This document shows, piece after piece, positions 1 through 60,805 of a stretch of DNA of 60,805 nucleotides. Source of the DNA: Erythrobacteraceae bacterium. GTDB taxonomy: Bacteria > Pseudomonadota > Alphaproteobacteria > Sphingomonadales > Sphingomonadaceae. The position numbers and the translations under genes are program-made. The stretch covers positions 26,276 to 87,080 of the forward strand of contig JAYPMZ010000001.1 of assembly GCA_038130205.1 (NCBI GenBank), given 5' to 3'. Position 1 is the first letter of the stretch, and each line of letters begins with the position of its first letter. The notes below the pieces were generated by a model. It made no database searches. It worked only from the letters and a program-made list of their open reading frames with translations, and had not been told where the DNA came from.

Positions 1-789
1 ATCGGCTACCGCGACAACCTCGAGACTTATGAGGGGCTCGAAGTGACCGCCGACAACCCGCTCGCCAACAGCATTGCCGCGGGTGCTTGGGCGCTGGAAG
101 ACAACGTCAGCAAGCTCGGTCAGCCGATCGACCGCACCGAGTGGTTTATGCTGCCGCAGACGGTAAACGCCTATTACAACTCGACCAAGAACGAGATCGT
201 GTTCCCGGCCGCAATCCTGCAGCAGCCGTTTTTTGAGCTGACTAACGATCCGGCGGTCAACTACGGCGCAATCGGCGGGGTGATCGGCCACGAAATGGGC
301 CACGGCTTCGACGATCAAGGCTCCAAGTCCGACGCTTCGGGCGCGCTGCGCAATTGGTGGACCGATGAGGACCGCGCCAATTTCGACGCCCGCACCGATG
401 CGCTGGTGGCCCAGTACGACGGCTTCTGCCCGCTCGACGAGGGTGAAACCTGCGTCAACGGGCGCTTCACCCTTGGCGAGAACATCGGCGACCTTGGCGG
501 GCTGAGCCTTGCCTATCGTGCCTACAAGATCGCGACCGAAGGGCAGGACGTGCCGGTGATCGACGGGCTGACCGGCGACCAGCGCTTCTTCATCGCCTGG
601 GCGCAGGTCTGGCGTTCGCAGCAGCGCGAAGACAACTATCGCCAGCGTCTGCGCACCGACCCGCACAGCCCCGAGGAATACCGCACCAACGGCGTCGTCC
701 GGAACCTCGGCGAATGGTACGAAGCCTTTGGCATCACCGAGGACGATCCCATGTACCTGCCGCCCGAAAAGCGCGTGCGTATCTGGTGA
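1..789 (+). CDS. M13 (neprilysin/PepO-like) zinc metallopeptidase, 5'-truncated by window edge
   Basis: VNAYY, HEMGH zinc motif, ENIGD, DPHSP motifs; frame is open from position 1. Confidence 0.93.
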   Translation: MGYRDNLETYEGLEVTADNPLANSIAAGAWALEDNVSKLGQPIDRTEWFMLPQTVNAYYNSTKNEIVFPAAILQQPFFELTNDPAVNYGAIGGVIGHEMGHGFDDQGSKSDASGALRNWWTDEDRANFDARTDALVAQYDGFCPLDEGETCVNGRFTLGENIGDLGGLSLAYRAYKIATEGQDVPVIDGLTGDQRFFIAWAQVWRSQQREDNYRQRLRTDPHSPEEYRTNGVVRNLGEWYEAFGITEDDPMYLPPEKRVRIW

Positions 790-819
790 TTTTGGTCGTC
801 CGGACGGGCGAGGCCAAAA
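790..819 (+). terminator. Possible hairpin/terminator after the M13 gene
   Basis: ttttggtc...ggccaaaa inverted repeat directly after the stop codon. Confidence 0.35.
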
Positions 820-862
820 CAGAAATTGACATGACCCCCGCTCCTGCCATGGAACGGGGGTC

Positions 863-1720
863 ATGACGTTTCTACAACTGCTGATCATCGCGATCGTTCA
901 GGGGATTACCGAGTTTCTGCCGATTTCCTCGTCAGGACATCTGATCCTCATTCCGACCTTCACCGATTTTACCGATCAGGGACCGCTGATCGATGTCGCG
1001 GTGCATGTCGGTTCGCTGCTCGCGATCATCGTCTATTTCTTCAAGGACGTGGCGGTGCTCGCGCGGGGCGGCTTTGCAAGCATCGGTATCGGGGCCGACC
1101 GACCCGAAGCGCCTGCCGAACGCCGGCTCTTGTGGTGGATCGTCCTTGGAACCATCCCCGCCGTCGCCTTCGGTCTCGCGATCAAGCTCGGCGCGTTCAA
1201 TTCGCTGGCCGAAACCTTTTTCAACATAACAGTCGTCGACGACGATCTGATGGCGTCGATCCGCTTTACCGATCTGATTGCGACCAATCTGATCGTTTAC
1301 GGCATATTGCTCGGCATCGCCGACTTCATCGGCAAGAACGAAAAAGTGTTCGAGGACATGAGCTGGCGCGATGGCCTGATCGTGGGTCTGGCTCAAGCGC
1401 TGGCGATCATTCCGGGCACATCGCGCTCGGGTGTTACGATGACGGCGGCGCGCTTCCTCGGCTACAAGCGCGTGGAAGCCGCGCGCTTTTCCTTCCTCCT
1501 GTCGATACCGGCAGTGGCAGGGGCCGGTGTGCTGATCGTGCCCGAAATCTTCGAAGCGGGGGCAACGCTCGCATGGGATGCTCTGATTGCGGGCGTACTG
1601 ACCTTTATCGCCGCCTTTGCGACGATGGCGTTCCTGATGAACTTCCTGAAGCGCGCCTCGATGCTGGTTTTCGTCATCTACCGGGTGGCGATGGGCATCG
1701 CGCTGCTCTATTTCTTCTGA
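863..1720 (+). CDS. uppP: Undecaprenyl-diphosphatase
   Basis: QGITEFLPISSSGH and PGTSRSG motifs; multi-TM protein. Confidence 0.96.
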   Translation: MTFLQLLIIAIVQGITEFLPISSSGHLILIPTFTDFTDQGPLIDVAVHVGSLLAIIVYFFKDVAVLARGGFASIGIGADRPEAPAERRLLWWIVLGTIPAVAFGLAIKLGAFNSLAETFFNITVVDDDLMASIRFTDLIATNLIVYGILLGIADFIGKNEKVFEDMSWRDGLIVGLAQALAIIPGTSRSGVTMTAARFLGYKRVEAARFSFLLSIPAVAGAGVLIVPEIFEAGATLAWDALIAGVLTFIAAFATMAFLMNFLKRASMLVFVIYRVAMGIALLYFF

Positions 1721-1735
1721 TCGAAGGAGCGACCC

Positions 1736-1993
1736 ATGGCGATGATACTGCTGGTCATTTTAGGCGTGCTTGCGGGCTGGTTCGGCTCGATCGTCACCCG
1801 CAATGAAGACAAATACGCGATTCGGCGGCTGATCTTCATCGGCCTCGCAGCAAGCCTCGTCGTGGGCCTGCTGGTCAATGGCGGGACATTCCTCGGCAGC
1901 CTCGACTGGATCGCGATGGGCGCAGCGGTGCTCGCCTGCGTGGTAGCACTGGCGGGCTATCACTTTTATACGAAGCGCAAAGGCGCTGCCTAG
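1736..1993 (+). CDS. Small 3-TM membrane protein (transglycosylase-associated/GlsB-YeaQ-like)
   Basis: SD aaggag upstream; three hydrophobic segments, GVLAGW motif. Confidence 0.6.
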   Translation: MAMILLVILGVLAGWFGSIVTRNEDKYAIRRLIFIGLAASLVVGLLVNGGTFLGSLDWIAMGAAVLACVVALAGYHFYTKRKGAA

Positions 1994-2928
1994 ACTGCGG
2001 CTGCGTTGCTACCCCTGCCGCCGCGCAGCCAATATTCCTGCGTCCCGCGGTTCACCACATTATCGACATCGATGATCGCCGAGTTGGCATAGGTAAAGCT
2101 CGGCGCGAGATTGCGGTAGAGGCGGTCGAAATCACGCTCGACCGTTTGGCGGTAGAGATCATCGAAGCTCTCGATCACGAAATAGGTCGGTTGCAGGTCG
2201 CTGATGACGTAATCGGTGCGCATCACGCGGTCGACGTTGAGCATGATGCGATTGGGGCTCTTTGCCTCGACTGCAAAGCGCGCCTCGGTCGGGCCCGACA
2301 GGATGCCTGCCCCGTAGGCCTTGATGCCGTCGGCTTCCTCGATCAGCCCGAATTCGACCGTGTACCAGTAGAGCGCGCCCAGCGCCTTCAGCCGGTTATA
2401 GCGCATCGCCTTCCAACCGGCGCGGCCATATTCCTGCATGTAATCGGCATAGACCGGATCGGTCAGCATCGGCACGTGGCCAAAGACATCGTGGAAGACG
2501 TCCGGCTCCTGAATATAGTCGAATGTCTCGCGCGTGCGGATGAAATTGCCTGCCGGAAAGCGGCGGTTGGCCAGATGCCAGAAGAACACGTGATCGGGGA
2601 TCAGCATCGGAACAGGCACGACGCTCCATCCCGTGAGCTTGTCGAGTTCCTCGCTAAGCGTCTCGAATTCGGGAATACCGCCGCGCGAGAGGTCGAGCTT
2701 GTCGAGCCCCGCCATAAAAGCGCTTGCCGCGCGGCCCGGAAGGACGTCCATCTGGCGCGTGAAAAGCTCGTCCCAAATCGCGTGATCGTCGGTAGAATAA
2801 TTCGTCTGTTCGGGCTCGATCCAGTCCTCGCCCAGATGCGCAGGGCGGCGCAGGGGAGCGGTAAAGACAGCCTCGTCCATATCGGGTAGGCGGGAGTAAT
2901 CGATGTCTTGATCAGAGATCGTGGCCAT
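1990..2928 (-). CDS. phhA: Phenylalanine 4-monooxygenase
   Basis: EPDVFHDVFGHVPML iron-binding motif, LYWYTVEFGL, YGAGILS. Confidence 0.95.
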   Translation of the reverse strand: MATISDQDIDYSRLPDMDEAVFTAPLRRPAHLGEDWIEPEQTNYSTDDHAIWDELFTRQMDVLPGRAASAFMAGLDKLDLSRGGIPEFETLSEELDKLTGWSVVPVPMLIPDHVFFWHLANRRFPAGNFIRTRETFDYIQEPDVFHDVFGHVPMLTDPVYADYMQEYGRAGWKAMRYNRLKALGALYWYTVEFGLIEEADGIKAYGAGILSGPTEARFAVEAKSPNRIMLNVDRVMRTDYVISDLQPTYFVIESFDDLYRQTVERDFDRLYRNLAPSFTYANSAIIDVDNVVNRGTQEYWLRGGRGSNAAAV

Positions 2929-2988
2929 AATGTTTCAATTGATACTACCTCGCGCGCCGAACGACAACACTCAACCGGGATTTGACCT

Positions 2989-3768
2989 ATGGGCCTCAAA
3001 GGCAAGGATTATCGCAAGTTTCTGGAGCCCATGACCGAGGAACTTGTCGCGATGGCGCGCTGGGCCAAGGCCTCTGGCGCGCGGATCGTGGTGATTTTCG
3101 AAGGGCGCGACACGGCGGGCAAGGGCGGTGCGATCAGGGCGGTGCGCGATCAGTTGAACCCGCGTCAGTGCCGCACCGTGGCCCTTTCGAAGCCGAGCGA
3201 GGAAGAGCAGACGCAATGGTATTTCCAGCGCTATGCGAAACACCTGCCCCATGCAGGTGAAATCGTGCTGTTCGATCGCAGCTGGTACAACCGTGCAGGG
3301 GTCGAGCGGGTGATGGGCTATTGCACCGAGGCGCAGGCGGAGGCGTTCCTCGAAGCCGCGCCGGTGTTTGAAAAACAATTGGTGGATGACGGGATACTGC
3401 TCTTCAAATACTGGCTGACCACCGATCAGGACAAACAGGAAGAGCGGCTCAAGGAACGGCTCGAAGACCCGCTCAAGCGCTGGAAACTGTCGCCCGTCGA
3501 TCTCGCCGCGCGCGAGAAATACGAAGCCTATACCGAGGCCCGCGAGGCGATGTTGCGCGCCACCCATACCGCCTATGCGCCGTGGACGCTGGTCGACTTT
3601 AACGACCAGAAGCGCGGGCGGCTGACGCTGGTGCGCGACCTGCTTGATCGCTTGCCCGACACCCATGTCGCGCCTGCGCCGATCGAGTTTCCCGATCTCG
3701 GCCATGAACCGCACGCAGAAAGCTACGCGGTGATGGGGCCGATTTCGTCCTTTCCGGTTGAGGATTGA
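2989..3768 (+). CDS. ppk2: Polyphosphate kinase 2
   Basis: FEGRDTAGKGG Walker A, FDRSWYNRAGVERVMG, WKLSPVD. Confidence 0.95.
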   Translation: MGLKGKDYRKFLEPMTEELVAMARWAKASGARIVVIFEGRDTAGKGGAIRAVRDQLNPRQCRTVALSKPSEEEQTQWYFQRYAKHLPHAGEIVLFDRSWYNRAGVERVMGYCTEAQAEAFLEAAPVFEKQLVDDGILLFKYWLTTDQDKQEERLKERLEDPLKRWKLSPVDLAAREKYEAYTEAREAMLRATHTAYAPWTLVDFNDQKRGRLTLVRDLLDRLPDTHVAPAPIEFPDLGHEPHAESYAVMGPISSFPVED

Positions 3769-3784
3769 CGCAAGCCCCACTTCG

Positions 3785-3810
3785 ATATAAATATGATATC
3801 ATAATTATAT
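3785..3810. promoter_or_regulatory. 26-bp AT-rich palindromic operator upstream of the SPFH gene
   Basis: ATATAA-A-TATGATATCATA-A-TTATAT with one mismatched pair, directly before SD ggaggagg. Confidence 0.7.
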
Positions 3811-3827
3811 TGGAGGAGGTTCTTTCG

Positions 3828-4745
3828 ATGTCGGTTTCTATCACGGTTGCGGACCCCAGCAGCGAACGCGCGGGCTCTGCTTTCAATGGCTATGTCATGC
3901 TTGCGCTCATGGCCGCGTTTCTTGCGGTGATTCTGATCACGCTCACGCGGGGAGCGCCTCCCACCAATGCGCCTGGACTGGCGGTTCTCGCGTTCCTCGG
4001 CCCGCTCGCGATCTCGGCCTTTGGGATCCTCTTCATCGCGGCAGGTTTCTTCATGATTCAGCCAAATCAGGCGGTCGTCCTCACCCTGTTCGGCGAATAT
4101 CGCGGCACGGTGCGCAAGGACGGTCTGCACTGGACCTGGCCGTGGATTTCCAAGCAGAAGATCTCCGTTCGCGCGCACAATATCCATTCGGAAAAGGTCA
4201 AGATCAACGACCTGCGCGGCAATCCGATCGAGGTCGCCTGTAACGTGGTGTGGCGCGTGGCCGATACCGCGCAGGCAGTGTTCGATGTCGACGATTTCAA
4301 AGAATTCGTGAACATCCAGATCGAGGCAGGGCTGCGCACCGTGGGCGCGCGCCATCCCTATGATGATATGTCCGACGAAGACAAAACGACGCTGCGCGGC
4401 AGTGCCGATGTGATCGCAAAGGAACTGCGCGACGAATTGAACGAGCGACTGGCTGTGTCGGGTGTGAAGGTGGACGAGGCGGGCCTTACCCACCTCGCCT
4501 ATGCCCCCGAAATTGCGGGCGCAATGCTACGCCGCCAGCAGGCCGACGCGGTGATTGCCGCGCGCCAGAAGGTGGTGATCGGCGCGGTCGGCATGGTCGA
4601 GGATGCGCTCGAAAAATTGTCGCGGGACGGCATCGTCGAACTTGATGACGAGCGGCGGGCGGCCATGGTGTCGAACCTGATGGTCGTCCTTTGCGGTGAC
4701 CGCGAGGCGCAGCCGGTGGTCAACGCCGGTACGCTTTACCAATAA
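3828..4745 (+). CDS. SPFH/Band-7 domain membrane protein
   Basis: Two N-terminal TMs, KINDLRGNPIE, HLAYAPEIAGAMLRRQQA; ATG 3828 follows a strong SD. Confidence 0.9.
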   Translation: MSVSITVADPSSERAGSAFNGYVMLALMAAFLAVILITLTRGAPPTNAPGLAVLAFLGPLAISAFGILFIAAGFFMIQPNQAVVLTLFGEYRGTVRKDGLHWTWPWISKQKISVRAHNIHSEKVKINDLRGNPIEVACNVVWRVADTAQAVFDVDDFKEFVNIQIEAGLRTVGARHPYDDMSDEDKTTLRGSADVIAKELRDELNERLAVSGVKVDEAGLTHLAYAPEIAGAMLRRQQADAVIAARQKVVIGAVGMVEDALEKLSRDGIVELDDERRAAMVSNLMVVLCGDREAQPVVNAGTLYQ

Positions 4746-4767
4746 GACCACGTGCAAGGAGGCAGCC

Positions 4768-4971
4768 ATGGCTGCACCCCCAAAAAAGGCGTTTGCCTTG
4801 CGGCTCGACCCGGCGGTTCACGCCGCGGTTGAGCGGCTCGCGGGCGCGGAATTGCGATCGGCCAACGCCCAGATCGAAATTCTGCTGCGCGAGGCGCTTA
4901 AACAGCGCGGGATCGAGGTCGGACACACCAAGACGCCGAGGCGCGGGCGTCCGCCAGCAGACAGCGATTAA
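4768..4971 (+). CDS. Arc-family ribbon-helix-helix DNA-binding protein
   Basis: KKAFALRLDP beta-ribbon plus ELRSANAQIEILLREAL; SD aaggagg before ATG 4768. Confidence 0.8.
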   Translation: MAAPPKKAFALRLDPAVHAAVERLAGAELRSANAQIEILLREALKQRGIEVGHTKTPRRGRPPADSD

Positions 4972-5819
4972 AGCGAAGCGCTCGCCTTGGTGACTTGCCG
5001 TCCGTCGGATGCAAAGGCGCCAAGCTCGTATTCGCCATGCGCGCCCCGCATTACGAGGTTCAGCCCCTCTCCGGCGATAGCGGGCGAAACCCCGCGAAAC
5101 TCGAAGCGTTGCAGCGCGTTCTCGCCCAGCTCGCTCGCCGCCAGCCGCAGCAGCAGCGTGGCGATAAGCGGGCCATGCACCACCAGTCCTCGATAACGCT
5201 CGACAGCTGTCGCATATGGCGCGTCATAGTGGATGCGGTGGGTGTTGAAGGTCAGCGCCGAATAGCGGAACAACAGGCGCGGATCGGGCGTGATGGTGCG
5301 GTGTGTGCTCCATTCGGAATTGTCGAATTGGGCATCTCGCGGTGGAGGTGGGGTCAGCGGCACCTCTGGATCGGCCGCGTCGCGATAGACCAGCGTTTGT
5401 GTCTCTCGGATGGCTTCCTTGCCGTCCGCCCAAAGCGAATGGCTAATGTCGGTGAAGGCCAACGTGCCGCTGCGCCCTTCCTTGACGCTGACCGAGGCGA
5501 TCTCGCTCTCGCGTTCCACGGTATCGGGAAAATTGAGTGGGCGCAGGAATTCGATCGCGCTTCCCGCCCACATCCGGCGCGGAAGAGGGAAGGGAGGATA
5601 GATATTGTCGGCGTCATTGTCGCGGAGCGGATGCCCATCCTCACCCAGTGCGTCGGTGCGGGCTTCGGGCAAGCACAGGCAGAAGTGATAACCCTGCGGC
5701 ACGGGGTTCTCGAACGAAGGCGGCAGGTCCAGCGTCGCATACCAACGCTGGAGGTGTTCTGCCGTGACCATGTCGGTCTGAGCGGTTTTGCGCCCTACCC
5801 AGGAATCCCACTCGCTCAT
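4968..5819 (-). CDS. Double-hotdog MaoC-type hydratase, mesaconyl-C4-CoA (Meh)/itaconyl-CoA hydratase-like
   Basis: WVGR, DGHP, PRRMWAG, LLFRYSALTFNTHRIHYD, GLVVHGPL; start reassigned to ATG 5819. Confidence 0.85.
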   Translation of the reverse strand: MSEWDSWVGRKTAQTDMVTAEHLQRWYATLDLPPSFENPVPQGYHFCLCLPEARTDALGEDGHPLRDNDADNIYPPFPLPRRMWAGSAIEFLRPLNFPDTVERESEIASVSVKEGRSGTLAFTDISHSLWADGKEAIRETQTLVYRDAADPEVPLTPPPPRDAQFDNSEWSTHRTITPDPRLLFRYSALTFNTHRIHYDAPYATAVERYRGLVVHGPLIATLLLRLAASELGENALQRFEFRGVSPAIAGEGLNLVMRGAHGEYELGAFASDGRQVTKASASL

Positions 5820-5829
5820 CCTCGCACGC

Positions 5830-7056
5830 CTACGCAGCTCGCTCGAAAACGGCTGCGATACCCTGACCGCCACCGATGCACATGGTTTCGAGGCCGTATT
5901 TCGCCCCGCGCCGGTGCATTTCGGCGGCCATATCGGCAAGGATCCGCCCGCCGGTCGCGCCGATGGGGTGGCCGAGCGAAATGCCCGAACCGTTGACGTT
6001 GAGGATGTCGCGGCGGCTGTCGTCGGCGCTCCAGCCCCAGCCCTTGAGCACGGCAAGCACTTGCGGTGCGAAGGCTTCGTTCAGTTCGACAAGGTCGAAG
6101 TCATCCCAGCTGTAGCCGCGCCGTTCGAACAGACGCTGGGTTGCCGGAACCGGGCCAATGCCCATGCGCGAAGGATCGCAGCCCGCTGCGGCCCAACCGC
6201 CGAACCACAGGCTCGGCTCAAGGCCGAGTTCCTCAAGCTTGTCTTCGGCAACCACCAGACAGGCTGCGGCGGCATCGTTCTGCTGGCTGGCATTGCCTGC
6301 GGTCACGATCGCTTGCGGATCACGCTTGCCGTCGATGGCGCGCAGCGCGCCAAGCGTTTCCATCGAGGCATCGGTGCGATATCCCTCGTCATGGTCGAAG
6401 ATCACCGGATCGCCTTTGCGTTGCGGAACTTCGACCTTCACCAGATGATCGTCGAACTTGCCCGCTGCCCAAGCGGCGGCTGCGTTCTGGTGCGAGCGGA
6501 CCGCATAGGCATCGGCCTCCTCGCGGGTGATCGCATAATCCTTCGCCAGATTGTCGGCGGTTTCGATCATGCCGGTGATGATCCCGAAACGCTCGATCGG
6601 CTGGCTCATCAGGCGGCCCCGTGAGAGGCGATCATGGAGCGTCATATCGCCCATTCGCACACCGCCGCGCAGGTCGGTGGTGTAATGTTCGACCTGCGAC
6701 ATGCTCTCGCACCCGCCCGCGACCACTACGTCGGCCATTCCTGTTTCGACCATCATCGCCGCATTGGCGACCGCTTGCAGGCCTGAGCCGCAGCGGCGGT
6801 CCAATTGGTAGCCGGGAACTTCGAGCGGAAGGCCAGCGGCAAGCCACGACCAGTGGCCGATGGCGGGCGCTTCGGCATTGCCGTAGCCTTGGCTGAACAC
6901 CACGTCATCGACGCGTTCGGGGTCAATGCCCGAGCGTTCGACCAGCGCTTTTAGAATGACTGCGCCGAGCTGGCCTGCATTGAGGCTCGAAAGCCCGCCG
7001 AGGAACTTGCCGACAGGCGTGCGCAGGGGGGAAACAATAGCGGCTCTTCTGGTCAT
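5830..7056 (-). CDS. Acetyl-CoA C-acyltransferase (thiolase)
   Basis: RRCGSG, NEAFA, GHPIGATG, MCIGGGQG catalytic motifs. Confidence 0.95.
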   Translation of the reverse strand: MTRRAAIVSPLRTPVGKFLGGLSSLNAGQLGAVILKALVERSGIDPERVDDVVFSQGYGNAEAPAIGHWSWLAAGLPLEVPGYQLDRRCGSGLQAVANAAMMVETGMADVVVAGGCESMSQVEHYTTDLRGGVRMGDMTLHDRLSRGRLMSQPIERFGIITGMIETADNLAKDYAITREEADAYAVRSHQNAAAAWAAGKFDDHLVKVEVPQRKGDPVIFDHDEGYRTDASMETLGALRAIDGKRDPQAIVTAGNASQQNDAAAACLVVAEDKLEELGLEPSLWFGGWAAAGCDPSRMGIGPVPATQRLFERRGYSWDDFDLVELNEAFAPQVLAVLKGWGWSADDSRRDILNVNGSGISLGHPIGATGGRILADMAAEMHRRGAKYGLETMCIGGGQGIAAVFERAA

Positions 7057-7065
7057 GATCGGGTC

Positions 7066-8319
7066 CTAACGATTGTAGTGCTTGCCTTCGTCGCTGAGCG
7101 CGACGGTTCCGGCATCGATGAGTTTGCCAATGGCGCCGCTCGACAGGCCGAGCCGTTCGGCGAGCACTTCCTCGGAATGTTGGCCAAGGAATGGTGCGGG
7201 CGCAGGATCGCCAGCCTCGCGGCCCGGCACATTGGCGAAGCTGCGGGTAGCTGGATAGTCGAGGCCCGAGGGATTGGCGGGCGAGGGGCCGAACAGCGGA
7301 TTGTCGCTGACCAGCTGCGGGTCGCGCGCGGCTTCGTATGCGGTGCGGTATTTTTCGAAGGTGCAGCCATTGGCGGTCATGCGGCTCGAAAGATCGGACC
7401 AGTCCTGATTGCCTGCGATGGTCTGGAAAACCTCGAACAGCGCATGGCGGTGCTCGAAGCGCGGTCGGTCGCCGTCAGCGAAGCGAACGCCGAGTTTCGC
7501 TTCGAGTTCGTTGATCGGTGTTGCGGCGTCGAAGGCTTTGACCAGCCCGCCCCATTGTTTGGGCGTGAGCGCGGCAACCATGAAGCGAACGCCGTCTTTC
7601 GAGCGGAAATCGCGCCCGAATGCGCCCCAGATCGCATTGCCGAGCCGTTCGCGGTCTGCTCCGCGATAGAGCATCTCGGCCATGGTCCCCGAATTGGCGA
7701 GCGTCCCGATGGCTACATCGCCCAGCGGCACGCGCAATTCGCTGCCTTCGCCGGTCGCATCGCGGTGGCGCAGCGCGGCGAGCAGTGCAAAGGCGCAGTA
7801 AGCGCCGGTGATGAAGTCCCAGGCTGGCAGCACCTGATTGACCGGCGGCGCGGTTGCCATGTCCCAGTCTTCCGGCCCGCACATCAGCGGGTAACCGGCG
7901 GCGGCATTGACGGTGAAGTCCATCGCCTGCCGCCCGTCATGCCAGCCCATGATCCGCACCGAAGTCATGTCGGGCGCGCCTTCCGGTTGAGCAGCCTTCA
8001 TCGCCGCATGGCTTAGGAAGCTGTTTTCGGGCAGGTTGGTGATCGCATTACCCGTCTTCGCGGCCAGCGCCACGCACAGCTCGCGCCCTTCGCCGCTGCG
8101 CAGGTCCAGCGCGACCGATTTTTTAGCGCGGTTGAGGTTCTCCCAACTCAAGGAACGCCCTTCGCCGGTCAGCATGTAGCGGTCATAATCGAGCCCCCCT
8201 GCCGTGTGGTCGACGCGGATCACCTCCGCGCCCATCTGCGCGCAATAGAGGCCCGCAGTGGGAGAGGCGACGAAGCTGGAAACTTCGACGATCGAGAGGT
8301 CGTTCAGCAGCTTATACAA
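7066..8319 (-). CDS. Family III (CaiB/BaiF) CoA-transferase, mesaconyl-CoA C1-C4 transferase (Mct)-like
   Basis: SFVASP, GGLDY, NRAKKSVALDLR, VNQVLPAWD, GAFGRDF, APFLGQHS. Confidence 0.85.
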   Translation of the reverse strand: MYKLLNDLSIVEVSSFVASPTAGLYCAQMGAEVIRVDHTAGGLDYDRYMLTGEGRSLSWENLNRAKKSVALDLRSGEGRELCVALAAKTGNAITNLPENSFLSHAAMKAAQPEGAPDMTSVRIMGWHDGRQAMDFTVNAAAGYPLMCGPEDWDMATAPPVNQVLPAWDFITGAYCAFALLAALRHRDATGEGSELRVPLGDVAIGTLANSGTMAEMLYRGADRERLGNAIWGAFGRDFRSKDGVRFMVAALTPKQWGGLVKAFDAATPINELEAKLGVRFADGDRPRFEHRHALFEVFQTIAGNQDWSDLSSRMTANGCTFEKYRTAYEAARDPQLVSDNPLFGPSPANPSGLDYPATRSFANVPGREAGDPAPAPFLGQHSEEVLAERLGLSSGAIGKLIDAGTVALSDEGKHYNR

Positions 8320-8322
8320 GGC

Positions 8323-9516
8323 TCAACCGTGCTCCTTTGCCCATTCGCGCAGCATGTGCTTGGCGATCTGGAGCTGGAGGATCTGCGTCGTTCCTTCGTA
8401 AATGCGGTAGATGCGCGCATCGCGATAGAACCGTTCGGCGTCATATTCGGCGAGGTAGCCCGCGCCGCCATAGACCTGCACCACGCGGTCCACCACGCGG
8501 CCGCACATCTCGCTAGCGAAGACCTTGAACGCGGCGGCCTTGACGAGAATGTTCTCGCCGCGGTCGGCGCGGGCGGTGACGTCGCGCATCATCGCTTCGG
8601 CAGCGTAGATCTCGATTTCGCTGTCAGCGAGCATGGACTGGATCAGCTGGAAATTCGCGATCGGTTCGCCGAAAGCCTTGCGCTCATTGGCATAGCGGAT
8701 CGCGCTGTCGAGCGCGCGGCGGGCATAGCCGGCGGCTGTCGCGCCGACCGAAATGCGTCCGTTGTCGAGGCTCTTCATCGCAAAGACGAAACCCTTGCCG
8801 GTCTCGCCGCCGAGCAGCGCATCGCCAGGCACTTTCACGTCATCGAGCATGATGTCCGAGATATGCGAGCCCGACTGGCCCATCTTGTGATCGGGCGAGC
8901 CGGTCGAAACGCCCGGCGAATTCATCGGCACGAGGAAGGCGCTGATGTGCGCATTCTTGGGCAGCGCCTCTTTATTGGTGCGCGCCATGATCAGCGCGAC
9001 ATCGGCGTGTGGTGCGTTGGTTATGTACCGTTTGGTGCCGTTGAGTATCCATCCGTTCCCGTCAGGATCGGGCACCGCAGTGGTCGCAAGGCCTGCGCTG
9101 TCGCTGCCCGAACCCGGTTCGGTGAGGCCAAAGCAGGCAATCTTGCCCTCGGCCACCTTGGGGAACCATTCTTCCTTCTGCGCCTCTGTCGCGCCGTTCT
9201 TGAGCGCGCTCGTGAACATGCCGACATTGATCGAGAAGATCGAACGATAGGCGGGCGCGGCATAGGCGATGATGTTGATGATCCGCGCATACTGGCTGAT
9301 GTTTAGCCCTGCGCCGCCATATTCCTCGGGTACGGTCAGACCGAACAGGCCCATGTCGCGCATCTCGTCGATGATCTGGGGCGGGATCGCGTCATTGGCG
9401 ATCACCTCGGCCTCTGCCGGTATCAGCCGTTCGCGCACATAGCGGGTCAGCTGCTCGGCGAATTGTTCGAAAACATCGGCATCCATGCCGGGATTGACGC
9501 TCACGTCATTACTCAT
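8323..9516 (-). CDS. Acyl-CoA dehydrogenase
   Basis: FGLTEPGSGSD, LNGTKRYITN, GGAGY, RIYEGTTQI. Confidence 0.95.
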   Translation of the reverse strand: MSNDVSVNPGMDADVFEQFAEQLTRYVRERLIPAEAEVIANDAIPPQIIDEMRDMGLFGLTVPEEYGGAGLNISQYARIINIIAYAAPAYRSIFSINVGMFTSALKNGATEAQKEEWFPKVAEGKIACFGLTEPGSGSDSAGLATTAVPDPDGNGWILNGTKRYITNAPHADVALIMARTNKEALPKNAHISAFLVPMNSPGVSTGSPDHKMGQSGSHISDIMLDDVKVPGDALLGGETGKGFVFAMKSLDNGRISVGATAAGYARRALDSAIRYANERKAFGEPIANFQLIQSMLADSEIEIYAAEAMMRDVTARADRGENILVKAAAFKVFASEMCGRVVDRVVQVYGGAGYLAEYDAERFYRDARIYRIYEGTTQILQLQIAKHMLREWAKEHG

Positions 9517-9761
9517 TGTGCTGGTTCCGTTTGTTCGGTTTCGCCTTCGACCGGGGCGGATTCGGGTCCCGGCGAGGGCAGTACGCCGCCCGGCAGCTGG
9601 CGTGCTTCGAGCATTTCGGCCGCTTCATCGAGTGCACGCGCTTCGCCTTCGCTGACGCCGCCCGGCCCGCTGCTGTTGCCGGGGCCATCACCGCAGGCGG
9701 CGAGCAGGAATGCGGGCACGAGCAGGGCCGCGCTGCGAAGCGCCTTGCGCCGGATCGTCAT
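9513..9761 (-). CDS. Small lipoprotein
   Basis: Lipobox LAAC; GPGGVSEGEARALDEAAEML; ATGA overlap with the downstream acyl-CoA dehydrogenase. Confidence 0.75.
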   Translation of the reverse strand: MTIRRKALRSAALLVPAFLLAACGDGPGNSSGPGGVSEGEARALDEAAEMLEARQLPGGVLPSPGPESAPVEGETEQTEPAQ

Positions 9762-9764
9762 CGG

Positions 9765-10085
9765 TTACTCGACCTCGAGGTCGGCAGCAGCGGCGGCCGC
9801 TTCGGCAGCTTCTGCGGCAGCAGCGGCTTCGGCAGCTACGCTTTCGGCTGCATCGGCGGCTTCTTCGGCGGTCTGCAGGCTGGGTGCACGCTCTGAAGCG
9901 TCTGCGGGCGGGCCAAGTGCCTCGCTGTCTTCGACCGGCTCTTCGGTGATCGGCTCCAGCGCTTCTTCGGCCGGCATTTCGACCGTGTCGGGCATGGCTT
10001 CGGTCGATGCGTCGTCACTGCTGCCGCACGCTGCAAGGCCAAGCGCGAGGCTGCCGAGCATGGCACCTGCTACAAGCTTCTTCAT
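9765..10085 (-). CDS. Acidic low-complexity lipoprotein
   Basis: MKKLV...LAACG lipobox; SD gaggag; Ala/Glu-rich tail. Confidence 0.8.
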   Translation of the reverse strand: MKKLVAGAMLGSLALGLAACGSSDDASTEAMPDTVEMPAEEALEPITEEPVEDSEALGPPADASERAPSLQTAEEAADAAESVAAEAAAAAEAAEAAAAAADLEVE

Positions 10086-10231
10086 GGGTACTCTCCTCGT
10101 TGATCTGGATATTTGCGGGCAGGGTGTAGCGAGGTAAGTCGGGTTAAGCCAAGCGCCTTTTGCTGCGCCGAAACGGCACAATCGAAAGAGAGGTACGCCG
10201 GAGCACCGCGAATCGCGGTATACGTAGCGGC

Positions 10232-11254
10232 ATGGAAAAGACCTTTCGCGACATGCTCCCTTCGCTTCGACGCGGCCCGACCGCCGGACAGCGCCTCGCT
10301 GTCCGCATCGAGCTGCTGCTGGTACTCGCAATTCTCGTGATCGGAGCCATCGGCCCGCTCAACACGGCGCGCGCGCAATCGTCGAGCCGCCCGTTCACCA
10401 TTCTCGAAAACGGGCGCGCCTATGCGACCTTGCAGGCGGCGGTCGATGCGATCGGTGACCAGCGCGGGACGATCGAGATTGCGCCGGGCACCTATCGCCA
10501 ATGTGCCGTGCAGAGCGCGGGCGTGATTGTCTACGCCGCCAAGGAATTCGGCACGGTCACTTTCGATCGCACCACGTGCGAGGGCAAAGCCGCGCTGGTG
10601 CTGCGCGGTCTGGGCGCGGAAGTGCGCGGGATCACTTTTTCGAACATGGCGGTTGCCGACGGCAACGGCGCAGGCATCCGGCTTGAACAGGGCGCGCTCA
10701 ACATTGCCTATTCGCGCTTTCTCGACAGCCAGCAGGGCATCCTCACCGGCAATGACCCGCAGGGGCGCATCTACATTATGCGCTCGACCTTCAGCGGTCT
10801 GGGAACTTGCGAGAATTCGGCGGGCTGCGCCCATTCGATCTACATCGGCAATTATGGCGAGCTGACTGTGCGCGACAGCCGGTTCGAGCGCGGCAGCGGC
10901 GGGCACTACGTCAAAGCTCGCGCGGCGACGGTACTGATCGAGAATAACAGCTTCGACGATTCTGCCGGCAAGGGTACGAACTACATGATCGACCTGCCCG
11001 CAGGCAGCCGTGGCGCGATCACTGGCAACTGGTTCGTGCAGGGCCGCGACAAGGAGAACTACTCCGCCTTCATCGCGCTCGGAGCGGAGGAAGTGCTGCA
11101 CCCGTCGGACGGGCTGCGCGTGACCGGCAATGAGGCGCGCTTCGTGCCCGGCTTGCAGCGTTCGAGTGTGTTTCTGGCCGACTGGACGGGGTCGAATGTG
11201 ACCCTCACCAACAACAACCTTGCCAGCGGATTAAGCCGCTACGAGCGGCGCTAA
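10232..11254 (+). CDS. Secreted right-handed parallel beta-helix protein
   Basis: TLQAAVDA, IAPGTY, DGNGAGIR, Asn-ladder repeats; signal-like hydrophobic segment; start uncertain. Confidence 0.75.
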   Translation: MEKTFRDMLPSLRRGPTAGQRLAVRIELLLVLAILVIGAIGPLNTARAQSSSRPFTILENGRAYATLQAAVDAIGDQRGTIEIAPGTYRQCAVQSAGVIVYAAKEFGTVTFDRTTCEGKAALVLRGLGAEVRGITFSNMAVADGNGAGIRLEQGALNIAYSRFLDSQQGILTGNDPQGRIYIMRSTFSGLGTCENSAGCAHSIYIGNYGELTVRDSRFERGSGGHYVKARAATVLIENNSFDDSAGKGTNYMIDLPAGSRGAITGNWFVQGRDKENYSAFIALGAEEVLHPSDGLRVTGNEARFVPGLQRSSVFLADWTGSNVTLTNNNLASGLSRYERR

Positions 11255-11922
11255 GTCTCCAGCCCGAGCTCTTCGGCTATCTCTATCGCTCGCGCTTCGA
11301 TTGCATCGAAGTCACTGTCGGGCATCGATTCTGCGACGTAGTAGAAAGACTGCTCGCCCATCGCGGCAGCGACGAGGAACCAAGCCAGCGCCTCTTGCGA
11401 ATCCTGTTTGACGGTTTGGCCGAGGTGGAACATCACGCCCACACCGCGCACGCCGCCGCTGTCTTTCATGCGCGCGGCGCGCATATAGCTCGCCAGCGCG
11501 GCCACATCATCTTGCGCAGTGCCGCGTCCCGTCGCCTGCATGACGGCGAGGCTGACGATTGCATCGGTATAATCTTCGGCGGCTGCGGCGCGGAACATGG
11601 CGACCGCCTCTTCAAGCGACCCTTCCGCCGTGCCGGTATCTATCATCACGCCGATCCGCCAGCGGGCATAATTGTTGCCCTCCTTTGCCGCGACGCGATA
11701 GTGATAGGCTGCCACGCGAGCGTCGGCTGTCACGCCCTCGCCTGCCTCGTAGAACCGTCCAAGCCATGCATGCGCCACCGGATCGCCGCGTTCGGCTTCG
11801 GCCTCGGCAATGCGGACCGCTTCGCCAAACTGGCTTTTGTCGACAAGCGCTTCGATCTGCTCCGAGGCATTGCCGAGCGAGAAGACGAGAACCAGAGCGA
11901 GAAACAGATGGCGCATAAACAT
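11251..11922 (-). CDS. Sel1-repeat periplasmic protein
   Basis: Signal peptide; repeats of the type A...LG..Y..G.GV..D...A..Y..AA. Confidence 0.85.
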   Translation of the reverse strand: MFMRHLFLALVLVFSLGNASEQIEALVDKSQFGEAVRIAEAEAERGDPVAHAWLGRFYEAGEGVTADARVAAYHYRVAAKEGNNYARWRIGVMIDTGTAEGSLEEAVAMFRAAAAEDYTDAIVSLAVMQATGRGTAQDDVAALASYMRAARMKDSGGVRGVGVMFHLGQTVKQDSQEALAWFLVAAAMGEQSFYYVAESMPDSDFDAIEARAIEIAEELGLET

Positions 11923-11939
11923 CCCCCCTTGAGCGCAGC

Positions 11940-12449
11940 CTAGCCGAAGGCGCGCGCGTATGTCACCTCGCCCGAAGGCAGGTCGCCGTCGAGCACGAGC
12001 GCCTGAAAATATTCGGGCGGCGGGCCGGGGAAGGTGACTTGCGGTTCGTGAGTGAAGCCGAAGCGGGAGTAGTATTCGGGGCTGCCGAGCAGCACCACGC
12101 CCTTGGCCCCGAGCTGGCGCAGGTCGGCGATGCCGCGTTTAATCAAAGCGCCGCCGATGCCCTGACCTTGCATTTCGGGCCAAACCGACACCGGCCCAAG
12201 GCCGTACCAGTCCTGCGCTGCGTCGGAGATGGAAATCCGCGAGAAAGCGATGTGGCCGACAATCCGCTCCGCATCCTCGGCAACCAGCGACAGCGCCAGA
12301 TCGTCGTCTGCGCGCAGGCGCTCGACAAGGTGCTGCTCATCGCCGTCGCTGAAAGGCATATTGGCAAATGCGGCCTCGGTGAGCGCGAAAATCGCTGGTT
12401 CGTCTCCTGCGTCTTCGGGACGGATTGTAACGGGGACTGCGGGGCTCAT
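11940..12449 (-). CDS. GNAT N-acetyltransferase (YhbS-like)
   Basis: LGPVSVWPEMQGQGIGGALI, LLGSPEYYSRFGF. Confidence 0.9.
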   Translation of the reverse strand: MSPAVPVTIRPEDAGDEPAIFALTEAAFANMPFSDGDEQHLVERLRADDDLALSLVAEDAERIVGHIAFSRISISDAAQDWYGLGPVSVWPEMQGQGIGGALIKRGIADLRQLGAKGVVLLGSPEYYSRFGFTHEPQVTFPGPPPEYFQALVLDGDLPSGEVTYARAFG

Positions 12450-13519
12450 CCCAGCAAATGTCCGTGGCGATCGCGCTTGGTGGCGAGATAGCGGGCGTTG
12501 TGCGGATTGTCGGGAAGCTGGTGCGGCACGCGCTCGCTCACCGTGATACCTGCCGCTTCGAGCGCTGCAACCTTGCCGGGATTGTTGGTCATTAGCCGGA
12601 TGCTGCCCGCGCCGAGCAGATCGAGCATCCGTGCCGCTGTCGGAAAATCGCGCGCTTCATCGGGCAGGCCCAGCCGTGTGTTGGCATCGACCGTGTCGAA
12701 ACCCTGATCCTGCAATCGATAGGCGCGTAGCTTGTTAACGAGCCCGATCCCGCGCCCCTCCTGCCGCAAATACAGCAGCGCGCCCCAGCCGCCGCTTTCG
12801 CGTGCGTGTTCGGCCATGGCGTGCAGCGCTGCATCGAGCTGCGGGCCGCAATCGCATTTGAGGCTGCCGAGGATGTCGCCTGTCAGGCATTCCGAATGGA
12901 GCCGCACCAGCGGTTCGCGGTCGCCCGACTGTTCGCCGATGATCAGCGCAACGTGTTCGCGCGTGTCCTCGGTGGAGCGGAAAGCAACGATTTGTGCATC
13001 GCTGCTGGCGTTCACCGGCAGGCGTGCGCGGGTGACAATCCTGAGTGCACCGCTGTCGGCATACTCCGCCAGATCGCCGGCGGCGAGTGTGTGTGCTTCG
13101 CCCGCCCCTTCGGGATTGACCAGAAAGGCCGGCAGGATGCCCGCAATCCGCGCCAGCTCCATCGCTGCGCGGGCGGCATCGTCCCACGCGAGCGCTTCGG
13201 CACGGAACGGTCCCTTGAATGGATTGCCGAGGTCGAGCGCTGGATCGGCGATGGGCCCCGCTTCGGCAAGCGTGAAATCCTCTCCGCCGCTGATGAGAAC
13301 AGGGGCATGGGGCACAGCCGCTTCGCGCTGGTTTGCCAGTTTGAGCGTCGCCGCCCGGGCCGCCGAAATCAGCATCTGCGGCGCTGTCGCAGCGCTCGCG
13401 ACTGCGGTTTCGACGGGAAGAAGTGTCGGCCCATCCTCGAACGCGAGCGGCCAGCCGTGGCGCAGGGCGTCCACCGCCTGCGCCGCGCGCCGTGCAGGGG
13501 AGGGCGCTGGATGGCTCAA
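12446..13519 (-). CDS. ribA: GTP cyclohydrolase II with degenerate RibB-like N-terminal domain
   Basis: VRLHSECLTGDILGSLKCDCG, QEGRGIGL, MTNNP; probable TTG start overlapping the xth stop. Confidence 0.9.
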   Translation of the reverse strand: MSHPAPSPARRAAQAVDALRHGWPLAFEDGPTLLPVETAVASAATAPQMLISAARAATLKLANQREAAVPHAPVLISGGEDFTLAEAGPIADPALDLGNPFKGPFRAEALAWDDAARAAMELARIAGILPAFLVNPEGAGEAHTLAAGDLAEYADSGALRIVTRARLPVNASSDAQIVAFRSTEDTREHVALIIGEQSGDREPLVRLHSECLTGDILGSLKCDCGPQLDAALHAMAEHARESGGWGALLYLRQEGRGIGLVNKLRAYRLQDQGFDTVDANTRLGLPDEARDFPTAARMLDLLGAGSIRLMTNNPGKVAALEAAGITVSERVPHQLPDNPHNARYLATKRDRHGHLLG

Positions 13520-14304
13520 ATATCGAACTCGGTGATCAGCGGAACGTGGTCCGAAGGCTTTTCCCAGCTGCGCGCATCTTCGAGCACGCTGTGCGATTTT
13601 GCCTGCGCGGCAAGATCGGGCGAGGCCCACATATGGTCAAGCCGCCGCCCGCGATCATTGGCGCGCCAATCCTTCGCGCGGTAGCTCCACCAGCTGAAAT
13701 AGCGTTCCGGATCGCGGATGAACTCGCGGCCGATGTCGACCCAGCCATGCGCTTCCTTGAACCGCTGGAGCGTCTCGACCTCGAGCGGCGTGTGGCTGAC
13801 GACCTTCAAGAGCTGCTTGTGATTCCACACGTCGCTTTCGAGCGGGGCGATGTTGAAATCGCCGACGATCAGAGTGGGTTTGTCGAGCTTGTCCGCCCAC
13901 TGCGTCATGCGTTCGAGGAAATCGAGCTTCTGCCCGAATTTCACGTTCACCTCGCGGTCGGGTTCATCGCCGCCTGCCGGAACGTAGACATTGTCGACGA
14001 TCATATCGCGCCCGACCACCTCGACCGCGATGTGGCGCGCCTCGCCATTGGCCTGCCAATCGTGGCGGGCGACTTCGCGGATCGGTACGCGGCTGACGGT
14101 GGCGACGCCGTGATAGCCCTTTTGCCCGCACACCGCCTGATGCTCGTAACCCAGCGCAGCGAGCGCTTCGGCAGGGAACTGGTGCTCCTGGCACTTGATC
14201 TCCTGCAGGCACAGCACATCGGGAGCGTGCTCGGTCAGATATTTTTCGATGATCGGCAGGCGCAGGCGGGCCGAGTTGATGTTCCAGGTCGCGACAGAAA
14301 GCAT
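13516..14304 (-). CDS. xth: Exodeoxyribonuclease III
   Basis: ATWNINS, LQEIK, GDFNIAP, RLDH, SDHVP. Confidence 0.95.
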   Translation of the reverse strand: MLSVATWNINSARLRLPIIEKYLTEHAPDVLCLQEIKCQEHQFPAEALAALGYEHQAVCGQKGYHGVATVSRVPIREVARHDWQANGEARHIAVEVVGRDMIVDNVYVPAGGDEPDREVNVKFGQKLDFLERMTQWADKLDKPTLIVGDFNIAPLESDVWNHKQLLKVVSHTPLEVETLQRFKEAHGWVDIGREFIRDPERYFSWWSYRAKDWRANDRGRRLDHMWASPDLAAQAKSHSVLEDARSWEKPSDHVPLITEFDI

Positions 14305-14401
14305 GGCGGCGATTTAGGCAGCCCCGCACAAAAACGCTACCTTTCACTTTCCCGACGCAATCGGAACCGATAGCGGTTGTGTTCTGACAGGGAGACACAC
14401 A

Positions 14402-15835
14402 ATGAAACGCTCGCTCGCCACTCTCATCGCCTCAAGCGCGCTTGCACTCGGCGCCTGCGGTATGGACGAAGGCAACGCGCCGCTTGCCAGCGCTTCGACG
14501 AGAGCCCCGCAGGCCGAAGCGAGGGCCAAGAACGTCATCCTGTTCATCGGCGACGGCATGGGCATCTCCACCATCACTGCCGCGCGGATCTATGCAGGGC
14601 AGAAGCAGGGGCAAACCGGCGAGGAGTATGTCCTGCCGTTTGAAACCTTTGACAACGTCGCGCTGGTCAAAACCTACAACACCAACGCGCAAGTCCCCGA
14701 CAGCGCCGGAACCGCGACCGCGATGCATTCGGGCGCGAAGACCAATATCGGCGTGCTCGGCATCGCGGCTGCGGGCGGCCATGGCGATTGCGCCGCCGCG
14801 CTTGCCAACCCGCTGCCACTGCTGGGCGAAGAGGCCAAAGAGCGCGGGCTGGCGCTCGGCATCGTCTCGACCGCGCGGCTGACCCACGCGACACCGGCCA
14901 GCGTCTATGCCCGCAGCGCTAACCGCGACTGGGAGGCCGATGCATGGGTTCCCGAAGACGAGCGGGGGCTTGGTTGCAAGGATATCGCGACACAGCTTGT
15001 CGAATCCGATTGGGACATCGCGCTGGGTGGCGGTTCGGTGGTCATGTATGGCAGCGAGCACGGCGGACGGCGCATGGAGGCGGGCGCCGATTTGCCCGCC
15101 GCATGGACGGCGCGCACCGGCGGCACCTATGTGACCACGCAGGCCGAGCTTGAGGCTGCGCCTGCTGATGCGCCGGTGCTCGGCGTCTTCTCGCCCAGCC
15201 ACATGACCTACATGGTCGATCGCAAGCCCGATTCGACCGAGCCCACGCTCACCGACATGACCGCGCAAGCGCTCGGGCGGCTGGGGCAGGACCCCGATGG
15301 TTACTATCTGATGGTTGAAAGCGGGCGTATCGACCACGGCCACCACGCAGGGCAAGCGGGCTATGCGCTCGAGGAAGCGGTCGAGTTCGCGCGGGCGATC
15401 CAGTATGCGATCGACAACACCGATCCCGAAGAGACGCTGATCATGGTCACCGCCGATCACAGCCACGTCTTCACTATCGCAGGCTATCCGCGCCGCGGGA
15501 ACGACATCCTCGGCCTGGTGGTTCCGCCCACGGGCGGCGATGAGGATCATTCGGGTGAGGATGCAACCGAAGGCGCGCCCTCGCTCGCTGCGGATGGCAA
15601 GCCCTACACGACGCTCGGCTATGGCAACGGACCCGGCGCAGTTTCGGGCGAACGTCCGATCCCCGAAACGGGCGTCCACGCGCACCAGCAATCGGTTGTT
15701 CCGACCGAAAGCGAAACCCACGGCGGAGAAGATGTAGCCCTGTTCGCACAAGGTCCCGGAGCCGAAGGCGCGCATGGCGTGATCGAGCAGGACGTGATCT
15801 ACGACATCATCCGTGCAGCTTACGGCTGGGAGTAA
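14402..15835 (+). CDS. phoA: Alkaline phosphatase (PhoA family), predicted lipoprotein
   Basis: FIGDGMG, PDSAGTAT, THATPA, RIDHGHH, TADHSH, THGGEDV; lipobox LGAC. Confidence 0.9.
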   Translation: MKRSLATLIASSALALGACGMDEGNAPLASASTRAPQAEARAKNVILFIGDGMGISTITAARIYAGQKQGQTGEEYVLPFETFDNVALVKTYNTNAQVPDSAGTATAMHSGAKTNIGVLGIAAAGGHGDCAAALANPLPLLGEEAKERGLALGIVSTARLTHATPASVYARSANRDWEADAWVPEDERGLGCKDIATQLVESDWDIALGGGSVVMYGSEHGGRRMEAGADLPAAWTARTGGTYVTTQAELEAAPADAPVLGVFSPSHMTYMVDRKPDSTEPTLTDMTAQALGRLGQDPDGYYLMVESGRIDHGHHAGQAGYALEEAVEFARAIQYAIDNTDPEETLIMVTADHSHVFTIAGYPRRGNDILGLVVPPTGGDEDHSGEDATEGAPSLAADGKPYTTLGYGNGPGAVSGERPIPETGVHAHQQSVVPTESETHGGEDVALFAQGPGAEGAHGVIEQDVIYDIIRAAYGWE

Positions 15836-15864
15836 TCCCGCAGCCCGAACGCCCGACGCAAACA

Positions 15865-15903
15865 ACAAAAAACCCTCGACCCGGGGGCGATGGGTCGAGG
15901 GTT
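15865..15903 (-). terminator. Rho-independent terminator
   Basis: 12-bp stem aaccctcgaccc/gggtcgagggtt followed by a U tract on the minus strand. Confidence 0.85.
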
Positions 15904-15995
15904 CCATGTTAGCGTTCGTCACGCTTGCACAAAGCGGCGATTCTCGGGGAAGGGCAACAGGGGGGAAACCCTTCCTTCGTCCGCCTTGTTCAGAA
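15865..15995 (-). ncRNA. Candidate small RNA / structured 3' element with three stem-loops
   Basis: Long hairpin with C-rich loop, short hairpin, then terminator; a G-U pair favours the minus strand. Confidence 0.5.
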
Positions 15996-16077
15996 CAAAT
16001 ACCGCCAGTCGGCTTTCCGCTATATGAACGCGCACCTAGTTTTGTCGCATTCATACAACTTATCGGGGCCGAGCCGT

Positions 16078-16746
16078 TTAGCCCGGACGACGAGATGTGC
16101 GGCGCGGATCGCGGAAATTGAAAGTGCTGTCAGGAACCGAGATTCCATAGCGGTGATTCGACAGCCGCACCGTGGTGCGGTGATTCTGCGCATCGAGCGC
16201 AACCCAGTGTGTCAGCTGCAATCCGCCCGGTGCCGAGGCATTGCGCACGAAGATCAGATTGATCCGTCCGTATTCGGGCTTGTTCGGGTCACGCACATCG
16301 ACGCTGATGACATCGGGGCTGCCCGTCGGGACCAGCGTGCCGAACTGCTTCACATCGCGATTCGGGTCGAGCAACGCGCCAAGCGGCGAGTTGCGGATCG
16401 GCCAGCGTTCGACCTGGTTGACCTCGTAATCGATCATATAGAGCGAGCGCCCGTTCGACACCACGAGCAGGTCGGCATCGCTGCCATAGTCGAACCGGAT
16501 TTTGCCCGGCCGCTTCAGCGTCATCGATCCGCGTGCGACATTGCCTGCGCGGTCGGTTTGCGAGAAATCCGCCTTCATCGTCGAAATCGCGCGCAGCGCG
16601 GCGACGGCGCGGTCTAGGTCGGCGCTAGACGTTTGTGCAGAGGCGGGAGCGGCCAGCTCGCCCGTAGGCAGGCTGAGGCCGAGAGCAAGCGTACCGGCGG
16701 CGGCAAGCGCAAGGCCGGTGCGGCGAAATAGAGCAAATGTGTTCAT
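16078..16746 (-). CDS. lolA: Outer-membrane lipoprotein carrier protein
   Basis: ADFSQ, LKRPGKIRFDY, LLVVSNG, SPLG; signal peptide; start set to ATG 16746. Confidence 0.88.
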   Translation of the reverse strand: MNTFALFRRTGLALAAAGTLALGLSLPTGELAAPASAQTSSADLDRAVAALRAISTMKADFSQTDRAGNVARGSMTLKRPGKIRFDYGSDADLLVVSNGRSLYMIDYEVNQVERWPIRNSPLGALLDPNRDVKQFGTLVPTGSPDVISVDVRDPNKPEYGRINLIFVRNASAPGGLQLTHWVALDAQNHRTTVRLSNHRYGISVPDSTFNFRDPRRTSRRPG

Positions 16747-16821
16747 AGCCGCGCAGCTACGCCTGGCGGATTGAACTGTCGATGAATTAAATGCAGTGGG
16801 CCGTTCAGGCACACGAAGATC

Positions 16822-16989
16822 TTACTTGATCTTCGCTTCCTTGAATTCGACGTGCTTCTTCACAACCGGGTCGTACTTGCGGAACGACATCTTCTCGGTG
16901 ATGTTGCGCGGGTTCTTCTTCGTAACGTAGAAAAAGCCGGTGCCTTCGCTGGAAACGAGGCGGATTTTGACGGTTGCTGGCTTCGCCAT
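16822..16989 (-). CDS. rpmG: 50S ribosomal protein L33 (absent from the ORF track)
   Basis: Manual translation [55 protein letters not shown]. Confidence 0.97.
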
Positions 16990-17109
16990 GGCGGGTTCCT
17001 AAAGACTGTCTGGTGAGGCCAACTGGCCCAAAATACAAAGGGCGACGCATTCGGCGCCGCCGTTTCAGCGCGCGCCAATGGGCGATTCACGGGGTAAAGT
17101 CAAGAAGAG

Positions 17110-17538
17110 TCACCAATCAGAGCGGCTGGGCTTGCCGCGATTGGCCTTCACCTCGCCGCGCGCTTTCTTCGCCTTCAATCGCTGGACCTTGCCGACGCGA
17201 TTGACGCGGCTCTTGGCGCGCTTCTTGGGCTGGCGATGCGCTTCTTCGAGGATCTCGGCCAGCTTGGCGCGCGCATGCGTCCGATTCGCTTCCTGAGTAC
17301 GGTGCAGCTTGGAAGTGATCAGCAGATCGCCCGCAGCGGTCAGCTTGGACCCCGCCAGCGTGCGCAGGCGCGTAAACACCGGAGGCGGCAGGCGCAGCGC
17401 ATAGACATTCACGCGCAGCTGCACCTCGGTCGCGACCTTGTTGGCGTTCTGTCCGCCGGGGCCGGAGCCTGCGAGGAAGCTTTCCTCGGCCAGTGCATGA
17501 GCACGGTTGATAGTGGCTTCAAGTAACGCCGGATCCAT
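17110..17538 (-). CDS. arfB: Alternative ribosome-rescue peptidyl-tRNA hydrolase
   Basis: SGPGGQNANK motif, RTQEANR, basic C-terminal tail. Confidence 0.92.
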   Translation of the reverse strand: MDPALLEATINRAHALAEESFLAGSGPGGQNANKVATEVQLRVNVYALRLPPPVFTRLRTLAGSKLTAAGDLLITSKLHRTQEANRTHARAKLAEILEEAHRQPKKRAKSRVNRVGKVQRLKAKKARGEVKANRGKPSRSDW

Positions 17539-18232
17539 CGGGCATCTCTGGCGGTTCGGGAGCGGTCAGGCCGGCGCGCACGAAGTCTTCGGGGAAGGGC
17601 GCAAAGGCGGTGATCGCAGTTTTGCCCTCGCGTGCCACGGTCAGCGTTTCTGCATGCAGCATGGTGCGCGGTGCACCCTTGTTCTGCCCGCGCACCGGCC
17701 CGTAAACCGGATCGCCGAGGAGCGCCGCGCCGAGCCCTTGCAGCGCATGGACGCGCAACTGGTGGGTGCGACCCGTTTCGGGGCGGAAACGAATCAGCGA
17801 GCGGCGTCTGTCTCCCTCTCCGATGGTTTCGATCAGTTCCCAATGCGACACCGCAGGCTTGCCCTTTTTCGCCGCGATCATGCGCCAGCCTTTTTCGGCC
17901 GAGCTGATCTTCGACAGCGACAATTCGATCGTGCCCGATTGCTCGCTCGGTTCGAAGTCGATGATCGCCAGATAGGTCTTGCCCACCAGACGATCCTCGA
18001 AGGCCTTGTTGAAGCGCTTCAAAGCCTTGGGGTTGCGCGCCAGCAGCAGACAACCCGAAGTGTCGGTGTCGAGCCGATGGACCGCGACCGGCGGGCGCTG
18101 GAAGCCGAGTTTCAGCTCCTCGATATGGTCCCACAGGGCAGGGCCGCCGCGCTTGGGACGATCGACGGGAAGGCCCGCGGGCTTGTTGATGACGAGCGCC
18201 TCGCCGTCTTCGTAGAGAATGGGAATAGTCAT
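17519..18232 (-). CDS. RluA-family pseudouridine synthase
   Basis: NKPAGL, HRLDTDTSG, TGRTHQLRVH, GDPVYG. Confidence 0.93.
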   Translation of the reverse strand: MTIPILYEDGEALVINKPAGLPVDRPKRGGPALWDHIEELKLGFQRPPVAVHRLDTDTSGCLLLARNPKALKRFNKAFEDRLVGKTYLAIIDFEPSEQSGTIELSLSKISSAEKGWRMIAAKKGKPAVSHWELIETIGEGDRRRSLIRFRPETGRTHQLRVHALQGLGAALLGDPVYGPVRGQNKGAPRTMLHAETLTVAREGKTAITAFAPFPEDFVRAGLTAPEPPEMPDGSGVT

Positions 18233-18273
18233 GTAATCTTTCTAAGCGTGCCGGAGCTTTCCGGCGCTTACCA

Positions 18274-20106
18274 CTAAATCAATCGCGCCGCGAACAGTCC
18301 GCGCACCGCATTGCCGAGCTGGAACCCGCCGCTGAGATCGTCGAGCGTCAATTCGGCCTCGCGCGCCTCGCCTTTCTCAATAAGATACTCGCGCAGGACG
18401 CCGGACAGCAGACCCAGCCTTGCCGACGGGGTCAGCAGCACGCCGTCATCGCCGCGCACGAAGATATTGGTGAAGCTGCCCTCGGTCACCAGCCCGTCGT
18501 CGCGCAACAGAATTGCCTCGCCCGCATCCATGCTGTTCGCAGCGGCAAGCGCATCCTCGTAAAAGCCGCGGTCGGTGGTCTTGTGCGCAAGCCGCCAGTC
18601 CGACGGGTCGAGCGGGTTGGGCAGCGCAACCACCTTGACCTCCTGATCGAAGGGTGCCGGCATTGGCTGAACTTCGAGCGCGCTTGCCCCGCTGCGCGCG
18701 CTCATCAGCCGCAGCCTGGTCGGTGTGTCGAGTTCGAAACACAGTGCCTGAATCTGGTTGCGTGCAGCATGGCGATCAAACTGGAAGCCGAGCGTTGCCG
18801 CGCTGCGCTTCATCCGCGCCAGATGCAATTCGAGCAGCGCAATGCCGATCTCGGGATCGAAAGCCATAGTCTCGATCAGGTCGAAAGCAGGCGCCCCGTG
18901 ATCGGACGAGGATGCCCGCGCAAAGCCTGCTTTCACTTCGCATTCGCGCCTCTCGGCCAGTGGCTCGCTATCGGCGACAATGGCCGAGCCCACCCCGAGC
19001 ACCGCATGACCCTGACCGTTTTCGATGGGGGTGAGGCGCAAGGTGCGGATCGCGACGTTGAAAGCCGCTGCACCGTCCGAACCGATGCGCCCGATCGCGC
19101 CACAATAGGGCCCACGGGCATCGCGCTCGACCTGATGGATCAACTCCATCGCGCGAATCTTGGGCGCGCCGGTGATTGAGCCACAGGGGAACAGCGCACG
19201 GACCAGATCCATCGCTCCCTTGCCATCGGCCAGCCGGGCGCGGACGCTGGTGACCATCTGGTGCACCGTCGGATAACTCTCGACCGCAAAGGGTGCATCG
19301 ACCCGCACGGTTCCGGGTTCGGCTACGCGTGACAGATCGTTGCGCATCAGATCGACGATCATCAGGTTCTCGGCCTTGTCCTTGACCGATGTCGCCAGTT
19401 CCTCGGCCAGCGCCACGTCGGCGGCGGAATCGTCCGAACGCGGGCGCGTCCCCTTCATCGGCTTGGCCTTGGCGCTTCCGTCGGCACCCAGCGAAACGAA
19501 CAGTTCGGGCGAGAAGCTGAGAAGATAGTGCGACCCATCGTGGATCACCCCGCCATAGCCTGCGCTCGCCGCGCTGCGCAGCGAGGCATAAAGCGCCAGC
19601 GGATCGCCGCGATAGCTTCCCGCGAGCGGGTAGGTGAGGTTTGCCTGATAGATGTCGCCGGCATGGATCGCCTCGCGCAGCACTTCAAAAGCGGCGTCAT
19701 AGCCGCCCAGCGATAGCTGCGGTTCGAGCGGGCCGATGCTGGCTGTGCCTTCCGCATTCGCCGCAAGCCAAGCGGCTACGTCTGCGGCGGCTATACGTTC
19801 GGGAGCTTCAAACAGACCTAGCCACACCAGCGGACCGTTCGCACCGCTCCGCTCAGCGGCGAGCGGTTGCAGCTTGGGCTCCAGCGCCAAGCCTGCTTCA
19901 TATGCGATATAGCCCGCCAGTTCGCCACCCTGAGCGCGTGCCGCCTCGGCTGCGGCAAGTGCCGCCTCCACCTCGTCCGGTCGGTAGGCGACGAAAACCT
20001 CTCGAGGCTCGCTGTAATAGAGCGCATCCGGCGCAACGCCCGTCCCCGGCGCGCGCGCGTCATCCAGCAATACGAAAGACTGAGGCTTGGTGGTCTGACC
20101 CATCAC
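18274..20106 (-). CDS. pabB: Aminodeoxychorismate synthase component I fused to ADC lyase (class IV aminotransferase) domain
   Basis: SPELF, KPMKGT, ENLMIVDLMRND, SITGAPK; C-terminal HKTT, TEGSFTN, GLLSGV. Confidence 0.9.
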   Translation of the reverse strand: MMGQTTKPQSFVLLDDARAPGTGVAPDALYYSEPREVFVAYRPDEVEAALAAAEAARAQGGELAGYIAYEAGLALEPKLQPLAAERSGANGPLVWLGLFEAPERIAAADVAAWLAANAEGTASIGPLEPQLSLGGYDAAFEVLREAIHAGDIYQANLTYPLAGSYRGDPLALYASLRSAASAGYGGVIHDGSHYLLSFSPELFVSLGADGSAKAKPMKGTRPRSDDSAADVALAEELATSVKDKAENLMIVDLMRNDLSRVAEPGTVRVDAPFAVESYPTVHQMVTSVRARLADGKGAMDLVRALFPCGSITGAPKIRAMELIHQVERDARGPYCGAIGRIGSDGAAAFNVAIRTLRLTPIENGQGHAVLGVGSAIVADSEPLAERRECEVKAGFARASSSDHGAPAFDLIETMAFDPEIGIALLELHLARMKRSAATLGFQFDRHAARNQIQALCFELDTPTRLRLMSARSGASALEVQPMPAPFDQEVKVVALPNPLDPSDWRLAHKTTDRGFYEDALAAANSMDAGEAILLRDDGLVTEGSFTNIFVRGDDGVLLTPSARLGLLSGVLREYLIEKGEAREAELTLDDLSGGFQLGNAVRGLFAARLI

Positions 20107-20208
20107 AACCGCCTTAGAGTCTGCTCAGCCCCAAGTCGATAGGTTGACCGCCCCGCTTCATCGCTCCAAACGCTGCGCAAAGGATTTTGCGAAGGGGTTC
20201 GGGCAGAA

Positions 20209-21735
20209 ATGGGTACTATTTTCCTTGGACTGGGCGGCAATGGTGAGAACCAGCACCTCGATCTTGGCCTTGCCAACCGCCACGGATTGATCGCGGGCGC
20301 GACCGGGACGGGCAAGACCGTCACGCTGCAGGGCCTCGCTGAAAGTTTCTCTGCCAATGGCGTGCCGGTGTTTGTCGCCGATGTGAAGGGCGATCTGTCA
20401 GGCATTGCCATGCCCGGTTCGCCGACCTTCAAACATGCCGACAAGCTGGAAGGCCGCGCGGAGGAACTGGGCATGGATGACTATGCCTATTCGGACAATC
20501 CGGTGGTGTTTTGGGACCTTTACGGCAAACAGGGCCATCCGATCCGAACCACGATCACCGAGATGGGCCCGCTGCTGCTATCCCGCCTGCTCGATCTCAA
20601 CGACACGCAGGAAGGCGTGCTGCAGATCGTCTTCCGCCATGCCGACGACAACGGCCTGCTGTTGCTCGATTTCGGCGATTTGCAGAGCATGCTGCAATGG
20701 GCGAACGAGAACGCCAAGGAATTGTCGGGTGTTTACGGCAATGTCTCGAGGGCATCGGTCGGTGCAATTCAGCGCCAGCTGTTGAGCTTCGAAGCGCAGG
20801 GCGCGGACAATTTCTTCGGCGAGCCTGCGCTTGAGATCAACGACTTCATCCAATGTGACGAGCAGGGTCGCGGCCATGTGAATGTGCTCGCCGCAGACCA
20901 GTTGATGCGCAGCCCGAAGCTTTATGCGACCTTCCTTTTGTGGCTGCTTGCCGAATTGTTCGAGAGCCTGCCCGAAGTGGGCGACCCTGAAAAGCCGAAG
21001 CTGGTGTTCTTCTTCGACGAGGCGCACCTCCTGTTCGACGACGCGCCCAAGGCGCTGCAGGAGAAGATCGAGCAGGTCGTGCGCCTGATCCGTTCGAAGG
21101 GGGTCGGCGTCTATTTCTGCACGCAGAACCCGATCGACATTCCCGAAGAGGTGGCGGGTCAGCTCGGCAACCGCGTCCAGCACGCCCTGCGCGCCTTCAC
21201 CCCGCGCGACCAGCGCGCGATCAAGGCGGCAGCGGAAACTTTCCGCATCAACCCCGATCTCGACGTCGAAGAGGCGATTACCGAGTTGAAGGTGGGCGAG
21301 GCGCTGGTTTCGACGCTCGACGAGGATGGCGCGCCGACGATTGTCCAGCGCACGCTCATCAAGCCTCCGCGCTCGCGGCTCGGCCCGGTGACCGCAAAGG
21401 AACGCATGATCATCCAGTCGATCAGCCCCTTCGACGGTAAATATGACGAGGTGGTGGACCGCGAGAGCGCCGAGGAAGTGCTCGCGCAGAAAACCGCCGA
21501 CGCCATCGAAACCGCCAAAGAGGTCGAGGAAAAGGGCGAAAAGGAAGTCGCCAAGCGCGCCCGCAAGACACCTTCGCGTTGGGAAAAGGCGGGCAAGAGT
21601 GCGCTCACCGCAGCGAGCGGTTCGATTGCCTCGATTGCGGTCGCGACCGTGCTCGGCAAGAAATCGAGCGCCGACCCGTTGCGCACTGGTGCGACCGCGT
21701 TTGTGCGCAACATATTGGGCAGCCTGATGCGCTAA
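20209..21735 (+). CDS. DUF853/YjgR HerA-like ATPase
   Basis: [42 protein letters not shown]. Confidence 0.9.
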
Positions 21736-23216
21736 AGCGGGAGCCTGATCTCCGCTCCCAGACCGCCTTCCTCGCGGTTCGCCAGCACAAGTTCGCCGCC
21801 ATGCTGTTCGGCGATGGCGCGGGCGAGAGTCAGGCCCAGACCTGCGCCGCCGGTTGCACGGTTGCGCGAGGCTTCCCCGCGGGTGAAGGGTTCGAGCATT
21901 TCGGCAATGCGGTCCTCGGGGATGCCGGGGCCGCGATCCTCGACCCTGAGCACAGCGGTGTTGCCCGTGATCTCGACGGACAGATCGGCTGTCTCGCCAT
22001 AACGCAGCGCGTTGGAGACGAGGTTGCGCAGCGCGCGCTTGATCCACGTCACCTGCACCCGCGCCACCACGCGCGGCGGATTGCCGATGGTGACAGGCTC
22101 GCCCAGATCCTCGAACTCCTCGGTTACGCCGATTGCCAGCATGCCGAGGTCGACCGTCTCGATTTCGAGCCCGCCGGACCGGCCGACGCGGGCCAGCGCG
22201 AGGATATCGTCGAGCGTTGCGGTTATGTCTTCGATACTGTGCGCCATCTTGTCGCGTTGGGCATCGTCCGGGACGCTCTCGATCCGCACGCGCAAAGCGG
22301 CGAGCGGTGTCTTGAGATCGTGCCCGATTGCGCCGAGCATCACGTCCTTTTCATCAAGCAGTGCGGCAATGCGCGTTTCCATCGTGTTGTAGGCAGCAAT
22401 CAGATGGCGCATGTCGGCCGGCCCCGTCTCGGCCAGTTTCACCGTCTGATCGGGTTTGCGCGAGAACGTACTCACCCGCTCGGTCAGTTGTGCCAGCGGC
22501 CGCGTGATCCGGCGCAGCACGAAAAACAGCACGATCATCAGCAGGGCGAAGGTGATCAGCGTCTGGAACACGATGCCGCGCAGCGCATCCTTGGGACGCG
22601 GAGGTTCGATGCTGCGGACGGTTTCCCACTCGCCGCCCTCGCTGCGCTGGATCGCGGCGACAAACATCTGGCGGTCGCGCCATTCGGTGTTGTTGCGGAA
22701 GCGCGGACGAGAAGCGACAAAGGCCGCAAGCGCCGGATCGTCGCCCGCGCGCACGACGGTGATGACCGCAGCATGTGGGATCACGCCTTCCTGCGCGAGA
22801 ATGGTGCGCAGTCGCTCTTCGTGCTCGCCTTCGGCTGGAAGGACAGCCATCGGGGGGTCGGTCGAAACGGTGTAGCGCAGCTGGCGCGGCAGGTTCATGA
22901 CCGGATCGCCCCCGCCCGGGCCGCCCCTACCCGGACCACCGCGATCGTCGCGCCGTCCACGGCGTCCTTCTCCGCGCTCTTCCCCCTCGCGTTCTTCCCG
23001 TTCTGCACGCCGCGCAGCGCGGCGCTCGGCGCGTTCGGCGCGCTCGCCGCCGTTGATGAGACGATAGGCGGCGGCGGTGATAGCGGCGTTTTCGCGGCGC
23101 TCCTCGCCCGCGCGGTAGAGCAGCGTCACTGAAACCACTTGCGCGAAAAGCAGCACAAGCGCGACGCTTGCGAGCACCTGCCCGAGCAGGCTTTGCGGTA
23201 GCAGCCGCTTCATCAA
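21732..23216 (-). CDS. Sensor histidine kinase (2 TM, HAMP, HisKA, HATPase)
   Basis: [29 protein letters not shown]. Confidence 0.95.
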
Positions 23217-23956
23217 GGTTCGGGGTCCGGCGGCGTTCGCTTGACGCTCGCGGCAAAGCGGTATCCGCCACCGCGAACGGTCAGGATCAGTTGCGGATCG
23301 GCGGTGTCGACCTCGATCTTGCGGCGCAGGCGGCTCACCTGATTATCGACCGCGCGGTCGAACAGATGTGCGGTGCGGCCTTGCACCAGATCGAGCAGCA
23401 GGTCGCGGTCCATCACCTTGCGCGGATTGTCGAGCAGGGCGCGCAGCAGGCGAAATTCGGCGGTCGAGATCGGTACGGTCACGCCCTCGGGATCGGTCAG
23501 CTTGCGCTTGAGCGGGTCAAGCACCCAGCCTTCGAAGTGGTAGTGCCAGTCTTGCGCTTCGGCCTGCGGGCCGTTTCCGCGTCCCACGCGGCGCAGCACA
23601 GTGCGTATGCGCGCGACCAGTTCGCGCGGTTCGAAGGGTTTGACGATGTAGTCATCCGCGCCGAGTTCGAGCCCGACAATGCGATCGGTCGGCTCTCCGC
23701 GAGCGGTGAGGAAAATTACCGGCAGCTGGCGTGTCTCGACCAGATGGCGGCACAGCGAAAGCCCGTCCTCACCCGGCATCATGATGTCGAGCAGGACAAT
23801 ATCGGGGGTCGCTTCGGTCAGAGCCGAGCGCGCGGCGGCAGCGCTGCTTGCTTCGGTCACGGCGAAACCCTGACGCTCGAGATATTCGGCGAGCGGTTCG
23901 CGCAGGGTCGGTTCATCATCGACCAGCAGGATCGTGGTAGGGGACGCGGTTTCCAT
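23213..23956 (-). CDS. OmpR-family response regulator
   Basis: LVDDE, LDIMMPG, GADDYIVKPF, DNQVSRLRRK, TVRGGGY; start ATG 23956. Confidence 0.95.
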   Translation of the reverse strand: METASPTTILLVDDEPTLREPLAEYLERQGFAVTEASSAAAARSALTEATPDIVLLDIMMPGEDGLSLCRHLVETRQLPVIFLTARGEPTDRIVGLELGADDYIVKPFEPRELVARIRTVLRRVGRGNGPQAEAQDWHYHFEGWVLDPLKRKLTDPEGVTVPISTAEFRLLRALLDNPRKVMDRDLLLDLVQGRTAHLFDRAVDNQVSRLRRKIEVDTADPQLILTVRGGGYRFAASVKRTPPDPEP

Positions 23957-23980
23957 CAGCTGTGTTCCATGAAAGCTGGC

Positions 23981-24071
23981 GGCCCGGCGCGCAAGCCACG
24001 AAGGTGGCAGCGTGCCGGGCCGGAGCGGGGCGATGCGGCTTTCAGTCGGGGGAGGGGAGCGCCGCACCACC
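23981..24071 (-). other. Two intergenic stem-loops, one with a CUCCCCUCCCCC loop
   Basis: 11-bp stem 24029-24039/24061-24071 with two G-U pairs on the minus strand; second stem 23981-23988/24014-24021. Confidence 0.6.
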
Positions 24072-24089
24072 TCATTGGCTGTTCAGGCC

Positions 24090-24821
24090 TTACTGCGACG
24101 CGCCCTGCTGGCCTGCAGCGCGGCGCTGTTCGCGGCGTTCCTGCATTGCTTCACGGGCTGCTTCGCGTTCTGCGGCAGTGATCGTGCCCGAACCGTCGGT
24201 ATCGACCTTGGCGAAGCGGGCTTCGACAGCAGCGTCATATTCGGCTTTCGACACGGCGCTGTCGCCATTGGTGTCTGCACGCCGCAGCATGGCCATGCCG
24301 CGTTCGCCGCGATGTCCGCCGCGTCGGCCACGGTGTTCACCGCGCTCGCCGCGTCGGCCCTGACGGGCCTCGCCTCGACGTTCACCACCGCGTTCGGCGC
24401 GGCGCTCTGCCATGGCTTCACGGCCAGCGGCCATTTCCGCCTGCGAGAGGGCACCATTGCCGTCCGTGTCGAGCCGTTCGAACATGCGGGCCTGCCGTTC
24501 GGCGTGGCGCTCGGCGCGCTGTTCGTCGCGGGCTTCACGGGCAGCGGTCATTTCGGCGGGAGTGATTTGACCATCGCCGTTGGCATCGGCCTTGGCAAAG
24601 CGTTCGGCTCCGCGCGCACCGCGGTCTGCGGCGTCGAGCTTGCCGTCGTCATTGGCGTCCATACGCTCGAAGCGTTCGTCGGCCTTGGCCTTGGCCTCGG
24701 CGAGCGAGACAACGCCATCGCCGTTGGTGTCGGCGTTGCGATCACCCTGGTTGGCATAGGCGATACCTGCGCCGCCAAGAGCAAGCGCGGTGGTCGAGAG
24801 AATGAGAGTCAGTTTACGCAT
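24090..24821 (-). CDS. Secreted EF-hand calcium-binding protein
   Basis: Signal peptide; six DxN/DGxG loops (DTNGDG, DANDDG, DANGDG, DTDGNG, DTNGDS, DTDGSG). Confidence 0.9.
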   Translation of the reverse strand: MRKLTLILSTTALALGGAGIAYANQGDRNADTNGDGVVSLAEAKAKADERFERMDANDDGKLDAADRGARGAERFAKADANGDGQITPAEMTAAREARDEQRAERHAERQARMFERLDTDGNGALSQAEMAAGREAMAERRAERGGERRGEARQGRRGERGEHRGRRGGHRGERGMAMLRRADTNGDSAVSKAEYDAAVEARFAKVDTDGSGTITAAEREAAREAMQERREQRRAAGQQGASQ

Positions 24822-24832
24822 TACAAAATCCT

Positions 24833-24968
24833 TCCAGCATTGTTGTTATAGCTGGAGTTGCGGCAATGCGCCTCGGCGAAAGCGGCCCGGGAGGGGGAGG
24901 GGCTGTTTCTCCCGTTGAATGGCCGCTTTGTCAGGGGGAGGAACCAATTGGCGCATCCACCGCAACTC
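24833..24968 (-). ncRNA. Candidate structured leader/sRNA upstream of the EF-hand gene
   Basis: Four nested stems, two C-rich unpaired tracts and a hairpin over the SD. Confidence 0.5.
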
Positions 24969-25024
24969 ACAATCGCTGTTCTAGCGCCGTGTTGTCGCAG
25001 GATTATCCCCGAAACCGCCGACAT

Positions 25025-25040
25025 TGTCGCGGTTTGTATC
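25025..25040 (-). promoter_or_regulatory. Possible OmpR-type direct repeat GnnACA-N4-GnnACA
   Basis: Minus strand GATACAaaccGCGACA, upstream of a GATAAT -10-like hexamer. Confidence 0.4.
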
Positions 25041-25098
25041 GGATAGGCGGCGCTGTTCACCTGAGCGCAAACTGGAGCTTTCTGGCGGCATGATCTGC

Positions 25099-25494
25099 TC
25101 AACGCGGACGGTGCTGTGTTCCCTCGCCTGCAGTGATGAAAACCGCCGTTGCGCTCTCGGCCACATCGGCGGTGTGCCACACACCCGGTGGATTGACGGC
25201 GTATTCGCCCGCTGATAGCGCGACGGTTTCGGTCCGGCCATCGGGAAATTCCTGCGTCAGTACCATCGCTCCGTGGGTGCAGATCACCACTTCTGCGCCC
25301 TTGGGATGGATTTCCCAACTGTCCCAGTCCTTGGTGAAGGTGTATTGCGAGACGAGCCGCCCTTCAGCTCCATCATCGCCGTGACGCATCCCGTAGCCTT
25401 CGTACCACTCCATCCCGGTGAACGGCGGTTGAGGCACCGCCGTCGCACCGAGACCGAGGTGCAGAAAGCTCTCGGAAAGCTTGCGCGCGCCCAT
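25099..25494 (-). CDS. Cupin-domain protein
   Basis: WEIHPKGAEVV and NPPGVWH cupin motifs. Confidence 0.85.
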   Translation of the reverse strand: MGARKLSESFLHLGLGATAVPQPPFTGMEWYEGYGMRHGDDGAEGRLVSQYTFTKDWDSWEIHPKGAEVVICTHGAMVLTQEFPDGRTETVALSAGEYAVNPPGVWHTADVAESATAVFITAGEGTQHRPR

Positions 25495-25880
25495 TACGAA
25501 GCGGGCGGGATCATGCAGAAGACGTTGAGCTTGTTCCCGTCGAGATCGCGGAAGTAGCCTGCGTAAAAGCCTTCGTCGCCGCGCGGTCCGGGCGCTCCTT
25601 CGTCGCTCGCGCCATTGGCGATGGCGACGTCATAGACCGCCTTGACCCTCTCTTCGCTATCGACCTGCAACGCGACCATCGTGCCGTTGCCGACCGTCGC
25701 TTCCTGCTCATCGAAAGGCTTGGTCGCGGCGAGGCCAGCCGTGCCATCTTCGAAATTGCCCCAGGCGATAAACTGGCCCTCTTCCATCATCCGACCATAA
25801 CCCATCGCGCCTGCCACAGCGTCGTAAAACGCCGCTGCGCGCGGCAGATCATTGGTGCCCAGAGTTACGTAGCCGATCAT
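25494..25880 (-). CDS. VOC/glyoxalase family protein (possible MmcA-like)
   Basis: YVTLGTNDL..AAAFYD, GNGTMVAL, GAPGPR, YFRDLDGNKL. Confidence 0.9.
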   Translation of the reverse strand: MIGYVTLGTNDLPRAAAFYDAVAGAMGYGRMMEEGQFIAWGNFEDGTAGLAATKPFDEQEATVGNGTMVALQVDSEERVKAVYDVAIANGASDEGAPGPRGDEGFYAGYFRDLDGNKLNVFCMIPPAS

Positions 25881-25927
25881 GGATATTCTCCCTCAAGCCG
25901 CGCCGCACATTGCGACTCGGAACACGA

Positions 25928-25942
25928 GAACATTACTAGAAC
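25928..25942 (-). promoter_or_regulatory. Alphaproteobacterial LexA (SOS) box
   Basis: Minus strand GTTC-tagtaat-GTTC, perfect GTTC-N7-GTTC, about 50 bp upstream of the VOC start. Confidence 0.75.
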
Positions 25943-26018
25943 ATTCAATCTGGCGCAATTCTCGTGTGGAGTGGCAGTCCACCCGCGGCCTCGGAGCGCG
26001 AGCTATAACGCGCCGCAA

Positions 26019-27833
26019 TCAAAGCGGAGCCGTCTGCGCCTCCAGCCACGCCAGATCATCGCCTTCAAGCTGCGGCGCGACGATTTCGCGAACCTTGGTG
26101 TGATAGGCATCGAGCCACGCGATTTCGGTTTCGGTCAGGAGCGATTTTTCGATCAGGCGGCGGTCGATCGGCACAAAGGTAAGGCAATCGAAGCCGAGAT
26201 AGCGCCCTTCTGCGCCATCGATATCCTGTTCGACCGTAAGCACGAGGTTCTCGATGCGGATGCCGAAAGCGTTCGGCTTGTAATAGCCCGGCTCGTTCGA
26301 GAGGATCATGCCAGCAAACAGCTCCTGACTCGTCCCGGCCTGCCCGCCGCCCGGCTTGGCGATGCGCTGCGGGCCTTCGTGGACACCAAGGAAGCTGCCG
26401 ACGCCGTGGCCGGTGCCGTGGGCATAATCGACGCCTGCTTCCCACAGATACTGGCGGGCGAGCACGTCAATCTGGCCGCCGCATGTCCCTTGCGGGAAAA
26501 CGGCGCGGTCGATCTGGATGTGGCCTTTGAGCACCCGCGTGAAGCGGTCGCGCATTTCTGCGGTCGGTTCTGACCCTTCGGGTGTTTCGATCCAAACGGT
26601 GCGGGTAATGTCGGTAGTGCCTGCCGGATATTGGCCGCCCGAATCCACGAGGTAGATCGAGCCCGGAGGGATCAGGATATTGCTGTCTTCATCGACCTTG
26701 TAATGCGGCAGCGCGGCGTGGCCCGAGGCAGCCGAGATCGTGTCGAAGCTGGTGTCGCGCAGATCGCCATGTTCGCGGCGGAAGCCTTCGAGTTTGGCAG
26801 CGGCGGTCAGTTCGTCGATCTCGCCAGCGGGTGCGGTCACTTCGAGCCAGCGCAGGAAGCGGCTGACCGCCGCACCGTCACGCGCTTGCGCATCGCGGTG
26901 TCCGGCGACCTCGGCTTCGTTCTTGACCGCTTTGGCAAGGATCGTGGGGTCCTGTTTGAAAGTGAACTTGGCCCCGCCAGCGCGCAAAGCCTGCGCAATG
27001 CCGACCACGCCGAAATCGGGGTCAACGCTCACCTGCTTGCCCGACATGGCACCAAGCGCGCCGACAAATTCGTCCCGTGCCCGCACCGTCACGGCATTGC
27101 CGAGGTGCTGGGTGAGTTCGGGCGTGACCTTTTCGGGCGCGATGAACAGCTCTGCGGTCCCGTCGCTATGTGCGATCACATAGGACAGCGCGACCGGCGT
27201 GTGCGAGACGTCGACCCCGCGAATATTGAGCAGCCAGGCAATCGAGTCGAGCGCAGGGATCACCACCGCATCAAGCCCGTTGTCGCCAAGCCAGTCGGCC
27301 ACTTCTGCACGCTTTTCGGCAGAACTGCGTCCGGCCAGTTCCTCGGTATGCACCAGCGCCTCGGCATTCGAGGGTTCGGGCTGGTCCTGCCACACTGCGT
27401 CAATCGGATTGCTGTCGGCGGGAACCATGGTGATGCCGGCGGGGTCGACCTGCGCTTCGAGCGCGGCAACCCAGCTCCACGTGTGCAGCCACGGGTCATA
27501 GGCGATCTTCGCACCGATTTGCGAGACGTCTTTCAGCCAGTCGCCTAGGCTGTCACCCGGAACGCTGCGGTATTCGAACAGATTGCCATCGACCTGATCG
27601 CGCACCTGCACGGTATAGCGCCCGTCTACGAAGATCGCCGCATGGGTCAGCGTGACCGCTGCAAACCCTGCCGAACCGCCAAAGCCGGTCAGCCAGCCCA
27701 GACGCTGCGCATAATCGCCGACATATTCGCTCATATGCTCGTCGGAGATCGGCACAACGAAACCGTCGAGATCGCGGCGTTTGAGTTCTTCGCGCAGAGC
27801 TTTCAGGCGCGCTTCATGGGTCTGCATCAGCAT
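26019..27833 (-). CDS. pepP: Aminopeptidase P (M24B)
   Basis: DEHMSEY, DSGGQY, GTTDITRT, HGTGHGVG, SNEPGYY, GIRIEN. Confidence 0.93.
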   Translation of the reverse strand: MLMQTHEARLKALREELKRRDLDGFVVPISDEHMSEYVGDYAQRLGWLTGFGGSAGFAAVTLTHAAIFVDGRYTVQVRDQVDGNLFEYRSVPGDSLGDWLKDVSQIGAKIAYDPWLHTWSWVAALEAQVDPAGITMVPADSNPIDAVWQDQPEPSNAEALVHTEELAGRSSAEKRAEVADWLGDNGLDAVVIPALDSIAWLLNIRGVDVSHTPVALSYVIAHSDGTAELFIAPEKVTPELTQHLGNAVTVRARDEFVGALGAMSGKQVSVDPDFGVVGIAQALRAGGAKFTFKQDPTILAKAVKNEAEVAGHRDAQARDGAAVSRFLRWLEVTAPAGEIDELTAAAKLEGFRREHGDLRDTSFDTISAASGHAALPHYKVDEDSNILIPPGSIYLVDSGGQYPAGTTDITRTVWIETPEGSEPTAEMRDRFTRVLKGHIQIDRAVFPQGTCGGQIDVLARQYLWEAGVDYAHGTGHGVGSFLGVHEGPQRIAKPGGGQAGTSQELFAGMILSNEPGYYKPNAFGIRIENLVLTVEQDIDGAEGRYLGFDCLTFVPIDRRLIEKSLLTETEIAWLDAYHTKVREIVAPQLEGDDLAWLEAQTAPL

Positions 27834-27956
27834 AGTATCGAATTCCTGCTTGCCCGCGCGCCCTTGCCGCGCAGGGATGAATGTCTAATACCACAGACAT
27901 AGGCCGCTTGCCTGCGGCTTTCCACCCGAGCTTTCTCGCATAAGGAACCGGCTATC

Positions 27957-30140
27957 GTGCTAAACTCGCGCCCTGCCCTTCTCGCAGCCGTTGCCGCCGT
28001 CCTGGCGCTCAATGCCGCTCCCGCAATTGCCGATACACATGAGGACCACACCAGCGTGCCCACTTCCCCTCCCGTCGCCGAGAAGCGCGAACACACATAC
28101 ACCCACCACGGCATCACGATTTCGGACCCCTATGACTGGCTCTATGACAAGTCCTATCCCGAGATCGATGACGAGGATGTGCTCGACTATGTGAAGGCCG
28201 AAAACGCATGGTTCGAAGCGGCGATGGCGCCGCATGGCGAACTGACCGAGGCGCTGTTCACTGAACTGCGTGCGCGCATCAAGGAAGACGATTCCCCCGT
28301 GCCGCAGCGGCGCGGTGATTTCCTCTACTGGTCGGAATTCGAAGAAGGCGCGCAATATCGCAAATATTACCGCAAGCCGGTCGCAGGCGGCGATGCGCAG
28401 CTGATTCTCGACGAAAACGAATTGGCCGAGGGTCTCGAATATTTCCGCCTTGGCGCATTTTCGATTTCCAAGAGCGGGCGCTATCTCGCCTATTCGACCG
28501 ACACCAGCGGGGCCGAGCGCTACACCGCGGTCATCAAGGACTTGCAGACCGGCGAGCTTCTGGCGGACGAAATCCCCGAAGTGCGCACCGGCCTGACCTG
28601 GGTCGCGAATGACAGCGCGCTGGTTTATGGCCCCTCGAACGAAAACTGGCGCACGCTCGAAGCGCGTCTGCATGTGATCGGAACTCCGGTTGCCGATGAC
28701 GTGGTGCTCTACAAGGAAGAAGACGAAAGCTTCAGCGTCGGCGCGGGTCTCTCGGCGCAGGAAGACTACCTCATCATCGCCACCGGCGACAACGAGACGA
28801 GCGAGGTGCGGTTCGTTTCCGCCGACAATCCCACCGGCGATCTGACGCTGGTGAAGGCACGGCAAAAGGGCATCGAATACAGCGTCGATATCCGCGAGGG
28901 AGAGCTGTTCGTCTGGACCAATGACGACCACATCAACTTCCGCCTCGCGAAGGCCGGTGTTGCATCGCCGGGCGAGTGGGAGACGGTGATCGCGGGATCG
29001 GACGAGTTCTACCTCACCGATTTCGAGCTGTTCAAAGACTTCTTCGTCACCGAAGGGCGTCTCAACGGGCTCGATCAGGTCGAGATCCGCACCTATGACG
29101 CGCCCACTGCCGCGCAGCCGATCACCTTCCCGGAGGCCAGCTATACCGCCGGCCTCTCCAACAATCCCGAATATGACCAGAGCGTGCTGCGGCTCACCTA
29201 TGAAAGCATGATCACGCCGGATTCGGTCTATGACTATGACGTCGCGGCCGCTTCGCTCGCGCTGCTCAAGCAGCAGGAGATTCCGAGCGGATACGACGCC
29301 TCGCTCTATGTCACTGAGCGGACCGAAGTGCAGGCTCGCGACGGGACGATGGTTCCGGTTAGCGTGGTGATGCGCAAGGACCGGGCGGAAATCCTCGAAG
29401 CGGCTGGCATCGAAGGCCCGGGCCCGCTGCATCTCTATGCCTATGGCGCTTATGGCTATGCCATTCCGCCGGGCTTTTCGACCACGCGCCTCAGCCTCGT
29501 CGATCGGGGCTTTGCCTATGCCATCGCGCATATTCGCGGCGGCGATGATCTGGGGCGGCGCTGGTATTTGCAGGGCAAGATGTTCGAGCGGACCAACACC
29601 TTCAACGATTTTGTCGATGCCGGACGCGGGCTGATCGCGCAGGGCTTCACCGCCGAGGGCATGGTCACCGCCAGCGGCGGTTCAGCCGGCGGCGAGCTGA
29701 TGGGCGCGATCGTAAATCAGGACCCCGAGCAATATGGCGCAGTGGTCGCGCATGTGCCCTTCGTCGACGTGCTCAACACCATGCTCAACGCCGAGCTTCC
29801 GCTGACCCCGGGCGAATGGCAGGAATGGGGCAATCCCATCACCGACAAGGCAGCCTTCGCCTATATCCTGTCCTATTCGCCTTATGATCAGGTCAAGGCG
29901 CAGGACTACCCGCCGATGCTGGTGACTGCGGGCCTCAACGATCCGCTCGTGACCTATTGGGAGCCTGCCAAATGGGTCGCTCGCCTGCGTGATGTGAAGA
30001 CCGATGACAATGTGCTGCTTTTGAAGACCAATATGGGTGCAGGACACGGCGGGCAGTCGGGCCGCTGGAATTCCCTGCGCGAGACGGCCGAGGAGTTCTC
30101 TTTCATTCTGTGGCAGATGGGGATGACCGGAGAGGAATGA
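27957..30140 (+). CDS. ptrB: Oligopeptidase B (S9A) with signal peptide
   Basis: DPYDWL, YGAYG, GGSAGG nucleophile elbow, WEPAKW, GAGHGG. Confidence 0.9.
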   Translation: MLNSRPALLAAVAAVLALNAAPAIADTHEDHTSVPTSPPVAEKREHTYTHHGITISDPYDWLYDKSYPEIDDEDVLDYVKAENAWFEAAMAPHGELTEALFTELRARIKEDDSPVPQRRGDFLYWSEFEEGAQYRKYYRKPVAGGDAQLILDENELAEGLEYFRLGAFSISKSGRYLAYSTDTSGAERYTAVIKDLQTGELLADEIPEVRTGLTWVANDSALVYGPSNENWRTLEARLHVIGTPVADDVVLYKEEDESFSVGAGLSAQEDYLIIATGDNETSEVRFVSADNPTGDLTLVKARQKGIEYSVDIREGELFVWTNDDHINFRLAKAGVASPGEWETVIAGSDEFYLTDFELFKDFFVTEGRLNGLDQVEIRTYDAPTAAQPITFPEASYTAGLSNNPEYDQSVLRLTYESMITPDSVYDYDVAAASLALLKQQEIPSGYDASLYVTERTEVQARDGTMVPVSVVMRKDRAEILEAAGIEGPGPLHLYAYGAYGYAIPPGFSTTRLSLVDRGFAYAIAHIRGGDDLGRRWYLQGKMFERTNTFNDFVDAGRGLIAQGFTAEGMVTASGGSAGGELMGAIVNQDPEQYGAVVAHVPFVDVLNTMLNAELPLTPGEWQEWGNPITDKAAFAYILSYSPYDQVKAQDYPPMLVTAGLNDPLVTYWEPAKWVARLRDVKTDDNVLLLKTNMGAGHGGQSGRWNSLRETAEEFSFILWQMGMTGEE

Positions 30141-30535
30141 CACACTCATTCTCTCGCGACTTCACTGCTGCACCCGAACACATTGACGAGCTCGGCCACG
30201 TCAACAATTCGGTCTGGGTGCAATGGATTCAGGCCATCGCCACCGCGCATTGGGACGCGGTGGCGCTGCCTGAGCATCGCGGGGCGTCTTGCTGGGTCGT
30301 GACCCGTCACGAGATCGATTATCGCGGGAACATCGGCGAAGGAGAGGTTGCGCACGGCACGACCTGTATTCCGGGCGAGGCACGCGGCGCGCAGTCGGTG
30401 CGGCAAGTCGAATTTGTCGATGATGCGGGCAAGCTGCTGGTTCGCGCCGAGACCACCTGGGCCATGCTCGACCGGGCATCTGGCCGGCTGGCACGGGTGC
30501 GGCCCGAAGTGCTCGCGCCCTTCCGCACGGATTAG
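30137..30535 (+). CDS. Acyl-CoA thioesterase (hotdog fold)
   Basis: IDELGHVNN, WVVTRHEIDY; ATGA overlap with ptrB. Confidence 0.88.
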   Translation: MTHSFSRDFTAAPEHIDELGHVNNSVWVQWIQAIATAHWDAVALPEHRGASCWVVTRHEIDYRGNIGEGEVAHGTTCIPGEARGAQSVRQVEFVDDAGKLLVRAETTWAMLDRASGRLARVRPEVLAPFRTD

Positions 30536-32235
30536 GCGGCGGCCTGTTTGCTCCTCATGCCCGCCCGCTTGGCAGGCCTGAACAACTGGAGCCGCTCATA
30601 AAGCATGCGGTTCCGCCCCGAAGACTTCGCCTCGTAAAGCAGCTTGTCGGCGCGGGCATAGATATCCTCGAACTCCATCAGGCCGAGAGCATCGCGCGGC
30701 ATCTCCAGCACGCCCATGCTGGCGGTTACCATCCGGTCGAGACCCGGCACTTCGGCAGCAATCCGGCGCGGGATGGACTGGCGTAGCTCCTCTGCTCTCT
30801 CGGTTGATTTAACCCCGCGCAGCAACAGAACGAATTCCTCGCCCCCAAGCCTGATCGCAATTACGTCGCGGTCCCCTTCGCAGCGGATTGCCTGCGCACA
30901 CGCGACCAGCACGTTGTCGCCGACCTGATGGCCGTGATCGTCATTGATGCTCTTGAACTTGTCGAGATCGATCAGCGCGAAGGTGTCGAAGCCCTGCTCG
31001 CGCAACTCTTCATAACGGCTATCGATCACGCGCCTGTTAAGCAGGCCGGTGAGCGAGTCGCGCTGCGCCTCGCCTTCGAGCACGTGGAGCTCGCCCTGTG
31101 CGCGGTCGCGGTCGCGCTTGATCGAGAGGAAGCGTCCCGCCACGCCCAGCGAGGTGGCGCTGACTTCGAGGATGGTCGCCACGAGCAGAACCTCGTTCGT
31201 ATCGAGCGACGGGAAACCGGGAAAGAGGATCGATATAACGCGCGATATGCCCGCGATCAGGAGCGGGCTAAGGCCGACCAGCAGGAAAACTGCCATACGA
31301 CTGCCCCTGACAGTCGCCGCGACAAGCAAGGCACCAAAAGCCGCGCAGAGCGGCGCACCCAGAAGGTATTGGATAGTCGTTGGCCACGGACCGAGGGCTT
31401 CAATTCCAATCATGCGAACAACGCCCAGAGCGGCAAAGGCTGCTGTAAGACCCACGATAGTCTGGCGGATTGATCGTGGGACGCAGGCGCGCTCGATAAA
31501 GTGCAGTGAAAACATTGCTACAGCGACCAGCATCAGCGCAAACCAGCCAATCGCGAGCCGCTGCGCCACGGACACTGTGACACTGACAAAGGCGGTGTAG
31601 AGCCCGAAGTTGATGATTAGTTGTCCGGCGAGGCAGGCAACCAGCGCGATGTGCCAGAGGATGAATTTCCTGCGCAGCATACGATAGAAGACGACATCGA
31701 ACAGGATCGGCATCAACATCATGCCGGTGAGCAACGCCACCACCAGCAACATGGCGATATCCGCTCTTGTTGAACCGGGCAGCTCGGCCTCAAGCCGAAG
31801 CTGCTCGATAGTCGCGGCTTGCGTCACGCGGTCAACGGCGACCAGCACGGCATCGGGCTGGCCGTCATATTCGGGCAGGGGGATGAAGAACTGGCGGTCG
31901 AACAGGGTTGCCTCGACCTCGTCGAAATCGACGCTCTTCCAGGTAATCTGTTCGCCGCTGACAACACCGATACTGATGCTGGAGAAAATCGCCGAACGGC
32001 TGATGACGAAGCGCGGATTGCTTCCTTCGGCCACGTCCAGCCGCACAACATTGCGCGGCGCGTCGAGGTCAGGTTTTCCGGGAGCGCATTTCCATGCGTC
32101 GGGGGCGACGGTTTCGAGCGGGCCCGCTTGCGAGGCAGTGCAAAGATTCTGGGACTGTGCGCGCACTGTTCCCGGCGCCAGCCCGATAGCGAGCAGCGTT
32201 ACAGCGAACAGGGTCAGGATCAGATTGCGCCCCAT
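30532..32235 (-). CDS. Membrane diguanylate cyclase (periplasmic domain + 7TM-DISM-like + GGDEF)
   Basis: DSLTGLLNRR, DLDKFKSIND, RLGGEEF, ADKLLYEAK; about 7 TMs. Confidence 0.92.
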   Translation of the reverse strand: MGRNLILTLFAVTLLAIGLAPGTVRAQSQNLCTASQAGPLETVAPDAWKCAPGKPDLDAPRNVVRLDVAEGSNPRFVISRSAIFSSISIGVVSGEQITWKSVDFDEVEATLFDRQFFIPLPEYDGQPDAVLVAVDRVTQAATIEQLRLEAELPGSTRADIAMLLVVALLTGMMLMPILFDVVFYRMLRRKFILWHIALVACLAGQLIINFGLYTAFVSVTVSVAQRLAIGWFALMLVAVAMFSLHFIERACVPRSIRQTIVGLTAAFAALGVVRMIGIEALGPWPTTIQYLLGAPLCAAFGALLVAATVRGSRMAVFLLVGLSPLLIAGISRVISILFPGFPSLDTNEVLLVATILEVSATSLGVAGRFLSIKRDRDRAQGELHVLEGEAQRDSLTGLLNRRVIDSRYEELREQGFDTFALIDLDKFKSINDDHGHQVGDNVLVACAQAIRCEGDRDVIAIRLGGEEFVLLLRGVKSTERAEELRQSIPRRIAAEVPGLDRMVTASMGVLEMPRDALGLMEFEDIYARADKLLYEAKSSGRNRMLYERLQLFRPAKRAGMRSKQAAA

Positions 32236-32478
32236 GGCGTCTGTTTTAACAGGAATACCCCTAAGATGCTCTTAAGCAGGGATGGTCCGATTTGGATGAT
32301 AAAACTGCGTCAATTCAGGCCTCTGCCTGCTCGGGCATCACCTGTTTTGCGCAAATGCTCGAAACGGTTCCGATCCGGATCGGGGTGGTTTTTCCAGCGT
32401 GTGGTTAAGGGTTTCGAGACCCGTCAGGCCGTTGCAAACACCGCTTGTGCGAAAATCGCGCGCCGCTAATCTGCTGCC

Positions 32479-33642
32479 ATGAGCAACCGCAAGATCGAGG
32501 CATGGCACGCTGCCGGGTTGATCGACGAACCCACGGCTGCGCGGCTCATAGCCTATGAAACCGAACATGCGCGTCCGCTCGCGCTGTGGGCGGTGTTCGG
32601 GATTGGTGCGCTGGCGATCGGACTCGGGCTCGTTTCGATAGTCGCTGCCAATTGGGAGGATATTCCCGGTCAGGTGCGGCTCGGCATCCATTTTGCTTTG
32701 TTTCTTGGTGGTTGCGTGGCTCTTGCGTTGCGCGACAGGCAGATCGCACAAGCCTCACCTTGGGCGAGCGAGGCGCTTTTGTTCGTCCTCGCAGTGTTGG
32801 CGCTGACCTTCTTCGGCCATCTGGGGCAGGTGTACCAGACCAGCGCTCCGCTATGGGAGCCGCTGGCGCTGTGGCTTGCGCTCACGGGGCCAATGATGCT
32901 GCTCTATGGACGCGGCTGGCCGGTTGCTGCCCTGCTGGCAGGCGGGGCGGTCTATTGTGTCTGGGAATACAATTATGCGGTCACCGATCTGCTGGTGCGC
33001 GATGGTGACCACGTTCCCTATCTGCGGGCGGCTTTGGTCACGGCTCTGCCCATCTTGTTCGCTCCGGCAGCGGCGTGGATGCGCGGTCGCAGCCCGCGCT
33101 CGAGCTTCTGGAAACGGCTCGAACAGCTGGCCTTCACTTATGCCGTTGTCGGCGCCTCAATGGCCTGCGTGATCGCAAGCGTTGGCGGATATGGCGAGGA
33201 CTGGACGGCGCTTGCCGCCTCAGCGCAGCTCGTCCGCGCAGCGATCGTCCTGCTGGCCGGCATTGGCGTGCTGCTCCTACGGCGGACCAGATCGGGCCAG
33301 ATGGCAGGAACTGTTCTGGCCGGAGCGGCGCTGGTCATCGCCCTTGCGCGCGACGTCGACGATGTTGATGTGCTGGCGGCCGGGCTTTTCATGCTGCTGT
33401 GGATCGGGATCGCCGGAGCAGCGCTCGTCGCGGGCTGGCGCGGCGTGTTTCAGCTGGCGGTTGCGGTCGTCGCTTTCCGGCTGATCGTGCTGAGTTTCGA
33501 GCTGGCGAGCGACCTGCTGTTGTCCGGTTTCGGTCTGGTCATCGCTGGATTGATGATCCTCCTCGTGGCGTTTGTCGCCGTGCGGATTTCGCGTCAATTC
33601 GCCCCGCAAACTGTGCGCGACGATGGGGAGAGCGCAGCATGA
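32479..33642 (+). CDS. DUF2157-like integral membrane protein
   Basis: W...GLID, IVAANWEDIP, GQVYQ; many TMs. Confidence 0.8.
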   Translation: MSNRKIEAWHAAGLIDEPTAARLIAYETEHARPLALWAVFGIGALAIGLGLVSIVAANWEDIPGQVRLGIHFALFLGGCVALALRDRQIAQASPWASEALLFVLAVLALTFFGHLGQVYQTSAPLWEPLALWLALTGPMMLLYGRGWPVAALLAGGAVYCVWEYNYAVTDLLVRDGDHVPYLRAALVTALPILFAPAAAWMRGRSPRSSFWKRLEQLAFTYAVVGASMACVIASVGGYGEDWTALAASAQLVRAAIVLLAGIGVLLLRRTRSGQMAGTVLAGAALVIALARDVDDVDVLAAGLFMLLWIGIAGAALVAGWRGVFQLAVAVVAFRLIVLSFELASDLLLSGFGLVIAGLMILLVAFVAVRISRQFAPQTVRDDGESAA

Positions 33643-34211
33643 ATGTCGCCGCACGCATCGCTGTATTCGCTCTGCCGGTGATCGGGCTGGGCGGGCTTTG
33701 GGCCCTGAGCGACTACGAAAGCCGACATGGTACGCAGTGGGATGTCGCCATCGAAGGCTACGACCCGCGCGACCTGCTGCGCGGGCATTATGTCGAGTTT
33801 ACCTATGACTGGGACGTGCATGGCGACGCCGTCGAATTGCAGGACGAGTTCGGATTTCGCCAACAGGTCGATCGCTTTTGCCTGACCGGATCGCCGCCCG
33901 GCCCGCCGGTCATTGACGAGATCAATGGCGATATTTCCGCTTGCGACTTTCCGGTCGAGGCTGACTGGAGCGGGGTTTACGGTGACGATGGCCTGATGCG
34001 CGGGCGGCTTTATGTGGGACAGGACCGTGCACGCGAAATCGAACAGGCGATGTTCGACCAGGATATGCGCGCGATCGTGCGCGTGCGATTGGGCGAAAAC
34101 CGTCGGCTGACCCCGCTCGACATCAGCTTTCGTCCGCTGACGGCGCAGGAGCAGTCAGAGCGCGATGCGCAGCTTGCCGATGTTTCCGAGACGGAATTAC
34201 CCGCGGAATAA
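33639..34211 (+). CDS. GDYXXLXY-domain protein
   Basis: DPRDLLRGHYVEFTY; N-terminal TM; ATGA overlap with the DUF2157 gene. Confidence 0.8.
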   Translation: MNVAARIAVFALPVIGLGGLWALSDYESRHGTQWDVAIEGYDPRDLLRGHYVEFTYDWDVHGDAVELQDEFGFRQQVDRFCLTGSPPGPPVIDEINGDISACDFPVEADWSGVYGDDGLMRGRLYVGQDRAREIEQAMFDQDMRAIVRVRLGENRRLTPLDISFRPLTAQEQSERDAQLADVSETELPAE

Positions 34212-34230
34212 TCCCCCGCAGAGGTGCAGG

Positions 34231-36630
34231 TCAGAGCGGATTGCCGTCCTGATCGCGGAAAATCTCGCGGCGCCCGACGTGGTTTGCGGGGCCGACCAGC
34301 CCTTCGCTCTCCATCCGCTCGATCCATTTTGCAGCGGTGTTGTAGCCCACGCCCATCTGGCGCTGGAGCCACGAACCCGATGCCTTCTGGTTCTCGATCA
34401 CGATCTGGCACGCTTGACGGTATTTGCGCTCTTCGGGATTGTCCGATGCGGTGAGCTCGTCCTCGAAATTGAGGCCGAAGCCTTCCTCCGGCTCCTCCGT
34501 GACCGCATCGACATATTCGGGAGCGCCCTGCGCGCGCCAGAAATCGGCTACCGATTCAACCTCTTCGTCCGATACGAAGGGGCAGTGGACGCGCACGGTC
34601 GCGCCGGTGTTGGGCTTGTAGAGCATGTCGCCCTTGCCCAGCAGCTGCTCGGCACCCTGTTCGCCCAGAATGGTGCGGCTGTCGATGCGGCTCGTCACCT
34701 TGAAGCTGATGCGGGTCGGCAGGTTCGCCTTGATGACGCCGGTGATGACATCGACCGAAGGGCGCTGCGTCGCCATGATCAGGTGGATGCCTGCCGCACG
34801 CGACTTTTGCGAAAGGCGCTGGATCAGCACTTCGATTTCCTTGCCGACGGTGACCATGAGGTCGGCGAGTTCATCGACGATGAGCACAATCTGCGGCAGC
34901 GGTTCGTAATCGAGCTGCTCTTCTTCATACAACTGCTCGCCCGTATCGGGGTCGAAGCCGGTCTGCACGCGGCGGCCGAGCGGCTTGCCCTTGGCAGCAG
35001 CGGCGCGGACCTTTTCATTGAAACCCGAAAGGTTGCGCGAATTGATGCTGCTCATCATCCGGTAGCGCCGTTCCATCTCCTCGACCGCCCATTTGAGCGC
35101 GCGCACGCTCTTGTGCGGCTCTGTCACCACGGGCGAGAGCAGGTGCGGGATGTCGTCATAGGTCTTGAGCTCAAGCACCTTTGGATCGATCAGGATCAGG
35201 CGACATTCGGCTGGCGTGAAGTGGTAAAGCAGCGAAAGCAGGATACAGTTCAAGCCGACCGACTTACCCGAGCCGGTGGTCCCTGCGACCAGCAGGTGAG
35301 GCATGGCGGCAAGATCGGCAATTATCGGTTCGCCCGCGATATCCTTGCCCAGAATGATCGGCAGTGAGCCTTTGCTTTCGGCGAAGGCGGCACAGGCGGC
35401 GAGCTCCTTGAGCATCACCATCTGGCGGTCCTTGTTGGGCAATTCGATGCCCATCACCGTCTTGCCCGGAATGGGCGAGACGCGCGCGCTGATTGCGGAC
35501 ATGTTGCGCGCAATATCTTCGGCAAGACCCACCACGCGGCTCGCCTTGATGCCGGGCGCCGGTTCAAGCTCGTACATGGTCACCACCGGGCCGGTACGCA
35601 CGGCGGTGATTTCGCCCTTCACGTTAAAGTCGTCGAGCACGTTTTCGAGCAGACGAGCATTGCGTTCGAGCGCCATCTTGTCGAGCTTGGGCGCGGTGTC
35701 CTCCGGCGGCTCGGCAAGCAGATCGAGGCTCGGCAATTCATAGGCGGCGAACATGTCGCGCTGCGCCTTTTTGGCGACCGGATTGGCGCGCTTGGGCGGC
35801 GCTGACGGATCGGTGATTTCGGGCGAGCGGCGCGGGGCGGCCTCGGCTTCGGGAGCGGTTTCGCGCTTCGGTTTCGTGCGACGCGCCTTGCTGGCAGGGG
35901 CAGCGGTTTCGTCATCGTCATCGGCAAAATCGAGCTCTCGCTCGCCGCGGCCGCCGAAAAAGGGCAGGCGCGACAGCAAGGCGCCGCCGCCGAGAAATTC
36001 GGGCAGGCTCAACAACACGCGCCAGTCGATCGCAAAAACGCGGGTGACGAGCACGGCGGCCCCGCCAAGGCAGGCAAGCGCGCCCGCCAGCGTGATCCAC
36101 CCCGAAGCGCCTTCGCCAAAACGTGCAGCGACCGCTTCGATGCCTGCCGCACCCAGCAGGCCCGAAACCCCGCCCAATTGCGCCGGCAGCGTTCCGCCGC
36201 TGTTTTCGAAAGCGAGGCTGAGGACAGTGCCGAGCAGAACGATGGCGATCAGCAGCAGGCCGGTAGGCAGCCACCAGCGCGTCGTCTCGCCATCCTCGCT
36301 GTCAAGTTCGACCGCACGCCAAAGCTTGCGCGCCGAGATATAGAGCAGCGGGAGCAGCAAGAGGCCCGGCAGGCCAAGCGCGAACAGCACGCGATCCGAA
36401 ACCCACGCGCCCCACGCGCCCATCCAGTTCGAAATCTGCGCCGGATCGGCGGCGGTCGACGGGCTTGGGTCGGTCTGAGTGTAGCTTGCCAGCGACAGCG
36501 CGAGAAACACCATAGCCGCCAGCAGCACGCCCGCGCCCGTCATCTGCGTCACGCGGCGCATGGTGCGGCGGAGTCCGATCCGCCATTCGGCATGGGTTTG
36601 CTTGCGAGTGGTCATAGCGCGGGTCGCCAT
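34231..36630 (-). CDS. ftsK: DNA translocase FtsK
   Basis: N-terminal TMs, PHLLVAGTTGSGKS, DELADLM, ATQRPSVD, gamma domain GYNTAA. Confidence 0.97.
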   Translation of the reverse strand: MATRAMTTRKQTHAEWRIGLRRTMRRVTQMTGAGVLLAAMVFLALSLASYTQTDPSPSTAADPAQISNWMGAWGAWVSDRVLFALGLPGLLLLPLLYISARKLWRAVELDSEDGETTRWWLPTGLLLIAIVLLGTVLSLAFENSGGTLPAQLGGVSGLLGAAGIEAVAARFGEGASGWITLAGALACLGGAAVLVTRVFAIDWRVLLSLPEFLGGGALLSRLPFFGGRGERELDFADDDDETAAPASKARRTKPKRETAPEAEAAPRRSPEITDPSAPPKRANPVAKKAQRDMFAAYELPSLDLLAEPPEDTAPKLDKMALERNARLLENVLDDFNVKGEITAVRTGPVVTMYELEPAPGIKASRVVGLAEDIARNMSAISARVSPIPGKTVMGIELPNKDRQMVMLKELAACAAFAESKGSLPIILGKDIAGEPIIADLAAMPHLLVAGTTGSGKSVGLNCILLSLLYHFTPAECRLILIDPKVLELKTYDDIPHLLSPVVTEPHKSVRALKWAVEEMERRYRMMSSINSRNLSGFNEKVRAAAAKGKPLGRRVQTGFDPDTGEQLYEEEQLDYEPLPQIVLIVDELADLMVTVGKEIEVLIQRLSQKSRAAGIHLIMATQRPSVDVITGVIKANLPTRISFKVTSRIDSRTILGEQGAEQLLGKGDMLYKPNTGATVRVHCPFVSDEEVESVADFWRAQGAPEYVDAVTEEPEEGFGLNFEDELTASDNPEERKYRQACQIVIENQKASGSWLQRQMGVGYNTAAKWIERMESEGLVGPANHVGRREIFRDQDGNPL

Positions 36631-36704
36631 AGGGGGCTCCCAAAGGGATGGGTGTTACGGGAACACACCATGAATCCTCCGGGACTCGGGGTCAAGGAGA
36701 GAGG

Positions 36705-37241
36705 CTAGCTCAGACCGTCAATTGCCGCCCACCGTGGCCAATCGAGCGCGGCGGCGCGATGCGCGTCCATACCGCCGAGCGCGATGACGGGGGCTTGTGA
36801 GGGGCGCGCGAGCAGGCGGAACTTTGCTGCGCCAAGCACTGGTGCACCGGGATGCGAACGGGTGGCGAAAACGGGTGAAAGCAACACGGCATCGGCCCCG
36901 AGGCGGTTGGCGAGGCCGATTTCAGCCAGATCATGCGCGGTGGCGAGGTGCAGAAGGTCCCTGCGTGTCGGCCAGAGGCTGCGCGGTGCGCCGTAAATGC
37001 CATCTGCGCCCCATTCGGTCGCGGTGATCGCGCTGTCGGCGAGGATCACCGTATGCCCGCAGCTGCGCGCCACATGGCGCAAGGTGCGAAACCGCTGCCA
37101 TCTTTCGGGGTCGCCGAGGTGGTAGTGGCGATAGATAAACCCGCTCCCGCGCGGCATCCGGCGCAGCGCCTGTTCGAGCACCGCGTCGTTGCGCGCATCG
37201 GATATCAGCCAAATGGCGGGAAGGGGCGTTGAATCTCTCAC
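36705..37241 (-). CDS. Thiamine-phosphate synthase/TenI-like protein
   Basis: LLSPVFATRSHPG, VIALGGM; probable GTG start 37241. Confidence 0.8.
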   Translation of the reverse strand: MRDSTPLPAIWLISDARNDAVLEQALRRMPRGSGFIYRHYHLGDPERWQRFRTLRHVARSCGHTVILADSAITATEWGADGIYGAPRSLWPTRRDLLHLATAHDLAEIGLANRLGADAVLLSPVFATRSHPGAPVLGAAKFRLLARPSQAPVIALGGMDAHRAAALDWPRWAAIDGLS

Positions 37242-37263
37242 CGACCCGCTATAGCTGGCGCTC

Positions 37264-37926
37264 ATGGAAAGTGCAGCAAGTCGTCTCCCAGAAGTCGAAT
37301 CCAATATCGCCCGCATGTGCAAACCCTCGCGGCGCGAGCCGGCGGCTGTCACGCTGATCGCGGTCAGCAAGACGCATCCAGTCGAGCGGATCGAGCCTTT
37401 GCTCGAAGCAGGCCACCGCGTGTTCGGCGAGAACCGCGTGCAGGAAGCGCAGGACAAATGGACCGCGCTGCGCGAGGCTTATCCCGATGTCCAATTGCAT
37501 CTGATCGGCCAGCTGCAATCGAACAAGGCGGAGGAAGCGGTCGAACTGTTCGACGTCATCCACTCGCTCGATCGTGAAAGCCTCTTGAAAGCATTGGCAA
37601 AGGCCATGGACAAAGCGGACAAGCGCGTGCCGTGTTTCGTGCAGGTCAATATCGGTGATGAAGAACAAAAGGGCGGCTGCCCGATTGCCGAATTGCCCGA
37701 ATTTCTAACCAAGGTGCGTGCGGCCGACATTCCGGTCGCCGGACTGATGTGCCTGCCGCCCGCCGACATCGAACCTGCACCCTTCTTCGCGCTGCTCTAC
37801 AAGCTGGCGCAGGACAATGGCGTTGACGGCTTGTCGATGGGCATGAGCGGCGACTACGAGACCGCCGTGCAGTTGGGCGCGACCCATGTACGCGTCGGCA
37901 CGGCGCTGTTCGGTGAGCGCGGATGA
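37264..37926 (+). CDS. yggS: PLP homeostasis protein
   Basis: LIAVSKT, FGENRVQE, HLIGQLQSNK, LSMGMSGD, VRVGTALFG. Confidence 0.96.
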   Translation: MESAASRLPEVESNIARMCKPSRREPAAVTLIAVSKTHPVERIEPLLEAGHRVFGENRVQEAQDKWTALREAYPDVQLHLIGQLQSNKAEEAVELFDVIHSLDRESLLKALAKAMDKADKRVPCFVQVNIGDEEQKGGCPIAELPEFLTKVRAADIPVAGLMCLPPADIEPAPFFALLYKLAQDNGVDGLSMGMSGDYETAVQLGATHVRVGTALFGERG

Positions 37927-38405
37927 GCGACACGCTCGCGCGGCTCGAAAGCTTTATCTCTGACTGGCGCAAGCCGCTTTCAGGCTGTGCAGAAACCGTT
38001 TTTCACGCGGTTCCGCGTGCTGGCTTTAGCGGCGCAGCGCCGCAGATCGCCGACAACCTGGTATCTGCGCATGGCTACAAGCCGATCGGGTTCGATTGGG
38101 AACTGCTCGATACCGCAGCCGAACCCGACGCTCCGCGCTCCGCGCTTGGGGCGTTCGAGGATGCCTTGGCGAAAGACCTCGCGATGAAGGGTGAATGGCT
38201 GGGGTCGGAGCGTGCGCTTCGATGCGGGCGCGACTTCATCGATGCTTTCGCTCTGCATAGCGCGACGGTTCTGACGAATCACATTGTGCGCGGGGGCGGC
38301 AAGAGCGAGGGCTGGAACCCGGTTTCTGGCGCCACATATGAGTGGGCGTTCATCGGCTTCGATAACAGCGCCGCGGCGCTGCTGCTCGTCACTTCCGAGG
38401 GCTGA
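37923..38405 (+). CDS. Hypothetical protein
   Basis: ATGA overlap with yggS; fills the gap up to the terminator. Confidence 0.7.
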   Translation: MSDTLARLESFISDWRKPLSGCAETVFHAVPRAGFSGAAPQIADNLVSAHGYKPIGFDWELLDTAAEPDAPRSALGAFEDALAKDLAMKGEWLGSERALRCGRDFIDAFALHSATVLTNHIVRGGGKSEGWNPVSGATYEWAFIGFDNSAAALLLVTSEG

Positions 38406-38415
38406 AGCGCCAACG

Positions 38416-38447
38416 AAAAAGGGCGCCTCCTTGCGGAAGCGCCCCTT
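38416..38447 (-). terminator. Rho-independent terminator (TBDR side, possibly bidirectional)
   Basis: gggcgcctcc-ttgc-ggaagcgccc stem, GCAA loop and U tract on the minus strand. Confidence 0.8.
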
Positions 38448-38472
38448 CTCTTATTCTTGGTTTATCCGGTCC

Positions 38473-40788
38473 TTAGAACTCGAACACGGCTTCAACGCCG
38501 AGCTGACGACCCTTCGACAGCGGCGAGAACGTGCCTGCTGCCGGATAGGCGTCAAACGGACGGTTCACGCCATTCGACAGCGGGCCGCCGAACGGAACCT
38601 GAGTGTCGCCCCCAACCTGCACTTCGTCGAACAGGTTCTTACCGTAGACCGAGAAGGACAGACCATCGGTCGGGGTGTTCCAGGTGATGTTCGCCTCAAG
38701 GTTCGAGACGTCCTGGACCCAACCGAAGTTGTTGTCGGTGTAGGCGAACTCGTCACGGTACTGGTAGTTCACACGGGTCAGGATTTCACTGTCGCCGAGC
38801 AGCAGCTCGTGAATGAAGCCCATGCCCCAGGTCACTTCCGGCACACGCGGCAGACGCAGGTCGAGGTCGGTCTGGTCGATAACGCCGTCGCCCGAAATGT
38901 CGAACAAGATCTCATCATAGCTGTCATCGATGATGCCGATATTGGCAGTGATGATCAGCGAAGGCGAGACACGCATGCGCGCTTCGGCTTCGGCACCCAT
39001 GATCGATGCGTCGGCAGTGTTGAAGATCGACTGGGCCACGCCCGATGCTGCCGAGGACTGGTTGACCTCGCGCTGCATGTTCTTGATCTCGGTGCGATAA
39101 ACCGCGGCATTCAGAGTGAAGGCGCCATCGGCAGTCTGGAACTTGCCGCCGATTTCGTAGTTGTCGACCTTCTCTTCGCCGAAGGAGAACGAACCACCCG
39201 GAGCCAGCGCAATCGCTTCGAAGGCGTTCGCGTTGGTGATACGGAAGTTGTAGCCGCCCGAACGATAGCCGCGGGTCCAGTGCGCATAGATCTGGCTGTC
39301 GCCAAATTCAAACTGCGCGCCGAGCTTCGGCGACCAGTTGGAGAAACGGACGCGATCGGTGAAACCGTTGTTTTCCGTGGGGATGAACGGGTTGGTTCCG
39401 GTGGTCGGGCAAGTGCCATCGACAACCGAGCACTCCGGACGCGGACGGATATAGGTAATCGCCGCTTCCTTCGTTTCCTGGCTCCAGCGAATGCCGGCGA
39501 TCAGAGAGAACGAGTCGGTCAGGAAGAACTGGCCGTTCGCGAAAGCGCCAAGCACTTCGTGGTCCTGGTCGCCGCCACCGTAGAAAGTCAGCGGGGTCGA
39601 GGGCGGAATGTCGCGCACTTCGGTGTAGGACAGGTTCTGATCGAAATAGAACCCGCCGACAGTGAGGTCGAAATTGGCGGTCGAAACTGCATAGCGCAGT
39701 TCGTTCGAGATCTGGTTCTGCTCCGATTCCGTGCTCGAGTGGAACAGGAACAGCGAGGTGGCATCGATGTCCGCATCGGTCAGCGAGCTGTAGTCGCGAT
39801 AGCCGAAGATGTTGGTCAGCGTGCCCGGGCCGATGTCGGCCTCTGCGGTCAGCGAGCCGGTCCAGATTTCGGTCGAGTACGAACCGCGATTGTCGATGGC
39901 GAGATCGAAGGTGTCGCGCTCGAAAATACCGCGGTTCTGGCCAGCCGGACCATCGCCATCGCTATCGAAATAGTCGAGCTTGCCGGTCAGGGTCAGCCCG
40001 CCGAGGCGCGCTTCGAGACCGCCGCGCAGGATCACGGTTTCAGCCGCGCCCTGGTTCGAACCGTCGAACTGATTGGTGAAGTAGCCTTCATCCTTGTTGT
40101 AGTAACCGCCGAGCTTGAACAGCAGCACGTCTTCGACAAGCGGGCCGGAGATCAGGCCGCTCGCCGTGTAGTTGGCGCCGCCACGCCCGCCATCGACGGG
40201 ACCGTCGACGGCAGCACGGAACTTGCCGCGGAAATCTTCGCTCGGGTTGGTCGAGTTGAGAAGAACCGCACCGCCGGTCACGTTGCGACCGAACAGAACG
40301 CCCTGCGGGCCGCGAAGGATTTCGACGCTTTCCAGGTCGAACAGGTCGAACACGACACCGCCGTTGATACCGAGGTAAACACCGTCAACGAACACACCAA
40401 CGGTCGGATCGATCGAGGGGATCGACGAGTTGATGCCAAGTCCGCGGATAGAGAAGTTGGCCGAACCGCGGCTCGTGCCGATCTGGTCGAGCGAAACGTT
40501 CGGGGCCGAGAAGGTCAGGCTCTGCACGTCGCGAACCTTGAGCGCTTCGAGAGTGTCGGCGTTGAATGCGGTCACAGCGAGCGGAACGTCCTGAACATTT
40601 TCAGGGTTCTGCGTCTTCGTGCCGGTGACGACGATGTTGCCGATCGTGTCGAGCGTGTTCTGGCGTGCCTGCGGTGCCGCTGCCTCGCCGTTGTCTTCTT
40701 CGGTGTCCTGAGCAAGCGCGGCCTGCGGGATAAGTGCCATTCCGGCACCAAGAAGGGCCATCGCACGAAGCGAAGTATAAGTTTTCAT
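38473..40788 (-). CDS. TonB-dependent receptor
   Basis: Signal peptide, IVVTGTK TonB box, VEILRGPQGVLFGRN plug motif, C-terminal F; start ATG 40788. Confidence 0.95.
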   Translation of the reverse strand: MKTYTSLRAMALLGAGMALIPQAALAQDTEEDNGEAAAPQARQNTLDTIGNIVVTGTKTQNPENVQDVPLAVTAFNADTLEALKVRDVQSLTFSAPNVSLDQIGTSRGSANFSIRGLGINSSIPSIDPTVGVFVDGVYLGINGGVVFDLFDLESVEILRGPQGVLFGRNVTGGAVLLNSTNPSEDFRGKFRAAVDGPVDGGRGGANYTASGLISGPLVEDVLLFKLGGYYNKDEGYFTNQFDGSNQGAAETVILRGGLEARLGGLTLTGKLDYFDSDGDGPAGQNRGIFERDTFDLAIDNRGSYSTEIWTGSLTAEADIGPGTLTNIFGYRDYSSLTDADIDATSLFLFHSSTESEQNQISNELRYAVSTANFDLTVGGFYFDQNLSYTEVRDIPPSTPLTFYGGGDQDHEVLGAFANGQFFLTDSFSLIAGIRWSQETKEAAITYIRPRPECSVVDGTCPTTGTNPFIPTENNGFTDRVRFSNWSPKLGAQFEFGDSQIYAHWTRGYRSGGYNFRITNANAFEAIALAPGGSFSFGEEKVDNYEIGGKFQTADGAFTLNAAVYRTEIKNMQREVNQSSAASGVAQSIFNTADASIMGAEAEARMRVSPSLIITANIGIIDDSYDEILFDISGDGVIDQTDLDLRLPRVPEVTWGMGFIHELLLGDSEILTRVNYQYRDEFAYTDNNFGWVQDVSNLEANITWNTPTDGLSFSVYGKNLFDEVQVGGDTQVPFGGPLSNGVNRPFDAYPAAGTFSPLSKGRQLGVEAVFEF

Positions 40789-40916
40789 GGGTTCTCTCTC
40801 CATTTTGGGGGTATTTTGATGGTCAGGTTCTTATTTTTGCGGCTCATCTATCGCGAAATCTACGCGACGCAAGCCCGCAATCGCCTGCTGGCAAACTCTT
40901 TGCAAAAGTGTTGCAT

Positions 40917-43691
40917 TCAAACGTCTTCCAGCTCCTGCTGGCGCTCGTCACTGGCAGCGCCGAGCAGTGCAGCCTCGATCTCCGCAAGGCGATCGGGGGT
41001 GGTCACTTTCGAGCCTGTCAGGTCGGTGACGTAGAAAGTGTCAGCCACGCTTTCACCATAGGCGGTGACATGAGCCGACTGGACGATCAGGTTGGCCTTG
41101 AACAGAGCATGGGCAAGCCGGTTGAGCAGCGCCGGACGGTCGCGTGCCGTCACTTCGATGACGGTAAAATGGTTCGAGGCGCCATTGTCGAAATTGACCC
41201 GCGGGGCGACCGCAAAGGCCTTGGCGCGGGAATGGGCGAGTGGCCTTGCCGCGAGCTTGGGCACCAGTTCGACCTGCGCCAGCAGCGCGTCGCGGATGCC
41301 TTGCTTCAGCCGCGCAATCTGGTTGTCTTCGCGGAAGGGTTTTCCGTGCAGGTCCTGCACCAGAAAATTGTCGATCGCATAGCCGTTCTTCGCGGTGTGG
41401 ATGCGCGCATCGATGATGTTAGCCCCGGCGAGGTGAATCCCGCCGACCGTGCGGTAGAACAGGCCGGGATGGTCGGCCGCGATCACGCTGACCAATGTCG
41501 CCCCGCGTTCCTCGTCCACCTCGCAATGGATCGACAGGTGATCCTCGATCCGCCGCGCTTCTTCGTATTGGATGAGGTTCTTGGCGATAATGTCTTCGGG
41601 TTCGGCGATCCAATAGGCATCGGCAAGCATCGCCCCGATCTGTTCGAGCAGATAGGCCTTTTCGCCGAGGATCTCGCCTGCCGCAGCCTTGCGTGCGGCG
41701 ACCCGCTCGTTGCGCCTGGTGCGCTTGTGGCCGAGCCGCAAGCGCTCTTGCGCGGCATCGAACAATTCGCCCAGCAGCTGGCCCTTCCAGCTGTTCCACG
41801 TCCCCGGTCCCACCGCGCGGATATCGACAGCGGTCAGGATCGCGAGATTGCGCAGGCGGTCGACCGATTTCACCTCGGCGACGAAATCCTCGATCGTCTT
41901 GGGATCGGTTAGGTCGCGTTTCTGCGCGGTGGAGCTCATCAGCAGATGTTGCAGCACCAGCCATGAAACCAGCTCGGTTTCCTTTTCATCCAGGCCGAAG
42001 CGCGGGCACAATGTCTCTGCCACCTGCGCGCCGAGCACCGAATGGTCCCCGCCGCGGCCCTTGGCGATATCGTGGAGCAGCACCGCGACATAGATCGCGC
42101 GGCGCGAGGCGAGCTTGTGGATCAGCTCGGTCGCGCGTGGATGGTCTGCCTTCAGCAGCCCTCGTTCGATCTGGCTGAGCAGGCCGATGGCACGAATGGT
42201 GTGCTCATCGACCGTGTAGTGGTGATACATATCAAACTGCATCTGCGCGTTGACCCGCCCGAAGTCAGGCACGAACCGGCCGAACACGCCAGCCTCGTTC
42301 ATCCAGCGCAGCACGGTTTCGGGGTCTTTGCGCCCGCCGAGCAGGTCGAGGAACAGGGCATTGGCGCGCTTGTCCTCGCGCACACGTTTGTCGATCAGCT
42401 TTGAATCGCGGTCGGCCTGACGCATGGTTTCGGGGTGCACTTCCAGCCCCTCGGCCTCGGCCAGCTGGAAGATTTCGATCAGCCGCACCGGGTCTTCGGC
42501 GAACCAGTTGTCGCTCGGTGCCTTGATGCGGCCCCCCTCAACGACATAGCCCTTGAGCTTGCGCGAGCGGGCGGACCAGCCAGCGAAGAAGCCGCTGCGC
42601 AGCCGCTTGCGCGAATTTTCTTCTTCCAAGTGGGCGAGGAATACGCCGGTCAACGTGCCGACGCGTTTTGCCTGCAGGAAATAGTACTGCATGAACCGCT
42701 CGACCGCGCTTTTGCCGGGGCGATCGGCGAAAGCCATGCGGGCTGCGACCTGACGCTGGAGATCGAAGGTCAGCCGGTCCTCGGCGCGGCCGGTGAGGAC
42801 GTGCATGTGGCTGCGCACCGCCAGCAGGAACCCTTCGGCGCGGCGGAAGCTGCGGTATTCGCTCTGCGTGAATAGACCGACATTGACCAGCTCTGCGGCG
42901 CTCTGGACGCGGTGCATATATTTGCCGATCCAGTAGAGCGTCTGGAGATCGCGCAGTCCTCCCTTGCCCTCTTTGACATTGGGTTCGACCACATAGCGGC
43001 TGTCGCCCATGCGTTTGTGCCGGGCGTTGCGTTCTTCGAGCTTCTCGCTGAGGAACTGGCGCTCGGTCCCTTTTGCGACATCATTCCAGAAACGCTGACG
43101 CAGTTCCTCGTAAACGTCCTGATCGCCCCAGATCAGCCGCGCTTCGAGCAGGGCGGTGCGGATCGTGAGATCCTCTTTCGCCATACGCATGGTGTCGGCG
43201 ATGGTACGGCTCGAATGGCCGACCTTGAGGCCCAGATCCCAAAGTAGATAGAGCATCGCCTCGATCACCTGCTCGCACCAGGGCGAGCGCTTCATCGGCG
43301 TGATGAAGGCGATATCGACGTCCGATTGCGGGGCCATTTCGGCGCGCCCGTATCCGCCCACTGCAAGCACCGCGAGCCGTTCGGCAGTGGAGCGGTTGGC
43401 GACCGGATAGACATGCTCGATCACGTAATCGTGGATCACCCGGATCAGTTGATCGGTAAGAAAGGCGTAGCCCAGAGTGATTTCGTGCCCGGCGGAGGGT
43501 TTCTCCGCTAGCCTGCCCTCAAGTTCCTTGCGACCCGCTTCGAGTGCGTCTTGCAGGGTTTTGAGGATCTTTGGGCGTGCCTTGGCGCCGTGCTCTTCGG
43601 CAAGCGCCGAGATTTCTCCCGTCAGCGCCCGCCGGTTGATGATCGCACGCTGACGGGGAACGCGGCGGCTGGTTTGGGTCCAGTCGGTCAT
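40917..43691 (-). CDS. glnD: [Protein-PII] uridylyltransferase
   Basis: AVGGYGR..MAPQSDVD, KGGLRD, HHYTVDEH, LLHDIAKG, two ACT domains. Confidence 0.97.
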   Translation of the reverse strand: MTDWTQTSRRVPRQRAIINRRALTGEISALAEEHGAKARPKILKTLQDALEAGRKELEGRLAEKPSAGHEITLGYAFLTDQLIRVIHDYVIEHVYPVANRSTAERLAVLAVGGYGRAEMAPQSDVDIAFITPMKRSPWCEQVIEAMLYLLWDLGLKVGHSSRTIADTMRMAKEDLTIRTALLEARLIWGDQDVYEELRQRFWNDVAKGTERQFLSEKLEERNARHKRMGDSRYVVEPNVKEGKGGLRDLQTLYWIGKYMHRVQSAAELVNVGLFTQSEYRSFRRAEGFLLAVRSHMHVLTGRAEDRLTFDLQRQVAARMAFADRPGKSAVERFMQYYFLQAKRVGTLTGVFLAHLEEENSRKRLRSGFFAGWSARSRKLKGYVVEGGRIKAPSDNWFAEDPVRLIEIFQLAEAEGLEVHPETMRQADRDSKLIDKRVREDKRANALFLDLLGGRKDPETVLRWMNEAGVFGRFVPDFGRVNAQMQFDMYHHYTVDEHTIRAIGLLSQIERGLLKADHPRATELIHKLASRRAIYVAVLLHDIAKGRGGDHSVLGAQVAETLCPRFGLDEKETELVSWLVLQHLLMSSTAQKRDLTDPKTIEDFVAEVKSVDRLRNLAILTAVDIRAVGPGTWNSWKGQLLGELFDAAQERLRLGHKRTRRNERVAARKAAAGEILGEKAYLLEQIGAMLADAYWIAEPEDIIAKNLIQYEEARRIEDHLSIHCEVDEERGATLVSVIAADHPGLFYRTVGGIHLAGANIIDARIHTAKNGYAIDNFLVQDLHGKPFREDNQIARLKQGIRDALLAQVELVPKLAARPLAHSRAKAFAVAPRVNFDNGASNHFTVIEVTARDRPALLNRLAHALFKANLIVQSAHVTAYGESVADTFYVTDLTGSKVTTPDRLAEIEAALLGAASDERQQELEDV

Positions 43692-43728
43692 GCGTTCCCC
43701 TTTGCGTTTATCAAGGCGTGAGCGCGTC

Positions 43729-45447
43729 TCAGGCTGCGGCCATCAGTTCGGTATAGGCAGCGCGCAGGCTCTTCTTGTCGATCTTCTGTGTGCCCAGACG
43801 CGGAAGAGCGTCCTCGGTCACCCAGATATGCTCTTCAAGCGGAACCTTGAAGGGCGCGATCTTCGTCAAAAGGAACGCGCGCAGGTCGCCTGCGCTGACC
43901 GCAGAGTGGCCCGGCTTGACGCGGAATACCGCTGCGGGAACTTCGCCCATGCGTTCATCGGGCAGGCCGAAGACCGAACATTCGGAGATGTCGTCATGCG
44001 CGTAGATGGCGTCTTCCACCTCGATGCAGGTGATGTTTTCGCCGCCGCGGATGATGATGTCCTTCTTGCGGTCGACGATATAGAGATAACCGTCTTCGTC
44101 GAGATAGCCGAGGTCGCCGGTGCGGAAGTAGCGGTCATCGGTGAAGGCGGCCTTGGTGGCTTCTTCATTTTTCCAATAGCCGCGGAAGTTGCACACGGTG
44201 CGGATCGACACTTCTCCGATCTCCCCCTGCTCCACCGGCTTGCCGTCGTCATCCAGAATGGCGAGATCGACCAGCGGCAGTGAGGCGCGCCCAGTCGAAC
44301 CGGGCTTGGCGAGGTAGTTCTCGTTGAAATTGCCGCAGCCGACCGCATTGGTTTCGGTGAGACCATAGCCGAGCAGCGGGAAGCCGCCGGGAAAAGCCTT
44401 CTTGATCTTGTCGACATGCTCGACCGGACGCGGCGCGCCGCCAGCGGCAAAGCTCTTGCACGAAGACAGGTCGTATTTCTCGCGCTCGGGGTGAGAGGCC
44501 ATCTCGTAACTCATCAGCGGCACACCGACGAAATAGGTGACCTTCTCGTCCTGGATCAGCCGCAGAGCCTCGGTCGCGTCCCATTTGGGCATCAGCACCA
44601 GCTTGCGTGCAATGGCGAAGCTTTGCAGGAACAGCGGGATTTCGCCGGTGACGTGGAACAGCGGCACAGCCACGAGCGCGCACGGCTGGGCCGAAACATC
44701 CTCGCCCTGACCTTCGAGCAGCAGCTTGGCCATCGCGCTTTGCGCGACATAGTTCATGACACCCGACACGACGCCGAGATGATCGGAATAGGCACCCTTT
44801 GACTGGCCGGTCGATCCCGAGGTGTAGAGAATGGTCGCAAGGTCATCGGCACCGAGCGAGCCGAGCATCGCCATCGCGACCGATGCCTCGAAACTTTCAG
44901 GCGCCTTCCACACGCTGGCCAGCCCCTTGGCAGGCACGTTGTGGTCGATCATCACGACCTGTGCGCCGTGCTCTGTCCCTTCAAGGCGGGCGGCGCGACC
45001 GGCATCGGCGAGCACCAGCTTGCACTCCGCAAGACGGATGCCATAGGCCAGTTCGTCACCGTTCCAGAACCCGTTGAGCAGCGTCGCGCAGCCGCCTGCC
45101 ATGGTGATACCCATGTAAGCGATCATCCAGTTGGCCGAATTGCGCGCGGCGATCCCCACGCGGTCGCCCTTCTCGATGCCTTGCTTGTGCACCAGCCCTT
45201 CGGCAACGCACACCGCGGCGGCGTAGGTGTCGCCAAAGGTCAGCCGCAGCTCGCCATCGACGAGGAACGGCACGTCCTTGTTCTCGTTGCAGAAGTGGGC
45301 AAAAAAATGCGCCAGCGTCGGCGGTGCGCCGGTGAAAGCCGGCATTTCCACTCCGTCGCGCGTCATCGGCGTCGTGTGGAACGGCTGACCTTCCTTCATC
45401 AGCTCGGTAATGATCGCATCCAGCGCATTATCCAACTGGGTGGGCAT
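43729..45447 (-). CDS. Acyl-CoA synthetase (AMP-binding family)
   Basis: YTSGSTGQSKG, GYGLTE, RTGDLG, DRKKDIIIRGGEN. Confidence 0.93.
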   Translation of the reverse strand: MPTQLDNALDAIITELMKEGQPFHTTPMTRDGVEMPAFTGAPPTLAHFFAHFCNENKDVPFLVDGELRLTFGDTYAAAVCVAEGLVHKQGIEKGDRVGIAARNSANWMIAYMGITMAGGCATLLNGFWNGDELAYGIRLAECKLVLADAGRAARLEGTEHGAQVVMIDHNVPAKGLASVWKAPESFEASVAMAMLGSLGADDLATILYTSGSTGQSKGAYSDHLGVVSGVMNYVAQSAMAKLLLEGQGEDVSAQPCALVAVPLFHVTGEIPLFLQSFAIARKLVLMPKWDATEALRLIQDEKVTYFVGVPLMSYEMASHPEREKYDLSSCKSFAAGGAPRPVEHVDKIKKAFPGGFPLLGYGLTETNAVGCGNFNENYLAKPGSTGRASLPLVDLAILDDDGKPVEQGEIGEVSIRTVCNFRGYWKNEEATKAAFTDDRYFRTGDLGYLDEDGYLYIVDRKKDIIIRGGENITCIEVEDAIYAHDDISECSVFGLPDERMGEVPAAVFRVKPGHSAVSAGDLRAFLLTKIAPFKVPLEEHIWVTEDALPRLGTQKIDKKSLRAAYTELMAAA

Positions 45448-45649
45448 GCGTTCTCTCTCCTCTTGCCGCCCGCAGTGCGAGCGTCGTCTCTCTCAAAACC
45501 CGGCCGCGGGATGGTGCGGCCTCGCGATTGTGTGGTGACAACGCGTGAGGCTTTCCCCCAGGACCGCGCTGTGCCACAAGCCGCATCGGCGACACCCCCG
45601 CACAAGAGGGGGCCGATAGCTCGCCGGTGGTTACTAAGAGGTTCGACAC

Positions 45650-46552
45650 GTGCTGTCACTACTTGCTGCGAATGCCGCAGTCGCCGATCCGATTTACTGG
45701 GAGAACCTGGGCCTGAGCCCCTATCTCCTCAAGGTCGGCTCCTTCGAATTGCGCTATTATTCGCTCGCCTATCTGACCGGCGTGGTGTTCGCCTATTGGC
45801 ACCTGTCCAAAATGATCAAACAGCCCGGCGCGCCGATGGCGCAGCGCCATGCCGACGATCTGTTTTTCTATTGCACCCTTGGCGTCATCATCGGCGGGCG
45901 GCTGGGCTATGCGGCGTTCTACACCGGCGGCGATACAGGCATCCCGAGCGCCTTTACCGATTTTTCGGGTGACGGCTTCATGTCGTGGAAGCTGTTGCGG
46001 TTGTGGGACGGGGGAATGAGCTTCCACGGCGGCGTGCTCGGCGTACTGGCGGCGATCCTGTGGGTCGCAAAGCGCGGCGGGCTCTCTTTTCTGCGGGTGT
46101 GCGATTATGTCGCGGTCAATGTACCGATGGGCTATATGCTCGGCCGGCTCGCGAACTTCGTGAACGGCGAGCTGTGGGGCCGCGCGACCGATGTGCCATG
46201 GGGCATGGTCTTTCCGCACGGCGGCGAAGTGGTGCGCCATCCCAGCCAGCTCTATCAGGCAGGGATCGAAGGGTTTTTGCTGCTTGTCATCATGATGGTG
46301 TTGTTCTGGAATACCAAGGCGCGCTATCGCCCCGGCCTGTTGGTCGGCGTGTTCACCGTGGGTATGGGCGTCGGCCGTTTTGTTAACGAATTCTTCCGGG
46401 AGCCCGATGCACAACTGGCTGACTTTGCTGTGCGAACCGGGCTATCGATGGGTCAATGGCTGACGATACCGCTGATACTGATTGGATTGATTGTCACCGC
46501 TTACGCCGTGATGCGCAAACCCGTGGGAGCGGGGACGCAGGCACCGGCCTAG
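45650..46552 (+). CDS. lgt: Prolipoprotein diacylglyceryl transferase
   Basis: GGMSFHGG, GRLANFVNGELWGR, RHPSQLY, EFFREPD, MGQWL. Confidence 0.96.
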   Translation: MLSLLAANAAVADPIYWENLGLSPYLLKVGSFELRYYSLAYLTGVVFAYWHLSKMIKQPGAPMAQRHADDLFFYCTLGVIIGGRLGYAAFYTGGDTGIPSAFTDFSGDGFMSWKLLRLWDGGMSFHGGVLGVLAAILWVAKRGGLSFLRVCDYVAVNVPMGYMLGRLANFVNGELWGRATDVPWGMVFPHGGEVVRHPSQLYQAGIEGFLLLVIMMVLFWNTKARYRPGLLVGVFTVGMGVGRFVNEFFREPDAQLADFAVRTGLSMGQWLTIPLILIGLIVTAYAVMRKPVGAGTQAPA

Positions 46553-46584
46553 GCGCGATTACGCTCCGGACCGGGCGCTGCACC

Positions 46585-48609
46585 ATGCTGCGTCTGGTCG
46601 AGCCGGACGGCACGACAACCGAAATCCCGATCGAAACCGACGGGTCGGCGGCGAAAGAAGCTGCCCAAGCCGAAGCGCGCCTGAAAGCCGCCGAGGCCGA
46701 AGCCGCTGCTCGCGCGCTCGAAGAAGAAGAGGCACGCGCCGCCGCACAGGCTGTCGCCGAGGCGAAAGCCAAGGCAGAGGCGGAGCGCAAGGCAAAGGCG
46801 GAAGCCGAAGCGAAGGCCAAGGCCAAGGCGGAGGCTGAAGCCAAAGCCAAGGAAGAAGCCCGCCTCGCAGCCGAAGCCAAAGCGAAGCTGGAAGCTGAAG
46901 CCAAAGCGAAGCGGGAATCCGAAGAACGCGCCCGCCGCGAAGCGGAAGAGAAGGCCAAGCGCGAAGCCGAAGAGAAGGCAAAACGCGAAGCGGAAGAAAA
47001 GGCGCGACGCGAGGCCGAGGAAGAAGCCAAGCGCAAAGCCGAAGCCAAGGCCAGGCGCGAGGCGGAAGAGAAAGCCCGCCGCGAAGCTGAAGAGAAGAAG
47101 AGGATCGAAGCGGAGGCCAAGGCCGCAGCTCTCGCCAAGGCCAAAGCCGAGGCAGAGGCAAAAGCGAAGAAAGAAGCCGAAGAGAAGGCTCGCCGCGAGG
47201 CCGAAGAAAAAGCGCGGCGGGAGGCTGAAGCCAAAGCAAAGCGTGAAGCCGAAGAAAAGGCGCGGCTAGAGGCCGAACGCAAGGCCAAGGCAGAGGCCGA
47301 GAAAAAGGCCAAGGCGGAAGCCGAGCGCAAAGCCAAGAAAGAGGCCGAAGAAAAGGCCCGCCTTGCAGCCGAGGCCAAGGCCAAGAAGGAAGCCGAAGCT
47401 GCCGCAAAGGCTCAAGCTGAAGCGAAGGCCAAAGAAGAAGCCGAGGCCAAGGCCGCAGCGGAGGCTGAAGCAGCGGAACAGGCGCGCCTTGAGGCTGAAA
47501 GGGCAGCTGAAAAAGCTGCCGCAGAAGAAGCCGCGAAAAGGGCTACTGCCGATGCGCTCGCCAAGGCCGAGAACCTCGGGGCCACATTCCGCCGCCTGAT
47601 CCGCGAAACCGGCCCGATCAGCCTCGCGCATTACATGGCCGAGAGCAACGCGCGCTATTACACCAGCCGCGATCCGCTCGGCGAGGATTCAGACTTCATC
47701 ACCGCGCCCGAAGTCAGCCAGATGTTCGGCGAACTGATCGGCCTGTGGCTGACCGATCTGTGGGTGCGCATGGGTGCGCGCAAGCGGATCCATTATGTCG
47801 AACTCGGCCCCGGGCGCGGGACGCTCGCGACCGATGCGCTGCGCACCGGTCGGCGCTATGATTTCGACCCGCAAATCCACTTCGTCGAAACTTCGCCCGA
47901 ACTGCGCAAGCTCCAGCTTGAGGCCTTTCCCGATGCGACCCATCACGATGACCTTTCGACCCTGCCCGACGACGCGCCGCTGCTGATCGTTGCCAACGAG
48001 TTTTTCGACGCGCTGCCGATCCACCAGCTGATCCGTTCGGCGCAAGGTTGGCACGAGCGCATGGTAGGGCTGGAAGGGGACAACTTCGCTTTCGTCGCGG
48101 GCGATAAACCGATGGACTCCATCGTCCCGCGCAGCTGGAAGAACGCACCGCAAGGCTCGATGATCGAAACCAGCGCAGCCGCGAGCGCAGTGATGGAAGA
48201 GATCGCGACACGCCTGAGTAATCAGGGCGGCGCGGCGCTGATCATCGATTATGGTGCGTTTGAGCTACGTTCAGGCTCGACTTTGCAGGCGATCCGCAAC
48301 CACGAAAAGGTCGATGCCTTCGCCCATCCGGGGCAAGCCGACCTCACAGCGCATGTCGATTTCGAAATGCTCAAGGACGTCGCCGAAAAGAACGGCGCGG
48401 AGGTTATGGGCGTGCAGATGCAGGGCGAATGGCTACGCCAGATGGGCATCGACGTCCGCCACGAAGCGCTCCAGCGCAAGAACCCCGCCGACGGCAACAA
48501 GCTGCGGCGACAGTATAATCGTCTGGTCGATGATGGTCAGATGGGCACCTTGTTCAAAGTGCTCGGCGTGTGTGGTCGGCGCTGGCCCATCGGTGTCGGG
48601 TTCGATTGA
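46585..48609 (+). CDS. MidA/NDUFAF7-family SAM methyltransferase with ~310-aa N-terminal A/E/K/R helical repeat
   Basis: DFITAPEVSQMFGE, VELGPGRGTL, ANEFFDALP, IIDYG, ADLTAHVDF; continuous frame; start uncertain. Confidence 0.88.
   Translation: MLRLVEPDGTTTEIPIETDGSAAKEAAQAEARLKAAEAEAAARALEEEEARAAAQAVAEAKAKAEAERKAKAEAEAKAKAKAEAEAKAKEEARLAAEAKAKLEAEAKAKRESEERARREAEEKAKREAEEKAKREAEEKARREAEEEAKRKAEAKARREAEEKARREAEEKKRIEAEAKAAALAKAKAEAEAKAKKEAEEKARREAEEKARREAEAKAKREAEEKARLEAERKAKAEAEKKAKAEAERKAKKEAEEKARLAAEAKAKKEAEAAAKAQAEAKAKEEAEAKAAAEAEAAEQARLEAERAAEKAAAEEAAKRATADALAKAENLGATFRRLIRETGPISLAHYMAESNARYYTSRDPLGEDSDFITAPEVSQMFGELIGLWLTDLWVRMGARKRIHYVELGPGRGTLATDALRTGRRYDFDPQIHFVETSPELRKLQLEAFPDATHHDDLSTLPDDAPLLIVANEFFDALPIHQLIRSAQGWHERMVGLEGDNFAFVAGDKPMDSIVPRSWKNAPQGSMIETSAAASAVMEEIATRLSNQGGAALIIDYGAFELRSGSTLQAIRNHEKVDAFAHPGQADLTAHVDFEMLKDVAEKNGAEVMGVQMQGEWLRQMGIDVRHEALQRKNPADGNKLRRQYNRLVDDGQMGTLFKVLGVCGRRWPIGVGFD
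46648..47577 (+). repeat. Coding tandem repeat, about 8-aa unit (REAEEKAR/K)
   Basis: 930 nt encoding 310 residues with no Gly or Pro; synonymous codons vary between units. Confidence 0.9.
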
Positions 48610-48623
48610 GAGCGCTGTGATTG

Positions 48624-48717
48624 CGCACCCGCATCCGCGGGTGCGTCCTCGCTAGACGCGCAGAAAAGCTGCGCCCGCTGCGGGCGGGCGGTCACCCTTG
48701 CGGTCCCTTCGGGTCCG
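48624..48717. repeat. REP-like multi-hairpin intergenic element
   Basis: cgcacccgc/gcgggtgcg, gcgcag/ctgcgc, cgcccg/cgggcg and a cTTCGg hairpin between convergent genes. Confidence 0.55.
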
Positions 48718-48742
48718 AATCTTCGAAGTCTGGCGAATTGCT

Positions 48743-50277
48743 TCAGAGCCCGATCTTGTCGGCCAGTTCGCGCGCCGCATCTCTCGGGCTGAGCTTGCCT
48801 TCACCTTCGCGGTCCACGGCGAAATTCGCCTCACGCATCGCCTCGACCGATATCGCGCCGATCAGCGGTTCGAGCGCCGCTGCGAGCCTCTCGTCACCGG
48901 CCACGCGGGGGCTGAGCATCACCATTGCGTCATAGCTCGGCAAGGCCTCCTTCGGGTCTTCGAGCACCACCAGCCGGTCCGCCGCAATCCGCCCGTCCGA
49001 GGTATAGGCGCTGATCACATCGGCTTCGCCCGAGCGTAGAGCGTTGTACATAAACGTGGGCGCAAAATTGCGCGTCTCGCCAAAGCGCAGGCCATAGGCA
49101 TCGCGCACCGCAATCCATTCGGGCCGCTCGAAGAATTCGGGATCGCCGCCGACAGTCAGTTGCGGACCGTGCGCGACAAGGTCGGTGAGGGAGATGACAC
49201 CCAGTTCGCGTGCCCGGTCCTCGCGCATGGCAAAGGCATAAGCGTTTTCGAACCCGAGCCGACCCAGCACCCGAACGCCCGTGTTCTCCTGCTCCCAATC
49301 GACGATGGCTTCATACATGGCATCGCGACCGGGATTGTCGGTGCGCTCCATCTCGTTGGTCCAGATTGTGCCGGTGTAATCGACAGAGATGTCGATGCTG
49401 GAAGAGGCAACCGCGCTGTGCACCACCGCGCTGCCCAGACCGTCGCGATATTCGACGCTGTAGCCCGCCGCTTCCAGCTGCGCGCCGATCAGCTGGGCGA
49501 GGATGTATTGCTCGGAGAATTGCTTGGAAGCGATGACGACCGTGTCCTCGTCCTCGCCGCCCGTCTGAACGAACAGTGCACCGCCCACGCCAAGCGCCAC
49601 CGCAGCAAGGCCTGTGATCCACATCCAGCGGCGGCGGCTCGCAAAGCCGCGCTCGACCAGTCCCAGCAGCGCATCGACCACCAGCGCTAGCCCCGCGCTG
49701 GCGATGCAGCCGGCGAGCACCAACGCCCAGTTCTGGGTCTGCAATCCGGCAAAGATCGGGTCGCCGAGGCTCGGCTGCCCGATCGTCGTGGCGAGCGTTG
49801 CCGCGCCAATCGTCCACACACTCGCGGTGCGAATACCCGCCATGATGAAAGGCGCTGCGAGCGGAAGCTGGACAAGCCGCAGCTTCTGCGCGCCCGTCAT
49901 ACCGACACCGTCGGCGGCCTCGAGTATCTCGGGATCGAGATTGACCATGGCGGTGACTGCGTTGCGCAAGATCGGAAGCAGCGCATAAAGCGCGAGCGCG
50001 AGCAGCGCGGGAAGAAAACCCAGGGTCGGCAGACCCTCTCCGAAGACGGCGCGCAAACTCAGCAGGATCGGGAAAAACAACGCCAGCAATGCGAGTGCGG
50101 GGATCGTCTGCACAAGGCTCGCAAACCCCAGCGCGACCCGCGCCACCGCAGGCGAGCGGCTGGCCCACACGGCAAGCGGCAAAGCGACTGCCATGCCCAA
50201 TCCGATAGCGCTTGCCGACAGCACGATGTGGGCTGCGAATTTGTCACCGAGCCCGAGCAAAATGTCGAGGATCCCGC

Positions 50278-50281
<4 letters not shown>
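48743..50281 (-). CDS. Osmoprotectant ABC transporter, fused permease + substrate-binding domain
   Basis: VQTIPALALL, EAADGVGM, SKQFSEQYIL, DYTGT, LGFENAYA. Confidence 0.92.
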
Positions 50282-51102
<821 letters not shown>

Positions 51103-51643
51103 AGGTGATGCGCTTGAGCGCGATGGCCATGCCGTCGTCGTCGGTTGCGATCACCTCGCCATTGTCATCGGGCGGAGCGGTGGTCCAGCATGAGCCCGCG
51201 CCTTCGTCGGGTTCGAAACAGATCTTGCCGTCGGGCCGCTGCTCCCATTTGCCTTGCGCAAACGGCTCGCCGTTGCGCAGGTCGCGGTAGCGTCCGCCCG
51301 CATCGAAGAAAGTCGTCTGCACCGCGCCGTCTGCCCCCACCGTTAGCCAGCCGCTTTCGGCGACGGGCAGAGAGACAGTGTCGGGGGTTTCTTCGGCGGT
51401 TGGCGTCGCCTCGCTTCCGCCGGACAGGACATCCGCCGCGCCACCGCTGCTGCTTTCGTCGCAAGCGGCCAGCGCGAGCGGGGCAAAAAAGGCAAGGGCG
51501 AGTGCGGGTCGAAGCGGGATATGCATGGGGCGCGAGCCTAGTGCGCATTTGTGCGCAGGCCAAGCGCCTGATCACCGGCGTTGGCGCGAGGCTGCGATCT
51601 TGCTAAAGCGCGCAACAATAACACACAGCAGCGAAAGAGAGAG

Positions 51644-52825
51644 ATGCGCGCTACCCCCGATTTCGATTTCCAGCTTGGCGAAAGCGCCGAGATGATCCGC
51701 GACACCGTCGCCCGTTTTGCCGACGAACAGATCGCACCGCTCGCCGAAAAGATCGACCGCGAGGATTACTTCCCGCGCGCCGAATTGTGGGCGCAGATGG
51801 GCGAGCTTGGCCTTCACGGCATGACTGTCGACGAAGCCGATGGCGGGCTTGGCCTAGGCTATCTCGAACATGTCATCGCGGTCGAGGAAGTGAGCCGCGC
51901 CAGTGCCTCGCTCGGCCTGTCCTACGGCGCGCACTCCAATCTGTGTGTCAACCAGATCCGCCGCTGGGGCAATGACGAGCAGAAGGCGAAATATCTGCCC
52001 GGCCTGATCTCGGGCGAACATGTCGGCAGCCTCGCCATGTCCGAGGCATCCGCCGGGTCGGACGTCGTTTCGATGAAGCTGAAAGCCGAAGCCGCGACGC
52101 GCGACGGAGTGGAAGGCTATGTCCTCAACGGCACCAAGTTCTGGATCACCAACGCACCCGAAGCCGACACGCTGGTGGTCTATGCCAAGACCGACGGCAG
52201 CGCGGGTTCGCGCGGCATCACCGCTTTCCTGATCGAAAAGGGCGACGAAGGTTTCTCCATCGGCCAGAAGATCGAGAAAGTCGGCATGAAAGGCTCGCCC
52301 ACGGCAGAGCTGGTGTTCGACGATTGCTTCGTTCCCGAGGACCGCGTGATGGGACCGCTGAACGGCGGCGTCGGCGTGTTGATGAGCGGGCTGGATTACG
52401 AGCGCGTGGTGCTCGCCGGTTTGCAGCTGGGGATCATGCAGGCGTGCCTCGACACGGTCATTCCCTACCTGCGCGAACGCACCCAGTTCGGAAAGCCGAT
52501 CGGTTCGTTCCAGCTGATGCAGGCCAAGGTCGCTGATATGTATGTCGCGCTGCAATCGGCGCGCGCATATACCTATGCGGTGGCGAAAAGCTGCGACGCG
52601 AACCAGACGACCCGCTTCGACGCGGCAGGGTGCATCCTGCTGGCCTCCGAAAACGCCTTCCGCGTGGCGGCCGAAAGCGTGCAGGCGCTGGGCGGCGCGG
52701 GCTACACGCTCGACTGGCCGGTCGAACGCTACATGCGCGATGCCAAGCTGCTGGATATCGGCGCAGGCACGAACGAAATCCGCCGTATGCTGATCGGCCG
52801 CGAATTGATCGGGGCTGCGGGGTGA
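51644..52825 (+). CDS. ivd: Isovaleryl-CoA dehydrogenase
   Basis: SYGAHSNLCVNQI, LAMSE, LMSGLDYER, IGAGTNEIRRMLIGREL; neighbour of mccB. Confidence 0.93.
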   Translation: MRATPDFDFQLGESAEMIRDTVARFADEQIAPLAEKIDREDYFPRAELWAQMGELGLHGMTVDEADGGLGLGYLEHVIAVEEVSRASASLGLSYGAHSNLCVNQIRRWGNDEQKAKYLPGLISGEHVGSLAMSEASAGSDVVSMKLKAEAATRDGVEGYVLNGTKFWITNAPEADTLVVYAKTDGSAGSRGITAFLIEKGDEGFSIGQKIEKVGMKGSPTAELVFDDCFVPEDRVMGPLNGGVGVLMSGLDYERVVLAGLQLGIMQACLDTVIPYLRERTQFGKPIGSFQLMQAKVADMYVALQSARAYTYAVAKSCDANQTTRFDAAGCILLASENAFRVAAESVQALGGAGYTLDWPVERYMRDAKLLDIGAGTNEIRRMLIGRELIGAAG

Positions 52826-53127
52826 GCGGCAACGAAGACTACGTCTATGACGAAGTGAGCGGCGAGTGGATGCCTGCCAGCGAACTCGCTGCGCGGGAGG
52901 CCGCCGAGAACACCGTCGAGGTGCGCGATGCGGTGGGCAATCTGCTGGCCGATGGCGATCAGGTGACGTTGATCAAGGACCTTGAGGTCAAAGGCGCGGG
53001 GCAAACGCTCAAGCAGGGCACGTTGATCAAGTCGATCCGGCTGACCGGCGACGCGCAGGAAATCGACTGCAAATACCCCGGCATCAAGGGCCTCGTCCTG
53101 CGTGCCGAATTCGTGAAGAAGCGCTAG
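52822..53127 (+). CDS. PhnA/YjdM C-terminal domain protein
   Basis: DAVGNLLADGDQVTLIKDLEVKG...EFVKK; GTGA overlap with ivd. Confidence 0.85.
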   Translation: MSGNEDYVYDEVSGEWMPASELAAREAAENTVEVRDAVGNLLADGDQVTLIKDLEVKGAGQTLKQGTLIKSIRLTGDAQEIDCKYPGIKGLVLRAEFVKKR

Positions 53128-53136
53128 GGCTGAACT

Positions 53137-54744
53137 ATGACTGCACCCGTTCTCACCACCAAGCTTGACCGCGAGGCGCCCGACGCCAAGACGCGCTTCG
53201 AGCACAACAAAACGCTCGCAGCCGACCTTCGCTCCGCCGTTGCGGACGCCTCGCTGGGCGGGGCCGAGCGGCACCGCGAGCGGCACGTCAGCCGCGGCAA
53301 GCTGCTGCCGCGTGACCGCGTGGAGCGGCTGCTCGATCCGGGCTCGCCCTTTCTCGAAGTTGGCCAGCTGGCGGCAAACGGCATGTACGAAGGCGACGTC
53401 AACGGCGCCTCGATGATCGCCGGCATTGGCCGCGTTTCGGGCCGTCAGGTGATGATCGTTTGCAACGATCCGACGGTGAAGGGTGGCTCCTACTACCCGA
53501 TGACGGTCAAGAAGCACCTGCGCGCACAGGAGATTGCGCAGGAGAACCGCCTCCCGTGCATCTACCTCGTCGACAGCGGCGGGGCGAACCTGCCCTATCA
53601 GGCCGAGGTCTTTCCCGACCGCGAGCATTTCGGGCGCATCTTCTTCAATCAGGCCAATATGTCCGCGCTCGGCATCCCGCAGATCGCCTGCGTGATGGGT
53701 AGCTGCACCGCGGGCGGCGCCTACGTCCCCGCCATGTCCGACGAGACCGTGATTGTGCGCAACCAAGGAACGATTTTCCTTGCCGGACCGCCGCTGGTAA
53801 AGGCCGCGACGGGCGAGGAAATCAGCGCCGAGGATCTGGGGGGCGGCGACCTCCATGCCAAGAAATCGGGCGTGGTCGATCACCTCGCCGAAAACGACGA
53901 ACACGCACTTACCATCGTGCGCGATATCGTCAGCCAGTTGGGCGCGAACATGGGCGCGGCGAAGGATATCGCGCTCAAAGACCCGCGTCCGCCCAAGTTC
54001 GACGCCGAAGACCTCTACGCCATCATCCCCGAAGACGTGCGCGCGCCCTATGATGTGAAAGAGGTCATCGCGCGGCTGGTCGACGGCAGCGAATTCCACG
54101 AGTTCAAGGCACACTACGGCTCGACGCTCGTCTGCGGCTTCGCCCACATTTGGGGAATGCCGGTGGCGATCCTCGCCAACAACGGCGTGCTATTCTCCGA
54201 AAGCGCGCAGAAGGGCGCGCATTTCATCGAGCTTGCCTGCCAGCGCCGCATTCCGCTGCTGTTCCTGCAGAACATCTCCGGCTTCATGGTCGGCGGGAAA
54301 TACGAGGCGGAAGGCATCGCCAAACACGGCGCGAAACTGGTGACGGCCGTTGCGACCGCCACCGTTCCCAAGATCACCGTGCTGATCGGCGGCAGCTTTG
54401 GCGCAGGCAACTACGGCATGGCAGGCCGTGCTTATAGCCCACGCTTCCTGTTCAGCTGGCCCAACAGTCGCATTTCGGTGATGGGCGGCGAACAGGCGGC
54501 AAGCGTGCTCGCGACAGTCCACCGCGATGCCGACAACTGGACCGAGAACCAAGCCGAGGAATTCAAGGCCCCGATCCGCCAGAAATACGAGGATGAGGGC
54601 AACCCCTATTACGCCACTGCGCGGATGTGGGATGACGGAGTGATCGATCCCGCGCAAACCCGCGACGTGCTGGGACTGGCCTTTGCCGCCACGCTGGAAG
54701 CTCCGATTGCGGAAGCGCCCCGCTTTGGCGTGTTCAGGATGTAA
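53137..54744 (+). CDS. mccB: 3-Methylcrotonyl-CoA carboxylase beta subunit
   Basis: [43 protein letters not shown]. Confidence 0.94.
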
Positions 54745-54749
54745 CAGGC

Positions 54750-55124
54750 ATGGCGATGGAGCTCTGGACTGATCGGGGAACGATCGAAGACCCGACAGAA
54801 GATCAGCTTCACGATACCATCGTGGACTTGCGTGCGGGCGAGCCCGCAGTTCTCTCGCAAGCGGCGGAGACTTTCATCCAGACGATGCGCACCGAGCACG
54901 GCTTTCTGTTGGAAAAGCGGGAAGGGGATGCGGACAGCCACTATGAAGCCGTTCCAAAAGACGAGCGCGCACGCGTAACTACGAAGGCGCCGTGGTGGGC
55001 GTTCTGGCTGAAATCTTCCTCCATCTATTATTTCTCCAGCGAAGAGATCATCGAAGCATTCCGCGAATATCAAAAGGGGAATGGCGACCCTTCTTTCGTC
55101 ACGTGGAACCAGATCTGGATATGA
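54750..55124 (+). CDS. Hypothetical protein
   Basis: Starts 5 bp after the mccB stop; no recognised family. Confidence 0.6.
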   Translation: MAMELWTDRGTIEDPTEDQLHDTIVDLRAGEPAVLSQAAETFIQTMRTEHGFLLEKREGDADSHYEAVPKDERARVTTKAPWWAFWLKSSSIYYFSSEEIIEAFREYQKGNGDPSFVTWNQIWI

Positions 55125-55365
55125 ATCCGTAGACGGGCCGTTGCTTGACCTGCTCGAAGTGCCGGAAACCCGCGAAATTCTCACGAAAAATCAATCTTTT
55201 ACCGCTCGGTCGAAGTCGCTTGAGCCGTGCATGATGCGGGTTGGACCGAGCCGCGGATACGGCCGCCAAGGTAGTTATGCCGCATTTTCGTCACATATCG
55301 GGGTGGTCCGGTGCCGCGCTGTTCAGCGCATTCAAAAGGCACCAAAATAATAAAGGGAGTACCCG

Positions 55366-55890
55366 ATGCGTAACACCACCATTCTTCTCGCTGCAGCCCC
55401 GCTTGCACTGCTGGCCGCCTGCGGCGACGCGGAAACCGATGACGCGACCAATGCCGATGCCACCACTGTCGCATCGAGCGAGAGCGATCCGACCGCCAGT
55501 GACGCAACAGGCACTCCGGGCCCGGCCACCAAACTTGACGAGGCCGGCGATTTCTCGGGCAATTACACCTACACCGCCGACGATGGTTCGCAGCGCGGCG
55601 TGACGATCGACACCGAGAGCAAGACCTACAAATATTTCGGTCCCGACGGCCTTACGCGCACGGGCGACTACACCTGGACCCCCGACGGCTTCCGCATCAT
55701 GATCCCCGAATGGGATGAAGGGCCGACCTGGTTCGCAATCCGCGAAGGACAGCTGGTGCGTCTCGACGAAGACAAGAAATTCGACTCTGAAACGGTTGTC
55801 GACGAGGGCGAACGCTATTCGCGCGATGACGACAATGCGATGTTCAGCCGCGATCCCGAACTCGGCAGCATGGTCGCTCCGGTCGACTGA
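55366..55890 (+). CDS. Hypothetical lipoprotein
   Basis: SD gggag, lipobox LAAC, T/D/A linker, beta-rich domain. Confidence 0.8.
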   Translation: MRNTTILLAAAPLALLAACGDAETDDATNADATTVASSESDPTASDATGTPGPATKLDEAGDFSGNYTYTADDGSQRGVTIDTESKTYKYFGPDGLTRTGDYTWTPDGFRIMIPEWDEGPTWFAIREGQLVRLDEDKKFDSETVVDEGERYSRDDDNAMFSRDPELGSMVAPVD

Positions 55891-55928
55891 TCCTCTGGCC
55901 AGATTTCTGGTTGCAAGATTTTTCAAAC

Positions 55929-55964
55929 CCTCTCCGCCGTTTGACCTCGGCGGGGAGGTTTTTT
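55929..55964 (+). terminator. Rho-independent terminator
   Basis: cctctccgccg/cggcggggagg stem followed by T6. Confidence 0.85.
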
Positions 55965-56069
55965 ATGGCTGCAAGGCGGGCGACGCGCATTGTCGGTGCC
56001 CTCCGCAATCATCCCTCTCGCTTTCCGCTACGTAACTGCTAGTCACAATAGCGAGAGTGAGAACCGCCA

Positions 56070-56699
56070 GTGCGTCAAAATGAAACCCGCAATGTCACGC
56101 TGCTGTCGCGGCTGGTGAACCGGATCATCCTTTTCATCTATCGCTGGAAAGGGTGGCGGATCGAAGGGGCGCTGCCCAAGAACATCAAGAAATATGTCAT
56201 CGCCGGCGCGCCGCACACCTCGAACTGGGATTTCGTGTTCTTCTCGGGCGCGACCAAGCATGAGCAGGTGCAGCCCAATTTCATGGGAAAGCACACGCTG
56301 TTTCAGGGCATGATGAAGAACTTCATGCTCGATATGGGCGGCATTTCGGTCGACCGCACCAAGCGCGCCGACACGGTCGAGCAAATGCGCCGCGAATTCG
56401 AGCGGCGCGAGGAACTCGCGCTGGTGATCGCGGTTGAGGGGACGCGCACTTCGGACGGCAAGTGGAAGTCGGGTTTCTACAATATTGCCAAGGCTGCAGG
56501 TGTGCCGATCGTCCCGGCCTATGCCGACAATGAAAAGATGATCATCGGCTTCGGCGAGCCGCTGTTCCCGAGCGGGAATTACGGTGAGGACCTGCTCAAG
56601 CTGGCCGAATGGTTCCGCTCCAAACTGCCCGATTGCGAGCGGTTCAAAGTGCTCGAAAAGCAGGCCCGCGATCTGATTGCAGGCCGCAACGACATTTAG
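56070..56699 (+). CDS. Lysophospholipid acyltransferase (PlsC-like)
   Basis: PHTSNWD HX4D motif, EGTR, WKSGFY. Confidence 0.9.
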   Translation: MRQNETRNVTLLSRLVNRIILFIYRWKGWRIEGALPKNIKKYVIAGAPHTSNWDFVFFSGATKHEQVQPNFMGKHTLFQGMMKNFMLDMGGISVDRTKRADTVEQMRREFERREELALVIAVEGTRTSDGKWKSGFYNIAKAAGVPIVPAYADNEKMIIGFGEPLFPSGNYGEDLLKLAEWFRSKLPDCERFKVLEKQARDLIAGRNDI

Positions 56700-56810
56700 A
56701 CCGGACCAGCAATCCGGCGGCTTGCGCTGCGTCGCGCAAATTTTGCAAGATATGTCTTTAAGCGCTGAAGCGCTGCCCCTATCTTACCCGAAAGGTCTAG
56801 GGAGGGCCCC

Positions 56811-57452
56811 ATGGCGCTGAGCGAAGACACATTGCAGGCCGAACGCAATCGCATTGCGCATATGGTGCTTGCGCTTGTGAAAGAACGCGGTTCCGAGGTC
56901 AGCTACACCGCCGCCCAATCCGAAAGCGGGCTGTCGCGCGCGCGCTTCGAGCAGATATTTCCCGATTACGATGACCTGTTCGATGCCATCGCGCAAATCT
57001 GGCTTGCCCCGCATATGGAAGCGATGGAGGCCGTGCTCGGCACTGACTTGCCGCCTAATCGCAAAATGTATGAATTCTTCCGTGGCCGCTTCGTCATTTC
57101 GCGCGAGCGCTTCCGTGACGATCCCGAAACCTTCACCATGATCTGCGATATGGGAGCCGCCAATTTCGAGCGCGTGCGTTCCTATGTCGATCTGGCCGAT
57201 CACTATCTGTGCGAGATCATTGTCGAGGCGCAGGCCGACGGGCACTTTCCCGGTCTGGAAATCGATGCGGCACTCTCGTTGATCAACCAGATGGTGTCGC
57301 TCTACACCATGCCTGATACGCTGCTTTATCTCGGTGACAAGCTGACCGAGGAAAAGCTCGCGCGGATCGTCGATACGCTGTTCATCGGCTTGTCGTCCGA
57401 AGCGGGCGAGGATGCGCGCGGCGTCAACACGATCCGGGTCGCGTCTTCCTAA
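56811..57452 (+). CDS. TetR-family-like regulator with divergent HTH
   Basis: GLSRARFEQIFPDYDDLFDAI HTH-like segment; helical C-terminal domain with AQADGHF. Confidence 0.7.
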   Translation: MALSEDTLQAERNRIAHMVLALVKERGSEVSYTAAQSESGLSRARFEQIFPDYDDLFDAIAQIWLAPHMEAMEAVLGTDLPPNRKMYEFFRGRFVISRERFRDDPETFTMICDMGAANFERVRSYVDLADHYLCEIIVEAQADGHFPGLEIDAALSLINQMVSLYTMPDTLLYLGDKLTEEKLARIVDTLFIGLSSEAGEDARGVNTIRVASS

Positions 57453-57455
57453 GCG

Positions 57456-58250
57456 CTACTTGCGCTTGAATTGCAGGACGTTTGCAGGAAGCTTCTTCTT
57501 GGGAGGCGGAATGCGGCGCTTGTCCGAAAGCGCATATTTGAGGCTCGCGCCGATGATCGCGGCCGAGACCAGCAGGATCAGCGAGGCCCAGACCCAATGC
57601 GGGAGGAACAGCGCCTGCTCAATGGCGCCGGTGTCGGACAGGATTGGCTGGCCACCGAGCGTTACCTGTTCGGTGAACAGGTAGTTAAAGTCCGAGAGCA
57701 TGCTCGTCGCGCCCAGCATCCCCAAAAACTGCAAGAGGAAGCGCGTCAGGCCGAGCGGGGCTTTCCAAGCGGCAAGGCCCAGCGCTGCGCCGACGATCGG
57801 CAGCACGGCAAACCCCACTGGCGAGCGCACGAAGATGATGGTCGAGGCGAGGATCGCCGCCGACACCGCCCATAATGTGGCTCGCCAGGCACGCGGGTGG
57901 GCGCTGGCGATAATCAGTCCGGCGCCTGCGAGCACGGGGCCCAGCGGCCCTCCGGCGGAAATCATCGCGCGGGTAAAGGCAGAGGCGTCCGAGCAAACCG
58001 AATGTTCGGCAATGCCCGACCCGTCGGCAAAGATCTTCAATTGCTCGAACCCCTGTCCCATCACCATCGCGGTGAGGCCGTGGCCCATCTCATGAAACCA
58101 TGTGGTGAGGATAACGAAGGGATAGATCAGATAATTGCCGAAAGGCAGCGCGGGCAGGAACAACACCAGCGCGACCGCAAGGATCAGTCGCCCGACCTGC
58201 TCGGCCTGACTACCGGGAGTGACGCCAAAAGGGACGGGAGGCTCGCGCAC
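57456..58250 (-). CDS. M50B-like membrane metallopeptidase
   Basis: FHEMGHG, AGGPLGP, SD motif; multi-TM. Confidence 0.85.
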   Translation of the reverse strand: MREPPVPFGVTPGSQAEQVGRLILAVALVLFLPALPFGNYLIYPFVILTTWFHEMGHGLTAMVMGQGFEQLKIFADGSGIAEHSVCSDASAFTRAMISAGGPLGPVLAGAGLIIASAHPRAWRATLWAVSAAILASTIIFVRSPVGFAVLPIVGAALGLAAWKAPLGLTRFLLQFLGMLGATSMLSDFNYLFTEQVTLGGQPILSDTGAIEQALFLPHWVWASLILLVSAAIIGASLKYALSDKRRIPPPKKKLPANVLQFKRK

Positions 58251-58253
58251 GGT

Positions 58254-59429
58254 TCAGCCAGCGTCCTTCGCAGCGCTCAGACCCTTGGCGTCCGCCTCTT
58301 GCTGCGAGATCGTTTTGCCATCGGGGCCGACCTTGGTGCGATAACGCTCGCGCGCTTCCTCGTCTTCGGCGCGCTGCTCTTGAAGGATCGACCAGCTCGC
58401 AAGGAACAGCCCTGCGACCAGCGGCCCCAAGACGATGCCCGAAAAACCCGCCAGCGAGATGCCGCCCAGCGTCGTGACGAGAATGATCCAGTCGGGAATA
58501 CCCGTGTCGCGACCGACGAGGATCGGGCGCAGCACGTTGTCCACGCTGGAGATAATAACTGCGCCCGCGCCAAGCACGAAAATGCCGGCCCACAATTCTC
58601 CTGACACGATCAGCCAGATGCCCGCCGGAACCCAGACCAGCGCGGTTCCGACTGCGGGAATCAGTGCGAGGATTGCCATCAGCACGCCGAGCAGCAGTGC
58701 CGAGGGTACGCCTGCAAGCGCAAGCATGATTCCGCCGAGCGTTCCTTGCACAATACCGACCACGCCCGACCCCTTGATCACAGCGCGCACGATGCCGAGG
58801 AAGCGCGCCGCAAGGCGGTCTGCAATCTCGCGCTCGACCGGGGCGGAATGCAGGATCGTCTCCCCGATCCGCGTTCCGTCGCGCAGCAGGAAATACAGGA
58901 TGTAAAGACCGATTGTGAAGCTGAGGATGAAGGCGAGCGCCCCGCTGCCGATCGACACCGCTTCGCTTGCGATCATGCCTGCACTTTCGCCCAGCAGTGC
59001 CTGCACGCGATCCTGCATCACCTCGGCATTGGTGAAGCCATTGTCCGCCGCGAAGTGCCGCACGGTCTCGGGCAGCATGGCGTAAGTGTCCTGGAACAGC
59101 CGGGCAAAGTCGATCGGGTCGTCGCGCAGCGAATTGATAAGGTTGATTGTCTCTTCGACCACCAGCGATCCGATCCACATCGCAGGTAGCAGCACCGCAA
59201 CAAAGATGATCGCCAGCGTCAGCGTGGCGGCAAGATTGCGCTTGCCGCGGACCTTCTTGAGCACCCAGCGATAGAGCGGCTGGAACATGATCGCCGCCAG
59301 CGTCGCCCACATGACCGGCCCGATGAAGGGCCATGCCACCCACACGAACAGGATCGACACCCCTGCAAGGATGAGCAGGAAGCTCCAGTGTTCAAGGACG
59401 CTGGTGTCGTTGGGTTCGGCTTCTGACAT
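58254..59429 (-). CDS. AI-2E family transporter
   Basis: YFLLRDG, IPAVGTALVWVP, VDNVLRPILVG, GIVLGP. Confidence 0.9.
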   Translation of the reverse strand: MSEAEPNDTSVLEHWSFLLILAGVSILFVWVAWPFIGPVMWATLAAIMFQPLYRWVLKKVRGKRNLAATLTLAIIFVAVLLPAMWIGSLVVEETINLINSLRDDPIDFARLFQDTYAMLPETVRHFAADNGFTNAEVMQDRVQALLGESAGMIASEAVSIGSGALAFILSFTIGLYILYFLLRDGTRIGETILHSAPVEREIADRLAARFLGIVRAVIKGSGVVGIVQGTLGGIMLALAGVPSALLLGVLMAILALIPAVGTALVWVPAGIWLIVSGELWAGIFVLGAGAVIISSVDNVLRPILVGRDTGIPDWIILVTTLGGISLAGFSGIVLGPLVAGLFLASWSILQEQRAEDEEARERYRTKVGPDGKTISQQEADAKGLSAAKDAG

Positions 59430-59469
59430 GGGCCCGAGTGTCGTGCTTTATCCGCGAAACATCAAGAGC

Positions 59470-59859
59470 CTAGAGTGCTGCATAGGCGAGCAGCGCACCC
59501 AGTCCGACAGTCGGCATGGCGAGCACGCGATAGGCAGCAAGCGGAATGCGCTTTGCCCACCAGATGGCATAGGCATTGTGCCAACGCATCGGCACGAGCA
59601 GGATCAGGATCGAGCTGGCAAGGATGAACCAGCCGGCGATCTCGAACACCGCAGGCGCTCTGGATAGCGGCGCGTGCAGCACCATCGCTCCGCCTACGAT
59701 TGCGCGGGGAATGTGTTCGCCCAATTGGATGCGCCAGTTGGAGCCCATATGCGCCAACCCCGCGCGCGCCTTTTCTGGCGACAGAAGGCAGACCATGCCA
59801 ACCACCCCGAGCCACCCTGCTGCAAGCAGCACAACGGCGAGGGCGGCGAGCGTGATCAC
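59470..59859 (-). CDS. Hypothetical membrane protein
   Basis: Four hydrophobic segments; GTGA overlap with the gyrB stop. Confidence 0.7.
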
Positions 59860-60805
59860 ACGTCGAGGTTGGCGACGTTCAATGCGTTATCCTGAATGAA
59901 CTCGCGGCGCGGTTCGACCACGTCGCCCATCAGGCGGGTGAAGATTTCGTCGGTAACATCGGCGTCCTCGACCTTCACCTGCAACAGCACACGATTTTCC
60001 GGATCGAGCGTGGTCTCCCACAGCTGTTCGGGGTTCATTTCGCCCAGACCCTTGTAGCGAGCGATCGAGAGGCCTTTGCGGCCTGCGGCAAGCACCGCTT
60101 CGAGCAACTGGCTTGGGCGGGTGATTGCATCTTCGGCGGCAACGGTAACTTCCTGACCGTCATCGTCTTCGCCCTGCGCGGTTTCGGCGTCGTCTTCGCT
60201 AGCATCGCCCGCCTTCACCAGTCGCGCCGTGGCTTCATAAGCGTCGGCCATCGGGGCGGCGAGGCCGTGCAGTTTGATCGCTTCGGTGCTGGTCAGGAAG
60301 CGGCCGTCGATCTCGTGCACGTCGGTGACGCCGCGCCACAGGCGCGAGACCTGCACCGTGCCGCTTTCGAGCACTCGCACGCTCCATTTGGCGTCGGCAT
60401 CGCTGGCTTCGAGACGCGCAGCGGCGGCTTCGAGCGCAGCGAGACGGTCGGCGTCGGACAGCTCGGGGTTGAGCGCGCCCGAAAGCGCCATTTGCTCGAT
60501 CACGGCGCGGTCATAGCGGCGCGGAACGAAGGCGATGAGGTTCTTCAACCGCAGCGCGCTTTCGACCAGAGCACGCAGGTCTTCGCCCGAACGCGCCCCA
60601 CCCGAAGTTTCGAGCACGCGGCCCTGCAATCCGGCATCGACCAGATAGCGGTCGAGCGCGGCCTGATCCTTGACGTAAAACTCGCTCTTGCCCTTGGCGA
60701 CCTTGAACAGCGGCGGCTGGGCGATGAAGAGGTGTCCGGCCTTCACGATTTCAGGCATCTGGCGGTGGACGAAGCTGAGCAGGAGCGTGCGGATATGCGC
60801 GCCGT
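59856..60805 (-). CDS. gyrB: DNA gyrase subunit B, C-terminal part (truncated by window edge)
   Basis: [48 protein letters not shown] terminus. Confidence 0.96.

Follow-up and report, generated by a model that had tools for sequence, protein, structure and literature searches.

A conserved operon with an Mct-like CoA transferase in Erythrobacteraceae and its possible role in methylsuccinyl-CoA catabolism

The window discussed here, a stretch of 60,805 nucleotides from an Erythrobacteraceae bacterium, includes a gene resembling that for Mct, the intramolecular mesaconyl-CoA C1-C4 transferase, in a group with genes for an acyl-CoA dehydrogenase (ACAD), a thiolase and a hydratase, and the question is what such a transferase does in this company. 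A preliminary description had seen in the group a C5-dicarboxylyl-CoA module lacking a lyase, for catabolism of methyl-branched dicarboxylates with CoA moved to the other carboxyl to bypass the methyl branch. Among the open-access papers listed as naming it, 2-methylfumaryl-CoA isomerase appears mostly in genome or metagenome surveys, and a search of the open-access literature turned up neither a study of the operon nor one of sphingomonad Mct in catabolism.

The operon and its conservation

The four genes are transcribed in the order ACAD, CoA transferase, thiolase, hydratase, all on the minus strand (Table 1), with intergenic gaps of 3, 9 and 10 nt, and are indeed tightly packed and co-directional as first described. 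The hydratase start is the ATG at 5819, which is preceded by a GAGG Shine-Dalgarno-like run; the mechanical ORF (6056-4968) would overlap the thiolase gene. The two small ORFs upstream have no Pfam or NCBIfam match, and the one next to the ACAD gene is possibly co-transcribed with it. A promoter and terminator scan gave nothing exceeding shuffles.

Table 1. Features of the operon and the adjoining ORFs
Feature	Positions	Strand	Remarks
Double hot-dog hydratase resembling Meh/Ich, predicted to act on mesaconyl-C4-CoA	4968..5819	-	283 aa
Thiolase, family PRK06205, LinJ-like	5830..7056	-	408 aa
Family III CoA transferase resembling Mct; intramolecular transfer predicted	7066..8319	-	417 aa; TTG start
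ACAD, DcaA-like, adipyl-CoA-type clade	8323..9516	-	397 aa; Pfam ACAD domains; catalytic Glu374 motif IYEG
Small lipoprotein-like ORF	9513..9761	-	stop overlaps ACAD start (ATGA); many loci have partial homologues upstream
Second small lipoprotein-like ORF, upstream	9765..10085	-	many loci have its N-terminal part conserved upstream

The four genes are a conserved operon: of 80 related loci, 67 have the full order, 7 are truncated at a contig end, and 6 are eroded, with the thiolase or Meh gene gone; the preliminary description had made its proposal depend on such conservation. No lyase gene was found in any of the 80 loci, searched up to 8 kb either side. The gap of about 900 nt that follows Meh in some relatives was considered as a place for a concealed lyase, and rejected as the ORFs there are on the opposite strand and have no lyase match. 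The earlier observation that neither a lyase nor a hydroxyacyl-CoA dehydrogenase is adjacent thus extends to all 80 loci for the lyase, but an SDR (short-chain dehydrogenase) precedes the operon in 11 of 69 relatives' loci. The thiolase gene is present in 26 of 69 Mct-like loci, with many distant ones lacking it, and it adjoins Mct in Betaproteobacteria and Pseudonocardia as well. In one sphingomonad group the P450 beside Mct is CYP101-like, which hints, in the loci concerned and not beyond them, at terpenoid substrates. A search of sequencing runs gave six, with only small shares (0.05-0.17), and yielded no evidence of expression.

Relationships of the four proteins

The motifs GGLDY, VNQVLPAWD and GAFGRDF, on which the transferase was first likened to Mct, are present. 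Its best solved relatives are the Mct structures 8APQ (E 1.9e-79) and 7XKG, the best intermolecular family III match being far behind at 8.9e-19. An AlphaFold model from a 46-sequence alignment (pLDDT 94.5; 35.7 with single-sequence input) superposes on 8APQ with TM 0.91-0.94 and rmsd 2.0, at 39% identity. In the tree the transferase is in one clade with Accumulibacter-type Mct, separated from intermolecular CaiB proteins with SH-aLRT 100, and within the clade it sits in a separate sphingomonad subclade. The tree has 75 rows on the Mct-like side and 10 intermolecular CaiB rows, rows that contained stops, or were aligned over fewer than 330 residues, having been removed; Chloroflexus Mct is not among them, and was compared by sequence search against solved structures and by superposition. 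The Mct-like identity is supported, as is the suggestion of a CoA shift, a predicted one, that would bypass a methyl branch.

The transferase retains Leu43, Arg47, Asn100, Asp135 and Asp165 of Mct (in its own numbering it keeps L43, R47, R74, N95, D134 and D168). In Mct, Asp165 is catalytic, Arg47 binds a carboxylate and Leu43 is at the entrance, Leu43 and Arg47 being associated with a sealed active site (PMC9813914). However Tyr136, which in Mct contacts the carboxylate, and Phe101 and Arg104, which bind adenosine (PMC9813914), are replaced by F135, L96 and N99 respectively, the Tyr136 to Phe change being found in all Erythrobacteraceae rows of the alignment. The score for the TIGR04253 equivalog is 290.8 bits against a cut-off of 725, under which Accumulibacter-type Mct (557.6 bits) also falls, and none of 351 phylum genomes has a protein above it. 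Given the low score and the three substitutions, the substrate may differ from that of Mct. There is also a difference in setting, as Mct has a Meh-like partner in both cases but is here without Mch or Mcl, and has a thiolase, an ACAD and methylsuccinyl-CoA dehydrogenases linked to it in what appears to be a catabolic context.

The hydratase belongs, as proposed, with Meh and itaconyl-CoA hydratase, in the double hot-dog sequence family of 8KHG and 8HUC (E ~1e-45), and has 41-43% identity to Ich of itaconate clusters and 36% to Accumulibacter-type Meh. Its nearness to the Ich structures, and the presence in the source genome of a C4-type dehydrogenase and CitE, would suit use of itaconate or of free methylsuccinate or mesaconate, with an intermolecular Ict-like transferase and the hydratase as Ich. 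We think this improbable, as the transferase groups with Mct and not with Ict-like CaiB and keeps Leu43 and Arg47 of the sealed site, the source genome has no match for the MmgE/PrpD isomerase, and itaconate clusters do not include a thiolase or ACAD; nor do Ict, Ccl and MmgE/PrpD come together in one locus here, a lyase being absent from all 80. The itaconate/methylsuccinate pathway does share the Ich/Meh hydratase, C4-type dehydrogenase and a CitE-type lyase step ending in pyruvate and acetyl-CoA, but is entered by the free acid through intermolecular Ict, whereas we predict entry here of a thiolase product with CoA at C1.

The thiolase is canonical, as it was first taken to be: it passes NF004853 (676 bits, cut-off 551), matches PDB 5BYV (E 6e-123) and has the Cys-Asn-His-Cys motifs intact (C89, NEAF, H363 and C393). 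A role as retro-aldolase in place of the lyase was considered and rejected, both catalytic cysteines and the NEAF and GHP motifs being kept. It is 75% identical to the linJ product on pISP0, itself identical to LinJ of Sphingobium UT26; LinJ of UT26 and of Sphingomonas MM-1 is also PRK06205, and the UT26 enzyme is a beta-ketoadipyl-CoA thiolase yielding succinyl-CoA and acetyl-CoA (PMC5144681). In contrast to LinJ, the operon thiolase accompanies Mct and Meh and not linGH or linI, and its predicted substrate is methyl-branched. The identity to LinJ makes it likely that the thiolase acts upstream of the module, freeing methylsuccinyl- or mesaconyl-C1-CoA, and we lean towards its being the source for the module.

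The in-operon ACAD has no NCBIfam match above cut-off. It is 52% identical to the ACAD of an Acinetobacter cluster that is of dca type by gene order, and the thiolase of that cluster passes NF006001 (3-oxoadipyl-CoA thiolase). It was considered as a methylsuccinyl-CoA dehydrogenase and rejected both as a C1-type Mcd (31% identity; at 397 aa it is without the N-terminal extension of Mcd, and the arginine motifs are absent) and as a C4-type (PA0879-type) enzyme (28% to the itaconate-cluster ACAD).

Genes encoded elsewhere and their distribution

Ccr was found in none of 251 family genomes, being under the cut-off in the source genome, so the operon is not part of the ethylmalonyl-CoA pathway and Mcd lacks that pathway as a source. 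The source genome has only one mutase, with no second (Ecm), and has isocitrate lyase. No full-length Mch-like gene was found in it (the best match had 28% identity across 148 of 363 aa), nor, judged by eye, any Pcs- or Mcr-like long ORF in its 348 contigs (93.7% complete). A partial 3-hydroxypropionate bi-cycle, co-assimilating glyoxylate and propionyl-CoA as in Accumulibacter, could be argued for from the Mct and Meh homologues, and from Pcs and Mcr, which are known from Erythrobacter sp. NAP1. It is very improbable with none of these genes found here, the only CitE merely 28% identical to Accumulibacter-type Mcl, and Mcl and Mch lying beside Mct in Accumulibacter-type loci and never in the 80 related to the operon. 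Of the genes listed for a search in the preliminary description, mcr and pcs, judged by eye, and Ccr were not found, and a lyase candidate was. A catabolic role is supported over one in the bi-cycle.

That candidate is a single stand-alone CitE-family gene (contig C79), 28-34% identical to Ccl/Mcl-type proteins and scoring 134 bits on NF038242 (cut-off 375). As CitE is present in 248 of 250 family genomes, its co-occurrence shows no link to the operon. On pSHV1, for example, a lyase is within the same locus as Mct. With these findings the puzzle of a module lacking a lyase largely dissolves, and we infer that the lyase for the route is a CitE-family gene encoded elsewhere, the one on C79 being a candidate only.

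Two methylsuccinyl-CoA dehydrogenases are indicated in the source genome. The C1-type Mcd (C45) has the motifs for R252, A285/F287, R376, R421 and E535 intact, and the copy of this type that neighbours Mct in relatives matches PdMcd 6ES9 with E 3.5e-180. The latter is the ethylmalonyl-CoA pathway's dehydrogenase for (2S)-methylsuccinyl-C1-CoA (PMC5798300), and its three active-site arginine motifs are found both in the Mcd of the source genome, an orthologue, and in copies beside Mct. However with neither Ccr nor full-length Mch here, the product would enter Mct and Meh and not go to beta-methylmalyl-CoA. The second is an ACAD (C15) with 62% identity to the itaconate-cluster ACAD, "C4-type" denoting likeness to that cluster-context gene and not to PA0879 itself. 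The two swap at one position, the order being Mct, Mcd, Meh, lyase in locus L115 and Mct, C4-type, Meh in L131, and again SDR, ACAD, Mct, thiolase, Mcd, Meh in L126 and L129 and Mct, thiolase, C4-type in L132. Pairs of Mct and Mcd are on pCADAB1, pSHV1 and pAKD34, which are associated, themselves or through their hosts, with degradation of methylphenoxy herbicides; the annotation of pAKD34 includes rdpA.

In Erythrobacter, Mct and Meh are each in 59 of 60 genomes, Mcd in 28 and the C4-type in 53. Carriers of the operon include Erythrobacter sp. NAP1 and E. longus DSM 6997. Among the 59 with Mct, 6 have only the C1-type, 31 only the C4-type and 22 both; the genome with neither (G328) also lacks Mct. 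In the family (n=250) there are 87 genomes with Mct, 39 with Mcd (38 of them Mct-positive) and 71 with the C4-type, and one or other dehydrogenase is in 74 of the 87 Mct-positive but 20 of the 163 Mct-negative genomes. The two tend to replace each other among the Mct-positive genomes (15 both, 23 Mcd only, 36 C4-type only, 13 neither; Fisher p 0.002, ignoring kinship), the 13 with neither being so classed with only 6-7 candidates scored per genome. A check for missed Mcd with an N-terminal query, run without a positive control, found it in none of 5 genomes.

These distributions bear on two other readings. The ACAD and thiolase could carry out plain beta-oxidation of adipate or 3-oxoadipate, with Mct and Meh separately clearing methylsuccinyl-CoA formed as a by-product, as in human metabolism, when butyryl-CoA is taken up by propionyl-CoA carboxylase and methylmalonyl-CoA mutase. 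The substrates of LinJ and of DcaA-type enzymes are unbranched C6 compounds, a carboxyltransferase gene adjoins the sole mutase gene of the source genome (C84), and a housekeeping role would account for the 59 of 60 genomes; but this leaves unexplained the adjacency of thiolase and Mct across three classes or phyla and the Mct and Mcd pairs on catabolic plasmids, and we consider it unlikely. It is equally unlikely that the transferase mainly shifts CoA on a longer diacid, as the preliminary description also allowed, with a beta-methyl block (e.g. 3-methyladipyl-CoA), letting the ACAD and thiolase beta-oxidise from the free end, with the C5 steps secondary. The Mct gene does lie between those for ACAD and thiolase, the Tyr136 to Phe change is general in Erythrobacteraceae, and there is a precedent in ThnP, which transfers CoA from one carboxyl of a cyclohexane diacid to the other and so prepares it for an ACAD (PMC11659651). 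However co-distribution with Meh and the methylsuccinyl-CoA dehydrogenases points to a C5 substrate, Arg47 is retained, and Tyr to Phe costs only a hydroxyl. This activity is compatible with the route preferred below, and the two are not exclusive.

The proposed route and its significance

The model we favour, at slightly better than even odds, is a catabolic drain from methylsuccinyl-CoA through mesaconyl-C4-CoA and citramalyl-CoA to pyruvate and acetyl-CoA; the downstream part, a C5 drain by the operon, is quite probable in its own right. The CoA ester of a C7 diacid with a methyl branch, for example 4-methyladipyl-CoA, would be shortened by the DcaA-like ACAD and the LinJ-like thiolase to acetyl-CoA and methylsuccinyl-C1-CoA, the Mct-like enzyme would shift CoA from C1 to C4, and the Meh-like hydratase and the CitE-family lyase, acting on citramalyl-CoA, would complete the route. 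Oxidation could be by the C1-type Mcd on methylsuccinyl-C1-CoA before the shift, or by the C4-type (PA0879-like) dehydrogenase after it; the latter requires that Mct also act on the saturated compound, and isomerisation of methylsuccinyl-CoA by the Mct-like enzyme is thus a prediction of the model. For the C7 round the operon encodes neither an enoyl-CoA hydratase nor a hydroxyacyl-CoA dehydrogenase, and for the SDR of relatives the source genome has only a 42-47% homologue. Any single growth substrate that one might name is unlikely to be the right one. The original proposal of a route for methyl-branched dicarboxylates stands as regards C5 dicarboxylyl-CoA chemistry, but not as regards the lack of a lyase, for which the genome has a candidate.

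There are parallels elsewhere. In anaerobic naphthalene degradation, with ThnP and ThnO (PMC11659651), the carboxyl that bears CoA after thiolysis is the wrong one, as predicted here, and the intramolecular transferase ThnP corrects its position before the next oxidation; however ThnP is a family I (Cat1) enzyme unrelated in sequence, and acts anaerobically on a bicyclic-derived substrate. The synthetic THETA / rGPS module, from methylsuccinyl-CoA via Mct, Meh and Ccl (bioRxiv 10.64898/2026.01.16.699985), has the same predicted reactions, but is engineered and supported no growth of E. coli in that study, whereas the module here would be natural and fed by catabolism. Methylsuccinyl-C1-CoA has been called a dead end for C. 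necator, from which the intramolecular transferase is here predicted to rescue it.

More tentatively, and we think it rather less likely than not, Erythrobacter and many more sphingomonads could have here a general, undescribed pathway in which the breakdown of isoprenoid and methyl-aromatic skeletons ends, with the new Mct subfamily a C1-C4 isomerase of methylsuccinyl-CoA and not of mesaconyl-CoA alone. By carbon counting, omega-oxidised phytol-type chains would finish as 2-methylsuccinyl-C1-CoA, or directly as mesaconyl-C1-CoA if the 2,3-double bond of the chain is kept. If true, phytol-type chains would be burnt completely by a pathway core to an abundant marine genus, and a segment known to date from designed CO2-fixation cycles alone would have its natural form.

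If the drain itself is right, Mct-like genes that automated annotation takes as markers of CO2 fixation would have a catabolic job, and there would be a set of mesophilic, naturally matched enzymes for conversion of methylsuccinyl-CoA to pyruvate and acetyl-CoA, which has been hard to run in E. coli. The drain would also offer a route for methylsuccinyl-C1-CoA, and account for the presence in sphingomonads of Mcd without the ethylmalonyl-CoA pathway.

Conservation of the operon and identity of the transferase

The preliminary description had four packed, co-directional genes, as is indeed the case, with gaps of 3, 9 and 10 nt between the genes for the acyl-CoA dehydrogenase (ACAD), the transferase resembling Mct (which shifts CoA between C1 and C4 of mesaconyl-CoA), the thiolase, and the hydratase resembling mesaconyl-C4-CoA hydratase (Meh) or itaconyl-CoA hydratase (Ich). 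It had made the proposal depend on conservation of this order. Of 80 related loci, 67 have the order in full, 7 are cut by a contig end and 6 are eroded. The description had seen no adjacent lyase gene, and to a distance of 8 kb the 80 loci have none either. The nearest named relatives are genomes of Erythrobacter and Qipengyuania. The operon is real and conserved, and in outline is well explained.

Features of the operon and its surroundings, in window coordinates
Feature	Position	Strand	Remarks
Two small lipoprotein-like ORFs, Ala/Glu-rich	9513-10085	minus	precede ACAD; nearer one overlaps ACAD start; no match in family search; also head the operon in many relatives
ACAD	9516-8323	minus	
Family III CoA transferase, Mct-like	8319-7066	minus	
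Thiolase, LinJ-like	7056-5830	minus	
Hot-dog hydratase, Meh/Ich-like	5819-4968	minus	
Ordinary neighbours	863-4971		undecaprenyl-diphosphatase, phenylalanine 4-monooxygenase; named by eye: PPK2-like ORF, SPFH-like gene and small Arc-like gene, the last two convergent on the operon

The eroded operons (L095, L096, L101, L103, L106 and L108) are without Meh, thiolase or ACAD, and in L096 the thiolase is split over three frames.

The solved structures nearest to the transferase are the Mct enzymes of Chloroflexus (8APQ, E 1.9e-79) and Roseiflexus (7XKG), well ahead of any other family III enzyme (best E 8.9e-19). A model built from a 46-sequence alignment (pLDDT 94.5) fits 8APQ with TM 0.91-0.94 and rmsd 2.0 at 39% identity. 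In the portion of Pfister et al. (PMC9813914) used here, the catalytic residue of Mct is Asp165, the carboxylate ligands are Arg47 and Tyr136, Leu43 is the entrance cork, and Arg75, Phe101 and Arg104 contact the adenosine. By that numbering our transferase retains Leu43, Arg47, Arg75, Asn100, Asp135 and Asp165, and has Phe for Tyr136, Leu for Phe101 and Asn for Arg104. Phe136 is common to every Erythrobacteraceae row of the alignment, and most other sphingomonad rows retain Tyr136, with Pro at 43. The TIGR04253 score is 290.8 for a cut-off of 725, which is also missed by the Accumulibacter-type Mct (557.6), identified by its mcl-mct-meh-mch gene context; none of 351 phylum genomes reaches the cut-off and 24 match below it. 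In a quick, midpoint-rooted tree of 85 rows, 75 Mct-like rows split from 10 intermolecular CaiB rows with SH-aLRT 100, which bears out the earlier assignment to Mct, and our transferase belongs to a subclade (98) of 53 rows, most of them sphingomonad, separate from the Accumulibacter type. Structure matches, residues and tree together place it as Mct-like in a subfamily of its own, with a predicted substrate.

The other operon proteins and distant loci

The hydratase has its structure matches among itaconyl-CoA hydratases (E about 1e-45), and has 41-43% identity to itaconate-cluster Ich as against 36% to Accumulibacter-type Meh. The ACAD shares only 31% identity with methylsuccinyl-CoA dehydrogenase of C1 type (Mcd), and only 28% with the dehydrogenase of the itaconate cluster; its identity is 52% to the corresponding ACAD in an Acinetobacter cluster that has a thiolase passing NF006001 and a gene order that we take to be that of dca (adipate). 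The thiolase has canonical motifs, passes the PRK06205 cut-off and is 75% identical to the pISP0 gene at 150034-151245, which the relevant part of Tabata et al. (PMC5144681) gives as linJ and as the same as the beta-ketoadipyl-CoA thiolase of UT26.

We inspected 71 hand-picked, more distant loci, each at most about 31 kb long, of which 69 have an Mct-like gene. Its neighbours include Meh (33), Mcd (32), LinJ-like thiolase (26), operon-type ACAD (23), SDR (11), the PA0879-like dehydrogenase that we call C4-type (9) and CitE (8). Informative layouts are SDR-ACAD-Mct-thiolase-Mcd-Meh (L126, L129), Mct-C4-Meh (L131), Mct-thiolase-C4 (L132) and, on pSHV1, Mct-Mcd-Meh-lyase; a LinJ-like thiolase adjoins Mct also in one of the Comamonadaceae and on a Pseudonocardia plasmid. 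Mct-like and Mcd pairs lie between transposases on the catabolic plasmids pCADAB1 (L114), pSHV1 (L115) and pAKD34 (L116), whose herbicide link we presume, apart from rdpA annotated about 10 kb from the pair on pAKD34. These pairs may dispose of methylsuccinyl-CoA left by methylphenoxy herbicides.

A sphingomonad cluster (L138-L143, L146, L148, L151) has paired ACADs, CurA-like reductase, Mct, Meh, DcaA-like ACAD, LinJ-like thiolase, CaiB, SDR, crotonase and Mcd or C4-type enzyme, with a CYP101-like P450 in L138-L140, L142 and L143, and is a candidate for a full terpenoid pathway ending in the Mct module. Six other loci (L117, L133, L145, L190, L202, L121) have Mct-like genes with an HMG-CoA-synthase/OB-fold protein and a thiolase-like protein of PRK06157; the two proteins may form a retro-aldolase pair for beta-methyl-branched substrates. 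Plasmid pNL2 of the genetically tractable Novosphingobium aromaticivorans has an Mcd-Meh pair behind a MarR regulator (L174, SARO_RS19850-19855).

Lyase and dehydrogenases in the genome and its relatives

The assembly (3.13 Mb, 348 contigs, 93.7% complete) has a single CitE-family gene, stand-alone on contig C79, with 28-34% identity to Ccl/Mcl-type proteins and under all NCBIfam cut-offs. The preliminary description wanted lyase, ethylmalonyl-CoA, Pcs and Mcr genes sought: this gene is the candidate for the lyase, there was no Ccr over cut-off, and inspection by eye showed no long ORF that looks like Pcs or Mcr. The same assembly gave no full-length Mch-like gene and no MmgE match; it has one mutase only, and isocitrate lyase. 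Its Mcd (547 aa, contig C45, adjoining valS) is 62-66% identical to large ACADs flanking Mct in relatives, one of which matches Paracoccus Mcd (6ES9, E 3.5e-180), and the motifs holding the Mcd residues named in the part of PMC5798300 used (Arg252, Ala285/Phe287, Arg376, Arg421, Glu535) are all intact. A C4-type dehydrogenase is encoded on contig C15, with 62% identity to an itaconate-cluster ACAD.

A 1.6-kb contig (C311:156-1612, L213) of 67% GC, as against about 62% for the genome, has a second Ich/Meh-like gene and a partial C4-type dehydrogenase. It is an acquired itaconate/methylsuccinate cluster cut by assembly, or contamination, and the sequence past its end might include a lyase. There is also a catechol meta-cleavage cluster (C33:14111-14884, L003) of aldolase, acetaldehyde dehydrogenase, ferredoxin and dioxygenase-like ORFs, and what reads as a leucine-degradation-like pair of isovaleryl-CoA dehydrogenase-like ACAD and carboxyltransferase (C1:77925-81000, window about 51581-54744). 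No PF00682 member of HMG-CoA-lyase size was found in this genome, where the matches are LeuA and a DmpG-like aldolase only, or in G002 and G003, both single-contig genomes, with one long LeuA-like match each and the carboxyltransferase at 91%. It is possible that the CitE-family protein, near-universal as it is, also serves as HMG-CoA lyase.

Among 60 genus genomes, each at least 95% complete, Mct and Meh are each in 59, Mcd in 28 and the C4-type in 53. The 59 with Mct comprise 22 with both dehydrogenases, 6 with Mcd only, 31 with C4-type only and none with neither, where about 3 would be expected by chance; the sole genome without Mct (G328) has neither. In the family (250 genomes) the counts are Mct 87, Mcd 39, C4-type 71, CitE family 248 and Ccr 0. 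Mct is present in 38 of the 39 with Mcd, and one or other dehydrogenase in 74 of 87 Mct-positive as against 20 of 163 Mct-negative genomes. The two dehydrogenases tend to exclude each other in Mct-positive family genomes (15 both, 23 Mcd only, 36 C4-type only, 13 neither; p 0.002), but as 6-7 candidates were scored per genome and related genomes were counted as independent, p values are overstated and the 13 may include misses.

A proposed catabolic drain

We lean towards a drain from methylsuccinyl-CoA through mesaconyl-C4-CoA and citramalyl-CoA to pyruvate and acetyl-CoA, with the LinJ-like thiolase upstream; activities and substrate are predicted. The thiolase would cleave 4-methyl-3-oxoadipyl-CoA to acetyl-CoA and 2-methylsuccinyl-C1-CoA, for which the ethylmalonyl-CoA route would be closed because Mch and Mcl are lacking; an excerpt of Gonner et al. 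(PMC12290011) has methylsuccinyl-C1-CoA as a dead end for C. necator. Both exits would require the transferase. Either Mcd would oxidise the ester first and Mct shift CoA on mesaconyl-C1-CoA, its known reaction, or Mct would shift CoA on the saturated ester for oxidation by the C4-type enzyme, an undescribed Mct reaction that is predicted from the 31 genus genomes with C4-type only. Either would give mesaconyl-C4-CoA; by hydrating this ester Meh would form (S)-citramalyl-CoA, on which a CitE-type lyase would act. Carbon counting suggests omega-oxidised phytanate or citronellate as sources of 2-methylsuccinyl-C1-CoA, (E)-phytenate or geranate as direct sources of mesaconyl-C1-CoA, and methyl-3-oxoadipates from methylcatechols as sources of the C1 or C4 ester; the plasmid Mct and Mcd pairs fit a methylcatechol-derived source. 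The operon has no gene for the hydratase or the dehydrogenase that the C7 round would need.

The same CoA-shift logic has a precedent in ThnP/ThnO, on the available text of PMC11659651, where the transferase ThnP belongs to family I and is unrelated. The synthetic THETA and rGPS designs include conversion of methylsuccinyl-CoA to pyruvate and acetyl-CoA by Mct, Meh and Ccl, and this chain gave no support of E. coli growth, according to the part consulted of bioRxiv 10.64898/2026.01.16.699985. Mct and the thiolase are not mentioned in the portion of PMC13491972 covered, and a literature search, confined to main texts, found no study of the four-gene operon. Every component is from a known family; the gene combination and the catabolic use of this Mct subfamily appear to be undescribed.
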